DNA from: Histomonas meleagridis 2922-C6/04-290x
Lineage: Eukaryota; Protista; Parabasalia
Direction: 5' to 3'
Length of the DNA: 64,000 nucleotides
NCBI GenBank assembly: GCA_020184695.1
Contig: JAANOX010000061.1
Coordinates: 372,001 to 436,000 of the forward strand
Shown: piece by piece, positions 1-64,000 of the stretch
Numbering within the stretch: the first letter of the stretch is position 1
How the letters are laid out: every line of letters starts with the position of its first letter
The notes under the pieces: generated by a model
Databases searched by the model: none
The model's input: the letters and a program-made list of their open reading frames with translations, nothing else
Told to the model about the DNA's origin: nothing
Position numbers and translations under genes: made by a program

Positions 1-111
1 AGCTTGAAATGATCAATAACATTCATATTCTCGAATTTATTTGATTCGCAAACATAAACATTTTTAGATAATTTTTAACATTTAAAGCCAAAAATCAGTT
101 TTATTTTGATT

Positions 112-1032
112 TTATTTAAAATTCATTTCGATTGAGATGTTCGGAGTCACTTTTTCAAACTTCGGCAACAAAATTTTGCATTTTGCATCAAACGAACCGA
201 ATTGTTTCCTTAGTGACAAATATGTACTCCCAGATGCACCTGTTTTGAACATTGCATCAATTGATTTATAATTTGTAGCAACACCAAAATTGATATCGAA
301 ATTACCTTTAAGTACCTTTTTTGCATTGACTGCAAAACGGAAATCACCAAGCTTAGTTTCCGCTTTTGCTTGAATAGTTTTGTTTTTCAAATTGTCAATT
401 TTGAATTGACCAGTTAATTTGTCATGATTTGTTTCCATAAAAGCACCAATAGTATTAGAGTGTTGCTCAAATTGCCTGGAAAAGCGATAAAATGCAAAAA
501 TATTTGAGGTTCCGATTGATGTTATTGAAGAAATTTCATCAGTTGTAAAGGAAAATATTTGTCTTAAGTATGGAAGAGTTATATCTAACTTAGCTGATAT
601 TGTTTTACCATATTTTAAATCAATATTTGTGTTTAATCGAGGAATCCTAAATTGTGAAGCAAGAGAAAAAATGTTTTTCCCTCTGAAATAGTGTGACTCG
701 AAAACAAATTTATGACCTGAAATATAAAACGGATGTGTGAATTCAAAGTTAGGATGTAATGTTCCACTTGGTATGAATTTATCTAATGAAATTACTAATT
801 TTGATTCTCCCATTTGTGGTAGGAAAGAAAAAATTGGGCTTTCACTACTTTCACCAAATGAACAAGTAAAAATACCATAAGGTGAATTACAAATTGAATT
901 CATTGAGTAATGATCTCCATTTTTATTTAACAGTATTGAATTTTCATCTTTAGAAACCTTTAGTGTTTGACCTTCCGGTATTTCATTTTTTAATATTTCC
1001 TTACCAATTTGATTTACTTTCTCGCTGTTCAT
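112..1032 (-). CDS. Beta-barrel-like protein, possibly Tom40/VDAC (porin_3) family of the hydrogenosomal outer membrane
   Basis: 306 aa; N-terminal helix then alternating polar/hydrophobic beta-strand pattern throughout; C-terminus ISIEMNFK resembles a beta-signal. The family call is inference. Confidence 0.4.
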   Translation of the reverse strand: MNSEKVNQIGKEILKNEIPEGQTLKVSKDENSILLNKNGDHYSMNSICNSPYGIFTCSFGESSESPIFSFLPQMGESKLVISLDKFIPSGTLHPNFEFTHPFYISGHKFVFESHYFRGKNIFSLASQFRIPRLNTNIDLKYGKTISAKLDITLPYLRQIFSFTTDEISSITSIGTSNIFAFYRFSRQFEQHSNTIGAFMETNHDKLTGQFKIDNLKNKTIQAKAETKLGDFRFAVNAKKVLKGNFDINFGVATNYKSIDAMFKTGASGSTYLSLRKQFGSFDAKCKILLPKFEKVTPNISIEMNFK

Positions 1033-1188
1033 TGATCAATTAAACGTTCGTTTTTTATGAAAACGGTTATTATAAACTTTTCAAAATCACATCACACCTT
1101 CATTTAAATAGTTTACATTATAATTTAATAATAATTAAAAAAAAATAAAAAATACGCTTTTATTACTGCAATTTATTTCTGTTTATAA

Positions 1189-2955
1189 TTATTGACCACT
1201 AATTTTGGAAAGAACATTTTTACCATAATCATAATTCATTAGCTCTGCATATTGGTGTGGTGTACAATTAATAAGAAAATAACTCCACGAAAACAAAATA
1301 ACAAACAACACATTTCAAATTCACATCGATTCCTTCTTTTGCTAATAACAAGTCAACGATTTCATCATTTTTTTCAACGACAGCCCAATGTAAAGGTGTT
1401 CTTCCAATTATATCCTGTATATTAACATTTATATTCTTTTCATTCAATAGTACTTTAGCGCATTCGAATTTTCTATTTTTTAAAGCGATATGCAAAGGAG
1501 TTCTTTCGAAATTATCCTGAGCATTAACATCAGCTCCATCGATTGTTAGTAATTTTTCTAAAACCTCTTTATAACCATAATAAGCAGATGTATGTAATTG
1601 AGTTTTAAATAAAAAGAACAAACATTCAACAAATAAAAAAAACAGAGAAACAAACAAAAAAATTATCCTATATTTTGTAATTTCGAAACCTTTTTTCGAA
1701 AGAATTGCTAAAGCGATTTTTATTGATCCTGAATATAATGCGAAATCGATTGGTGTATGAAAAGAAAAAAAAGAAATTCCATAAACATCAAACAAATACA
1801 ACTACATTTTTGATTTAAATTAATGTTTTTTTGTTCGACAAGAAGTCTAACAATATCATAATGACCATATAAAGAAGCATAATGAAGAGGCGTTTCAAAA
1901 ACGCCGTTCCTAAAGTTAATATCAGCTCCATTTTGAATGCACCATAAAGTCATATGAATATTATTAGTTCCAATTGCTTGATGAAGTATAGTGCCGACTT
2001 TAGTATTCGGATCAATTAAAGTCGATTTACTTTCCAAATATTTAATTAAATTGTTTCGATGATGACTTGCAGCGATCAAAAAACAATTTTCGAACTTAAA
2101 GTCTTCTATTAAAGGAAAAATTTTATCGCTTGAACCTGATGTAGCAAACATTTCAATAGTTCGTTTAGCTTCATCCATTCCATTTGTTTTTGCACCTTTC
2201 CCAAGTAAAAATTTAAAACATTTTGGAGCATTAAAATATGCAGCTAAATGAATTAAACTTGGTTTCCGTTCAAGAACATAAAAGCGATCATAACATGATG
2301 GTTCAAGCGTATAATATAAAAAACAATTTTGAAGACCATTTGGATCATCTTTAAGAAAGCATTCAATACATGGATCATCATTCAAACCTTTAGAACGTAA
2401 GGTTTTAAGCAATGAAAAGTCATTCGCAAAAAGCGAATCTTTGCGTTTCCAAAATGATTCAATGTCAGGTGTTGTGAAGCTTGAAGGAGGTTGGGTGATC
2501 GAATTAAAGAGATCAGGATCAATCTCTTTGATTTCTGGGGCAAACCAGACAAAAAGAAGTGAATATTCATAAATGGAACTGGTAGAAATAAAGTATCTGA
2601 ATCTTGACATGATATCATCAATGGAAAAAAAGTGGCTTTCATATAAACAAAAATAAAAATATGGCCTAAAGCATTGGTTTTCTTTTTGAAAATCTAGTTC
2701 TTCAAAAAGAACTGTTTTGAAATTGGGAATTATTGATGATATATCTATGCATAATTTAACATATAATGGAATAGAAAACGGACGAAAGCTTGATGCATAG
2801 TTTAGTATGTGAGCAAGCGATTCAACTCCATCATCTGTTCTGAGATATTGATTGGAAACTATGGTTTCTTTTACCGTTTCATAATTTTCTTCACTAATGC
2901 TTTCAATGCTTTCTTGTATAGCTTCCAAGTTTTTTAAAATACTTAAAGGATCCAT
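1189..2955 (-). CDS. DUF3447-type/ankyrin repeat protein, interrupted by three U-rich non-GT-AG spacers (44, 63, 43 nt)
   Basis: Likely ATG at 2955 (MDPLS); SLIHLAAYFNAPKCFKFLL motif; ankyrin repeats (ETPLHYA, RTPLHIA, RTPLHWA). Joins ORFs 1720-3000 and 1268-1801 plus a last TPHQYA repeat in a third frame ending at TAA 1189-1191. Confidence 0.8.
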
Positions 2956-3933
2956 TTCTTCAGAATTTTGTAATTTTTTGGTATCACATAAAGTTGGCAA
3001 AAAACAAGTACGATAGGTTTTCTGAAGTTTACAATATCACAAGAGTATTTTATCACGCCCAACATGTAGTTATGGCTTATTTCAGATTGGAATAAGTTTC
3101 AAAATCTAGATTTCAAAAAAAAATTCTTAAATTCTCTCATAAATTCCCTCCATTTTTTAAGAGTGCTTAAAAAATAGCCATTGGCAAGTAACTTTAGCTT
3201 CATTTAACAAATATTGAGTAAAATTTCATTTATTTATTTCAACGCGTTTTCTCTCAGCATTTTTTGTATATATGGGATTTTCCATGCATTTCTGGAACTT
3301 TTCCCCAGTCACTTTTACAATTAAGGAAATATAAAAAAAGTATACATTACGAAATAAACTATTCAATAAAATCAAATATAAAATATATTTATCTCATCAA
3401 GCAGCCAATTACTTATAAATTTCTAAATTATTTATAAATATTAAGTATCATAAAAAATTTATGTTAAACTCTCTGCCAATATAGTGTATATTCAAATTTG
3501 AATTGGTATATCGGCTAGCCGAAATAGTTCATTTTTCCACACGAAACCAAAAGAACATTGCGAATGGGAAATACTTCTATCAATAAATCAAGTAATTTTT
3601 GGTTTGAATGATAAAATTTCTCTAAGTATTTAGGTTTAATAATCAACAAATTTGATGAAATCCATCCTTTATCTTATGATTTAATTATTATTCAAATGAT
3701 ATATTATTCCTTTGTGATTAAAAATAATAATGTAGATTTATTTTTGAATTTTATAAAAAAAATATGAGCATTATGATATTAATACAAATGAATCATCTTA
3801 TCTTCTTGAAGCTATGATTGAACATAATTTTCTTGAACCAAAGATGTAAAAAACAACCAGAGTGCTTATTTTGTACATTATATACCTAACAACAAATTAG
3901 CAATCCATTTAAGGGAATATGGTTTAGTAAATT

Positions 3934-4832
3934 ATGAAGAACATTCAAAGAATGATTGGGAATTATCTTTATGAAAGTAAAATTGAAGAAATTAATAATT
4001 TAGAAGAACTTGGAAAGTTGTGTATTTCATATCATAATTATGAAATATTTTCATTTTTACTTAAAGAAGGAATGAAAATCAATGATGATATTATTAATGA
4101 ATCAGCAATTATTAGAAACATTTTTTTAGTTGAATATTTTCTTAAAGAGCATGCAATTCCGCATGATATTTTGGTACTATCAGTTGGATCAGGAAATATT
4201 GAACTTACGTTCTTGAACAAGAAGGGATTGATATTAATGCCGAAGTTATTTATATGTTTTATTTAATTTTTATTTTAATCATTTGGAAATTCAAAATATT
4301 ATTAGGAAATTATTTAAATTCTTTAATACAGCACTTATGAAAGCATCTTCAAATGGTCATACAGAAATTGTTAAATTACTTCTTGAACAAGAAGGAATTG
4401 ATATTAAAGCTAAAAATATTTATTTGTTTTATTTAAGATTTATTTTCATAATTTGGAAATTATTCAAAATATTTGGAACAGCACTAATGCTGGCATCTAA
4501 AATTGGTAATGTAGAAATTACTAAATTACTTCTTAAACATGAAGGGATTAACATTAATGATAAAAATATTTATTCGTTTTATTTAAAATTTATTTTGAAA
4601 ATATAATAATTAATAATTATTTTTGGGAATCATTCAAATTATTTTCTACAGCACTTATGTGCGCAATTCAAAATTTCAACACAGAAATTTTACATTTCAA
4701 AATAATATTTGGAATTACTTATTAACATTTGAAACCGCGCTAATGATAGCATCAGAAAAGAAAAATACATATACTATTCAATTGTTTGCAGACAAAATTC
4801 AACATCAGAAATGTGGCCACATTCTAAAATAA
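3934..4832 (+). pseudogene. 5'-truncated ankyrin repeat gene with spacer-interrupted repeats
   Basis: Modules NTALMKASSNGHTEIVKLLLEQEGID and GTALMLASKIGNVE; spacers of 77 nt (4248-4324), 57 nt and 77 nt (4568-4644); internal deletions near 4210 and 4690. Confidence 0.75.
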
Positions 4833-5420
4833 AAAGATTCGAAAGGATAAAATGAAAAACTTAATTATTGAAATAAACCTTTTATAAATTCACTTTGTTT
4901 TAACAGATTTTTATTAACTCATGAAATTTGATTAATATTATTATAAACTTCATATAATAATTTTGCTTCAAAATTTGATATATTGAATATTTTATTAGGG
5001 TGGATTTTTGTGATCAAAACCGATTTTTTTGAGCTAATCTTTTGCTATCTAGTTGGCAATATTTTTAATTTTCTTATGGCGAAATGGGATAATTTGATTT
5101 TATTATAAAAATATAATTGAAAGTTATTGAAAACACACTCAAAAATCGTTATGTGATCAAAATAAATTCAAAATTTAAATTTGCCTTCACCCTTGGGGAC
5201 AAGCTTGATATATATGTATATTTCATTGAAGAATTTTTCAAATGAGCATTTTGACATCACCTGTATCATATAAGAAACTTTGAATAAACTACAATCATTT
5301 CTAAAATGTGATCATGGCGTCCTCAAAAACGTTATCATTCAAAAATTTTCACTCAAAAAGTCACTATAAAATCTTGTATTCTAGCAAAACGGCATTTTTG
5401 GTAAAATTTTATTCATATAC

Positions 5421-6986
5421 ATGGATGAAAATGAAATTTTTCAGGCTGATGTACAATTAGGAATCACTGAAGAAACATATTGCAGTGGAACTTTCTTTTT
5501 ATATCTAAACAATGGATATGCATATTTTGAATGGAAGCCTTCTAATCAAATTTCCGATTATTTAAGAAATTTTTATATTCCAAGCCTTATTGTTATTCCG
5601 TTTTATCAAATAGATGAGCTTAAAAGAATTGATCTTTCAACTCTCATTTTTATTATGAAAGATTCTCAAAAATTAGAATTCAGGTTCACTGGAGAATGTG
5701 ATGTAGTCATTACTTCTTTACAAGAAAAATTATGGAACTATAAACTTGTAACCAGCTACAATAACAAATCCATCAATTTAAATCCTGCAAATATGAAAAA
5801 TCCACCCATAGATGCCATTCCTACCAATCCAATTTCATCTAGCAATGCGCACAATCTTGAAATCCACAATAAAATTATTAAAAAATTAATTTCTTCCTCA
5901 GAAAACAAACATGAAATTCCTGTATCGATAGAAGACTTTAATAACTTTGATAAACTTGATAAACTCAGGAACGAAATTTTTCATCGTGGTATTGATCATA
6001 AATCTCGAGCATTTATATGGCCTTATCTTTTAGATGTCATTCCAACCAATTCTAATGGTGCTAAAGTCGAAGAACATCTTCAACGCCTCCAGAAAGTGTA
6101 CGAATCCATATTTAACCAAGCAAGACAGTTCACAAATTTTCAAAAGTCTACACGCGGCAAAATTAAAAACATTACAACGGTTATACACAACGATGTGGCA
6201 CGCAACGATAGGAATATGCCTGCGTTTCATGATAACGATTCACCTAACCTTGAGCTTTTGAAAAATGTTTTAACAACATACGCATTATATAATCGTGATT
6301 CAGGATATGTTCAAGGAATGAATGATATCGTAACTCCATTTATTCTATTGTATATTAAATATTGGGAAAATGGAGAAGCAATTTTTTATGATGACTCAAG
6401 GAAAAGCCAAAAAGAAGCAGAAAGTTTTATTTTTTGGAACTTCGTTAACTTCATGAGCATTACTCAACAATATATAATTTTTAATGATTTTTCTGTTAAC
6501 CATGAAATTGCATTAAAAAAAATTCGGAAAATTGTTCAAATTATTCATCGTCCCCTGTCAAATTTACTTGATGAGTCTGGAGTAACTTACATGTTCTTCT
6601 TAATTAGACCTTTTATGCTGTTCCTGAAAAGAGATTTAAAAGAAGAAGACGTCTTCAGGCTGTGGGATTCAATAATAACCGCAAAATCTTTGGGTTTTCC
6701 GATGTTTACAACGACGGTTTTGTTTATGCTGGGGTACCCCGACTTTTTGATGTCAAAAGATGGAAAAACAGAAAAATTTGGATTGTTCATGGGTAACATT
6801 GGAAAAGAAATAAATGTCGAATACATAATTAAAATGGCGGATAAATTAGAGCAAGAAATTAATGATTTGGAAGATATGGAATTGAAAAATGAAATTATAC
6901 AACCAATTCAGGAAAATACGGAATTGCTTGACTACCAGCCTAAGTATTTGAAGTTAAGTAAAATTGTTGAAAAAAAATATATTTAA
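5421..6986 (+). CDS. TBC-domain Rab GTPase-activating protein (TBC1D15/16-like)
   Basis: IHNDVARNDR (IxxDxxR) and GYVQGMNDIVTPF (YxQG) catalytic motifs; RLWD motif. Confidence 0.9.
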   Translation: MDENEIFQADVQLGITEETYCSGTFFLYLNNGYAYFEWKPSNQISDYLRNFYIPSLIVIPFYQIDELKRIDLSTLIFIMKDSQKLEFRFTGECDVVITSLQEKLWNYKLVTSYNNKSINLNPANMKNPPIDAIPTNPISSSNAHNLEIHNKIIKKLISSSENKHEIPVSIEDFNNFDKLDKLRNEIFHRGIDHKSRAFIWPYLLDVIPTNSNGAKVEEHLQRLQKVYESIFNQARQFTNFQKSTRGKIKNITTVIHNDVARNDRNMPAFHDNDSPNLELLKNVLTTYALYNRDSGYVQGMNDIVTPFILLYIKYWENGEAIFYDDSRKSQKEAESFIFWNFVNFMSITQQYIIFNDFSVNHEIALKKIRKIVQIIHRPLSNLLDESGVTYMFFLIRPFMLFLKRDLKEEDVFRLWDSIITAKSLGFPMFTTTVLFMLGYPDFLMSKDGKTEKFGLFMGNIGKEINVEYIIKMADKLEQEINDLEDMELKNEIIQPIQENTELLDYQPKYLKLSKIVEKKYI

Positions 6987-7203
6987 ACATAAATTTAAAT
7001 TATTATTTTGAATTATATCTTTGTTTTTCTTAAGATATTTTTAATTCTAATTGGGTTTTGTGATGTGTTTGTTTAAACAAGGCTTTGCATATTACAACTC
7101 TAGATTTTTGTCGAGCAAACAAAAAAGTTTTGCAAATGTGATGTGACTTTTGTCACTTTTATTTGATAAAATCGGTTTTGTGAAATCGATAGATATTTAA
7201 GTT

Positions 7204-8241
7204 ATGTTTTTACTGTTCTGTTTTGCTGCTTCAAAAAAATTTGAGCTAACTGATGAAAATGTCATAAAGGCCATAGAAGATTCATACAAGTCTCCAATGT
7301 TTCTCTTCTTTTATAAGCCAAATTGTCCAAGATGCAAAAATCTTCCTGAATTATTTAATGAGTTAACCAACAAGACAGAAAACGAAAACATTCTTCTAGC
7401 TGCTATTGATTGCTCGAATAGCCAACTGGGGATGGCATTAGGAGTAACTGCTCTTCCACATTTCATATTTATTTCTTCACCAAATCCAAATTATTGGTTT
7501 CATTCACGCTCAATGACTCTCCCTAAAATGGAGGACCTTATACATAGGTATGTTACACCTAATGTTACCAAAATCACAAGTTCTTCACAAACCACAGATT
7601 TCATCAAACGAGTCAGGAAAGGAGGTTCTGTTTTCCAACTCACCGTTCCAGAAGAAGGTCATCCACTTATCCAACAATTTACTGATATATCCATAAAATA
7701 TCTCGGATTATATTGCACCTTCATTTACGATATAAATCCCGAAGTTACAAGCCCAACACTTACTGTATACCGCTCTACTGAATGTTCTCTTTCATTTTCT
7801 ATAAGCGATGAATCTCAACTCGAACAAATAATTGAACAATATCGATTTTCACACTATCGTTCTCTTAACTGGTACGAATGGAACCGATTCTTCCTTCAAT
7901 CTCCATCAATTGTTTTCCTTAATAATCGAAATACGGTAGAAAAATCTGGTGCTCATGATTTATTCAAAAATATATCGAAAGAATACTGCAATAAAATGGA
8001 AATTGGAATAAATGACGTTGGCAAAGAAGTAACAATTTTGACCAATACTCATCAGCCAGCAATTGAGGAAACAAATGTATTGTATGCATATCCAAAGAAA
8101 CAATGCTCACTAATGAAGAGTTATAAAGAAGGATTTGAAGGAATAAAGGCGATGATAGAAGGCGCTGAGAATGATGAGAAATGTATGAAATTTGAATCGA
8201 ATACATTCCCAATGAAAGAGGAGACAAATCAAGAACTATGA
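7204..8241 (+). CDS. Secreted/ER thioredoxin-fold (PDI-like) protein
   Basis: Short hydrophobic signal MFLLFCFAAS; FYKPNCPRC CxxC motif; AAIDC and GVTALPHF (cis-Pro) motifs; C-terminal QEL. Confidence 0.75.
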   Translation: MFLLFCFAASKKFELTDENVIKAIEDSYKSPMFLFFYKPNCPRCKNLPELFNELTNKTENENILLAAIDCSNSQLGMALGVTALPHFIFISSPNPNYWFHSRSMTLPKMEDLIHRYVTPNVTKITSSSQTTDFIKRVRKGGSVFQLTVPEEGHPLIQQFTDISIKYLGLYCTFIYDINPEVTSPTLTVYRSTECSLSFSISDESQLEQIIEQYRFSHYRSLNWYEWNRFFLQSPSIVFLNNRNTVEKSGAHDLFKNISKEYCNKMEIGINDVGKEVTILTNTHQPAIEETNVLYAYPKKQCSLMKSYKEGFEGIKAMIEGAENDEKCMKFESNTFPMKEETNQEL

Positions 8242-8421
8242 GTGACATTGAAGACTTTTATAAACATAGCCTTTTTTGCCGTAAGATTATCTTTTTTGCT
8301 ATTTGATTATGATCCAAACTTTGGGGTGGTTCATGTTTGAAAACGTTCAAAAAAAATTATTTTAAAGATTTTAATTTAGTCAAATATATTCATTAAGAGC
8401 AATTTCTCTGATATTTCAGAA

Positions 8422-8502
8422 GACGACTTGGCCGAGTGGTTAAGGCGAGGGATTGCTAATCCCTTGTGCTTGCACGCGTGGGTTCGAATCCCATGGTCGT
8501 CG
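8422..8502 (+). tRNA. tRNA-Ser (anticodon GCT)
   Basis: Acceptor GACGACT/GGTCGTC; D-loop AGTGGTTAA; anticodon arm AGGGA-TTGCTAA-TCCCT; long variable arm; GTTCGAATC T-loop. Confidence 0.97.
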
Positions 8503-8833
8503 TTTTTTGTTTTTTTTTGAACTAATATTAAAAACACTGATCACAACACCTTAAGCAATTATGGCCTAGCCATACCACATATTCAACAATAATTAATTTC
8601 ATATTGGCTATTGTTAGATATGATTAATTTTTTTTTTTAAATATCAAGAAAAAATGGTAAAATTTTGATTACTTGCTTTAATAGTGTATGGAAATCATTA
8701 TTTGACGAAATATCGCATCAAATAAATTTACAATTGGTCGTTTTGATTGATTTAAAAATTAAAAAGTGACATATTTTCTTGTTTTTCACATCACATATCG
8801 CTTGCTCAACGGTTTGGCCCATCCTTTCGAGCG

Positions 8834-9301
8834 ATGTCTGATATCCAAACAGAGCGCGCATTCCAAAAGCAAAAGCAAATTTGCCTTGCTTCAAAGAAAT
8901 ACCGTGGATCCGATAAGAAACCACGTTACACAAAGAACATTGGCCTTGGAATTACAACACCAAAGTCTGCTATAGAAGGAAATTATATTGACCATAAATG
9001 CCCATTCACAAGCGATGTTTCAATCCGTGGACGCGTTATGCGCGGAGTCGTTGTTTCAACAAAGATGAAGAGAACAGTTATTGTTCGTCGTGATTATCTC
9101 CAATACATCCGTAAATACAAGCGTTTCGAAAAACGCCATACAAAGATCCCAGCTCATTGCAGCCCATGCTTCATTGTTAAGGAAGGAGATATTGTTCAAA
9201 TTGGTGAATGCCGTCCACTTTCAAAGACAGTTCACTTCAATGTTATTTCTGTTAAGCCTTGCGCTGTTGGTGCTGACAAGAAGCAATTCAGAGTCTTCTA
9301 A
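8834..9301 (+). CDS. RPS11: 40S ribosomal protein S11 (uS17)
   Basis: [48 protein letters not shown] and [14 protein letters not shown] signature. Confidence 0.98.
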
Positions 9302-9406
9302 ACAAGGAGAAATTTTCTTTTCTTTTTTTCGGTATTTTGGGGCGCCCCAAAACGTTAACTTTAACGGTTTTAACCAAACAGAACAAATTTTTTTGAGTTT
9401 GCAGCA

Positions 9407-10690
9407 ATGTCTATTCTTGCCTCGAATGCTGTTCCAAAGATAACTCACCTGTCAAATGGTATAAAAGTTGCCACCATTCCTGTTTTATCTGAACTTTCTA
9501 CTGTTGGAATATGGGTAAAATCAGGTTCAATTTACGAAAATAAAGAAAATAATGGTGTTGCTCACTTCTTAGAACATGTTATTTTCCATGGAAATGAAAA
9601 ATATCCGCAAGAACAACTTGAAAAATTGGCGGACCAAAAAGGAATAAATCTTAAAGCAGCAACATCTAGAACCACAACATCATTTTTTGCTCTTACAGAA
9701 CAGAAGCAAATTCCACAAGCTGTTGACATTCTTTCTCAAATTGTTTTTAATCCCTCAATCACAGACAAAGTTGTTAATCTAGAAAAACCGACAATTCTCG
9801 AAGAAGAATTTGAAGTTGCGCATGACTTCAACGAAGTTCTTTGGGACCGTCTTCACGAAGTCTCATTTCCAGACAGCTCAGTTGGAAGACCAATTCTTGG
9901 AACCAAACCCACAATCACATCGATCACCCCCAAGATGCTTGTTGAACACCACAGCAAATTCTTTAACCCACATAATTGTTACTTCATCTGTGCTTCAAAG
10001 CTCCCACATGAACAGATCGTCGAAGCTGTTCATAAAGCAACAGAATTCATCAAGCAATGTAAACCATTCAATATAGAAACGGTCGACAAAATCACAAAAG
10101 TGCACTTTTCGCCAAGAGCGCAACTATTTACATCGAAAGCATTAGATCGCTCATGGTGCGGAATTGGTATTTCTGGTCCATCTCTTTCTGCACCTCTTTA
10201 CCCTGCTTGTCAACTTGTTCGCTCCATTATTGGAGATGTTGATCCTGCTTCTCTTCAACGCCCACCTCTTCTCGAATCCAGTTCAATTAAGCGCCTTAGC
10301 ATTCAGTATGTTCCTTACAATGCAACCGGTTTACTTGCATTTATTGGTGATACTGATTTTGGGCGCGAACAACAATGGATTGATACAGTTGTCAAAGGTA
10401 TACAACGAGCAACCGTAGATTTAACCGATGATGACCTGAAAATGGGAAAACTACAATTAGTAGATAAACTTTCAAAGAATCTTACATCAACTGTGGCCGT
10501 TGCTGACGACCTCGGCCTGAATCTTCTGCTAGCGAAGAGTTGGAGGTCACCAGATCAGTGGAAGGAGATAGTAAGCAAAATCACAAAAGAACATATGCAA
10601 CAATTTGCGATGACATACTTGAACAAAAAGCCGTTTTCTGCTGTAATGTTCATGCCAACCAACCAAGAGGAGGAAAAGAAACAAAAATAG
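9407..10690 (+). CDS. Hydrogenosomal/mitochondrial processing peptidase beta subunit (M16)
   Basis: ITHLSNGIKVAT start; inverted zincin HFLEH; EKPTILEE; LHEVSF..LGRPILG; short presequence-like N-terminus. Confidence 0.9.
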   Translation: MSILASNAVPKITHLSNGIKVATIPVLSELSTVGIWVKSGSIYENKENNGVAHFLEHVIFHGNEKYPQEQLEKLADQKGINLKAATSRTTTSFFALTEQKQIPQAVDILSQIVFNPSITDKVVNLEKPTILEEEFEVAHDFNEVLWDRLHEVSFPDSSVGRPILGTKPTITSITPKMLVEHHSKFFNPHNCYFICASKLPHEQIVEAVHKATEFIKQCKPFNIETVDKITKVHFSPRAQLFTSKALDRSWCGIGISGPSLSAPLYPACQLVRSIIGDVDPASLQRPPLLESSSIKRLSIQYVPYNATGLLAFIGDTDFGREQQWIDTVVKGIQRATVDLTDDDLKMGKLQLVDKLSKNLTSTVAVADDLGLNLLLAKSWRSPDQWKEIVSKITKEHMQQFAMTYLNKKPFSAVMFMPTNQEEEKKQK

Positions 10691-11186
10691 AGTAAAATTT
10701 AAATTTTTTATTATTACATTTAAAATGCTTTCATAGCTTTTGATGTATATTTATTATATGCAAACGAAATTCATTTATTCGTTGTGTATCCCATTATGTT
10801 TGCACTGTTAAGATTAAATTAGCGATTTTTTATAATTAATGCAAGTATAGTAACATTTGTTATATTCTGAAAAATAAAGTATATTTATTAAATTAAGTGT
10901 CTGATAAAATCATTAAGATTTTTTTGTTGTTTGTATATGATAAATTTAGAATTTTGTAGAAAAGAAAATTTTAAAAATTGATTCTACATATAAAAGATCA
11001 ATTTGATAATAAAAGCATGGATCAAATATATCGCTCCTTCAATAATTTGTTGAATTTTTTGATAAAAAACAAAATTCTCTTGAAATAAAGTTAATTAAAA
11101 TCTTAGATAATTAAAACATCTTCATTATTATTTTATATTTATTATATATTCGAAATTACTTTTTCTAAATTTAAGTATCAGCAAAT

Positions 11187-13194
11187 TTATAAATTCGATG
11201 GGATTTTATTATCTTCTTTGAAGTCATCTGCAAATGGATCTTCATCTATATATTGAGCATTTGTACTTACAGTTCAGTTATTCATAGAAATATCTTTGTT
11301 GTTCCAATTCATTTCTTCGATATTACTTTCTTCATCTAAACTCATATTCTTTTGTCTTTTAACAATGAAAACAACAATTAAAGTAATAATTAAAATTACC
11401 ACAATTCCTACACAAACACCAACAATAATGATAGTTGTGTTATTATTTCTTGTTTCATCATTATTATTCTCATTTTGCTTTAATAATGTGAAAAAATCAG
11501 AATAATATGATAAATAAGCAGAATATTGAATTACAATATATTCATAGTATATTAGTAATGTATTAATCATTGCAAATGTTGAATTTACAAAAGATACTGT
11601 AACAGTGTTTGAGGTAATGTTGTTTAATGCAATTGTTTCTGTGATAAAAACAAAATGTGTTAAAATCATAGAACGTGATATTGTCATTTCAAAGTTAAAA
11701 GAACTTGTAAATGTATTTGATTGTGTGAATTTATTTGATTTTGTATATGTATTTGATTTTGTAAATATATTTGATTTTGTAAATGTCTTTGATTTAGTAT
11801 ATGTATTTGATTTTGTAAATGTATTTGTACCAGGAATACAAATATCAATCGTCGTTCCCTTTGTTACAATTAACCCACCAAATGTTTCTTCTTCATATAA
11901 ATCTAATGTCATCACTGTCGTTGCAGGGACATCATAAAAAAGCTGTGTCCCATAAGTTGGTCCTGTCTTACCATAAAAATATATGCATTTAAGACTAGTA
12001 CAAGAGTAAAATACACATGTACCTAAAGTTTGAACGTTTTCTCCAATATAAATTATTTCCATATTTATATTTAGTTTTAACGAATAATCATTAAGAATAG
12101 TCACTGAATTTGGAATAACCAAATATAAAAATATTATAACATGAGCGAATACCAGCGGTTGCGATTGAAGTAATTGTGGGCGCAATCTCAAAAGTTTCAT
12201 TTGGAAGTCCTGCTGGATAACAAATTAATTCAGTAATATTCTTATTATATAGAATTCCATCGTCATTTAAATTAGAGAAATATTCATTATCTTTGGAAAC
12301 ATTAATAAACATAAGACTTGTACAACCAATAAATGGTCTCCATCCAATTGTTGTTACAGACTTTGGAATTGTTATATTCTTTAACAAATTACACTCTTCA
12401 AAAATCCATCTTCCCAACGTGACGACATTTTCTCCTAAAATAGCAGTTTCTAAGCTTGTGCATTGAACGAAAGATGATTCACCAATTGAAATTACTGAGT
12501 TTGGAATTATAATTTCTTTTATACTAGAACAATACATAAATACCCTATCTCCAATTTCGATTATATTTTTACCAAAATTAACTGTCTGCAATTGACTGCA
12601 ATAATAAAATGAATAATCTCTTAAATAAAGAACCGAATCTGCAATTTCAACAGATTCTAATAAACTCCAAGAAGAAAATGCATTCGAAGGAACTTCCGTT
12701 ATACCTTCTCCAATTATAATATGTTTTGTCACACTTTTATAATCTTGTGTGAAATCAGCTGAAGTAGATATTTCAAGTGTTTCAGTTTCATTAACAAAAG
12801 TTTCACATGAAATCATTAAAAATATATTAAAAGTTAATAGTGTTAACCCATATTTATTAATATCTTTTACGCACACACAGGGTGTATGAGTTTCTAGCAA
12901 TATTTTTTTAATTTGATCGAATAGTAGTAAAATAATAACAATGAATAAAATAATGTTTTTTAATAAAGATGTGAATTTACTTGATTTGTTACTTAGATGG
13001 AAACTAAGATCAGGTATGCTAATAAATAATTTGAAAGTATTGATCCTTTGATACATGTTAAAAAATGAAATACTTTTATCACATTTGTAATTTTGAATTA
13101 AAATTTCAGGATATGAACTTGACTCTTCATTAAAGTTATGTGTATAACATGAGCATAAAACAAGTAATATGAAATTCATACTTTGGCTTACCAT
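11187..13194 (-). pseudogene. BspA-like (TpLRR) surface protein, frameshifted, with premature stop in the tail
   Basis: TpLRR repeats (IIIPNSVISIGESSFVQCTSL); frameshift near 12130; TFTKSN Ser/Thr repeats; TM helix; in-frame TGA at 11274-11276 followed by an in-frame DEDPFADDFKED tail ending at TAA 11187-11189. The true start is uncertain. Confidence 0.8.
11700..11825 (-). repeat. 18-bp coding tandem repeat (T[F/Y]TKSN) in the BspA stalk
   Basis: About 7 units of 6 aa: TFTKSN TYTKSK TFTKSN IFTKSN TYTKSN KFTQSN TFTSS. Confidence 0.85.
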
Positions 13195-13553
13195 ACAGAT
13201 AAAAGGCTACGCAGGGATTTCTGAATTCAGAAAATTGAATCAATTTATTATTAGAATAAAATAACTTTTTTAAGTGAAATTTGAACCAAACGTTTTTACA
13301 CATTTGCTTATGAAATCAGCGCAACGACACATTCCCTATCGTTTAGGAATTTGGTCACTTTTCGTCTTTGCTACGTGCATTATAATCTTGAATTCAAAGG
13401 AACCTAACCAAGGCTTAGAACAAATCCAGCCCATATACAAGCTCGACTTTTTATAATATTTTATTTTCTGAATCATATATAACACAAAGAAATGAAGTTG
13501 GAATCAAAAAAAATCAACAAGCTGAAAAAAGCATTCAATTTACGATAAATAAA

Positions 13554-13958
13554 ATGCATACTGAAGATTTAAAGAAACTAAAACACTTAGAAGAAACATA
13601 TATACCATGTCAAACAGATGCCCTTCAATCAAATATTGTTAAAGTGCGTGATGAAGCAACTCAACAGAAGGAGCGAACAAAATTTACCGAAATACCAATT
13701 CTTGAAAATGATATTGCTGATAATATGTTATGGTTTCAAATGCGAGAAGTCGAAGCTCGGAAAGATGAGATCGAAAAGTTGGAAAAGAAAAAGAAAAGAA
13801 CTCGAGCCACTAAAGCAAAGAATCGAAGAAATACAGAGACAATTACAAGAACAACAAACACAATGATATCGAAATTATTTGTTCATGAAAAAAACTTCAA
13901 CACGCGAAAAGATAAGGTATTTGAAAGAGCATTTTCACAATTTAATGGAACCAATTAG
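13554..13958 (+). pseudogene. Short coiled-coil gene fragment, probably frameshifted
   Basis: Coiled-coil reading KDEIEKLEKKK continues as KELEPLKQRIEEIQRQLQEQ in the frame of ORF 13618-13866 across an A-rich run. Confidence 0.35.
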
Positions 13959-14475
13959 TATAAAAAATTTTAATTGGCACCTTCTTTTTCATTTAGTAAT
14001 TTAATTATTTCCGTATAACCTTTTTTAGAATCTGCAATAATACTTGCTGTACAAATATTTTAAATAATTTCCAAATATTATTTTGGAATTCTAAATTATG
14101 AAAATAAACATTAAATAAAATAAATATCTTTCATATTAATATATCCCTTTTTGTTTATGAGGTAATTGAATTTCAGATGCATCCATTTGCGTTTAGTGTT
14201 TTCGTATTTAATAATTTTTTGAAACAATGATTAGAACATATTTTTGTTTATTTTTAGAATCAAAATGTTTTAGATGTTTTAAGTACCATATGAACAAATC
14301 AATAAATGTTTTCTTTTTATGAAGGCACCAAAATAATTTCAAGTTATTTTATGAACAATATGGAATTAATTCTTATTCAATACGTAGATAATCATTGCTT
14401 TGAAAGGTAAGAAAAATTTAAATGCACGTTTAAAGAATTTCAACACTTTCATTCAACTTTAATTTATTTAGAAAA

Positions 14476-15999
14476 TCACATTTCAGAAAACAGAATGAAC
14501 ACACGTAGCGCGTCGATATATGCAACGTTGTAGCAGCACAGATACTTTTCCTTCTTTTCGTTTGCTTTTGTCGCTGTTAAGTTTCCCACTGCGGCTTGTT
14601 CGTTCGCTTCATACTCCTCATGCAGTGCCATTATCTTTGCCAAGAATTTCCTTGCGTGTTCACCAATGATCGTTGTGTATGCTTTGATCACTGCAGATTC
14701 ATCATATCTCCAAACGAAGATACTCTTGGTGTTGATTGTCTTGTCAGCGCTGTTTCTTGGTACCATTTGCATCTGTGCAAATCCGAGTCTTGCAAGTGTA
14801 AACATTGAACTTCTTGCATCTTTTTCTGATAATAACGCACCTGTCTCAACCTGATGTGTATCAGCGACTCCTAATGACCTTAAGTAGTTGAAACACCTTC
14901 GATGATAAGGTGAGATGCATTGTTCAAGAAATGCTTCAACATATAACAATTGTGCATTACGAATAGATTTGGCAGTGGTAACATCCCAATATGATCCATC
15001 ACCTGGCTTTAATAAATAGAGTTGAGATGCAGCAATCTCATCTAAATCGTCAAAAAGTTGCTCTCTTTTATCAACAGAAATAACGGCCATTAACCGTTGA
15101 TATTCGAGTCGGGGTACCCCAACGATTTCTCCTCTCAAATCGTCATCGTTCTTTTTCATAGACCTTTGAAATTGCGAGTAATCAGATGCATTAGTTACAT
15201 CAAGAATTCCTTCAACAAGCTCTGTGTGGTTGTTTTTGAAAATGGATTGAGATAGTTGAACAATATATCGACCTCGAAGAAACGAACAAACAGATCCCCA
15301 GTTTAATGTAAGAGTATATGCTTGTTCAAGAGGAGCAGAAACACTGGCTCCTGATGCATTAGGATCAACAGTAGGTGTGGTTTTCTTCTTGGAGAGATTG
15401 ATGTTTTCAATTCTTCGATGTAATGAAAAAACATCATCTGTATTAAATGTAGAACTTTCAATAACACGACGCATGAGAAGCCCTCTCTTGAATAGCTCAT
15501 TAGAAGCTTCAATAAATTCGGGTGTGGCATTGATTTGAATTGGTGTTAAATGATGTCTATTCTTTCTTGATCGTAATTCTTCATTCGGTATAATTTCGAT
15601 AATTCCATTTAGTAAAACAGTTTTTACAACATCGTTGTATTCTGGTTTCTTATAAACTGCATCGATTTGCTCTAGTAAAATAGATGGAGCTGAAAGAATA
15701 AGAGCTGGTAACGAATTGATTGATATATATTGACGAGGACCGTCTTGACTTACTGTAACAATCCCATGAACATACAAAGATAAGATTATTGTTTTTGTAT
15801 CAACAAGAGGAATTTTTGTAACTTTAGATATAAAACCTAGAGGACATGGCCCAAACTCTGAGATTGAACTTGCAATGATGGAGGCTGGTTCACCAAATAA
15901 CATTTTAATAACATCTATTATAAGTCTGTGTTTTGCCCCGGCTAAAGACATTTGAGGAACGCTTGAAAACGTTAAGAATACCCGTTTATTTAAGGGCAC
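14476..15999 (-). CDS. RPC3: RNA polymerase III subunit RPC3/RPC62/C82-like
   Basis: C-terminal winged-helix region HRRCFNYLRSLG...ALLSEKDARSSMFTLARLGFAQMQMVPR...IFVWRYD; N-terminal GPCPL motif. Confidence 0.75.
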   Translation of the reverse strand: MPLNKRVFLTFSSVPQMSLAGAKHRLIIDVIKMLFGEPASIIASSISEFGPCPLGFISKVTKIPLVDTKTIILSLYVHGIVTVSQDGPRQYISINSLPALILSAPSILLEQIDAVYKKPEYNDVVKTVLLNGIIEIIPNEELRSRKNRHHLTPIQINATPEFIEASNELFKRGLLMRRVIESSTFNTDDVFSLHRRIENINLSKKKTTPTVDPNASGASVSAPLEQAYTLTLNWGSVCSFLRGRYIVQLSQSIFKNNHTELVEGILDVTNASDYSQFQRSMKKNDDDLRGEIVGVPRLEYQRLMAVISVDKREQLFDDLDEIAASQLYLLKPGDGSYWDVTTAKSIRNAQLLYVEAFLEQCISPYHRRCFNYLRSLGVADTHQVETGALLSEKDARSSMFTLARLGFAQMQMVPRNSADKTINTKSIFVWRYDESAVIKAYTTIIGEHARKFLAKIMALHEEYEANEQAAVGNLTATKANEKKEKYLCCYNVAYIDALRVFILFSEM

Positions 16000-16065
16000 C
16001 CCAATTATATTTCTGTCTTTGTACGTTTATGATTATCAAATCTTTAACGTACATATCATTTGTAA

Positions 16066-16662
16066 ATGTGCTCCAACTCTAACATTGAAAATGATATTGA
16101 GCAGCACCTGAACTGGATGCAATCTCTTCTTAATGGTCCAGCTCCAGGGTCCTCACAAGATGTCAATTCATCATACGAATCACAAATTGATGACTTGATT
16201 GCATCAATTCAAGCACCTGTTGAATCACGTCAACCACGTTTTAGTGAAGTATGCCAACAGTATACTAATCTTGCAAAGCAAGCATATCAGCAAAATGAAG
16301 ATCAATCTCATCTTGCTGAAGTTCAGGAAGATACTCGTCAATATAGAATCTCTGATCCAATAGACGATAGTGAGGATGAAAGCGATTGTGAAGAGTACTA
16401 CGTAGAAGATGCAGAAAAAATTCGTGGTCAAGAAATCCCAGATTGGGCAAGAGCTGCTAACCTCCTTGTGGAACTTCAAAAGCAGCAATCTGTTGACCCA
16501 GATAAAATATTTACTAATTTTGATAATACATGTGATTTATCTGCAATGTTTGAAAAGAAGAAGAGAACATTTAAAGTCCGTGGCGATAGCGGTTGGTGGG
16601 CAGCCGATGGACTTACACGTGCCGAGGAAATAAACTATAAGAAGGCAGTAGGTTTAGCCTAA
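16066..16662 (+). CDS. INCENP-like protein with Aurora-binding IN-box
   Basis: IPDWA..L.VELQKQ..VDPDKIF...CDLSAMF...FKVRGDSGWW matches the IN-box consensus after an acidic stretch. Confidence 0.8.
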   Translation: MCSNSNIENDIEQHLNWMQSLLNGPAPGSSQDVNSSYESQIDDLIASIQAPVESRQPRFSEVCQQYTNLAKQAYQQNEDQSHLAEVQEDTRQYRISDPIDDSEDESDCEEYYVEDAEKIRGQEIPDWARAANLLVELQKQQSVDPDKIFTNFDNTCDLSAMFEKKKRTFKVRGDSGWWAADGLTRAEEINYKKAVGLA

Positions 16663-16797
16663 GATAGGTAATTTATTATTATTCCAAAACAATAATAATG
16701 ATAATACTTAAAAAGAATTTACGATCTAATTTTGATTTCAACAAACAATAATGGTTAAAAAAAAAATCTTCATTTAAAAATCAATTTATTTTAAAAA

Positions 16798-17070
16798 TTA
16801 TTTTAATGGGATTTCTACATTTTGATACATTTTTTGTATTTGAACTTGACGTTTCAAAGCATCAATTTCGGAGTTCCTTTCTGCAGCGTATTTTTCCAAT
16901 TGCTTTTGATCAGTGATCTTTGATCCTTCCTCATATATATGGTCACTCCATCTTGTGAAGAATTGTTTTGTTCCATTATCAATGAACTCTGCAGCTACAT
17001 TCTTTGCAGCGTCGCGAATTGATCCCATTATTGTTTGACTGCTGAGTGCTCTTGTGATAGAAGATAGCAT
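16798..17070 (-). CDS. Small protein with a hydrogenosomal presequence-like N-terminus
   Basis: MLSSITRA fits the ML[ST]..R trichomonad targeting pattern; function unknown. Confidence 0.55.
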   Translation of the reverse strand: MLSSITRALSSQTIMGSIRDAAKNVAAEFIDNGTKQFFTRWSDHIYEEGSKITDQKQLEKYAAERNSEIDALKRQVQIQKMYQNVEIPLK

Positions 17071-17175
17071 TATAAGGTGAACTGACCGCTAATTCAAGGG
17101 TGCCCTAAAATTTCGATCACCCTTTTTGAGAAACGAAACTCAATTGACTCAATATAAAGCTAAGAAAATAATCAG

Positions 17176-17346
17176 ATGAAGGAAAACGTGTCCAAGGGTA
17201 GAAAAGTTTTAGAAAATATTTTTAATAAGATAAGTAATAGTGCATGGATTATCGCAACAACAGCATTGATGGTCGTTTACCCGATTGCGCTATCAATTCT
17301 TGATGACAGATTTATTGAAGAACCTCATTTGGATGATACCGAATAA
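17176..17346 (+). CDS. Tom22-like small membrane protein (56 aa, not in the ORF track)
   Basis: Hand translation MKENVSKGRKVLENIFNKISNSAWIIATTALMVVYPIALSILDDRFIEEPHLDDTE*; AW..TTAL...P..LSIL matches the Tom22 TM signature; acidic tail. Confidence 0.7.
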   Translation: MKENVSKGRKVLENIFNKISNSAWIIATTALMVVYPIALSILDDRFIEEPHLDDTE

Positions 17347-17747
17347 TTTCAGCCTATTGTGAAAAGGATTATGTGGGCCATTGTTCATGATTGTATTTTT
17401 GTTTATAATAAAATTTCAAAAAATCTATTTGCCATTGAAATTTTAGCAATTCTTGAACATTTCATTAAATCTCCATTACACTATTAAGATTTGTTCTTGG
17501 GTTTTAAGCAAAATTCTAAAATTTTGATATCTTAAAAGAAACATCAATTTCCATTTTTTTAATACTTATCACTTTGCTTACGTCATTCTTTTTTTCATGT
17601 CACACTAATGAATTAAATGAGTAAGGTAATTATTTTAAATTCCATCAATTTAATTTATAAAAAATGCAATTTTTAGAGAACTTAGAAGAACGCTTCCAAA
17701 ACAAATACAAAAGAACACATTTTAAAAAGTTTATTGATGAAAAATTT

Positions 17748-18299
17748 TCAGCAAAAGCAAATGCGCATAAAATAAATAATTGTTAAAGTATTTGAAAAGA
17801 GCATAAACCCAAGGAACACCCAAAACAAAATGTGCGGGGTTGTGCACCTTGTATTCATGTAATCATCAAGCTGTTCATTAAATTCTTTGCTTGGATATGT
17901 TAAATTTAAGAAATTTGTAAGTTCAGTAAAATATTCTATATTGGTTTGACTTGTGTTTGTTAGAAGAATCTTATAAGATTCGCATTTTGATGGTTTTGTA
18001 TCATCAAGCAAAATCGACGTAGTTACAAAACTTCCAAACGGAACGCATAAGCAAAATACCCATTGAAGGAGTGCACGTTTTTGAATTGTTTTCAGAGGAT
18101 TTGGCGAGCGATCATCATTCCATTTTGGAGAACTTTTATTTAACTTCCCCCAATAAACACCTCCATAAATCAAGCGACAAATACATGATGTAGCGAAGAA
18201 AAATATTGATAAAAATAAAAGGATCTTGCCTGGAGGGGTAGTGTTGAACGCCCTCATTTTGGACCCCTCCAATAAACTATACAAAATAAAAAAAAGCAA
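17748..18299 (-). CDS. Multi-pass membrane protein, tetraspanin-like topology (possibly partial)
   Basis: Several hydrophobic segments; Cys-containing loop before the last TM helix; C-terminal CFC. Confidence 0.4.
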   Translation of the reverse strand: MLFFILYSLLEGSKMRAFNTTPPGKILLFLSIFFFATSCICRLIYGGVYWGKLNKSSPKWNDDRSPNPLKTIQKRALLQWVFCLCVPFGSFVTTSILLDDTKPSKCESYKILLTNTSQTNIEYFTELTNFLNLTYPSKEFNEQLDDYMNTRCTTPHILFWVFLGFMLFSNTLTIIYFMRICFC

Positions 18300-18819
18300 A
18301 ACGGTCGATACGATACTTTTTCGATTGAGTTGTTTGAATAGTAATTACTATTCAAACATTCTAATTTCAACATGATCACCCAAATAAAATTTATTGCCTC
18401 TTACATAATTCATTTGAAGTATGACAGAATGTAAAATTATATAATATTTGAGCGTAAACCACTTGATTTTAAAAAAGTTTCAAGTAAAAATAAAGCAGTT
18501 TTATTAATTGCGATATTTTTATTATTGTTTTATATATATAATTATTTATAATTAAAAAACTGAAATTTTTACAGTATGAGTTTATCTTTAGATATAGAAA
18601 TTATATTTTATTTGCCAAATATCTAATATATCTAAATTACTTTTGGATAGCTGGAGAAAGAAAAATATTTCATTCTGGCAATCAAAGTTTTTAGGCAACA
18701 AATTACAAGCTAAAAAAAGGATTTCATATGTGACAAATGTAATGTTCGCTTCTGATGTATCAAAACTTGAATTATTAAAAATGAAAAAATCGAAAATTTC
18801 TTTATTCTATTATAATAAA

Positions 18820-20754
18820 TTACAAAACATTTTCAACATCGTTACCAATTTCGCAAGCTCCTTCTGCCAACTGATGGAATTCCATCAAAGACTTTCTACA
18901 AAAAGGCGAAATCTCGAAAATCCGGTCCATTTTTAGCAAAATGTATCCGAAGAATTCCTTGTCGAACTTTGTCAACACGTTTTTATGGTTTTCAGCGTTT
19001 ATTTTCGTATCGTTCACTTCATTATTTAGTTCATTTAAATTCTTTTCCATTTCGTTCATTTTTGTTTCCAATTGATTTAATTCGTTTTGTGATTGATTTA
19101 GTTTTTCTTGTAACACTTTAATTTGTTTTGATATTTGTTGTGCTGATTTAAAGTTCTTTGCTTTCACTGCATTTTTCTTAGTTATTTCTAATTCAGGAAT
19201 TTGTTTTTCAGTTGTTTCGATGAAATCGGAAATTTTATTTTTATTATTTTTGATTTCAGCGATTTCAACTGATCGATTTAACTTTAATGAATTTAATTCC
19301 AAATATTTTTTCTCTTCTTTTTCATAATTTAATATAATTTTTGTTTTATCATGTAAATAATCATTACATTTCGTATTAATTTTACGTAATTTAGTGATTA
19401 TCTTTGTGGAATGTTGTGAGTCATATTCTGCTTCATGAATATTTTTGATGATTTCATTCATTGTGATATTTAACGTTTGAATTTCTTCATCATTCTTGAT
19501 GATTGTGTTTTGTAAACATGTTAATGGCATTTCAATTGTTCGAATTTGATTTTCGATTTTTTGCGTTTCTGCTAAAAACATTTCTTCACTTTGTTGTAAT
19601 TGTTTTTGTGCATCCGAAAATTTTTGGAGTTCAATATCTTTATTTTTTTCTTCAATATTAATTTGATTGGTTATGTTTTTTATCATCATTCGATGTTGTT
19701 CAATTTCATTCTGTAGTGAAATAATTGACTGCATATGTGAATTTTTCTCAGATTGAAGTTTGGCAATTTTTTCGTTAAACGGTCGTTGACATTGGTCAAT
19801 TTCAGAAGATATTTGGCTGCATTTGGTGTAATGCTCTTTTCGAAGTTGTTCTAACGGGGCACGTAAATTGGTGACTTCTTCTTCAATGGACTTTTGTTTG
19901 GATGTTAATAACTCTTTGTCGTTTTTTTGTTGGTTTTCTAAATTCGAAATTTGTTTGATGATTGAAGATTTCTTGGCAAGAAGTTGTGGAATGTTTCGAA
20001 CAAGATCATGTGATTTCTTCTCATAGAGTTTGGGTACATCTGCTACAAGATCAAGCGCTTGGGCAATACTTGATGACATATCAACTGTTGATATGAATAT
20101 TTTTTCTTGAGCTTCGCTTATTTCTGTGTTGAGTTGTTTGGCTGTCGTAAACTGATTGTTGGAAATTGCTTTTATTTGATTTTCAATAAGGGATTCTAAC
20201 GTATTTTGAAGTTTAGAAACATTTTTCTTGATTGCGCTGGTTTGGGAATTATAAAAATGCATTTGCTTCGTGAAATTATAAATGTCACTTGAAATTAAAT
20301 TTTGTTCATCTTCATTGGTTAACATAGAGTTATGACCAGTATCATCAACTTCTTGGTTAGAAGCAATTATAGACTTAATTTGTGAAATATCACTATTTTC
20401 GCTCATATTTGAAAAATAAAAAAACGATGAAGATTGAACATTCCCATCTGTTTTAGATTTGGAAAGGGGTATATTTGGTTGGTATGGTGGACTTGATGAT
20501 TCTGTTGAAATAAATGTATCAAAATCAATTTTTTGTTTGTCACAAAGATCTTCTTTGTACAAATCAATAGAAATATCCCTCGCGAAACCAGAAGGATCCG
20601 TATAAGCAAATGTATTTTTTCCTTTTGAAAATTCTTCCCCAAATGATATATCAGAAGAGAATTGTGATTGATCTGCAGGTTCATCATCATAAATTGGTAT
20701 TGCTTCGTTAGAATTCTTTGTTTCACTTGGGATTTGATTTGGTTCCATTTCCAA
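18820..20754 (-). CDS. Long coiled-coil protein with UVR-like motifs
   Basis: 644 aa with heptad composition; KKNAVKAKNFKSAQQISKQIK and KAISNNQFTTAKQLNTEI resemble UvrB/C-type motifs. Confidence 0.6.
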   Translation of the reverse strand: MEMEPNQIPSETKNSNEAIPIYDDEPADQSQFSSDISFGEEFSKGKNTFAYTDPSGFARDISIDLYKEDLCDKQKIDFDTFISTESSSPPYQPNIPLSKSKTDGNVQSSSFFYFSNMSENSDISQIKSIIASNQEVDDTGHNSMLTNEDEQNLISSDIYNFTKQMHFYNSQTSAIKKNVSKLQNTLESLIENQIKAISNNQFTTAKQLNTEISEAQEKIFISTVDMSSSIAQALDLVADVPKLYEKKSHDLVRNIPQLLAKKSSIIKQISNLENQQKNDKELLTSKQKSIEEEVTNLRAPLEQLRKEHYTKCSQISSEIDQCQRPFNEKIAKLQSEKNSHMQSIISLQNEIEQHRMMIKNITNQINIEEKNKDIELQKFSDAQKQLQQSEEMFLAETQKIENQIRTIEMPLTCLQNTIIKNDEEIQTLNITMNEIIKNIHEAEYDSQHSTKIITKLRKINTKCNDYLHDKTKIILNYEKEEKKYLELNSLKLNRSVEIAEIKNNKNKISDFIETTEKQIPELEITKKNAVKAKNFKSAQQISKQIKVLQEKLNQSQNELNQLETKMNEMEKNLNELNNEVNDTKINAENHKNVLTKFDKEFFGYILLKMDRIFEISPFCRKSLMEFHQLAEGACEIGNDVENVL

Positions 20755-21754
20755 GGTTTAACAAGGATTTCTTCTAAAATCAGTTATTTTATTATCATAC
20801 TTTTCATAGCACTTTTTATAAAAATCATATGGCCAAAGAAACTTAATAGTAAATGATTAATAATAACAACAAATTATTTAATACCCGTTTTCAAGTTTTA
20901 ATTTTTTTTGGAAATTTTCTTTGAATCTCTTCAAAAATTTAATTTCAAATTTCTTTATTAATGTTTTGGATAACAATATTAAAATATAATAAAGAAAAAT
21001 GATGCTTACTTTTAAAGATTTTACACGATATTTTTTTCTCATTATTGATATCATTCCCTTTTTTTTAAAAAAAAATAATTAACAATTTCTAAATAACCAC
21101 ATTTAAATGTAACTATGTGTTTAGATACTGAACTTCAGTAATAACTGTTATTAGTATTTTTAAATTTTGTTTGGATTTAATAACTTATTAAAAATATTTT
21201 TATATAAATTTGTTTATAAACCATATCCTCCACATGCTGAATATTAATATTCTTTTATTCTGAAGAGCAATTTAATCACACAATGTTATCTTTAATTAAC
21301 GCTGTCAATAGTTGTTGAACAAAGGAATTAATTCCTAATTTATTGGAAAAAATTGTTTGTAGAGTTTTGGAAGTAAGCCGATAGAAAATTCAGTAGATAA
21401 AAGATCGTTCTTGTCAGAAAAAAAATCATCGTTGTATAGAAATTCCATCGTATGTCTCCTGATTTTGTTTGAAATTGTGATGTCATTTTTACCCAGAATT
21501 GACTATCTTTGTTTGCTTCTTATGAGTTGTCCTTTGTCGGATTCGTAGTCTTCTATATCAAAAAAAATTTCCAATATATGTATTTTAAATTTTTCTATTC
21601 ATGGCTTTTTCATTCTTGATGGTTTATTTAAAGCATTGGCATATTTCTTTCTTATTTCATTTTCTTCATCCTCGAAAGAGGGTGACTTTTTGAAAGAATT
21701 TACCCACGATTCGCTTTTGAATAGTTTACTAAAATCCCAACCTTCGGCTTCTAA

Positions 21755-24292
21755 ATGAGCTCAACCCAGGAGAGGGTCGGTTTACTTCAGCATTTTGTTG
21801 ATCAAATGTATAACCCTAATGCAACAGGTACTTCCGTCAAAGAAGGAGATGAATGGATTCATAATTGGAGGGAAACAAATGCTATTTTAACAGATTACCA
21901 ATTTATTTTTGATCTATTTCCCACAAATTTTCAAAACATGTCATATATGCGAGTTTTATTTGTTACTTTAAAAGTTCTTCAAGAACGAATTCGATTAGGT
22001 TTCAATACTTTAAATCCAGAAATTATATCAGCAATATTTAATTCCACTCGTGATCTAAGCCAGAAGCTATATTCCTTTCCTCTTCATTTACAATTGACAT
22101 TTTTAATCATCTGCGATATCTTTAGTTTACTACGAAAAGTCGACGAAACTTTTATAGAACAAATACCCCCAGATTTTCGTATGTCATTTTTTGCTCTTTT
22201 TTTCGAAGATGGGAAAGAAAATTTTTTGAAAAATATTGAAAACTCTATCCAATTCCAAAGCATCATGTTTGGTATTAACCTTTTATTGAACTCCGAGATG
22301 TCAATAGAATGGTTACGTATCGCCTATGCCCTTTTACCTGGCATGGGTAACAATATTTTTTTGAATGAATTTCCTAAACTTATTCCACGTTTTTATGAAA
22401 CGTTACGTGACATTGAATATATTAAACTGATGACGAACATCATCATCACACTTTTTTCCTATCAATACGAGTCAGAATCTGAATTAGTTTTACTCTTAGC
22501 ATTATTTCGCTTTGGGATTGATTATTCATCCAGTTTACGACAACTTATAATCCAAATGTCATCATGTGAAGCTGAAGCATTAATGAATTTTTTATTTTGT
22601 GTTTGGGAAGGCTATTTCCAAATTGATTGTTATATGATAACAATTGATCCGATGTTTTATGAGATAATGATTAATTTTTTACAAGAAGCATTTAATGTCT
22701 GTAGTATTTATCCCCCTTGTTCCGAAAACTTTGAGATCATATCAGCGGAAATTGTTAAGTTCTTTGATACTTTCGAAGATCGGAATCATCCAGTTTGTAA
22801 CTTATATCCCATGTTATATCAATTGTTTATCACTGCTATAGATTCTGGTGCATCCATTAATGAATCATTAATTAAGTCGATTGATACATTCACTAAATTT
22901 TCTGAGGACGCAGATGGAACAAGTAATGATCTTCTAAATCAAATATTAAGTTCTATTAACCCTAAAACGCCCGGAGCATTAATAATTGCTGCATTAAAAT
23001 GGAAATCATTATCAAAAGAATTAACAAATGAGTTTTCGAATTTAATACTTTCTACAAATAATATGCCTCCTTATATTATCATAGAATTCATTAAAAACGC
23101 TTTCGAAGATGTGCCTGAACATATATCGAAATTCTTGTTTTTATTACATCAATTTTTCCCAGAATTGCCACAACCGTCATCTGCCGCCTTCTTTCAAATT
23201 TGTGTTAAAAAGCACACAGAAATAATGAAAGAAAACCCAGAAACATTGAATGCCTTCTCTCAATTTCTGGTGGTTAACGATAGGCAGACGTTATTATCTT
23301 TAATTCCTGGTTTATTATATTTATCATCAGATATTAATTCAGATAAAACATTTGAAGTTTGTCAAAAGATAGGGGCACAAATAATCGCGCAATGTACGGA
23401 AGTAATTACACCTAATATTGATATCAAAGAGATCTGTGATTTTATGGAATTTATAGCTGATCTTGTTGAAAGTTTTCCCTCGAAAAAAGACATACCGAAA
23501 GATTCATTATTACATTTATTTTATCAATTTTTTGCGGAGAACTTATTACAACATCTTAAATCGATATATTTATTAAACGAATGTATTTTTCAAGAATATT
23601 TATGTCGATTATTCATACCAATAATTGATGAACAATATATTACAGATCAAACATATTTCATTGAATGGATTAATTTAATAGCACAAACAAATGAAGTTAC
23701 ATCATATCATTTCATATTATTAAGAAGTTTACCATTAGGTACATATCCAACAATGATCCAATTAATACAATCATTAAATAGTGATTATTTAAACACACGT
23801 CCGAATTTATTATCTGGATTAGCATTCTATATGGAATTCATAGCTCATAATCATATGAATGTCTTTAATGAAATATTTTCATTACAATTGGTGTTGTTCA
23901 TTGCAAATAAAGTCGAATCTTTCGAACCTATAATTAGAACAATACCAAAACTTTTGCAACAAGAATTACCAATGGAATTCGTGGTGAACTTACTCGTTTG
24001 CGTATTAAAAAGATGTTTCAAAAATGAAAATAATACAAATATTAACTTGTCAGATGTAACAAGAAATATGTTATGTCAATGGTTACCAGAATTGTTAATC
24101 ATTTTCGCAAAATTAATTCCTTTCGAAACATACGCACAAGTATTCGCTGAAGTTTTTAAGGAAAACCCAAACGTGGCGTTGCAATACGCAAAGGTTTTGG
24201 CTGAGAAAAACCAATGCGACCAACAAATTCAAGATGTAACAAAACAGTTTTTCGAAATCTTGAAAAATGAAGGAAGAAGAATGAATGGATGA
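21755..24292 (+). CDS. Alpha-solenoid (HEAT/ARM) protein, possibly a divergent karyopherin-beta
   Basis: 845 aa with amphipathic helical pattern; N-terminus loosely like the importin-beta N domain (EWIHNW ... LKVLQERIRLGFNTL). Confidence 0.45.
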   Translation: MSSTQERVGLLQHFVDQMYNPNATGTSVKEGDEWIHNWRETNAILTDYQFIFDLFPTNFQNMSYMRVLFVTLKVLQERIRLGFNTLNPEIISAIFNSTRDLSQKLYSFPLHLQLTFLIICDIFSLLRKVDETFIEQIPPDFRMSFFALFFEDGKENFLKNIENSIQFQSIMFGINLLLNSEMSIEWLRIAYALLPGMGNNIFLNEFPKLIPRFYETLRDIEYIKLMTNIIITLFSYQYESESELVLLLALFRFGIDYSSSLRQLIIQMSSCEAEALMNFLFCVWEGYFQIDCYMITIDPMFYEIMINFLQEAFNVCSIYPPCSENFEIISAEIVKFFDTFEDRNHPVCNLYPMLYQLFITAIDSGASINESLIKSIDTFTKFSEDADGTSNDLLNQILSSINPKTPGALIIAALKWKSLSKELTNEFSNLILSTNNMPPYIIIEFIKNAFEDVPEHISKFLFLLHQFFPELPQPSSAAFFQICVKKHTEIMKENPETLNAFSQFLVVNDRQTLLSLIPGLLYLSSDINSDKTFEVCQKIGAQIIAQCTEVITPNIDIKEICDFMEFIADLVESFPSKKDIPKDSLLHLFYQFFAENLLQHLKSIYLLNECIFQEYLCRLFIPIIDEQYITDQTYFIEWINLIAQTNEVTSYHFILLRSLPLGTYPTMIQLIQSLNSDYLNTRPNLLSGLAFYMEFIAHNHMNVFNEIFSLQLVLFIANKVESFEPIIRTIPKLLQQELPMEFVVNLLVCVLKRCFKNENNTNINLSDVTRNMLCQWLPELLIIFAKLIPFETYAQVFAEVFKENPNVALQYAKVLAEKNQCDQQIQDVTKQFFEILKNEGRRMNG

Positions 24293-24404
24293 GAATGTGT
24301 GATATAATAATGTGTAAAATGTAAAATGAAATAATAGAAAGTGTCAAAACTAATAATTTAAAAATAAAGATTCAAATATTTGGTTGTCTTTTGGTGATTG
24401 TGCA

Positions 24405-24932
24405 TTTGGTTTTATTTCAGTATTTGGTATATAGCAATGTTTTGGTTGGTAATTTGAACATTTCTGAATCATTGTAGTTTTTGGTTTTATTTCAGTATTC
24501 GATATATAGCAATGCTTTGGTTGGTAGTTTTAACATTTCTGAATCATTGTAGTTTTTGGTTTTATTTCAGTATTCGATATATAGCAATGCTTTGGTTGGT
24601 AATTTGAACATTTCTGAATCATTGTAGTTTTTGGTTTTATTTCAGTATTCGATATATAGCAATGCTTTGGTTGGTAATTTGAACATTTCTGAATCATTGT
24701 AGTTTTTGGTTTTATTTCAGTATTCGATATATAGCAATGCTTTGGTTGGTAATTTGAACATTTCTGAATCATTGTAGTTTTTGGTTTTATTTCAGTATTC
24801 GATATATAGCAATGCTTTGGTTGGTAGTTTTAACATTTCTGAATCATTGTAGTTTTTGGTTTTATTTCAGTATTCGATATATAGCAATGCTTTGGTTGGT
24901 AATTTGAACATTTCTGAATCATTGTAGTTTTT
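24405..24932. repeat. 75-bp minisatellite, about 7 near-identical copies
   Basis: TTCAGTATT recurs at 24491, 24566, 24641, 24716, 24791 and 24866 (period 75); the first copy is more diverged. Confidence 0.95.
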
Positions 24933-25486
24933 GTATTATTCTTCTATACAATATCTACTTACAAATTTTTTATAGAAAGACATGGTGTTAAACAACCTTC
25001 AAATGTTCATCTCATGAGATAGACTTCAATAATTGGAATTATTTTTGGATTAATTGCTTTTGTTCTTATTGTTATTGCATTGGCTATTTTCATTAATCAA
25101 TTTAATAAAAAAGAAATCTAATCCACTGAAAATAAAACATTCCACAAAAATTTATCATTAACAGATGAAAAACATACAGACATTGATGGAAATGGATTTA
25201 AAGTTATTACAAATTTTCTACAATTTCTTTATATACTTTCATCATAAAAAAATTGTTTTGTATGAAGTATATACGATTACGATTATAATCAATATCCCAG
25301 TTTTGTGAGATTTTGGATAATTATTATGATAAATTTTTTGAATTTTTATCAGTTTTGATTAAAATATTATTATGAAATATAAAACATTAATTATTATATA
25401 AAAATTTCTTTATTATCATTTTACATTTTGTTTTAGATGAAAAATATTTTTATTTACAATAAATTTTATTATATCAATTCTATCTT

Positions 25487-26815
25487 CTAAATCTGATATA
25501 AACTGTACGTTTTCCTTTGTTTCGAGTCTCTAATGAAAAGATATTTTCCATCATCCGAATCCTTCAATCTTCCAAATATTGTTGTCAACACTCCGTAAAC
25601 ATTTCCTTGTGTTAGTGATATTTCTTGTGAGAACTTATCTACTCCATGTTGTTCCACTCCAAGTAATATATGTGGCTCTTTTAAATTTGAAGTTTTCCTA
25701 ATTGCATATCCGATCATACATTTTTCAGCACCGATTAAACGACTAAGTGTTACCCATCTAGCTACTTTAGCTGAGTTAGCGTTAACTTCATTGATAAAAA
25801 TGGTTCCACGCCTATCTTCTAAGTTCATCCATGGGTCCTTTCGTATCGGCGTTGGTATATCATTGAAAACGCGGCAAACCGCCAATTTGAGGGGTTTGTT
25901 TGGTTTTGGCGCATCAAGAAGTGCATCGATTCGACTGCGGATGATGAACTCAATTCCGCCAATAACAATGCTACGGTAAAGCAGGGGAAGAGGAGACTCG
26001 TCACCAAGTTTAATTGGATCTTGGCCTTCAGTAGAAAGCTGAATAAATGACTCATTGACTTTGCATGTCTCATTGATATTCTCAATGAAATCGGATGTCA
26101 TGCGATCTTTTTGAACTGACATTTGAGTGGTAATGGTCTCAAGTGTAGTCTCCACAATAGCTGGTGAGTTATTACTTGTGATTACATATATATCATTTCC
26201 TTTTTTCTTAAATTGAATATCAAGTGGAAAGACAGAGCGCTGACATACAGCTATAGAAGCAAGTGCTTTGGCAGTGGAGAAAACACGTAGTGATTGCTCA
26301 GATGGAGTGGAAGATATTTCTTTGATAATTGGATCTTCTTCAATTGGAACAAAATCTGGTACGCTAACTGATGGAAGTGGATACCTGATTGATCTACGTA
26401 TGCCAATGAGTTTTTTATTGAAAAGAGCTGTTGTTCCAATAATTTTAATATCTTTGATTTGTGGAATTTCTTTTAGATTAGCTGTTTGAAGTTGAGTATC
26501 GTATGAGCCAATTGGTTTCCTGTTGATTGGAATTTCGTATGATTGTTTAAAATCATATGGTGAACAAGCAACTGTTTGAACCTTCTTTTTGACAATTTGA
26601 CGAGTTGTATTTGGAGTTTCAACCACGTCTTCGATTTCTTTTAGAATTGGTAATTGAGCATTTGTTCTATTAATAGGACTTTGAGATGGTGGTACAGAAT
26701 ATGTGAGCTTACTAGTAACATCAGCAGGTAGATTTATTTTATAAAAATTAGGAGATGCATTGTCTTGTTTTGGAAGATATTCGAAGATTTTGGAAAGGTC
26801 AATTGGATGGGACAT
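25487..26815 (-). CDS. EIF3D: Translation initiation factor eIF3 subunit d
   Basis: C-terminal NSAKVARW...LIGAEKCMIGY...HILLGVEQ...FSQEISL...YGVL...DGKYLFIRD matches eIF3d. Confidence 0.85.
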   Translation of the reverse strand: MSHPIDLSKIFEYLPKQDNASPNFYKINLPADVTSKLTYSVPPSQSPINRTNAQLPILKEIEDVVETPNTTRQIVKKKVQTVACSPYDFKQSYEIPINRKPIGSYDTQLQTANLKEIPQIKDIKIIGTTALFNKKLIGIRRSIRYPLPSVSVPDFVPIEEDPIIKEISSTPSEQSLRVFSTAKALASIAVCQRSVFPLDIQFKKKGNDIYVITSNNSPAIVETTLETITTQMSVQKDRMTSDFIENINETCKVNESFIQLSTEGQDPIKLGDESPLPLLYRSIVIGGIEFIIRSRIDALLDAPKPNKPLKLAVCRVFNDIPTPIRKDPWMNLEDRRGTIFINEVNANSAKVARWVTLSRLIGAEKCMIGYAIRKTSNLKEPHILLGVEQHGVDKFSQEISLTQGNVYGVLTTIFGRLKDSDDGKYLFIRDSKQRKTYSLYQI

Positions 26816-27230
26816 TTTTCGTATTCCACTTTTTCTGATATTGAGTTCAGAAAAATTTTAGAGAACACAACACGAAAAAACATGTTTTGAAAACAGATGG
26901 AATGCCAAACACAAACATAGAATAAGATCCATTTGTAACTGTGATTAAAAATGATAAATTGCTAAAAAAATCCACAAGTATACTTTTCCTCTTACACAAA
27001 TTGCCAGGTAATATTTCCGCAAAATTTTGAATCCAAAAAGATTGCTTTACAGGGAAATGAATTTGATCAAATTTATTGTTGACCAATTTTTTGAAATCAT
27101 TGAAATGAATAAATTTTTGAAACTAGGGTTTTAAATGCAAGGTTCAAAAACATGTGTTTTGCATAAGATTTTTTTTATTTTACTTTGTGCTTAATAACCT
27201 ACAAATTTAACTTTATCTTTAAATTTGTTT

Positions 27231-27824
27231 TTAACGAAAAGATTTATTCATAAAAGTACATATTTCTCTGCAAAAGGAATCCAAATCTTCATAATCGAAA
27301 ATTACTGTTTCAATAATAAACTTAGGTGGATTAAATCTTGTGTTTGGATATTTGATTGGTGTAGATCTAAACTGTGAACCATCTTCGCGAATTAGCTCAA
27401 AAATTAAATCATTATTTTGGCCAAGAGTAATCTTATATTGGTTTCTAGCCAAACAATTAACTTTAATTTCTGGATAATTCAATATCACACGTACCGTTGG
27501 ATCCATTTTCTTAATTTGACTCCGAAGCAACTCGTTTGATCTTCTTAATGATTTTATTGAATCTTTAGCAGTTTCTATTTCTTGAATTAAAGTTTTTAAT
27601 TGATCGTTTTGTTTCTTTAATTCATTGACAGCAATTTGATGAACCTTATAATGTTCTTCAATTTTATCTCTAAGATCTTTTGAATCAGTAATAACAGATT
27701 CAATTCTGAGGTTGTGGAGCTCTTTGTACCTTTTGTTTAGCGCGTGATATTTTTCTTCTAGTGCAGCTTCTTCGTTGAATTTAGACATTAGATTCCAAAT
27801 TATAAACGTCTTCGATTCAAACAT
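27231..27824 (-). CDS. Monopolin Csm1/Pcs1-like kinetochore protein
   Basis: N-terminal coiled coil LEEKYHALNKRYKELHNLRIE, then a globular RWD-like end PPKFIIETVIFDYEDLDSFCREI resembling the Csm1 C-terminus. Confidence 0.55.
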   Translation of the reverse strand: MFESKTFIIWNLMSKFNEEAALEEKYHALNKRYKELHNLRIESVITDSKDLRDKIEEHYKVHQIAVNELKKQNDQLKTLIQEIETAKDSIKSLRRSNELLRSQIKKMDPTVRVILNYPEIKVNCLARNQYKITLGQNNDLIFELIREDGSQFRSTPIKYPNTRFNPPKFIIETVIFDYEDLDSFCREICTFMNKSFR

Positions 27825-27835
27825 TTTTAGTAAGT

Positions 27836-28441
27836 TTGTTCGATTTAATGTCTTCTCAACTTCGCTTTGCTTGTGTTTGTGCGTCTAATGTCAATCGTTC
27901 AATGGCAGCACATCAATCTTTAATGAACAAAAAATTTAATGTGTCATCATATGGGACGAATACATTGATTTCCATTCCTGGTCCAACTGGTGCTAATAAT
28001 TATGATTTTGGTACTACCTACGCAGAAATTGTTGCAAACCTGAAAGAACAAAATCATCCATATTATACAGAACGTGGTATCTTAGAAATGATGGAACGAG
28101 ATGCAACAATCAAAGAAAAGCCTGAAAAATTTAGTAGTACATTCGACCCTAAATCAAGAAGATACTTTGATGTTATATTTACATACAGTCGAACTATCAT
28201 GGATAAAGTGATTTCTGAATTCCATTCACATGGAAGTTCATCATTCGAACTATGCACAGTCATTAATATTGAAACTGTCGATGACCATCAAAATGCGCTT
28301 GTTGGTGCTCACCGTACGCTTGAAATTGCGAAGAAGCTCCATGCAAATAAAGATGATCTAATACAAGTTATCGATTCATTAATGGACAAATTTGTTAATG
28401 AAGATCAGCTTCCTTTATCTTATCACGTTGTAGCTTACTAA
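27836..28441 (+). CDS. SSU72: RNA polymerase II CTD phosphatase Ssu72
   Basis: CASNVNRSM catalytic CX5R motif; SSYGT, PGP and YDFGTTY motifs. Confidence 0.95.
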   Translation: MFDLMSSQLRFACVCASNVNRSMAAHQSLMNKKFNVSSYGTNTLISIPGPTGANNYDFGTTYAEIVANLKEQNHPYYTERGILEMMERDATIKEKPEKFSSTFDPKSRRYFDVIFTYSRTIMDKVISEFHSHGSSSFELCTVINIETVDDHQNALVGAHRTLEIAKKLHANKDDLIQVIDSLMDKFVNEDQLPLSYHVVAY

Positions 28442-28749
28442 TAAAGAATTTTTGTTTAAGTTCTTTTAATATTCATTAATATTCAAAAAAAGAAATATTA
28501 GAATTCTATTTATAAAATAAATTCTTTTCTTCGAATTATTTTTATTTACAATTAAAGATGCCTCCAAAGAAATCATCTCAAAATTATAAAGGCATTTCCA
28601 TGCTTTATTTTCTTTTTCAGATTGTTTTAATTCTTCTTCTGTCACAAATTCTCATTAGTTTTTTTGTAACTCATGAAGGATTGCAAAAAGTCTTATTATT
28701 TTATCATATGAACTTAACTTTTGAACAGCTTCACCTATAAACTTTTAGC

Positions 28750-31170
28750 AATTTGGATTAATCCAAAGATGGCGTTTATCCTTTGTCCAAAAGTAGTTAG
28801 ATTGTACTCATCCAAAAGTTGATCAATAGTAATTGGGAGTTTTACAGCGACTTATTGAGTCTCATCAAATCAAAAATTAATGTGCTCAAGACATAATATC
28901 ACATAAGCTTTATCAAAGGGTGGTAAAAGCTTCCACAATTTTCCAAGAGGTCAATTTCTTAAACAATACTTTCATTTTAAGACTTTTACCTTGTAATGAC
29001 TTCCACAGAGAAACTACCATGAGTAGAAGAAATTTCCTGTTGAATAAGTAGAATTCAAAAAATTAACAAATTACGGGAAATAATTTCCAAAATTATCTGA
29101 AGAACAACCAATGACTCGTGAACTCATTGTTAATGTACATGGTTTCTTTGTTGTGACATAAAAAATACGTATTAACCGAACAATCATTGAGAATTATTAA
29201 TAATAATTTATTAAAAATCGTGAATCTTCTATCAAACGTACTCTAGAAGAAACTGGTGGCCCACGCGTTCATGATTATCTCCTTGGATTAGTAGCAGTTT
29301 CGGAATTATTGGTGAGTAAACACAAACTAAACATGTTTTATATCACATGTCATATGGGGTATTCAAATGCTCAGTTGCGGTTGGGAACAACAAGATTGAA
29401 TGAAATCCTCTCAACGCTGTATTTATTATTTTTATTTTCTTTCCAATTCTCTTATTTCAGAAGATTAGAGACATACAAGTTGTATGATACAACTTGTTCT
29501 TTCCCGCCTATGAGTTATAAGTAAGGATGGTATCGATAAATTTCGATAAAACCGTTTATTTATCAGGATAAATCGGATTTCATCCAACTGGTGTTAATAC
29601 ATATTATGAGCCATCTGATTTTACAGAAGAAGAAGCCAAAGGTATTGATTCTGTTCTCACGTCAAACAAGATCAAACTCGAAACCACAAAAATTATACGT
29701 CATGTTGATCGTTATGAAGTTCAACTTCCATCAATTGAAATTGATACCACAGGTAAACAAATTGGCGAATACAAAGGAAAACCAATTTATATAACCAAAG
29801 GCCGCTATTCGTCCATACTGAAATGTGTTGTCTATTGGCTTAATGAATCATTAAAACATTGCAGTAACAACGAAGAAAAACTAATGCTTGAATCACTGAT
29901 TCTTCACTACCAAAAGGGTGATTGCGATTATCATGTTCGTTATAGCGAACATTGGGTTCGTGATCTTAATCCTAATGTTGAAACGTATTCCGGCTTTATC
30001 GAATCATATCGCGATCCCGATGGTGTCCGAGCTGAATTTGAAAGTTTTGTTGCATGTGTTGATAAAGAAGAGAGTTCGATACTTCATGAATTTGTTAATA
30101 GTTCTGCACTTGTATTACCATTATTACCATATCCCAAAGAATATGAACGAAAGACATTTAATCCTCCATCATACAATGCCATTAACATCTTAACATTTGT
30201 CTGTAGTGGATATCCAATTGAAATTAACATTCCGAATTATGATGAAATTCGATTAAATGTCGGATTTAAGAATGTTTCATTAACTAATGTAATGACTGCA
30301 TCATTACGCCAAGTTACATCATTTCCATTTTTATATGAAGATGACGCGAAACTTTTATGTGACTTCTTTGATGAAATGGATAACTTTGCAACGGCAGCAC
30401 ATGAATTATATGGCCATGGCTCTGGCACATTATTTAAAGAAGAAGATGTCAAAGGCAAAAACATTCCTGATATGTTTAATGAAGGCAAATTCATTGACAC
30501 ATATTACGAAGAAAATCAAACAGCAGAACAAACGTTTGGTTCTATTTATTCATCATTCGAAGAATGTCGCGCAGAAACAACATCTGTTTCCTTAGCGTTT
30601 TTCCCTGAGATATTAAACATCTTCAAGATTAACCCCGAAAATGAATATCGCAAAAACTTCGAATATACTTCTGTTCTATCAATGTTACATGCTGGCGCGA
30701 AAACTTTAATATGTTATAGCCCCGAATCAAAACAATGGAAACAAGCGCATGCACGAGCGCGCTTTGCGATATTAAAGGCAGCAATCAAATGGAGTAATGG
30801 CGCTGTTGTAATCGAAGAAGTGAATGACGAAAAATGTAAATATAAAATTAAAATCGATAAGTCGAGACTCAACTTGGTAAAAGACGCAATGGAAATATTA
30901 CTGAAACATTTGAACTACTATCGAACTACAAACAAGGCGGAGTTGGGCTGTAAGTTCTTCGAAGAGTTGACTGAAGTGGACGAATTCTGGCTGAAGGTGA
31001 GAGAGGTGGCAATAAAGCAGAAGCAAAACAGACCGGTGTATGTGGGCGTGAGAGTGGTGAAGAATGGAAACGAATATAACATAGAGCAACCATGCGAAAA
31101 TGCACCAAATATCGTGGACGCATTAATTACATCGGTTGAAAACCTCAGTCTTTCATTGGTTAATGAGTAA
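28750..31170 (+). pseudogene. DPP3: Dipeptidyl peptidase III (M49): 5' part fragmented, 3' ORF 29884-31170 intact
   Basis: HELYGHGSG (HExxGH), EECRAE, YETYSGFIESYRDP-type and QAHARAR motifs; the upstream region breaks into short frames. Confidence 0.8.
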
Positions 31171-31738
31171 ATTCGAACTTTGATAAAATTTTTAAAAATT
31201 CACTAAATAAATAAAAGTTATCAACAGAAAATGTATACCAAAAAATTCGTTTCGGAATCTGTTGGATGATAGTGGAGAGAAAATCCGTTCCAATCATTTA
31301 TTTTCTTGAAGATTCGTATTTAAGTATTAAAAGTCAAATTCATTGTTTGGATTGATATTTGAACTAAGAAATACATTGTTTTTGTGACTTGATATTTTCT
31401 TTTAACTAAACTTGGTAGTATTTCTAGAAATATTTCATTCTCTTTAATAATTAATAAAATGATTAACATTATAAATGAACAAGATTTATATGGATGCATT
31501 CTTCAATATTTTATATGAGATTTCGCAATTTTACTTATCGTGTTTCTCAATGCTAAGTATTGAATCAGACATAACATTTATTGCGTCATATCTTTTTCTT
31601 TCCTTTTTCTTGCTACCACGAAAGCAATTACAGAAACGATTATTATAACACCGAAATAACATGTTATACGAATTGAATTTTTTTCTTTTTCGACATTAAA
31701 TAAATTTATTCAATAAGTTTTTAGAATGATGCCAATTA

Positions 31739-34700
31739 TTTACCAAAATGGAAAGAATTCCATTTGATCATTTGCTTTATCTGTTATCTCATCTTGGATT
31801 CCTTCTTTTTTACGAAACATTTCAATTATTTCAGTATAATCATTTTCTTTTGCATACATGTATGCTGTCCAAAATACTTTATATAATTTTCAAATATGAT
31901 ATTTAAATCCAAAAAAATTTGAACGAACATTAAGCTTTATATGCAAACATCTTTAGCATTAATATCAATTCCTTCTTGTTCAAGTAATATCTTTACTATT
32001 TCTATGTGTCCATTTTCAGATGCACATATAAGTGCTGTTTTAAATATATATAATAATTTCCAAATATTTTTTTGATATATAAAATTATTAAAACAAATAT
32101 TAAAATAAATATATAACCATTTTTGGTATTTATATCAACACATTTTTGTGTAAGAAGTAATTTAACTATTTCTGTATGTCCACTTTGAGATGCTAATATA
32201 AGAGGTGTCTTAAATATCAAAAATAATTTCCATAAAAAAATTTAAAACATCAAATTATTTGTGGAAATGTTTTATAAAATTAATAAATACTTTTAGTATT
32301 AATATCAATTCCACCTTGTTTAAATAATATTTTGATTATTTTCTTGAAACCATTATAAGTTGCATACATAAATGCGTTCCAAAGTAATTTGAATTAGTTC
32401 CAAATATTATTTTAAATTATCAAATAAATGAAATGTTTATTTTCTATATTGAATAAATATTTTTAATATTGATATCAATTCCTTTTTGCTCGAGTAGTAA
32501 TTTAACTATTTCTGTATGACCATTTAAAGATGCTAAAATAAGTGCTGTATTAAATATTTTAAATAATTTCCAAATATTATTTTGAAATATAAAATTATTA
32601 AAATAAATTTGAAATAAAACAAATAAATATTTTTAGCATTAACGTCAATTCCTTCTTGTTCAAGAAGTAATTTAACTATTTCTGTATGACCATTCCAAGA
32701 TGCTCTAATAAGTGCTGTTTTAAATATTTCAAATAATTTCCAAATATTATTTTGAAATATCATCTTATTAAAATAAATATGAAATAAAACAAATAAATAT
32801 CTTTAGCATTAATATCAATTCCTTCTTGTTCGAGAAGTAATTTAACTATTTCTATCTGTTCATTTTCAGATGCATAAATAAGTGCTGAATAAAATAATTC
32901 AAATAATTTCCTAATATTATTTTGAAATATTAAATTATAATAATAAATATTATCTTTTGCATTAATATCAATTCCTTCTTGTTTAAGAAATAATTTAACT
33001 ATTTCTGCATATCCTATATTTGATGCTAATATAAGTGATGTTTTAAATATTTCAAATAATTTCCAAATATTATTTTGAAATATTAAAGTATTAAAATAAA
33101 TATTAAATAAAACAAATAAATATCTTTAGCATTAATATCAATTCCTTCTCGTTCGAGAAGTAATTTAACTATTTCTATCTGTTCATTTAAAAATGCATAA
33201 ATAAGCGCTGTATAAAATAATTCAAATAATTTCCAAATATTATTTTGAAATATCAAATTATTAAAATAAATTTTAAATAAAACAAATAAATATCTTTAGC
33301 ATTAATATCGATTCTTTCTTGTTCAAGAAGTAATTTAACGATTTCTATATGACCACATTGAGATGCTTTAATAAGTGCTGTTCCAAATAATTTAAATAAT
33401 TTTCAAATATTATTTTGAAATATAAAATTATTAAAATAAATATCAAATAAAACAAATAAATATCTTTAGCATTAATATCAATTCCTTCTTGTTCAAGAAG
33501 TAATATAACTATTTCTATATAACCATAATAAGATGCTTCTATAAGTGCTGTATAAAATAATTTCAATAATTTCCTAATGTTATTTTGAAATATAAAATTA
33601 TAATAATAAATATTATCTTTAGCATTAATATCGATTCTTTCTTGTTCAAGAAGTAATTTAACGATTTCTATATGACCATTTGAAGATGCTAAAATAAGTA
33701 CTGTTTTAAATATTTTAAATAATTTCCAAATATTATTTTGAAATATAAAATTATTAAAATAAAAATTATCTTTAGCATTAATATCAATTCCTTCTTGTTC
33801 AAGAAGTAATTTAACTATTTCTGTATGACCATTCCAAGATGCTCTAATAAGTGCTGTTTTTAAATATTTCAAATAATTTCCAAATATAAAATAAATATTA
33901 GATAAAACAAATAAATATCTTTAGCATTAATATCAATTCCTTCTTGTTCAAGAAGTAATTTAACTATTTCTATATGACCATTTGAAGATGCTAAAATAAG
34001 TACTGTTTTAAATATTTTAAATAATTTCCAAATATTATTTTGAAATATAAAATTATTAAAATAAAAATTATCTTTAGCATTAATATCGATTCTTTCTTGT
34101 TCAAGAAGTAATTTAACGATTTCTATATGACCACATTGAGATGCTTTAATAAGTGCTGTTCCAAATAATTTAAATAATTTTCAAATATTATTTTGAAATA
34201 TAAAATTATTAAAATAAATATCAAATAAAACAAATAAATATCTTTAGCATTAATATCAATTCCTTCTTGTTCAAGAAGTAATATAACTATTTCTATATAA
34301 CCATAATAAGATGCTTCTATAAGTGCTGTATAAAATAATTTCAATAATTTCCTAATGTTATTTTGAAATATAAAATTATAATAATAAATATTATCTTTAG
34401 CATTAATATCGATTCTTTCTTGTTCAAGAAGTAATTTAACGATTTCTATATGACCATTTGAAGATGCTAAAATAAGTACTGTTTTAAATATTTTAAATAA
34501 TTTCCAAATATTATTTTGAAATATAAAATTATTAAAATAAAAATTATCTTTAGCATTAATATCAATTCCTTCTTGTTCAAGAAGTAATTTAACTATTTCT
34601 GTATGACCATTCCAAGATGCTCTAATAAGTGCTGTTTTAAATATTTCAAATAATTTCCAAATATTATTTTGAAATATCATCTTATTAAAATAAATATTAG

Positions 34701-36205
34701 ATAAAACAAATAAATATCTTTAGCATTAATATCAATTCCTTCTTGTTCAAGAAGTAATTTAACGATTTCTATATGACCATTTGAAGATGCTAAAATAAGT
34801 ACTGTTTTAAATATTTTAAATAATTTCCAAATATTATTTTGAAATATAAAATTATTAAAATAAAAATTATCTTTAGCATTAATATCAATTCCTTCTTGTT
34901 CAAGAAGTAATTTAACTATTTCTGTATGACCATTCCAAGATGCTCTAATAAGTGCTGTTTTAAATATTTCAAATAATTTCCAAATATTATTTTGAAATAT
35001 CATCTTATTAAAATAAATTTCAAATAAAACAAATAAATATCTTTAGCATTAATATCAATTCCTTCTTGTATTAAAATATATTTAACAAGTTCAATATTTC
35101 CTGACTCTGATGAATATATTAATATATTTTTCGGAATTTGATTACTTTCAAGAAAATGTTTAATGAGAAATATGTTTCCAATTATTGCTGCTTCATTAAT
35201 AATGTTTTCGCTAATTGGCATCAATTCTTTGTGTAAAAATATAAAAATTTCATAATTATGAGATGAAATACACTTCTTTCCTAAATCTTCTAATTTTTTA
35301 ATATGACATATTTTATTTTCATATATATATTTAAAGATATCATTTCGATGGAACATAATTGCTGTTTCATATGCACCTTCAAATGATGAATGATTTTGTT
35401 CACATAAATGAATGATTTCTTCATTTCCACCTGCAACTGCATATTTACCTGTATTTTCTACATTTGTATTGTTCATAAGTAAATATTTAAAACATTTTAC
35501 TGATGAAAAAAATGCTGCATAATCAATTAATGTAACATATTTTTGATTAATAAATGAACATCTTTCATATAATGATGGTTCAATTTCTTGATTAAAATCA
35601 AAATTATTTTGTGATGATATTTCTTGAAGTTTTTCGATTTCATCTTTTCGAATTATTTTTGTAATTTCATTCGGATTATGTCCTTCTTTAATTAATTGTT
35701 TATGAAGTTCCCAATCATTCTTTGATAGTTCTTCAATGTTTACCATTTTTCGTTTCAAATATTCATTTTCTTCTAGAAATTTTTTGGACATGTAATGAAT
35801 AAAATATGGCTCTTCTCTTACCTGTTCAACTATGCTTGATTCGCATAAATTTTCTTGAATCATTCTCTCAAGAAAATAATTTGATTCTTGAGAATGTATA
35901 TTTAAAATCATTTTTAAAAAAACTTTATGTATTTTACTTTGAATTTGTTTGTTATCTTCAATTTTTTGTGTTTCTTTAATGAAACTCACATAGACTCCTA
36001 AATCGTTCATTCTTGCTATGAATGATGAATAAATTATTTGACTAATAAGTAAGTTAAATGAATACTGGTAATTATTATCAAATACACCAAATATTGAAAG
36101 AGCTGATTGAAGAACATTTTCTTTATTTAATGAAAATATTATTTCTTGAATAAACTGAATTGTTTCCCAATTGTTCATTTTGGTTTTATCACTTTGTTTC
36201 ATCAT
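31739..36205 (-). CDS. DUF3447-type N-terminus plus about 20 ankyrin modules, each preceded by an AT-rich non-GT-AG spacer
   Basis: ORF 35000-36205 ends in NAKD plus spacer; 31-codon modules (e.g. KTALIRASWNGHTEIVKLLLEQEGIDINAKD) separated by 12x77-nt, 7x60-nt and 1x56-nt spacers; last module WTAYMYAKEN ends at TAA 31739-31741. Confidence 0.8.
31872..35041 (-). repeat. Tandem array of ankyrin module plus spacer units (period 153 or 170 bp)
   Basis: Directly visible; includes a near-identical 4-module block repeated at 778 bp offset. Confidence 0.95.
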
Positions 36206-36279
36206 TTATGAAAAAATGGTCGGGTTTTAAACGGTCAAAAACATGTACGTTAAGTGAATAATTTTTTTTGTGTACTCAG

Positions 36280-36818
36280 TCGATATTATCGGTGCTCTTG
36301 GGTGACGGTGAAGGCGTTTTTTCCCATGTATTTCCCAAGGAATATTCTTGATTCCGACCATTCTCTAACAGTAGATGGTGTCAACACAATAATAAACATT
36401 TATGCTAGCAATGAAAGCATGGAACCGGTGCAGTTTATTCACTTTTTAATAAGGAGAAATGATGGGTTTATTGTTATGCATTCAATTAATGACATAAATC
36501 TTTCGAAATTGCTGAACAATGGTGCGCAGAAATAGACAGTACATTAGGTCAGATGAAAAAACCTATTGTTGTTTGTGGAAATAAATGTGATCTCAATGAT
36601 GATCGTGTTGTCAGTCAATCCGAAGGAGAAGAACTTGCAACAAAAATATGGTGCAAAAATTCTTTGAAACCTCATTAAAGAATAATATTAACATCACTGA
36701 AACATTTTCCGAACTTATCCGGATGATGAGAAGTATGAAAATCTCAAATGAAAAACAAAAAGAACAAAACAATAAAAAGAAAGACAGCTCACATAAAGAA
36801 GTAGGTACAATATGTTAG
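36280..36818 (+). pseudogene. Ras-family small GTPase pseudogene
   Basis: VLLGDG remnant, DGFIVM, IVVCGNKCDL (NKxD), FFETS and basic tail spread over several frames. Confidence 0.75.
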
Positions 36819-37065
36819 TTTTTTCTAGCCAATAAACTGTTAACTTGTAAATGTTAATTTATGCACACGGTGAAGCCTATTTAAAATTGACAATTTAAAA
36901 TTCAACAAGAATCTCTCTTGTTGTACAACAGTACTTAAAGTTGTTTTTAAGAATTTAAAGATGAAGCATTTTGCTGTCTTCTTTCAAAACTCCTCAAGAA
37001 ACAATGTAGCCAAAACATTGAATATTCAATAAGTCAAGTGTTAATGATATGGAGGAAAGAAAGCA

Positions 37066-37494
37066 ATGGCAAAATTAATCGGAAAATACTATCCAGATTT
37101 ATATATTGAACCACCGTTTTATTGTGACTATGGTATAAATATCAAGCCCAAAGGTAATGTTTACTTTAACTATAACTGTATCCTTCTTGATGTATGTCCA
37201 ATTACAATTGGTAATAATACAATGTTTGCACGCAATGTTGAAGTTTACACTGCAACTCGCCCATCTGATGCCAAAACAAGAAATTCCCGGAGAGAATATG
37301 CTAAGCCTATCGCAATCAGTGAGAATTGTTGGATTGGAGGAAGTGCCACAATATGTCCTGGAGTAACAATTGGTGATAACATCGTCGTTGCGGATGGAGC
37401 TGTTGTCGTTAAAGATGTTCCGCCAAACTGCAGAGTAGCTGGAGTTCCTGCTAAAATCATAAAAAGATTACTGCTTCTTGAGGCAGACAAATAA
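37066..37494 (+). CDS. Maltose/galactoside O-acetyltransferase-like (hexapeptide repeat); N-terminus missing or frameshifted
   Basis: YIEPPFYCDYGINI, YFNYNCILLDVCPITIG, CWIGGSATICPGVTIG and AGVPAKIIK motifs. Confidence 0.85.
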   Translation: MAKLIGKYYPDLYIEPPFYCDYGINIKPKGNVYFNYNCILLDVCPITIGNNTMFARNVEVYTATRPSDAKTRNSRREYAKPIAISENCWIGGSATICPGVTIGDNIVVADGAVVVKDVPPNCRVAGVPAKIIKRLLLLEADK

Positions 37495-37966
37495 AAATAA
37501 AATAACGGTAAAATAATGGTGGATAGGAAAAAGTTGTATATTTAAGCATAATGATATTTTTAATAAACTGGATGCAGATCAAATCGAATAAATTAAAAAA
37601 TCATCGGATTTATATTAAAAAACTGAAGTAATAAACCAAGAAAGTAAACGCAAATAACAAGACACTGTCAACCAACTTTCCCTCTTATAGATTTCTTTTT
37701 AATTTTAAAATTATTTGTAATAAAATATTAAAATTAAAATGGTGTGTTGTAAAATTTTGATATCTATGCATAAATCATATATTTCATATATTCTCAAATC
37801 TATTTAATAAACATGTTCTTTCCTTCAGTGAAATAGGTTGGCTAAATATCATATTTTTTGTAAAATGGATAATATCCTGATAAATATTTATAAGAACATT
37901 CAAACCGTTGGAGATTCAGTGCATTGTTATTGTAAAGTATTCAAAAAACGAAATTTTTTTGTTTCA

Positions 37967-38590
37967 ATGAGCAGAGCAGGTTTTTATTTTATCGGTGATA
38001 AAACAGTTGGGAAGACAACAATATGCCATGGCATACGTGCATGCATGTACAAACCAGAGGAAGATCTCTTGTTACTAAAAGAAACAATTTTTTATGGAAA
38101 CAATTATGTGACTAATCTTCCTGATAACAAAAGTAATGTTAGACATCTTTTTGTAGGAGAAGTGTGTGGATGTGTGCCTAACAATATCCGAGAATTAACA
38201 TATTTTGCATATTCGCCAAAATCAATATCAATATGTTTTGTTTGTTATAGTGTTGTTGATCAAACTTCGTTTTTAAATGTAACGAATCTTTGGGTAAAAG
38301 AAATTAAACAACATGAGCTTAATCCGAAAATAATCCTTGTCGGTACTAAAACAGATCTCCGTGAAGATGAAGAGACTCTTGATGAGCTCTTTAAAAATGG
38401 GAAAAGTCCAATTACCACAAAACAAGGAAAAGTTTTAGCAGAAACAATTGGCGCAATTGATTATTTTGAATGCACAGCCACAAACATTGAAACCATTAAA
38501 AGAATATACAATAAGGGGCTTGATTTAATTTATAATGCTAACGATGATAAGATTACAAAAGGTAGCCAATCTTTTTGTTCAATTCAATAA
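37967..38590 (+). CDS. Divergent Rho/Rac-family GTPase
   Basis: Likely ATG at 37967; GDKTVGKT P-loop, LVGTKTDLR, Rho insert, YFECTA, CAAX CSIQ; DTAGQ switch II is replaced. Confidence 0.85.
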   Translation: MSRAGFYFIGDKTVGKTTICHGIRACMYKPEEDLLLLKETIFYGNNYVTNLPDNKSNVRHLFVGEVCGCVPNNIRELTYFAYSPKSISICFVCYSVVDQTSFLNVTNLWVKEIKQHELNPKIILVGTKTDLREDEETLDELFKNGKSPITTKQGKVLAETIGAIDYFECTATNIETIKRIYNKGLDLIYNANDDKITKGSQSFCSIQ

Positions 38591-39159
38591 ATTTTATTCA
38601 AATTTTATTCATTTGCAAATGCACTTTTTCCCATATTTTATTATGATCCTTCAGGGTGTATGACATTTAATTGAAATTTTGGCATGAGAGACCTCATAGA
38701 ATTTTTTGAATTGACTTTTGCTCTGTTGGCGGGTAGCCGAAGTTTAGGCGCCATTTTCATTTTTGATGTTTGCAATCATCATTCACTTCCTCATCTAATC
38801 AACAATATATGTTCCAACTTACTGATGATAAAATTGAAGAAGTAATAAAGAACATTTAATAAGAAACAAATTACAAATTCTTTTTTATAAAACAACTGAG
38901 AAAAAAACAAACAATAATTGAGATACAAACAAACAATAACTGAGACACAAATAAGAATAAAAACATCAAATTAAAATCATGAAATGTAAAGTATAGAAAA
39001 AGATATATATGTATAAAAAAATGACAAAAAATACATATGATATGAAAAACAGCACATTAACAAAACATGAAATAAGAATAAAGTATAAAATGACACATAT
39101 AAATACACACAATTACGAAAATACATTATGTAGTCAACCTAAAAATAAATTTCCAGGTA

Positions 39160-41820
39160 CCTGACACTTTTTGAGTTGGTGACGGTTATGTTCCATCACA
39201 CTTCCATTCAACCTTGAACCATACTACATTACGTTTTTCTTTGTAATTATACCTGATATCATGATCAATTATCCTGTTTATTTCGTATTCCATCTAATTA
39301 AATGACACTATTGTTCTCTTCTTTGGTCATTCGACTTTTTGAAATATTTAAATTTCATAATTATACTTTTGTGGCAATATTATGATGTGTTCCATTCAAT
39401 GTTATACGCCATTTGGCATCATATTATCTTACCCACTTTTTCAATGATGATTATATTGTCACTTTCCTCGTAAACCATTCAATTGATATTAGTAAATATG
39501 ATGTTTTTCATATCATATGTTTTTTTTGTCACTTTTCTATTTTGATTTGACTAAGTCTGTTTAACATTTGTAATTTTTTTATATAAGTATAAAGTATCCA
39601 AAGAATGGAATCAGTAAACAATCTAGGCTCTGATAAATGATGGTTTGACAGTTACCTTAACCTAGTTATCTGACATATTTTTTTTATTCTTAATACTAAT
39701 TGACATATTTATAAATTTTAATTGTATTGTGACATTTGTGATTTTTATTCAATTTTTATCGTAGGTAATTGAATTTATTTTGATGTGTTTTTGACATTCT
39801 TTCAATTAATTTTTTAATTTGATGTTTAGTCAGTTGTAAAAACATTTATTTTTTTTTTCGGTTTTTTCGATATAATTTTTTTTCTTTTTGACTATGCACA
39901 TTAGTGATAATAACAAAGTTTGTTCACTCAATGGGCTATTAAATTTCTTTTTTTCTTTTTCTTTATTTTATAAAATTTAATCCCCCTCCCCCAAAGAGAG
40001 CCCTAATGGCGAATGAGTGCATTTATCACAAACCTGCAGTAGCCCGACTCCGCGGAGCACTTTTTTATAAAAGGGCGTAGACAGGTGATCAGTATAAAGT
40101 GTACTAGAGGTGGGGGTCAGGTTTGATTCTATTTTTGAAAGGAGACCGTTATTTTAGGACGTTCATAAATAAAAAGATTTTCACACTCCCCCTCATTCCA
40201 AGGGGACGTTAAACGGCTGGTACCTTGCGAATGATATAAACTGGTACGAATAAATCGAGAGTACGATAGATCGAAAATTAAAAGGATGTTTTGTCTACTT
40301 ATCAAAATTGAATAGGGGATTATTTCCGATTTTTTAGCAAAAGTCTCTTTTTAATTCAAATTATTCATTAAATTTTCTAATCTTTCTTCTCTAAGTTTAT
40401 TTTCGTCGAATCTTAATTTACAGAACCATCGACTTTTACATTGTACAGGACTTCTGTTTTGCAAACATATGGAAATATATTTTTATTGATGACCAAATTT
40501 GCAATTCATATCGTATGAAACTTTATCTTCTTCTTCTGACCAAGGACAGTATGTTCTCATGTTAGAAATAATTTCTTTAAATTCCTTTTCTAAACCTAAA
40601 AACCTTGAAATTGTACCTCCATTCATTTCAAGACAAAGCCGTAAACGGTCTCCAAAACCCAAACAAAGATTGTTAATTAATGAAATGTCCAAATTGTCCC
40701 ATGTCTGTTCCAAGATCAATTTCAACTTATCCAGATCTTTTGGGGACCTCTTGTAAATTATTTGCTTCATTATAGCCCAGAGCAACTCGATTGGGTTTAG
40801 GTCAGGTGAGTTGGCCGGCCAATCATCTATTACATCGACACGATCCTCAAGCCACTCCATAGATTGTACTGAAGTATGGCACCGAGCCCCATCCTGAACA
40901 TAAATCCAATCAAGCTTACATGGGTTTTGTTTATATCCTCAATAAAATTGGAAGCTTCCATGTTTTGTATATATTGTCCTGAGTCAATTAATTTATCTAC
41001 AATTACTAATTCGCTCTTGTACCCAAATAATATCACACCATAGATCATTACAGATTTTGAAAATTTGGCCTTTTTTATAATTGTTTCTTCGACATACTCG
41101 CCTTTTCTCATCCACATCCATTCATAATCTTTTCCCGAGACAAATCGCGATTCATCAGAGAAAGCGATCTTGTCAAGATATGATTTTTGTGTGAGTATCT
41201 TTTTGCAAATTCGATTCTTGCTTCTATTTGTTGAGGCGTTAAATCTTGTTCTATTTTACAAGGTCTATAACGAAATTTCATTTCGTTTCTGACCTTTGTA
41301 ACAGATTGATGAAAAATCGATAAATGAAAACATTCTTCAATTTTATCCGCTAATTCTTTTGAATATAATGTTGGTTCAAGAAGGGTCTTTAATTCTATAA
41401 ATTCTTTAATTTTATTTGTAATAACAACTGGTCTTCCTCTTTTTGTTGCATCAGGTACTTGACCAGTATTGGTGTATGCTTTAATTGTACTGCTTATCCT
41501 GTTAGTACCTACATGAAGGGTATTTGCTATTGTTTGATAGTTGTGCCCTAATTTGTACATTTCTATTATTGACTGTTCTTTGTTCCACGGAGTCATCTGA
41601 TCTAAATTTACAAACGGTGTTTATTGAAAAAATTCAATATGTTCTCTCGAGCTCGGATTATTTGTACCAGTTTATTACGTGTAAAAATCTATCATTTTTT
41701 CTCATAACGGTCGCCTATCGTTCGGAATTGAATACTTTATTTTATAAATTCAATTCGTTTTGATCGGCACGGGACGATACGCATTTTTCTCATAACGGTC
41801 GCCAACTCAAAAAGTTAAGG
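39160..41820 (-). mobile_element. Tc1-family DD34E transposon with TIRs and TA target duplication
   Basis: Left end CCTGACACTTTTTGAGTTGGTGACGGTTATG versus the reverse complement of the right end CCTTAACTTTTTGAGTTGGCGACCGTTATG; TA at 39158-39159 and 41821-41822. Confidence 0.85.
40351..41596 (-). pseudogene. Tc1 transposase (two frameshifts, one stop) with C-terminal Myb domain
   Basis: HTH N-terminus; FSDESRF, QDGARCH and WPANSPDLNPIE with D-34-E spacing; then PWSEEED...GHQ*KYISICLQNRSPVQCKSRW. Confidence 0.9.
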
Positions 41821-41847
41821 TACCTTAAATACAATTATAGGTAAACT

Positions 41848-42849
41848 TTATTGTATCAAATGAATTATTAATTCATTTGAGTTTAATTCAGATTGATAGA
41901 ATAAGTCATCTGGAGACTTAATTTCTATTTCGTTAGATCTTCTTTTTAAAGCATTTATATCTTCATCAGATATTCCTTCGAAGCACTGTTCTATGCTATG
42001 ATTTGAAGTAATTATAAATTTAGAGCAACCATGGTACATTACAATTGAACTTCCTTCAATTTCACAAAGGAATGGATAACGATCTCCCCAAATTTTCATG
42101 TGTTGAATTAGATATTTTTCATCAGATGGGAAATCATCTAGTATCACAACTTTGTGATCACCGATAATGTAACCATCCCACCATTTGTTAAATGCCTTTG
42201 GGTATACTAGATGTCCTGGTACCTTATGTGCCCATCTAGATTTTCCTATTCCAGGAAGTCCCCAAATCCGGTAGTTTATATTAAGCAACTCTCCTTGATA
42301 TGTTCCACTATTTTGCATATTTCTTAACATATGTGCTCTTTTTACTGTTAATATTTGGTTACGATGAATGATCATTTCACGTGGGTATTTACTCTCCAAT
42401 TCTTCAATATTCAATTCCTTGATATCATTCATCAACATTGCATAATATCTATCTTCTTCCAATCTTCTGCAACAATTTTTGCTTAATTCTCCAAATTCCC
42501 AATATTTATCTCCTTTTTTACAATATCTTATATTAACATCTTCAGCAGATCTTGAAGGTTCTAAATAAAATCCTCCTATTCCTACTTTACTTATTAATGT
42601 ATTTTTTATTGACTTCTTCTTTTCATGAAAATATATTTGCAAATGTTGAGTTCCTGTTGTTGGTGCCACTTCTTTACCAATAATACCATATTTACAATTT
42701 GTACTAATAAATAATTTGAAAGCTGAATATGATTCCTCTGTATAATTATTTACTGTTGCTTTAGGGTTGACTTCTGATACTCTTCTTTGCTGTTCCAAAG
42801 TTCTTCTTGCTTGTTGCGCCTCTACACTTCTTCTAGCCATAATTAACAA
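41848..42849 (-). CDS. rep: CRESS-DNA-virus-like Rep (HUH endonuclease plus SF3 helicase), endogenous viral element
   Basis: Motif I-like ATVNN, II HLQ, III YCKK; Walker A GLPGIGKS, KWWDGY, Walker B ILDDF, DRYP, motif C ITSN, Arg finger ALKRR. Confidence 0.92.
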   Translation of the reverse strand: MLIMARRSVEAQQARRTLEQQRRVSEVNPKATVNNYTEESYSAFKLFISTNCKYGIIGKEVAPTTGTQHLQIYFHEKKKSIKNTLISKVGIGGFYLEPSRSAEDVNIRYCKKGDKYWEFGELSKNCCRRLEEDRYYAMLMNDIKELNIEELESKYPREMIIHRNQILTVKRAHMLRNMQNSGTYQGELLNINYRIWGLPGIGKSRWAHKVPGHLVYPKAFNKWWDGYIIGDHKVVILDDFPSDEKYLIQHMKIWGDRYPFLCEIEGSSIVMYHGCSKFIITSNHSIEQCFEGISDEDINALKRRSNEIEIKSPDDLFYQSELNSNELIIHLIQ

Positions 42850-43365
42850 ATGGTTCTGCCAAATTTATTTATGCCACCACTTTTTCAAATAAAGTATTCA
42901 ATTGACATAATGTAATATTCAAAGATATTTCATATCATGTGTCAAAAGCAAGTTCCTAACTTGACACTTTGTGGGAATATTCATTTTTATTTTTAGATCT
43001 ATGGAATATAAAGAATCTTTTGATAATTTTAACTTCAGTGATAATGATTTTAATGATTTCAATAATGTTTATCCTGAAACCTTACGTTCGGAATACGAAG
43101 AAAAACCTTATCAAATAATTCTGTACCTTTCTAACGGTGATATTACAACATGATTTCTTTCGTAAGTGAAAACAAATGATTTGTCATAACTATTTATCTG
43201 TAATGTACATATACCATTTGATTATGTATCAGATGTTTTTGATTGATTACTGTATACAACACTGTTTTTTTTCATTAATGCTCTAACTATATTTTCGATT
43301 TTTTCAAACTGTGAATTTGACATTTTTAATAAGATAAAAATGTATAAAAGGTAGGTATATAATGC

Positions 43366-43442
43366 GGTCGGGAATGATCACGAGGACCCTAGGGGCCCCG
43401 CCGGGGGCGGGGCCCCTAGGGTCCTCGTGATCATTCCCGACC
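43366..43442. other. Perfect 37-bp GC-rich inverted repeat (3-nt loop)
   Basis: GGTCGGGAATGATCACGAGGACCCTAGGGGCCCCGCC-GGG-exact reverse complement. Confidence 0.97.
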
Positions 43443-43456
43443 TTAAGTTTTCACTG

Positions 43457-43491
43457 GGGGGATTGGAGGCCTCAGACCCCTCCAATCCCCC
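43457..43491. other. 13-bp GC-rich stem with 9-nt loop
   Basis: GGGGGATTGGAGG-CCTCAGACC-CCTCCAATCCCCC. Confidence 0.9.
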
Positions 43492-43656
43492 GAGTGTGCT
43501 CGCTCCGCTAATCATAATGATTTTTGTGAGCCATACAATTCGTCTGAAAATTTGAATGCGCATTCAATTTTGAGAGAACTCGAAACTTTTTGATAGGAAC
43601 GATAGCACTTTTAGCACCACTTTTCGCATAAATATATCAAAAACCTCACATAACCA

Positions 43657-43965
43657 ACACGAATTGTCCCCGGTTATCTTTGGTCGGACATTTATCCTAT
43701 TCAAAATCCTAGATATATAGTAGTACAACAATGTAAGTGTAAATTTATAGAATATTTAGTATTTGATGTTTCAATGCATGCTGATTTCATTGAACGTGAT
43801 CATTATGAAGATTATTTTTGTATTTATACGAATGAAAATAGAACTAAATATAAGAAATATGGATATAAAAGTAGAAAACCAAATTTTAAAATATGGTTTA
43901 AAGAAATGAATGGTAAAGAAATTGAACCAGAATATTTTATGTTAGAATTATTATTAATTTATTAA
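43657..43965 (+). pseudogene. Small beta-rich virus-like (single jelly-roll/penton-like) ORF
   Basis: Open frame QNPRYIVVQQCKC..MHADFIE..YFCIY..NFKIWFKEMNGKEI..FMLELLLIY; beta-strand pattern; start disrupted. The fold call is inference. Confidence 0.4.
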
Positions 43966-44256
43966 ATAAAAATCATTTTTTATCGATGTTTAGTATTGAG
44001 AATGCTACGAAAGAATATTATTAAAATAAAATATTATTTATATATATTGTTTTGAAACTATTCCAAATCCCAGGCGTCCTTAAAGAACACCTGTGTTCCA
44101 TTTGTCATAGTTTAGTTTCAAAAATTCATTATAATTTAATAAATTTTTCATTTTTTCGAATGATTTGACATGAATATTGCATGTTTCTTCGGTTACTGAA
44201 AGGTTAACTTTTTGTGATTTTGTAACCCTTGAATTTTTTATATATGTTTTGCATGA

Positions 44257-45033
44257 ATTTTTATAATATATAAAATTTATAACGCAGTAATTGATTATAC
44301 GATTACTTTTTACGATGCTGAACATTACAATAGAATTGACGTAAACTTACCGTCACCGCCAACACGTCAAGCAAAAATGATTGTAACATCGTTAACGATC
44401 AAATGTTCTATTGTTGTTATTGAGAAAGATGATTTTATACAGATTAACGGTGAAAAATATCATTACAATAATGATTACACTGACTTAAACTCACAAACGT
44501 TTATATTACTGTTGAATTAATTAATTCAAGAATCAGGTGTTACGTCTGAAGTCGACGGAGCAGGAAGAATAGTATTTACTTCTTCAAATGCCTTTACAAT
44601 AAATAATGCTTCATATAATATAATTCAAATTTCAGGGTTATACTCACAAATTTATCTTATACCATCAACATTTAATGGTACAGATACATTTGATATATTC
44701 GCTGAATCAGTCGGAAATACTTTATCAACTCCAGTATTATATCTTTTGTCGAATGTTGGAAAAAGTTCTTATATAAATTTAAACGAAACCATTAACATCT
44801 CAAAAATTGTTCTTATAATTAATAACTCTTTTTCGGCAGATTTTCCAATTATTGTATCAAACGCTGATTTTGAAATTAACATAAATTCTAATGATTTGTC
44901 ACATATTCAATTAACACTCGTTGACGCAAACCTTCACGAAGTACATTTACTGAATTCAATGTATATAACTATTTCTGTTCAAGGAATGCCAGATGAAGAT
45001 TTATTTGTTGGTGAGATTCAAAATCAAAAATAA
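44257..45033 (+). pseudogene. Penton/minor-capsid-like protein with one in-frame stop
   Basis: Single frame broken only by TAA 44518-44520: RIDVNLPSPPTRQAKMIVTSL...STPVLYLLSNVG...LSHIQLTLVDANLHEVHLLNSMYITISV. Confidence 0.5.
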
Positions 45034-45041
45034 TTTTTATT

Positions 45042-45345
45042 TCATTTTTTTATTTTAGCTTTATCGGCAATTATTACTCTTCGTGCTTTAATGTGAATGC
45101 TAAAGGTTGCGTGTAAACTTTGAAGTTTAGAATAAACGGACCATGAATTATTTACGTCAAATATTGATGCAGGACTTTCTTTTATTAAGTCATAAAAATC
45201 ATCTTTTGAAATTCCATCAAACAGAACAATATCTGACAAAGTTCTTTTTATATCTTTTTATATACTTTTTGTTGTTTGCACACATATGATGACGTTAATA
45301 TTAAAGTGTCTGAGTTTTTTGAGTAATCTTGACATCTCCGTTTCT
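45042..45345 (-). pseudogene. A32/FtsK-HerA-like packaging ATPase C-terminal remnant
   Basis: EMSRLLKKLRHFNINVIICVQTTKSI*KDIKRTLSDIVLF shows the RH..I.I..Q arginine-finger/Q-sensor pattern; Walker A/B not found. Confidence 0.65.
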
Positions 45346-45589
45346 TTTCATTCACCATATACCGAAGAATTTTCGCGATAAATATTAATAGAATGGTATT
45401 CTTTTGGTGAACATCAACATGATTCAGTGACTACTGTAGATGATACATTAAAATATTATCAATATGTAGTTTTAATAAGAAATTTTATTCATTAATCAAA
45501 AAATTACCAGATAATATTAGAAATAAATATCTTAATATATATTCTGAAAATTCTATAGATTATATTATAAATATTAATAATAGTGATTA

Positions 45590-46085
45590 TACATATGAAA
45601 ATATCATAAGAAATCAATACGAAAAATATGATTATTATAAATTAATAAATGTGTCAAGAGGTGTCATTGGTATCGTTAAATCTAGGGTATATATCATAGA
45701 AATCAAAAATGAACAAATACATATTAGAGAATCATCTATCAAAAATATTCGTGAAGAATTTTCATTATACAAATTATCCAAAAATAATACAAAAAATAAC
45801 ATTATATAATATATGAACATTCTAATTGGTTTTAAGATGAATGATGCAAAAATAATGATCAAATATAATAATGACGATAATATTATTATTAATGTATTTC
45901 AAGGATTTAAATAAATCTGACAGTGATGATTTCACGATATTAGATTCATTATTAAATCATATAAAAATCATAGTATGTAATAATGATCAAAAATATCATC
46001 ATATCATGAAATGGTGGGCAAATATATTTCATAAAATAACTTTCAAAAATAGAACTATGCCAATTATCTATGGTGCTCGAGGTTC
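45590..46085 (+). pseudogene. D5-like (SF3) primase-helicase remnant
   Basis: INVFQGFK, then LLNHIKIIVCNN..YHHIMKWWANIF..MPIIYGARGS, truncated within Walker A. Confidence 0.65.
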
Positions 46086-47205
46086 TGATAATTTTAGACG
46101 ATATTCCATATAGATGGTGGAAAAACTCCAATAAAAAATCAGTTACTCCAAATAATATCCAAGCACTCCAACAGATGAATCCAGCAAACATAAAAAAAAA
46201 TAAGCTTCGAATAATGATTGGTCATTTAATGGATGCATTGATGATGAGTTTGAGAAGTACTTTAGTAATGCAAACGGATCGAATCGAAAGCACCGCCTCG
46301 GATGATAAACGGTCGTTTCAAAAACATGAAATCCGTTTTTCTTTTTAGTAAATATTTCCGATCTATCTATATGATGATAGTAATATATTTTAATGGTACG
46401 GCATTATTTTCAAAAAATCATTCTGAGTATCACATATTGGAGACCCAATTTCACATACAAATTTAAAAACAAATTTTTAAGTTCACACTCGCTTAAAATC
46501 AACAAAGAATAAAATAATTTATGATCAAGAGAGATCTATGAGATGTTTTTGAAATATGGAATCATTGTGATTACATTTGATATGAGCAAAATTTCGAAAA
46601 TCTGTCAAATCTGACAAAATCTTTAAAATTCGATAAATTTTGGATACAAGTATATAATTTTAAATAATATATAATATTCATTTCATTAATTAATTTCCAA
46701 AATTCGAGAGCTTCCATCTGTAATTAAATAGGTCACTCGGTGTCAGATAGGTAAAAAATTGAAAACTTTTGTCACTTTTCATTCAATTAATATCAAAAAT
46801 TTGGTCCACCCTTTTGAGGGTATAAAATTTAAATATCTTATCCTATAATTATTTATTCCTATTCCTTATTATAAAATAAAATAGTTGCCTATGTATGTAA
46901 TAAATATATTTTTACTATGATGGTAACTCAATTCCGTATTTTTAAAAAAAATTAAAATATTAACGTTATCACGAGGACGTTTATACTGATATCATTATAT
47001 AATAAAAATAATAATTTTTTTTCAAAAATATAATATTTATAAAATTTATTTTCACGTGCCATTATAATAATCAACTGTGCTTATTTGTTGTCAATATTCA
47101 ATGTTTTACATAATTTTTTGAATATGTAAAATTGGTGCAATTATGTCTGCATTAAAGATGTAGCATATCTTGAATATATATTCCTTCCAGCTTTACTGGA
47201 AAATC

Positions 47206-49239
47206 TCATTTGTGATGCTTGCATTTGCCCCTTAATTGAAACATCATTTTTTTCGTGAACATGTGCTCACTTTTGAGTATAGATATATGTTCATTATATA
47301 ATCTTTCACCTCCTTCAATTGGCAATTCATTTCGATTAAATGAATCATAATATGCAGAATCCCTTGGAAAACTCACTCCAGAATTTATATAAATTTTTTT
47401 GGCTGTGAATATGCATGATTGGATTAACTCAGGATGCAAAGGAATACAATTTGACTCGACTTTGGCAGATGAAAACAACCTTTGTCTTAATTTTACGTAA
47501 TAAAAATCTAACTTATTACATTTCGTTAAAACCATTTTTTATTGCATGGGTTGTTTGCTCTTTTCCGGACTCATACCTCAGAAGTGATAACAAATGTTCA
47601 GATGCAATGGTTCCTCGTTTAAAAACCAATTTGGCAAAATATATTAATTAAGATTTCGTGATGAATCTACAGTTACACGAGAAACACCATCAAGATCTAT
47701 TTTTTTTGGGAGTTATTTTCGTAATTTAATTATTCTTTTTTATTCACAGAAATCCTGGTTTTTGTGATTAATCTGGAACTGACCCTTTTCATGTGTGGGC
47801 AATCGTTTGTAAAAAATTTTTTGCTGATTGGTATATCAAATATATTCCCTTCATGATTTACAATATATTTTGACCATTCATCGAAAAAAGTAGCAAAATT
47901 ACTTTCATATGATGGATAAGCATCTGTTCCAATTCCTATGACTTCTATATTATATTTATTTATAATACTGGGGATTGTTTCTATCATTTTCAGAACATAG
48001 TCATCTGCCAATGAACTTGGACTTAGATAAATATGTGTTGGATAGGATTTGATATGAGATAATGGACATTCAGTAACAATAAAAATAAAATTTGCGATAT
48101 TCTTTCTCTGAAGCTGTAAGTTATATATTTTCGAGTACATCGACTAATCTCCACGAATATTTTCAAGTATATAAACTATTTTACTGTCAATCACACCATC
48201 TATTGCAACTTTATGATCAATATATATATCTTCATCAAGTTTCATGGCATAGATTGATAATGTACACTTTAAATCATTATATTCATACAAATTCCTCCAA
48301 AAATCTGAAATTCAATTTATATTTTCGACATTTTGAAACTCTTCAAAATGAGAAATTTTTTCATTTTGAAGCCAATTATAAATAGCAGATGCACTTGGCC
48401 CCTTCATATTAATTTGAAAAAAATTAATAACTTTTTGTCCAAAGTTATATCGTTATCGAAAAGTTTTTCAGTATTTCATCATATTTTGGTTTACGACGTA
48501 AATTTAAATCTGATTCTTGTATTATATGTGATAATATCGGAGTAAATTCTTTTCGAATTTAATCTTTTTTCATTTATGTCTCTTGCCTTTTTTTTCTCAT
48601 TTCTTCCATTTTTTCATTTTGTTTCTTTTGTTTGATAATTTCCTGGTTTGTTTTTTTGATATGAAATTTGATTTTGTGCCTCATTTTCTTCAAATGTTTG
48701 ATCATCAAAATTATTCGATAGCTCTTCTTGATAAGTAATATTATTGTGAAAATAATTACTATATATTTTATAATCATTTAATATTGAATCCCATTTTTTC
48801 ATCCTTTTTTAATTAGCTAAATCACTCTATAAATGATATAGATATGATGATATTGTATAGGGCCATTAAATAAACTTGAAAATAAAATAGAATCTTCGTA
48901 TTCTGTCCGATTTGTTCGAGCAAACCATTCTCTTAATTTCTTTGATTTTGTTTTGGTTGATAAGAATTTTTTTGATTCTTCTTTGAGATAACAATACCAA
49001 ATTCCTGATTGCATAAACCCAATTAGAGATAAAGCTTTTGGTAAATCAAAAATTAAACCTTGATCATATAGTTGAAATGCAAAAATTAATGCAAATTCAA
49101 AAGTAACAGGAACGGAACAAAATTTGTCTTTGTTCCTTTTGAATATTACGAATCGTTGAGTTGGAGTAAAAGAAAATTCATTAAAATCGATCATGTGTAT
49201 TTGCATTTCCAAAATTGGTTTTCTAACGAATTTATGCAC
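47206..49239 (-). mobile_element. Degraded P-element/THAP9-like DDE transposase
   Basis: Fragments CTLSIYAMKLDEDIYID (mutated first-D region), VIGIGTDA, FTNDCPHMKR (DxxH) and IASEHLLSLLRYESG (E region); no TIRs identified. Confidence 0.55.
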
Positions 49240-49519
49240 TTTTTTTCGAAATTTAATAGTTTATTATATCGTTCAATTTAAAAACATATTACACTAAAAA
49301 TATTCCAACGAAAAATTAATTTTATCTTAACATTTTTATTCAAAAAAAGATTAACTTTATACATTCTATATGATATTATATTATGAACTAAATCTACAAG
49401 AAAAGGCCATCCTAGGCGGTCCTAATCGAATAATAGAAATTCTGGATCAAACACTCAATTAAGATCTTAATTTTTATTCAAAAGTTTTCATAATATATTG
49501 AATATTTATATTTAAAAAG

Positions 49520-50704
49520 TTGATAGATTTAAGCGATTACCCAACTTTTTTTTATGCACAAGATTTTTTGAATAATTTACTTAATCTAACAGAAACAAAG
49601 ACGAAGACAACATTTCTACAGACGGAATTGAAACATCTTAAAGGGATTCACCAGAAAATAATCAATTTTTCTAGCCCACCACTTCTTTTTTTAATCATGT
49701 TTTGTTTTATGTATCAATTTTTTTCAATCGATTTTAGCAGGGATAATATTTTATCATTTCTGTGCACCAATAAAAACAGCTTTTTTAATATATGCAAAAT
49801 TGGAGAGAACAAAGGAAAAAAGAAAAACATTGCTTATGTTTCATCTTTTTATTATTTTCCTGAATCAAAACTTCAAAGACATCCAACAAAATACTATACT
49901 GAAAGCTTTATCAAACTTCTAAAAATGATATCAGAAGAAGCTGATTTTTATCTTTATACTAATGAATTTGGATTAGAAATACTTCAACTAAACACAAGTA
50001 TACGATCTCTTTACATTAACTTTACGTATAAATCACCGTATGACATTTGTAATATTCAAAAATACATAAAGCAATATGTTCAAATTGCACAAAAATACAA
50101 TTCAAAAAAAATTATTATAAGTGAAAACCTTGGCTCCATATGGAATTCCAAAATATGCTTACTTGAAGATGTAAGTAATTTTCCGTATGATTATAAATAC
50201 ATATTTTGGATTGATGTCGGGATAAATAAAAAGACGAATTTCACAGGACTTCAAATACCATATCAAAAACGCGTTGAGAAAATATTTGAAACACATCCAC
50301 AATTTTTATTCGAACTTAATGAAATACAATATCTTTCCGGCAAAGAATATGAGCCACTAAAAGAACTTGATCCGAATTTTGCTAATGTTGTAATTGGCGG
50401 ATTTTTTGGTGGTCGAAGAGAATCCATTAAAAAAACAAAAGAATTTTTCTTTAAAGTTCACGACTTATACCTTTCACAAGGTAAAAACGTTGTCAGAGAG
50501 GAAAATGTTTTTAATGCATTGTTTATGTATTATCCAGATTACTTTATGGGATTGTACATAAAGTCTAAATGCTATAAGTGGGACGGTGGAATTTCGTTCG
50601 TTTCGAATATAAACAGATGCGAATTAAATAATCAATTAATTTTCACCAGAGTTGAAAACAATAAATTCGTATTAAAGAAAGAGAATTTGGGAAGATGGTT
50701 ATAA
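49520..50704 (+). CDS. HtrL/YibB (WlaTC)-like glycosyltransferase-family protein with N-terminal membrane anchor
   Basis: IWNSKICLL, YIFWIDVG, VIGGFFGG and EENVF motifs; hydrophobic anchor; first ATG about 49697. Confidence 0.65.
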   Translation: MIDLSDYPTFFYAQDFLNNLLNLTETKTKTTFLQTELKHLKGIHQKIINFSSPPLLFLIMFCFMYQFFSIDFSRDNILSFLCTNKNSFFNICKIGENKGKKKNIAYVSSFYYFPESKLQRHPTKYYTESFIKLLKMISEEADFYLYTNEFGLEILQLNTSIRSLYINFTYKSPYDICNIQKYIKQYVQIAQKYNSKKIIISENLGSIWNSKICLLEDVSNFPYDYKYIFWIDVGINKKTNFTGLQIPYQKRVEKIFETHPQFLFELNEIQYLSGKEYEPLKELDPNFANVVIGGFFGGRRESIKKTKEFFFKVHDLYLSQGKNVVREENVFNALFMYYPDYFMGLYIKSKCYKWDGGISFVSNINRCELNNQLIFTRVENNKFVLKKENLGRWL

Positions 50705-51850
50705 ATAAAGAGAGAGGTAGTCAACTTGGTGTTACTTTTTGATGCTTTTTTATCTATGTTTTTTAATGTATAGATTAGATTAATGATATTGAAATTTTAA
50801 AATAAAAATATTTTTCTAAATTGATATTATCTCATTTTAAATTTAATTTTTTGATGATTTAATATTAATTTATTTTCTTCCTTTATATAAACTATATTTG
50901 TTTTGTAAATTCTCGTGGCACATTGATATACTCATTTAAAATGATATTTTTCTTTCCTTTTTTGTTCATTATATTGATCATCTTGTCTAAATTGATAATA
51001 ATATTATATTAAGCTTCTTTATTTATAAATTTATTCGCACCCTAATATTACCTCTACTCAACTCTTCATATTTGAAGAAATTTTGTTTTATTTTTATATT
51101 ATAATCATTTGATTACATCAAATTCTTTGTCTTTAGCTCGACATAGTTTAGGAAATCTTAAATCAGGGAAATAATAATGAACTGTATTATCATTAACGGC
51201 AAAAGTCTTTTGGGACCTTTCTATTAATTTGTCGACATTCATACCATAGTGTTGGTGCAAGAAATAAACTCTATCAAGCGGACCATGAAAAGATCCACAA
51301 AGCTCTAGAGCTAGATATCTTGTTTTTTATAAGAAATTTTATGGATAAATTAAGGGCAATTGCTTAACGTAATTATTCATTCAAAAAGTTGGGAACACCG
51401 TTTATTTATGAAACGATAAACGATAGAGCTTTTTGAACTGAAAATCATCTTCCAGTAACAACGGTTATATTTACGATAGGGAAAATTGAATGTATGAAAC
51501 CGTCATGATCGTCGTTGTAAGAAAATAACCGCCAGTATTTAGAATCATTATATCGTTTTTTTACAACCAAATCCGGTGAACATTTCAATTCAGAAAAACG
51601 CCAAAAAAAAATGCGGATCAGCATTTAACAAGTCAATTGTTCCCTAAACAATGAATTTCAGATATTATTCGATATAATATTAAGTAGTATACCAGTTACA
51701 AATAAAAAACAACAAAGAATATCATATATTTTTTTCATCAAAATAAGCACAAAAGAAGAACTCAATTCAATATTGAGATGAGTTTTTCGGTTTTAAAATG
51801 TCGCCATTGAAATCCTATCGTTCATCACAAAGCATTTTTATAACATATAT

Positions 51851-52585
51851 TTATTGACAAGAAAATGGAACGCATTGCTTTGATTCTGTGGCAAGGACAT
51901 CAAAAGCACATTGAAATTCTTTTGGATAACTGCTTTTTAGCTCTGAAATCCATTCTTTTGCTTTCTCGGGAAGATCTTTTCCCTGATACGAATGAAGCAT
52001 TGAAGCAGCAGCAGATATTATTGGTGGAATACTAAGATAGTATTCACTTCTTATTAACAAACATAGATCTCTGAGAACACAATTAAAATAATTATCAGAA
52101 TTTGCAATATTATCGTTTTCAATCTCTGCAAAAACAGATCTGTTCTCATTAAAATGTTTAAAAGGTGAATCTATATTCAGATTCCATCTGATTAAATTCA
52201 AAAAAAGTATTTCATAATGACAAATAAGTCGTGCTTCATCGTCTGTTACAGATGGGTCGTTATAGTTTCTGTTTCCAAGGGTTTGAATGATTGCTTGAGC
52301 CCCGACTTTTTTCTGAACTTGTAATATGCATTTGAAAAATTCACGAAATATCATGGCTAAAGGACGCCAAGTATCTTCTATTTTACATGACAAAAACAAA
52401 GCAGAAATAACGAGTAAGTATAAATCTGCTGGTTCTCTTTCTGGATCTGCATAATATTTATGAAGTAAATAAAATGCAGAAGTAATACATGGAGAAATTG
52501 CTAACTTGAGTCCACGCCTTGAAAAGGTGATTATACACCAAGTAATTTTTCTTTCGTCTTCTGTCCAAAAGCGTGGTTCTTCCAT
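51851..52585 (-). CDS. Transcription-type cyclin (cyclin K/L/T-like)
   Basis: Cyclin box TSAFYLLHKYY..YLLVISALFLSCKIED..E.LFLNLIRWNL...P. Confidence 0.8.
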   Translation of the reverse strand: MEEPRFWTEDERKITWCIITFSRRGLKLAISPCITSAFYLLHKYYADPEREPADLYLLVISALFLSCKIEDTWRPLAMIFREFFKCILQVQKKVGAQAIIQTLGNRNYNDPSVTDDEARLICHYEILFLNLIRWNLNIDSPFKHFNENRSVFAEIENDNIANSDNYFNCVLRDLCLLIRSEYYLSIPPIISAAASMLHSYQGKDLPEKAKEWISELKSSYPKEFQCAFDVLATESKQCVPFSCQ

Positions 52586-52721
52586 TGCAGCACGAAAAAC
52601 GCTACAAAAAGTGCAATTCTGTGGTCAAATGAACGTTAAACGCACGTTAAAGTTTGTATGTTTTACACGCAACCACTTTTCAAATAACAATTCTGTGTAA
52701 ACCGATCAATGAAAGTTTTGT

Positions 52722-53804
52722 TTATTCTTTTCTAATCACTTCTTTTAGTGCAGAGATAAGCTTTTCAGCATACTCCATCTTAGCTTGGGATCCCATATGC
52801 CCGATTCTAAAAATCTTTCCAGCCAAATCACCGAAAGTTCCACCTATTACAATCCCTCTTTTTCTTAATTCTTTATCAAGTTCTTCAAATTTCATATTAT
52901 CTGGTAAATATACGGCTGTTACTGTTGGCGAGTTTAGCTCTTCACGCACTGGATATAATTTTAATCCGATTTTCTTAACTTCTTCACGAGTATATTTCGC
53001 AACATCATTATGCCTTTTAAAGACTGCTTCAAGACCTTCGCTAAAAAGCATGTCAAGTGATGTATTTAATGCTGCTAATGCATGCCAATTTGGTGTATAC
53101 GGAAAATATTTGTTTTGAAGTGCATCACGAAATGGGAAGAGTGCATCGTATCCTTTGTAGTTGACTTCCTCAATGCGCTTCCATGCTTTGGAACTGACAC
53201 TGCATATGCCCAAATCAGGAAGACATGAAAGACATTTCTGTGTACCTAAAAGGCCGAGATCTATGTTCCACTCGTCAACAAAAATCGGAATTCCACCACC
53301 ACATGATACGAAATCAACGCAAAAAAGCGCATTAACTTGTTTGGAAATTTGTGATATTTTTGATATAGGATTGAGAATACCTGAGGGAGTCTCGCATAGA
53401 ACAAATGTAATGAGGTCTGGTTTGAAATTAAGTGCTGAGTTTAATATTTCATCATCGGAAGGACAATCTCCTTCTTTGCCTTTAATAAGTTGAACTTGGC
53501 ACTGAAGTGATTCTGCCATCTCAGCAAAGCCATCGCCAAATAGGCCACTAGAAATTACAAGAACACGGTCATTGGGTTTTAAGGTGCTCTTGAGTGCGCC
53601 CCAGAGAACAACCATACCTTCTCCAGACATAATTGCCATTTGATTGGATGTGTTTAGAAGCTTACGAAGTTTATTTTGAACATTTGAATATAATTGAAAA
53701 TAATCTTCTTCTAAGTCAGCACTCCCATAATTTGTGAGATATGCGTTCCTAATTGATAGTGGAACAGAGGTTGGTCCTGGAATAAAAGGTATTTGATATT
53801 CCAT
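52722..53804 (-). CDS. Class V PLP aminotransferase (alanine-glyoxylate/serine-pyruvate-like)
   Basis: ATG at 53804 (MEYQIPFIPGPT); CETPSG, CVDFVS, GTQKCL (PLP lysine), FRIGHMG. Confidence 0.9.
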   Translation of the reverse strand: MEYQIPFIPGPTSVPLSIRNAYLTNYGSADLEEDYFQLYSNVQNKLRKLLNTSNQMAIMSGEGMVVLWGALKSTLKPNDRVLVISSGLFGDGFAEMAESLQCQVQLIKGKEGDCPSDDEILNSALNFKPDLITFVLCETPSGILNPISKISQISKQVNALFCVDFVSCGGGIPIFVDEWNIDLGLLGTQKCLSCLPDLGICSVSSKAWKRIEEVNYKGYDALFPFRDALQNKYFPYTPNWHALAALNTSLDMLFSEGLEAVFKRHNDVAKYTREEVKKIGLKLYPVREELNSPTVTAVYLPDNMKFEELDKELRKRGIVIGGTFGDLAGKIFRIGHMGSQAKMEYAEKLISALKEVIRKE

Positions 53805-53935
53805 AGTAAATAAAAGAATTTGGTGAGGCCAAATAAAATCTCTCAGACAGAACCCACAGAAATATTGAATATGAACTCCCATTGAAAAAATATTATTTAC
53901 ATTCAAATATAATGTTGAAAAATAACAATTAGTCA

Positions 53936-54006
53936 GCATCGCTGGTCTAATGGTAGAATTTCAGCTTGCCAAGCTGGGGGTCCGGGTCCGATTCCCGGGC
54001 GATGCA
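53936..54006 (+). tRNA. tRNA-Gly (anticodon GCC)
   Basis: Acceptor GCATCGC/GCGATGC plus A; anticodon arm TCAGC-TTGCCAA-GCTGG; T arm. Confidence 0.95.
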
Positions 54007-54548
54007 TTTTTTCATTAAATTTTTTTTCTGATGATAATACATCTGTTAATTGAAATGATAATGAAATAAATAACATCAAAATATTGTAAAAAATATTTAA
54101 AATCAAGTAATTGAGAGATATTGGAGGAATTTTGAGAAAAAATTCAATTGTAAATTACAAGATAACATCATAACATCAACATATTATTCATTAAATTTAA
54201 GATATATATATATATACTTATGTTATTAATTTAATGAAAGAGAATTATATTTAAATATAAATAATAATAATAATAAAAATATATTTGAACAGGTTTTTCA
54301 TGTTCCAACTTTTTGATCGTATTTTCTTGTTATAAACATTTTTATCTCCAAATCAAATAATAATTTACTAAAATAATATGGTAACATCAATTGGAATTAT
54401 TAAGTTGTTTATTATATTTTAAAAAATTTCTAAATATTATCTTGACACATCAAATTTTTATAATAAGTATCATTTAAAGTAAATATAAATCTTTTGAATT
54501 AATATCATTTATATTTTTTGTTGATCCAAACTTATTAGCTTCTTCCAA

Positions 54549-56501
54549 TTATTTTTGTTCAAGTAATTGAACTATTTCTGTATGACCATTTGCAGATGCA
54601 TATAAAAGTGCTGTCCAAAATAATTTAAATAATTTCCAGTTATTATTTTGAAATCCAAAATTATTAATATAAATTTTGTTTTTAGCATTAATATCAATTC
54701 CTTCTTGTTCAAGAAGTAATTTAACTATTTCTGTATGACCATTTTCAGATGCTATAATATGTGGAGTTTCAAATAACTTATTTAAATTCCGAATATTGTT
54801 TTTAAATAATAAATTGTTGAAATATATATTAAATAAAATAAATAAACATCTTTAACATTAATATCAATTTTTTCTTGTTCAAGAAGTAATTTAACCATTT
54901 CGATGTGATTTTTTTCAGTTCCAAAATATAATATCGATTTAAATATTGAAAATAATTACCTAATATATATTTAAAATATCAATTCATTATAACAAACATA
55001 AAATAAACACAAATAATGTTTTTATAATTAATGATTTCTTCTTTTTTAAGAAGTATTTTAAATATTTCAGTTTGATCATTTCGCGATGACTGTGAAAATG
55101 ATGTTCTAAATAATTTAATAAAATTCCAAATATTATTTCAAAATATCAAAACGTTAAAACATATTTTAATACAAACAAATTAATATTTTTAGCATTAATA
55201 TCAATCCCTTCTTGTTTAATAATATATTGAACAAGTTCAATATTTCCTGATTCTGATGCAAAAACTAATATGTTTTTCGGAATTTGATTATGCTCAAGAA
55301 AATATTTGACAAGATATAAATTACCTGTTTTCGCTGATACATTAATTATATATTCATCAAATTTGATTTCTTCTTCTAAAAATGAAAGAATTTCAGAATT
55401 ACCAATATTAATACATTGATAAATTTGTTCTTGGAATTTAATATCAGTTAATGTTTGCGTGTTATTTATATAATATCCAAAGTTTTTAAATGGAATTTTG
55501 TTTGTAATTACATATGTTAATAAATGTTGTTGATTGTTTTGATCTAGTTTTTCGATTTTGTTTTCATAAATATATTTAAAGATATCATTTCGATGAAATT
55601 TAATTGCTATTTCATAAACATCGTCAAATCTCGAGTGATTTTGTTCACATAAATAAATAATTTCAAGATTTCCACTTGCAATTGCATATTTACCTGTGTT
55701 TTCGACTTTTGCATTATTCATTAATAAATATTTAAAACATTGAATTGCTCCAAAAAATGCTGCAAAATCAATTAATGTAACATTTTCTTTGTTAATAAAT
55801 GAATATCGTTCATAAAGTGATGGTTTAATGGTTTGATTAAAATCAAAATCTTCTTGTGTTGATATTTCTTGAAGTTTCTCTATATCATCATTTCGAATGA
55901 TTTTTGATATTTCATTCGGATTAACTCCTTCTTTAACGAATTGCTTATGAAGTTCCCAATCATTCTTTGATAATTTTTCATAATTATTTTTAAATTCTTT
56001 ATTTAATGGATCTTTAGATTCGTTTTTCTTGTTTTCTTCTTCAGTTTTATAATGTGAAAAATAATTGGTATGAAAGTTATTGGTAATATTTATATTAATT
56101 AATTCGTTTTCAATCATTTTTTCAATGATATAATATGTCTCTTGTGTATTAAATTCTGATATATAATTAGTAAAAATTTCAATAATTTTTGGATTGTTGT
56201 GAACAATTGCTTCTTCTTGTGTTTGAATTTCTTGTAAAAAATTGAAATATGTTCGGATTGATTCTCTTTGAGATGAAAATGCTGAATAAATTAAAACAAT
56301 TATACAATAATTAAATGTAAAAGGAAAATCTTTATCAAATAAATTCATTGTTTTTGCAACAGAAATTTCAAAGTTTTTTTCTGTAAGATTAAATATAACC
56401 TGTTCTAAAGAAATCAAATTTTGCATATGTACAGATTGGTTATTAATTGATGTATTATTTGCTTCATTTTCTGATTCAAGTGTTTGTATGCTTTCAGTCA
56501 T
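54549..56501 (-). CDS. DUF3447-type plus ankyrin gene with four spacer-interrupted modules
   Basis: Paralogue of the 35000-36205 ORF; spacers of 77 (55108-55184), 77 (54941-55017), 77 (54771-54847) and 60 nt (54618-54677). Confidence 0.8.
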
Positions 56502-56899
56502 TAAAATGTAACTTTTTTGATTTCAAATAAACGATATGTATCGTACTCCTGAAAGATCATTTTTAAGCAGTTTACATTTTTCATATTCTGATTTTGGTTT
56601 TATTTTTCTTCAAAACAAAATCAAATCCTAAGATATCAAAAAAATTTCACAAAAACATCTAGAATAATGACAAGCAAAGATATATTTTAATTCTCACCAT
56701 AGTAACTATTGGAACACTCCTTATAGCTTTAATTATTTTTAGTGAGTTTGTTATAATGTATTGTCGAAGACTAAAAAATTGAGAAAGAAAGAGATAAAAA
56801 CGTAAAGTCAGATAAGTACTCATGAGTTTGGTAGTATATGAGATTATTTCTGGAATAATAAAAATTATTTATCATGAAGTTAGTTAAGTGGTTTAAATC

Positions 56900-57753
56900 T
56901 AAAAGGCAAAAATCAACATAGCTCAATAATTTCCAGATCCGACATTTTGTTTGTTACTATTCTTGGACTTACATTTCAAGGTTCATATGTATATCAAAGA
57001 TACTTAGATTTGGTTTCAAGAGTTCTCAAATTAGCGTTGTGATGCCAACATGCATGTTTTTCATTTCTTCGATAATAATTTATTTCTTTTTTTACCTGAA
57101 ACTAAAAAAACAAAGAAATCAAATCACGTTAACAAGATTACTTTCAAGTAGTTAAACTTATTTTCCAGCATATCCTACAATCTTAAGAATTGACGCTTGT
57201 TTTACTTATTGATTTTCTTTATAATACATTTGTTTTATTATTATATACACCGCGTTGGTTACGAATTCATCAAGTTAATAAAAAAAAAAAACTTCCGTTG
57301 TCACAAATGAATACTACAAGTAGTTTAGCGCTTATGAATGGAGCACAGATATTCGGCGCTTTTTCAAACATGTTTTCACAGAAAAATGTTTTATTTATTT
57401 GTTATCTTTTTTATACGTTTTGTATGTATGGAATTGTAATCTTTTTCGATAAAAAAAATGTTGTTTTCACATGTTATGTAATCGCTGCGATAAGTGATGG
57501 GGGCGCAGGAACTTTCATGCGTATACTTCGAGCTAATACTTACCCTAAAGATGTGCGTGGTTATATCTTGGGATTATTGAGAGTACCAACTTCTGCATGT
57601 GTTTCGATAATTTTGATGTTATTAAAAGATGCTGACGTGATAATAATATTTAAGGTTGCAAATGTGTTCATTTCGTTGGTTACTTTACTGACATTGATTT
57701 TGTTATTGATGAAAGGAAAAGAAGCAAAGAAACAAAAAAGTATTAACAACTAA
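56900..57753 (+). pseudogene. MFS transporter (MFSD5/molybdate-anion type-like), fragmented
   Basis: LRANTYPKDVRGYILGLLRVP motif and TM helices in ORF 57190-57753; upstream TM fragments in other frames. Confidence 0.55.
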
Positions 57754-58007
57754 TAAAATTTTAATCTTTTTGTTTTACTTAAGCAATTTATATAAATTTT
57801 CCGACTGTGAATTCATCATTGCTTATAATATATAAAATTTCTCTTTATACAAAAATGAATAATGAAATTACATTAAAACTTTAAAAATTATTTCACTTTC
57901 ATAACTCCAAAATATTTCCAAAATCAGAAAACAACAAAATTTGTTCAATTCATTATTAAAAATTCAAAAGATAAATTTTTTACTGATTCAAATCGAACTT
58001 AAAGTAT

Positions 58008-61000
58008 TTAATTTAAGTTCATTTTATACACGTTATAATTTTCGCATCCATATACCAAAGCCATTTCTTCATCATCATAATCTATAGTTGTTACATTACT
58101 TTCGACCTCTACCACTTTTTCAATGTTTAACTTTGGTAAACTTAACAAATACAAATGTCGTCTTCTATCGGCCATTGCTAATAACGAATTTTTACCGTTT
58201 AAAATTATTTCACAAATTTCAACGTTAACAGAATCGTTAAAATTAATTTCATTAATTAATTCCAAATCGATACCCAACGATACGACTTTAATATTTCTCT
58301 TTCCATTGAACAAAACTATGACAACGCTTGGAATTTGTGTCAACATAACCTTTGAAATTTGTAATTCCATATTAATACTATGTAAATAAGAACCATCATT
58401 TAAATTATTTAAAATTATTTTCTTCGTTTTATAAGCACATAAAATCAAATTCGAAACAAATGAAACATCGAAATCTACAATTGATGAAGAATGTGGACAT
58501 ATTTGATATTCGATATTTGGTTGAGATTTCTTTAATGACCAAACAGTTATAGAACTATCTTTAGAAGTTGTAACCAAATATTTTGTTGAAGATACAATTA
58601 TACTATGTATCAAAGAATTTTGTCTTTTCGAGTTAATTAGTTTAATGTTATCATCATTAATTTGATATATTCTAATGATCGAATCCATTGAAGAAGTTTC
58701 AAAGAATAATTTCTTTTCTTTACAATAAGAAAATGATTTTTCGATAAGTAAATCATTATTATTAATAATACATTGATTTAATTTTGTTTCTATTATATTA
58801 TTATAATTTAAATTCCCATCTTCAGTAACGATAATTATATTATCATTTTTACTTTTTATGAAAATTGGTTTCGAATTTAATTTATATTGTAAATCAGAAC
58901 TCTTTAAATTGAATATATTTAAATATAATAAATTTGTTTTCTCACGTGAAGGATGTTGAGTTTTAAATAATTGATTTGGTATAACACCAAATAATGCTGC
59001 AAATTGTTGACATTGTTGAAGTTTATTTTGATCATTCATAACTTCAGGTGTTACATATGTTGAATAAGTAAAAGGATGAAATGTATTATTTGCTAATTTA
59101 GCTTCTATACCATTTTGTTTATAACCGAATATTAAATCGATCCATTTACTTAAGTTTAAACTTACATATTCACTTTCTAAAGCTTCGCGATGTATTTGTA
59201 TGAAATCATAATTATCTTTAGCCCAATTCGGTAATATTACATCATTAATTTTATTACCATCAACACTTAAACCTAAATCAAAATTATCTGAATTAATTAA
59301 GAATTTTGGTGTAGTAAAGAATTCAGGAATTAATTCTCTAAAGTCAGTAATTGTTGAAGATGTTACTGTTTCCCATAATATTGGAATAGAAGAAAAGATT
59401 CGACTACTTTGATCGAATTTATTATCTTGCATTTTAATATTAATTGTAGTATAAGGTTCTAAACGTAATAAATAATATGTAACAAAATATGAATTAGAAT
59501 AATGGACTTTATATAAGAATTTGTTCTCTTCATCCATTTCTTCAACTAATTCTAATAAATGTTCTAATCGTTCATCATTTAATGCTCCAATAGGTTTACT
59601 TAAATCTCGATAAACATTAGGATCATTTAAATCAATTGTTTCACTTGTATAATCTTTTAAGACCCATGGAAAGATTGGATATTGTGTTAAATCATTAAAA
59701 CTTCGACCAGAGAATAAATTTAAATATATTAAATATTCATAATTTGATATTTTCCCATTTAACCAATCTTCTGTTAAATTTGATTCTTCTATTAATGAAT
59801 AATTTGTATTTATTTGGAAATATCGTAATTTTAATAATTTATACTTTTGTAATATTCGAATTATATTTTTCTTTATGTTTTCATTTGGAAATATTATTAA
59901 ATAACTTTTCTTTTGGATAATAAAGAATTCTAATCCACATGGAATATGTAAATAATTCCTTTGTAAAATCATATCTAAATCTTCTGTACGAATTTCAATT
60001 GATTTTGTGACTTTTTCATTTGAAGTTCCATTAAAGAATATTTGATTCTTATTAATGAATAATTTCCCTTCAAATGTTTTATTTAATTTTATTAATTTAG
60101 CTTCAAATGAAAATGAATAATTTTCTAATTCTAAATTATTATTTTCATCAATATCATTATCATTAGAAGTTTCATTAATGTTATTAATAATTATATTATT
60201 ATTTAACTTTAATTGTTCTATAGTATTATTTGCTTCTTCTTTAGTACGTGAATCTCTTAATATTGAAGCCATTTGATGTAAATCAAAATGATCATTAATT
60301 TGTAATTGACAATGTCGGAAATTATTATCTAATTTTAAGGATAATTTCCAATGTTGTTTAATGTTTTCTGTATTATTTAATGAGTTATATCCATAATTTG
60401 CATTTAATTCTTTCTTTAAATGTTCATAAGCTTTAGAACATCGATATGAATTATGGATATAAGATAATCCATTAATTTCATATATATTATAAAAACTATC
60501 TTCATCTACTGATGGATATTGATCCAAATTTTCAATTTTTACTTGTGAATTAATAATATTTTGTAATGTTTTATTTAATAATTGTGTATAAATGATATTA
60601 TAATTCTCTGAAATTGTTGTTAATGTTGTTAACCATTCAGATGAATTAATACCATAAAAATCAGGTAAAAATCCATTTAATTCTTTAACTTTTTGATGTG
60701 ATTGTATAATTAGATTTATAAAATTATCTAAATAAATTTTAGTTGATTGATTATTACATGTAATAGGATATAAATATGATGTAAAAATTGTTGTACACTT
60801 TAAAAATAAATCAGTATTTAATCTTGAAAATACTTTTGATAATATTTGTGTAATTTTTTCAACTAAGTTATGATTCATTTTAATGACATTACTTAAGGAA
60901 TAAGTTAATAATTCGATAATTGTTAATGATATCTTATTATATATAATAGTTTTCTCTAAAATTGGAATTTCTTTTTCGATTATGTCTATTAATTTAATAC

Positions 61001-64000
61001 CTAATTCATTATCATACCAATAATTATTTAATGTTCGAATAGATAAAGAAGTTTTAACATTAAAACTTTCTTTATAATTTTGGATTTTATTAATAAAATC
61101 TTTAAAAGTTAAATTTACATCAAATATTTTTTCGTTTTTAATTGGGTTTTTAATATTATATTTATTATATAAATCTAAATTATAATAAAATTCATCATAA
61201 TTCGGGATAAAGAATAAATATGAAAATATTTCAGGTATTAATATATTATAAACATTTTCAATAAATGAATCATAAATATTTAATATTTTCAAAAATATTT
61301 TCTCTAATATATAATTCATATTCCAATGTTTAATATATTGTATAATATGAAAAAATCCAATAATTGATTGAAAATGTGTTGAATTTTGATTATTTAATAA
61401 CTTTATCATAATAATTGCAAATAAATTTATAATTAATTCTAAATAATTGTTGTCAGTAATATTTAATATTGGTTTTGACATTTGTAAGAATAAATAAAAT
61501 ATATAAATATACCAATTAGAATTAATAAATTGTTCATTTTCATTATTCATTAAATATTCATATAATTTATTAATGAAATTATAAATATTTTCGGAATTAA
61601 ATTCATATGAAATAAATGATATAAAAGGTAATATATTTTTCATTAATTCAGGTGTATCAAAAAATAATTCAATAGTTTCATTCCAAGTTTTAATTGTAAT
61701 ATTTTCTTTATTATATAAATCAATATAAGAATTAATAGTTTCATTAATATTTGGTAAATTATTAAGAAATCCTTTATTTAAATGTTGATAAGCTAAAATT
61801 ATAAATTTAAATCCAATAATACGAAAATCTTCTTCAAAATCAGATGATAAATAAATAAAAGATGAAATATATTGTTTCTTCGAAAATAATAATTGACAAT
61901 TAAATATACGTTGTGTAAATAATATATATAAAACATTTAAAGTCTCTAATTTAACTTTAAGATTAGTTAAAATAAAACAACTTTGATATATAAATTCTTG
62001 TTCATTAATTTCAAATCGTTTCTTACTAAATGATATTAAAAATGGCCAATATTTCTCACGTTTTTCTTCTTCATTCATTAAATTAATATATGTAAATATT
62101 TCAATAAAATTAAATGTATTAATAAATAAATTTGTTGAATTTTCTAAAAACTTTAATAATACATCAGATACAATAATATTATGAAAGTTTTCATCTTTCT
62201 TTCTCCAAATATCATAATTTAACCAAAACAATTTTAACATTTCTGATTTATGTTGATCTAATTTTAATGAATAACATAAATTATACATTGAATCTAAGAA
62301 TTCATTTGTTAAATTATTTGGATTAATCTTTGAACATAAATGTGAAAAAGATTTCATTCCATTAACATTAAAGAATAAATCTTCAAAATCTTTTGAATAT
62401 AATATAAAACTTATGAATAAATTAATTAATGAATTAAAGAAATTTAAATTATCAGTATCACCTTTAGAAGATATTTGTGGTATATCTACTTGTTCTAATA
62501 AAGGGATAAAACGTAATATTCCTTCCATATTAAACATATCATTAACTAATGTACTACTAAATGGTACTATATCACCTTCAATTGAAGCATTTTTATTAAT
62601 ATTATTTGAAGATATATTTAATATATTTTTACCAATTGCCATACGAGAATTATAACATAATAATAAAATAGATTCAATATCTCCATTAAATAATATTTGT
62701 GGTAATGATGGAAATAAATTAATATTACTTGGTAAAAATGAATAAATATAATCTAATGGTAAACTTGCTATAGCTTTCATTATCGATGTATTTAAATATT
62801 GTGAAAATATATATATTACATTAATATTACATGTTAATGTATAATTAGATGATAATGATTTAGCAATATATAATGATTCAATATTTTCGATTTTTAAATT
62901 TGGTATATTAAATGTTGTGATTTTATTACCATTAATAAATACTTTAAAATCTCCATTTTGATATGACATACCAAATGTATACCAAACATTAGTCTTAAAT
63001 TCAAATTCGATTTTATTTGTTACATTTTTTTGTTTCTTTTGTCCATATTGTGTACATATAAATATATTGCCATTTCTAAATATTATTTCGATGATTGAAT
63101 TATTGGAAGTTTTAATATATAATAAACGTGGTTCTTTATCATGAGAGAAATTAACTAATTCTAAATTTAATTTAATTACTATTGAAAATCCTTTTGATAT
63201 ATTTGTTGAAGTTAATTTAGGTAAAGTTAAACCTGTTTCAATTCCACCGAAATGAATAAAAGATGAAGGTAAATGTGATTTATCTTGTTCTAATATATTA
63301 TGAAATCCACTAATTAAATTATATGTCCACCATACACGTTTATTATCATAAGGTTTTAATAATGAAGTAGCTTCAATAAATACTCGAGGCTTAATAATGA
63401 ATGATGAAACAGTATAAAATAAACCTAATGAAGAAAAAATCGATTCAATTCGATCATTATTAATTGTAGATAAATCAGGAAATTGTTGAATATAATTTAA
63501 GATAATAATTAATAATTTACTTTGATATACATGTAAACAATTCGTAAATGATTTCTCACATATTACTGATAAATAATTCATAATTTTAGAATGATATTGT
63601 GGTAAATGAATAATAGACATATGTAAATATGGTAATGCTTTATAAAATCGTGTTTCAACTAATTCAGGTAATTGTTTTATTCGAATATTTACTTCAAATA
63701 CTGTTTCTAATAATACATTAATTAATTCATCTTCAAATGTAATTTGTGATAATAAATTCGAAACTTTATCTAAGAAACGTAAAGGTTTACAATATACAAA
63801 TTGTTGACAAGATTGATCAAATTTTGTTATATTTAATATTAATTTAACTAAATTTAATAATAATTCATATGATTTTTGTCCAATTTTATTAATACAGATT
63901 TGTAATGAGTTAATTAAAAATGGTAATATATCATATTTCTTAAATTGATTAACTAATGTTTTTCGATTAGCTATAATACCTTTTGTTAATAAATTTATTA
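58008..64000 (-). CDS. BEACH domain protein (ConA-like, PH, BEACH, WD40); 5' end lies beyond the window
   Basis: GRSFNDLTQYPIFPWV, YRDLSKPIGALN, HYSN, DFRELIPEFF, WIDLIFGYKQNG and FGVIPNQLF; the frame stays open from 63620 to the window edge. Confidence 0.95.
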   Translation of the reverse strand, partial: INLLTKGIIANRKTLVNQFKKYDILPFLINSLQICINKIGQKSYELLLNLVKLILNITKFDQSCQQFVYCKPLRFLDKVSNLLSQITFEDELINVLLETVFEVNIRIKQLPELVETRFYKALPYLHMSIIHLPQYHSKIMNYLSVICEKSFTNCLHVYQSKLLIIILNYIQQFPDLSTINNDRIESIFSSLGLFYTVSSFIIKPRVFIEATSLLKPYDNKRVWWTYNLISGFHNILEQDKSHLPSSFIHFGGIETGLTLPKLTSTNISKGFSIVIKLNLELVNFSHDKEPRLLYIKTSNNSIIEIIFRNGNIFICTQYGQKKQKNVTNKIEFEFKTNVWYTFGMSYQNGDFKVFINGNKITTFNIPNLKIENIESLYIAKSLSSNYTLTCNINVIYIFSQYLNTSIMKAIASLPLDYIYSFLPSNINLFPSLPQILFNGDIESILLLCYNSRMAIGKNILNISSNNINKNASIEGDIVPFSSTLVNDMFNMEGILRFIPLLEQVDIPQISSKGDTDNLNFFNSLINLFISFILYSKDFEDLFFNVNGMKSFSHLCSKINPNNLTNEFLDSMYNLCYSLKLDQHKSEMLKLFWLNYDIWRKKDENFHNIIVSDVLLKFLENSTNLFINTFNFIEIFTYINLMNEEEKREKYWPFLISFSKKRFEINEQEFIYQSCFILTNLKVKLETLNVLYILFTQRIFNCQLLFSKKQYISSFIYLSSDFEEDFRIIGFKFIILAYQHLNKGFLNNLPNINETINSYIDLYNKENITIKTWNETIELFFDTPELMKNILPFISFISYEFNSENIYNFINKLYEYLMNNENEQFINSNWYIYIFYLFLQMSKPILNITDNNYLELIINLFAIIMIKLLNNQNSTHFQSIIGFFHIIQYIKHWNMNYILEKIFLKILNIYDSFIENVYNILIPEIFSYLFFIPNYDEFYYNLDLYNKYNIKNPIKNEKIFDVNLTFKDFINKIQNYKESFNVKTSLSIRTLNNYWYDNELGIKLIDIIEKEIPILEKTIIYNKISLTIIELLTYSLSNVIKMNHNLVEKITQILSKVFSRLNTDLFLKCTTIFTSYLYPITCNNQSTKIYLDNFINLIIQSHQKVKELNGFLPDFYGINSSEWLTTLTTISENYNIIYTQLLNKTLQNIINSQVKIENLDQYPSVDEDSFYNIYEINGLSYIHNSYRCSKAYEHLKKELNANYGYNSLNNTENIKQHWKLSLKLDNNFRHCQLQINDHFDLHQMASILRDSRTKEEANNTIEQLKLNNNIIINNINETSNDNDIDENNNLELENYSFSFEAKLIKLNKTFEGKLFINKNQIFFNGTSNEKVTKSIEIRTEDLDMILQRNYLHIPCGLEFFIIQKKSYLIIFPNENIKKNIIRILQKYKLLKLRYFQINTNYSLIEESNLTEDWLNGKISNYEYLIYLNLFSGRSFNDLTQYPIFPWVLKDYTSETIDLNDPNVYRDLSKPIGALNDERLEHLLELVEEMDEENKFLYKVHYSNSYFVTYYLLRLEPYTTINIKMQDNKFDQSSRIFSSIPILWETVTSSTITDFRELIPEFFTTPKFLINSDNFDLGLSVDGNKINDVILPNWAKDNYDFIQIHREALESEYVSLNLSKWIDLIFGYKQNGIEAKLANNTFHPFTYSTYVTPEVMNDQNKLQQCQQFAALFGVIPNQLFKTQHPSREKTNLLYLNIFNLKSSDLQYKLNSKPIFIKSKNDNIIIVTEDGNLNYNNIIETKLNQCIINNNDLLIEKSFSYCKEKKLFFETSSMDSIIRIYQINDDNIKLINSKRQNSLIHSIIVSSTKYLVTTSKDSSITVWSLKKSQPNIEYQICPHSSSIVDFDVSFVSNLILCAYKTKKIILNNLNDGSYLHSINMELQISKVMLTQIPSVVIVLFNGKRNIKVVSLGIDLELINEINFNDSVNVEICEIILNGKNSLLAMADRRRHLYLLSLPKLNIEKVVEVESNVTTIDYDDEEMALVYGCENYNVYKMNLN

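What the first reader, a model, noticed from the sequence alone, without database searches (positions are those of the whole stretch)
41848..46085. Composite virus-like element: rolling-circle Rep next to penton-like genes, A32-like ATPase and D5-like helicase
Seen: Rep (minus strand) diverges from plus-strand beta-rich ORFs across a hairpin-bearing intergenic region, followed by an RH/Q-sensor ATPase remnant and a D5-like remnant. Established: penton plus A32-like ATPase are Varidnaviria (Polinton/PLV/adenovirus/NCLDV) morphogenesis genes, whereas HUH-SF3 Reps are Cressdnaviricota genes. RCR Rep with a double-jelly-roll module is known in prokaryotic viruses such as PM2. Inference: either an undescribed hybrid virus/element of parabasalids, or a CRESS EVE inserted beside a decayed Polinton-like element. 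No major capsid protein was recognised.
Basis: partly seen in the sequence, partly recalled or inferred. Interest (0 to 1): 0.78.

Follow-up and report, generated by a model that had tools for sequence, protein, structure and literature searches.

The report
Kirkovirus Rep beside decayed Polinton fragments
Leftovers of two unrelated, already known virus types of gut protists, a single-copy replication gene of a small circular DNA virus and broken pieces of a many-copy Polinton virus, lie side by side in a transposon-rich spot, likely by chance rather than as one hybrid virus.

Summary
The genes are real, but they most likely do not form one element.

The Rep (41851-42840, minus) is an open 330-codon HUH/SF3 gene that groups with a kirkovirus Rep. 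The penton is confirmed by fold. The ATPase is only the C-terminal third of an A32 ATPase, butted against a frameshifted middle piece of a D5-like helicase.

Penton, ATPase, D5-like gene and a fourth fragment match Polinton-like elements from gut metagenomes, which also carry a double-jelly-roll capsid and a PolB-like gene. None of 36 such loci has a Rep, and none of 83 Rep loci has these genes.

In contigs of two DNA runs (one study, perhaps the window's source), the Rep lies at single-copy depth and the penton/ATPase stretch is a multi-copy repeat. At 43130, other copies continue the Polinton gene instead of running into the Rep side. The 37-bp hairpin lies in the repeat, 526 bp from the Rep start. 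A Tc1-like transposon abuts the Rep's other end.

Kirkovirus insertions and Polintons are both published for parabasalids. No whole genome was held, so a small Rep-bearing subfamily is not excluded (about 5%).

The parts
39166..41815 (-). Tc1/IS630-like DNA transposon with a broken transposase (pieces within 40483-41620); its right inverted repeat ends within 35 bp of the Rep stop codon
   Evidence: Inverted repeats 39166-39190 / 41791-41815, 92%; Pfam DDE_3 E 2.9e-10, HTH_Tnp_Tc3_2 E 0.0049; summed depth about 1300-2000 against about 600 over the Rep
41848..42840 (-). Kirkovirus-like CRESS Rep (HUH endonuclease + SF3 helicase), 330 codons, open; motif I lacks about five residues present in 14 of the 15 aligned relatives (the 15th is truncated there)
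   Evidence: Pfam; 119 homologues, donkey kirkovirus replicase at 32%; alignment; tree clade 100/97 with that Rep; one contig 41714-42903, depth 608, no differences
42841..43000 (.). AT-rich spacer upstream of Rep; weak possible stem-loop, no origin shown
   Evidence: Folds at only -16.1 kcal/mol over 170 nt; 42856-42907 is shared with other loci
43001..43153 (+). Short D/N/F-rich ORF (50 codons) in a moderately repeated segment of unknown origin; may be the start of a kirkovirus second ORF or part of another repeat
   Evidence: No Pfam hit; no hit in 116 loci; one 74-nt contig at depth 9136, about 15 times the Rep depth
43130..43349 (-). N-terminal fragment of a Polinton gene (cluster C6, about 1200 aa in relatives), cut at 43130
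   Evidence: 58% over 71 aa, E 3e-18; HMM iE 1e-23; other copies continue the frame past 43130
43366..43496 (.). Perfect 37-bp GC-rich hairpin and a second hairpin, inside the multi-copy segment; likely near the end of a mobile element starting at 43350
   Evidence: contigs starting at 43350 have mixed flanks, agreement 0.59-0.63
43654..43965 (+). Frameshifted copy of a conserved 113-116-aa gene; a small jelly-roll capsid protein is only a lead
   Evidence: 4 homologues at 63-85%; HH comparison to cluster C3 only E 0.04, probability 1.3%
44275..45033 (+). Penton (minor capsid protein) pseudogene: single jelly roll with insertion domain, one internal stop
   Evidence: 267 homologues; model of an intact 88%-identical relative, pLDDT 68; Foldseek adomavirus LO5 E 2e-8, mavirus penton E 2e-5, Sputnik chain N; VIA best Z 11.2, rmsd 4.3, 219 aligned, a PBCV-1 capsid chain
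45042..45347 (-). C-terminal third of an A32-like packaging ATPase (RH..Q motif present, Walker A and B absent), one internal stop
   Evidence: 73% to residues 211-301 of a 307-aa relative; relatives hit Pox_A32 at E 2.5e-6, Walker motifs at residues 66 and 196; the fragment alone E 0.02
45346..46086 (+). Middle fragment of a D5-like (SF3) helicase gene, two frameshifts plus stops, ending inside Walker A
   Evidence: 42-62% to residues 389-638 of 926-929-aa relatives, which hit DUF5906 at E 2e-11; Walker A at 634; single contig 45318-46393 at depth 634

Best explanation
The locus is likely an inert pile of separate insertions in a parabasalid protist genome: a single-copy kirkovirus-like Rep lies between a Tc1-like transposon and rearranged fragments of multi-copy Polinton-like viruses. 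Shown: the identity of the genes, the broken state of all Polinton genes, the contrast in depth, and junctions where other copies read differently. Inferred: the Rep entered as part of a circular ssDNA kirkovirus genome, through Rep nicking-joining or host repair. The penton, ATPase, D5-like and C6 pieces come from integrated dsDNA Polinton-like viruses that in intact form would replicate with a PolB/D5 module and package DNA with the A32 ATPase into a double-jelly-roll capsid. Nested insertion and deletion then joined the pieces, for example cutting off the front of the ATPase against the middle of a D5-like gene. Nothing here could make a virion or replicate by itself. The order of events is not determined.
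For: Rep absent from 36 of 36 penton loci (223,612 bp; 18 loci of 5 kb or more), with the Rep profile finding 80 of 80 control loci. Eight Polinton-side profiles hit 0 of 83 Rep loci. 32 of 36 penton loci carry the ATPase (13 in the window's convergent layout), 17 a PolB-like gene, 7 the D5-like gene and 5 a 561-aa gene whose 91%-identical relative folds as a double-jelly-roll capsid. Summed contig depth: 537-753 over the Rep, 163,000-436,000 over 43176-45513, 711-906 over the D5 piece. At 43130, 5 contigs in X1 and 4 in X2 (agreement 0.98-1) carry other letters, which continue the C6 reading frame, while one single-depth contig per run runs to the Rep side. The two best-matching viral contigs of about 3.9 kb have their own ORFs beside Rep, none matching the window's. 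Kirkovirus EVEs in Histomonas and Tritrichomonas (PMC9615429, section 8) and parabasalid Polintons with capsid genes (PMC10120064, passages) are published.
Against: No whole genome was held, so the host's other Rep and Polinton copies could not be mapped. The gene neighbourhoods of the closest Reps (P0001-P0005, 40-47%) were not seen. The 83 Rep loci are only 27-36% identical, and few are kirkovirus-like. The 36 penton loci are other lineages (mostly 50-79%), redundant, and mostly fragments. The Rep frame is open while its neighbours are decayed, which could mean selection. The 42960-43129 segment between Rep and Polinton pieces is unidentified and is itself repeated. Contigs across the junctions have only 28-30 letters on the short side, under the tool's 31-letter bar, come from one study that may be the window's source, and the loose-end tables were cut (68 and 525 rows not shown). 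Summed depth is not a copy number.
Confidence: 0.88

Rival explanations
1. A Polinton lineage of this host captured a kirkovirus Rep and spread with it, forming a real Rep + penton + ATPase element of which this is a decayed copy.
For: Precedents exist in eukaryotes (PMC11253617 abstract; PMC11071296 and 10.64898/2026.06.19.733378 passages). Both virus types share parabasalid hosts. The Rep frame is open. The best viral fold matches of the penton are adomavirus LO5 proteins. Reps diverge fast, so sister copies under 85% identity would be missed.
Against: 0 of 36 and 0 of 83 co-occurrences; the listed other copies continue C6 at 43130; further junctions at 43350 and 44152 separate Rep from penton; relatives carry a PolB-like gene.
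Confidence: 0.05
2. Kirkovirus DNA integrates preferentially into or beside Polinton copies, for example by Rep nicking at their hairpins, so the neighbourhood is non-random although the two are separate elements.
For: The multi-copy segment bears strong hairpins; HUH enzymes act on hairpin substrates (established knowledge); over 100 kirkovirus Rep EVEs were counted in two Histomonas assemblies (PMC9615429, section 8).
Against: The junction at 43130 is 236 bp from the hairpin and inside a coding fragment. The hairpin loop is 3 nt with no nonamer. One locus gives no statistics.
Confidence: 0.05
3. The adjacency is an assembly artefact: unique and repeated pieces were mis-joined across repeats.
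For: Junctions coincide with repeat boundaries; no listed contig spans the whole stretch; bridging is 28-30 letters.
Against: Single-depth contigs with no differences cross 43130 and 45346 in both runs, and one crosses the Tc1-Rep boundary with over 100 letters on each side.
Confidence: 0.02

Closest known systems
Kirkoviridae endogenous viral elements of parabasalids (Kinsella et al. 2022, PMC9615429)
   Same: HUH + SF3 Rep grouping with a donkey kirkovirus Rep; integrated in what looks like a parabasalid genome
   Different: Only 32% to the named kirkovirus Rep; no Cap found beside it; motif I damaged; whether this very copy was among the EVEs counted was not checked
Metamonada (parabasalid) Maverick-Polintons (Bellas et al. 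2023, PMC10120064; bioRxiv 10.64898/2026.06.19.733378)
   Same: Penton, A32 ATPase and D5-like helicase; multi-copy; relatives have a double-jelly-roll MCP, a PolB-like gene and, in one contig, KilA-N
   Different: This copy lacks MCP, PolB and integrase and is a mosaic of broken pieces; no sequence comparison with published T. vaginalis elements was possible
Mriyaviruses and Zora-group viruses (PMC11253617; 10.64898/2026.06.19.733378)
   Same: HUH endonuclease together with double-jelly-roll morphogenesis genes in eukaryotic viruses
   Different: There the genes share one replicon (35-45 kb for mriyaviruses); here Rep and morphogenesis genes differ in copy number and co-occur at none of the other loci examined
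Adomaviruses with CressRep (PMC11071296)
   Same: CRESS-like Rep with adenovirus-like virion genes; their LO5 penton is the best viral fold match
   Different: Circular 9-20 kb genomes, not defined by an A32 ATPase or D5 gene; the penton's sequence relatives here are Polinton-like elements

Membership tests
Kirkoviridae (as endogenous element) | Rep with HUH endonuclease and SF3 helicase domains | tested here: met
   Pfam PF00910 and PF02407; motifs in alignment, motif I shortened
Kirkoviridae (as endogenous element) | Rep falls in the kirkovirus clade | tested here: inconclusive
   Starred clade of 27 of 43 rows (100/97) includes the one named kirkovirus Rep; no references of neighbouring families were in the tree; 40 of 119 hits used
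Kirkoviridae (as endogenous element) | Cap gene and 3-5 ORFs on a circular ssDNA genome | tested here: not met
   No window ORF piece in 42860-46500 matches ORFs of the 80 Rep loci, including L001 and L002, beyond noise; the element is an integrated fragment
Kirkoviridae (as endogenous element) | Stem-loop origin with a nonanucleotide near Rep | tested here: inconclusive
   Only a weak fold upstream of Rep; the strong hairpin has a 3-nt loop and lies in the multi-copy segment
Maverick-Polinton / PLV of Metamonada | Penton (single jelly roll minor capsid protein) | tested here: met
   on an intact 88%-identical relative
Maverick-Polinton / PLV of Metamonada | A32-like packaging ATPase | tested here: met
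   Fragment 73% identical to full Pox_A32 proteins; Walker A and B missing in this copy
Maverick-Polinton / PLV of Metamonada | Double-jelly-roll major capsid protein | tested here: not met
   Absent from the window; present in 5 of 36 related loci. This copy is a fragment, not an intact member
Maverick-Polinton / PLV of Metamonada | Protein-primed PolB | tested here: not met
   Absent from the window; a divergent PolB-like gene in 17 of 36 related loci by motifs recalled from family B polymerases, with no Pfam PolB or PDB hit
Maverick-Polinton / PLV of Metamonada | Retroviral-type integrase | tested here: inconclusive
   No rve hit among 15 window proteins or 27 ORFs of related loci; the loci are partial
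Maverick-Polinton / PLV of Metamonada | Terminal inverted repeats and target-site duplication | tested here: inconclusive
   No long inverted repeat encloses the stretch; a possible single terminus at 43350
HUH + jelly-roll hybrid virus (mriyavirus-, PM2- or adomavirus-like) | Rep and morphogenesis genes recur together on one replicon | tested here: not met
   0 of 36 and 0 of 83 loci; different depth and a private junction
HUH + jelly-roll hybrid virus (mriyavirus-, PM2- or adomavirus-like) | Circular or encapsidated form | not testable with these tools
   Only contigs of public runs were available

The most novel reading that the evidence does not exclude
A subfamily of this host's Polintons captured a kirkovirus Rep, giving a rolling-circle element with a CRESS-type Rep, a penton and an A32 ATPase, and this locus is a decayed copy whose sisters were hidden by Rep divergence and cut tables.
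Probability: 0.05. Interest if true: 0.65.

Novelty: new member of a known kind. Interest (0 to 1): 0.17.

Why it matters
As it stands it is a minor record: one more kirkovirus-like fossil and one more Polinton remnant in a parabasalid, and a caution that nested insertions imitate hybrid viruses. It shows the two virus types in the same host genome, the precondition for gene exchange. A true Rep-Polinton hybrid would add a CRESS-to-Preplasmiviricota replication swap in a host that can be cultured, though similar pairings are already described. The by-product may be more useful: Polinton-like elements on contigs up to 17 kb in human-gut and other metagenomes, with folded penton and major capsid, in a group that a 2026 preprint still lists as unplaced.

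Tried and rejected
Whole-genome search: no genome held.

Rep alone against viral contigs: nothing. Penton alignment against viral contigs: 218 pattern matches, none confirmed. A 17-nt hairpin pattern in viral contigs: 0. A tighter Rep alignment gave almost the same loci, 3 new.

Penton by Pfam or PDB sequence: no informative hit. ORF 43654 as a second penton: HH E 0.04 to C3 and 0.41 to the penton alignment; Atlas hits were weak bacterial DUF3841 clusters with low recognition; its profile hit none of the 36 loci. Not accepted. C3 as a penton paralogue: E 0.16, not shown.

The 37-bp hairpin as the Rep origin: rejected on position, loop size and depth. No perfect stem of 13 bp or more was found in the 36 related loci, so the hairpin is not shown to be a general feature of the family.

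The NCBI name 'DNA methyltransferase' for homologue P0132 was rejected, as the family folds as a penton. No RNA holder was listed, and the sparse pieces in runs X6 and X8 were not used as evidence.

Earlier findings of the scan: three look-ups, nothing.

Literature searches: 'Histomonas meleagridis'+'Maverick' gave 2 papers, neither on this by listing; 'Dientamoeba fragilis'+'Polinton' gave 0; a six-term hybrid search gave 4 papers, of which I read passages of two. I found no parabasalid Rep-Polinton hybrid in these. Supplements of PMC9615429 and PMC10120064 were not read and may list this very EVE or Polinton family.
Full report
Setting. The window is AT-rich with eukaryotic-looking genes. 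The one named homologue among the 120 listed for the penton is from Histomonas meleagridis at 81%, so the host is taken to be a parabasalid protist (inference). No whole genome was held.

Rep. 41851-42840 (minus) is an open 330-codon frame with Pfam RNA_helicase (E 3.8e-6) and Viral_Rep (E 4.3e-4, below cut-off). Of 874 candidates, 119 scored E<=0.001; the best named one is a donkey kirkovirus replicase at 32%, the best overall 47%. In a tree of 43 rows (40 of the 119 hits, two locus Reps and the query) it sits in a 27-row clade (100/97) with that kirkovirus Rep; other families were not represented by named references. Against 15 close relatives, motif I lacks about five residues, so the protein may be inactive although the frame is open. 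Kirkovirus EVEs are known in parabasalids: 102 Rep-like sequences in two Histomonas assemblies and three in T. foetus (PMC9615429; passages and section 8 read).

Penton. About 44275-45033 (+) has one internal stop. Read with X, it found 267 homologues among 643 candidates. A model of an intact 88%-identical relative from a 44-sequence alignment (pLDDT 68) matched adomavirus LO5, MELD-virus penton and minor capsid proteins in BFVD (best E 2e-8), mavirus penton and a Sputnik capsid chain in the PDB (E 2e-5 and 2e-4), and by VIA a PBCV-1 capsid chain (Z 11.2, rmsd 4.3, 219 aligned), an aviadenovirus chain and mavirus penton. The identification is firm.

The parent element. The penton alignment found 36 loci in metagenome contigs, many labelled human gut. 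Clustering their ORFs and scanning 27 of them gave Pox_A32, DUF5906/VapE (D5-like SF3), KilA-N, DUF4108 and DUF3839. The ATPase is in 32 of 36 loci, 13 convergent with the penton as in the window and 19 in tandem; a PolB-like gene (motifs recalled, no Pfam PolB or PDB hit) is in 17, the D5-like gene in 7, C6 in 10 and C14 in 5. A 91%-identical relative of C14, modelled from a 60-sequence alignment at pLDDT 90, matches mavirus, iridovirus, Sputnik and PBCV-1 major capsid proteins (best E 2.5e-13). These are Polinton-like viruses of the kind described for parabasalids (PMC10120064, 10.1101/2024.03.23.586382 and 10.64898/2026.06.19.733378; passages only).

What the window keeps. Comparing all locus ORFs with the window gave four genes: the start of C6 (43132-43332, minus, 58%), the penton, ATPase residues 211-301 (45075-45347, minus, 73%, without Walker A and B) and D5-like residues 389-638 (45346-46086, plus, 42-62%, in three frames, ending in Walker A). 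ATPase and D5 pieces meet at 45346/45347, which points to a deletion or insertion junction. No MCP or PolB-like remnant was detected. ORF 43654-43965 is a frameshifted copy of a conserved 113-116-aa protein (4 homologues, 63-85%) whose role is open.

Do Rep and capsid genes travel together? The Rep profile found nothing in the 36 penton loci (223,612 bp) and all 80 control loci. Eight profiles of Polinton-side proteins found nothing in 83 Rep loci. The limits are real: the loci are partial and redundant, the Rep loci are only 27-36% identical, and the contexts of the closest Reps could not be fetched. The two top loci, each about 3.9 kb, have their own ORFs, none matching the window's pieces.

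Evidence from the organism's own DNA. Two DNA runs of one study hold about three quarters of the sampled words and may be the window's source. Laid on 38500-48500, summed depth is 537-753 over the Rep, which lies in one difference-free contig (41714-42903), 163,000-436,000 over 43176-45513, and 711-906 over the D5 piece, again one contig. Summed depth is no copy number, but 30 contigs sharing one variant at 44847 average about 17 times the Rep depth, so the penton stretch is a repeat of at least tens of copies (inference). At finer scale depth jumps at about 43130. There, 5 and 4 contigs carry other letters that continue the C6 frame, resembling the relatives' sequence, whereas one single-depth contig per run goes on to the Rep side. 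At 43349/43350, nine contigs continue the left part differently, and six and four start with mixed flanks, as at the end of a mobile element. At 44152, 43 contigs differ upstream. The junction contigs have only 28-30 letters on the short side, below the tool's bar of 31, and the loose-end tables were cut.

The hairpin. The 37-bp stem is far beyond chance (z -13) and the strongest in the window. It lies 526 bp from the Rep start, has a 3-nt loop and belongs to the multi-copy segment, so it is unlikely to be the Rep's origin. It was not found in the 36 related loci; its role is unexplained.

Surroundings. A Tc1-like transposon (inverted repeats 39166-39190 and 41791-41815, DDE_3 E 2.9e-10) ends within 35 bp of the Rep stop, and further repeats lie right of 46090. 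The spot collects insertions.

Verdict. The best reading (0.88) is a chance mosaic of a kirkovirus-like fossil and decayed Polinton-like pieces. A Rep-bearing Polinton subfamily (0.05), targeted integration (0.05) and misassembly (0.02) remain. Even the hybrid would have eukaryotic precedents: mriyaviruses (PMC11253617, abstract), Zora-group viruses and CressRep adomaviruses (PMC11071296, passages). Other papers seen as passages: PMC12892396, PMC4028283, PMC11296320, PMC8529796 (about 2% annotated repeats) and PMC13735942 (no mention of Mavericks). No supplements were read. Novelty: new member of known kinds; interest 0.17.

Noticed in passing
L081-L112 (e.g. L083, L090, L095, L112): Polinton-like elements on contigs up to 17 kb in human-gut and other metagenomes, in two gene orders, with penton, A32 ATPase, double-jelly-roll MCP, divergent PolB-like and D5-like genes. 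The host is probably a gut parabasalid (inference). One search for Dientamoeba fragilis with Polinton found no paper.
   Followed up: partly
P0132 (NCBI XP_067774580.1): A Histomonas protein named 'DNA methyltransferase' is 81% identical to the window's penton; the name looks wrong.
   Followed up: yes
window 43350-43496: Possible terminus of a multi-copy mobile element with a perfect 37-bp hairpin; variants exist in other copies, and one contig joins it to sequence at about 40105 inside the Tc1-like element.
   Followed up: partly
window 39836-40169: GC-richer segment with high summed depth (37,000-56,000) inside the Tc1-like element, probably another nested repeat.
   Followed up: no
window 41726-41748 and 42881-42903: A 23-nt inverted repeat (91%) upstream of both the transposase and the Rep; the second arm is shared with other loci; possibly a common promoter motif of mobile elements.
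   Followed up: no
window 46182-49260: A further repeat (about 10 times Rep depth) and minus-strand ORF pieces without a clear Pfam hit; a second copy with 79 differences exists; perhaps a decayed transposase.
   Followed up: partly
L110, L113, L115: Penton pieces joined to bacterial-type genes in L110 and L113 (MFS, GmrSD, Dit, HsdR, nucleotidyl transferase), and a shortened penton ORF in L115; probably chimeric assemblies.
   Followed up: no
window 31764-35300 and 54400-55300: Arrays of 153/170-bp units in ankyrin-like genes, with an inverted copy near 4210-4690; the repeat looks as if each unit has an interruption of the frame.
   Followed up: no
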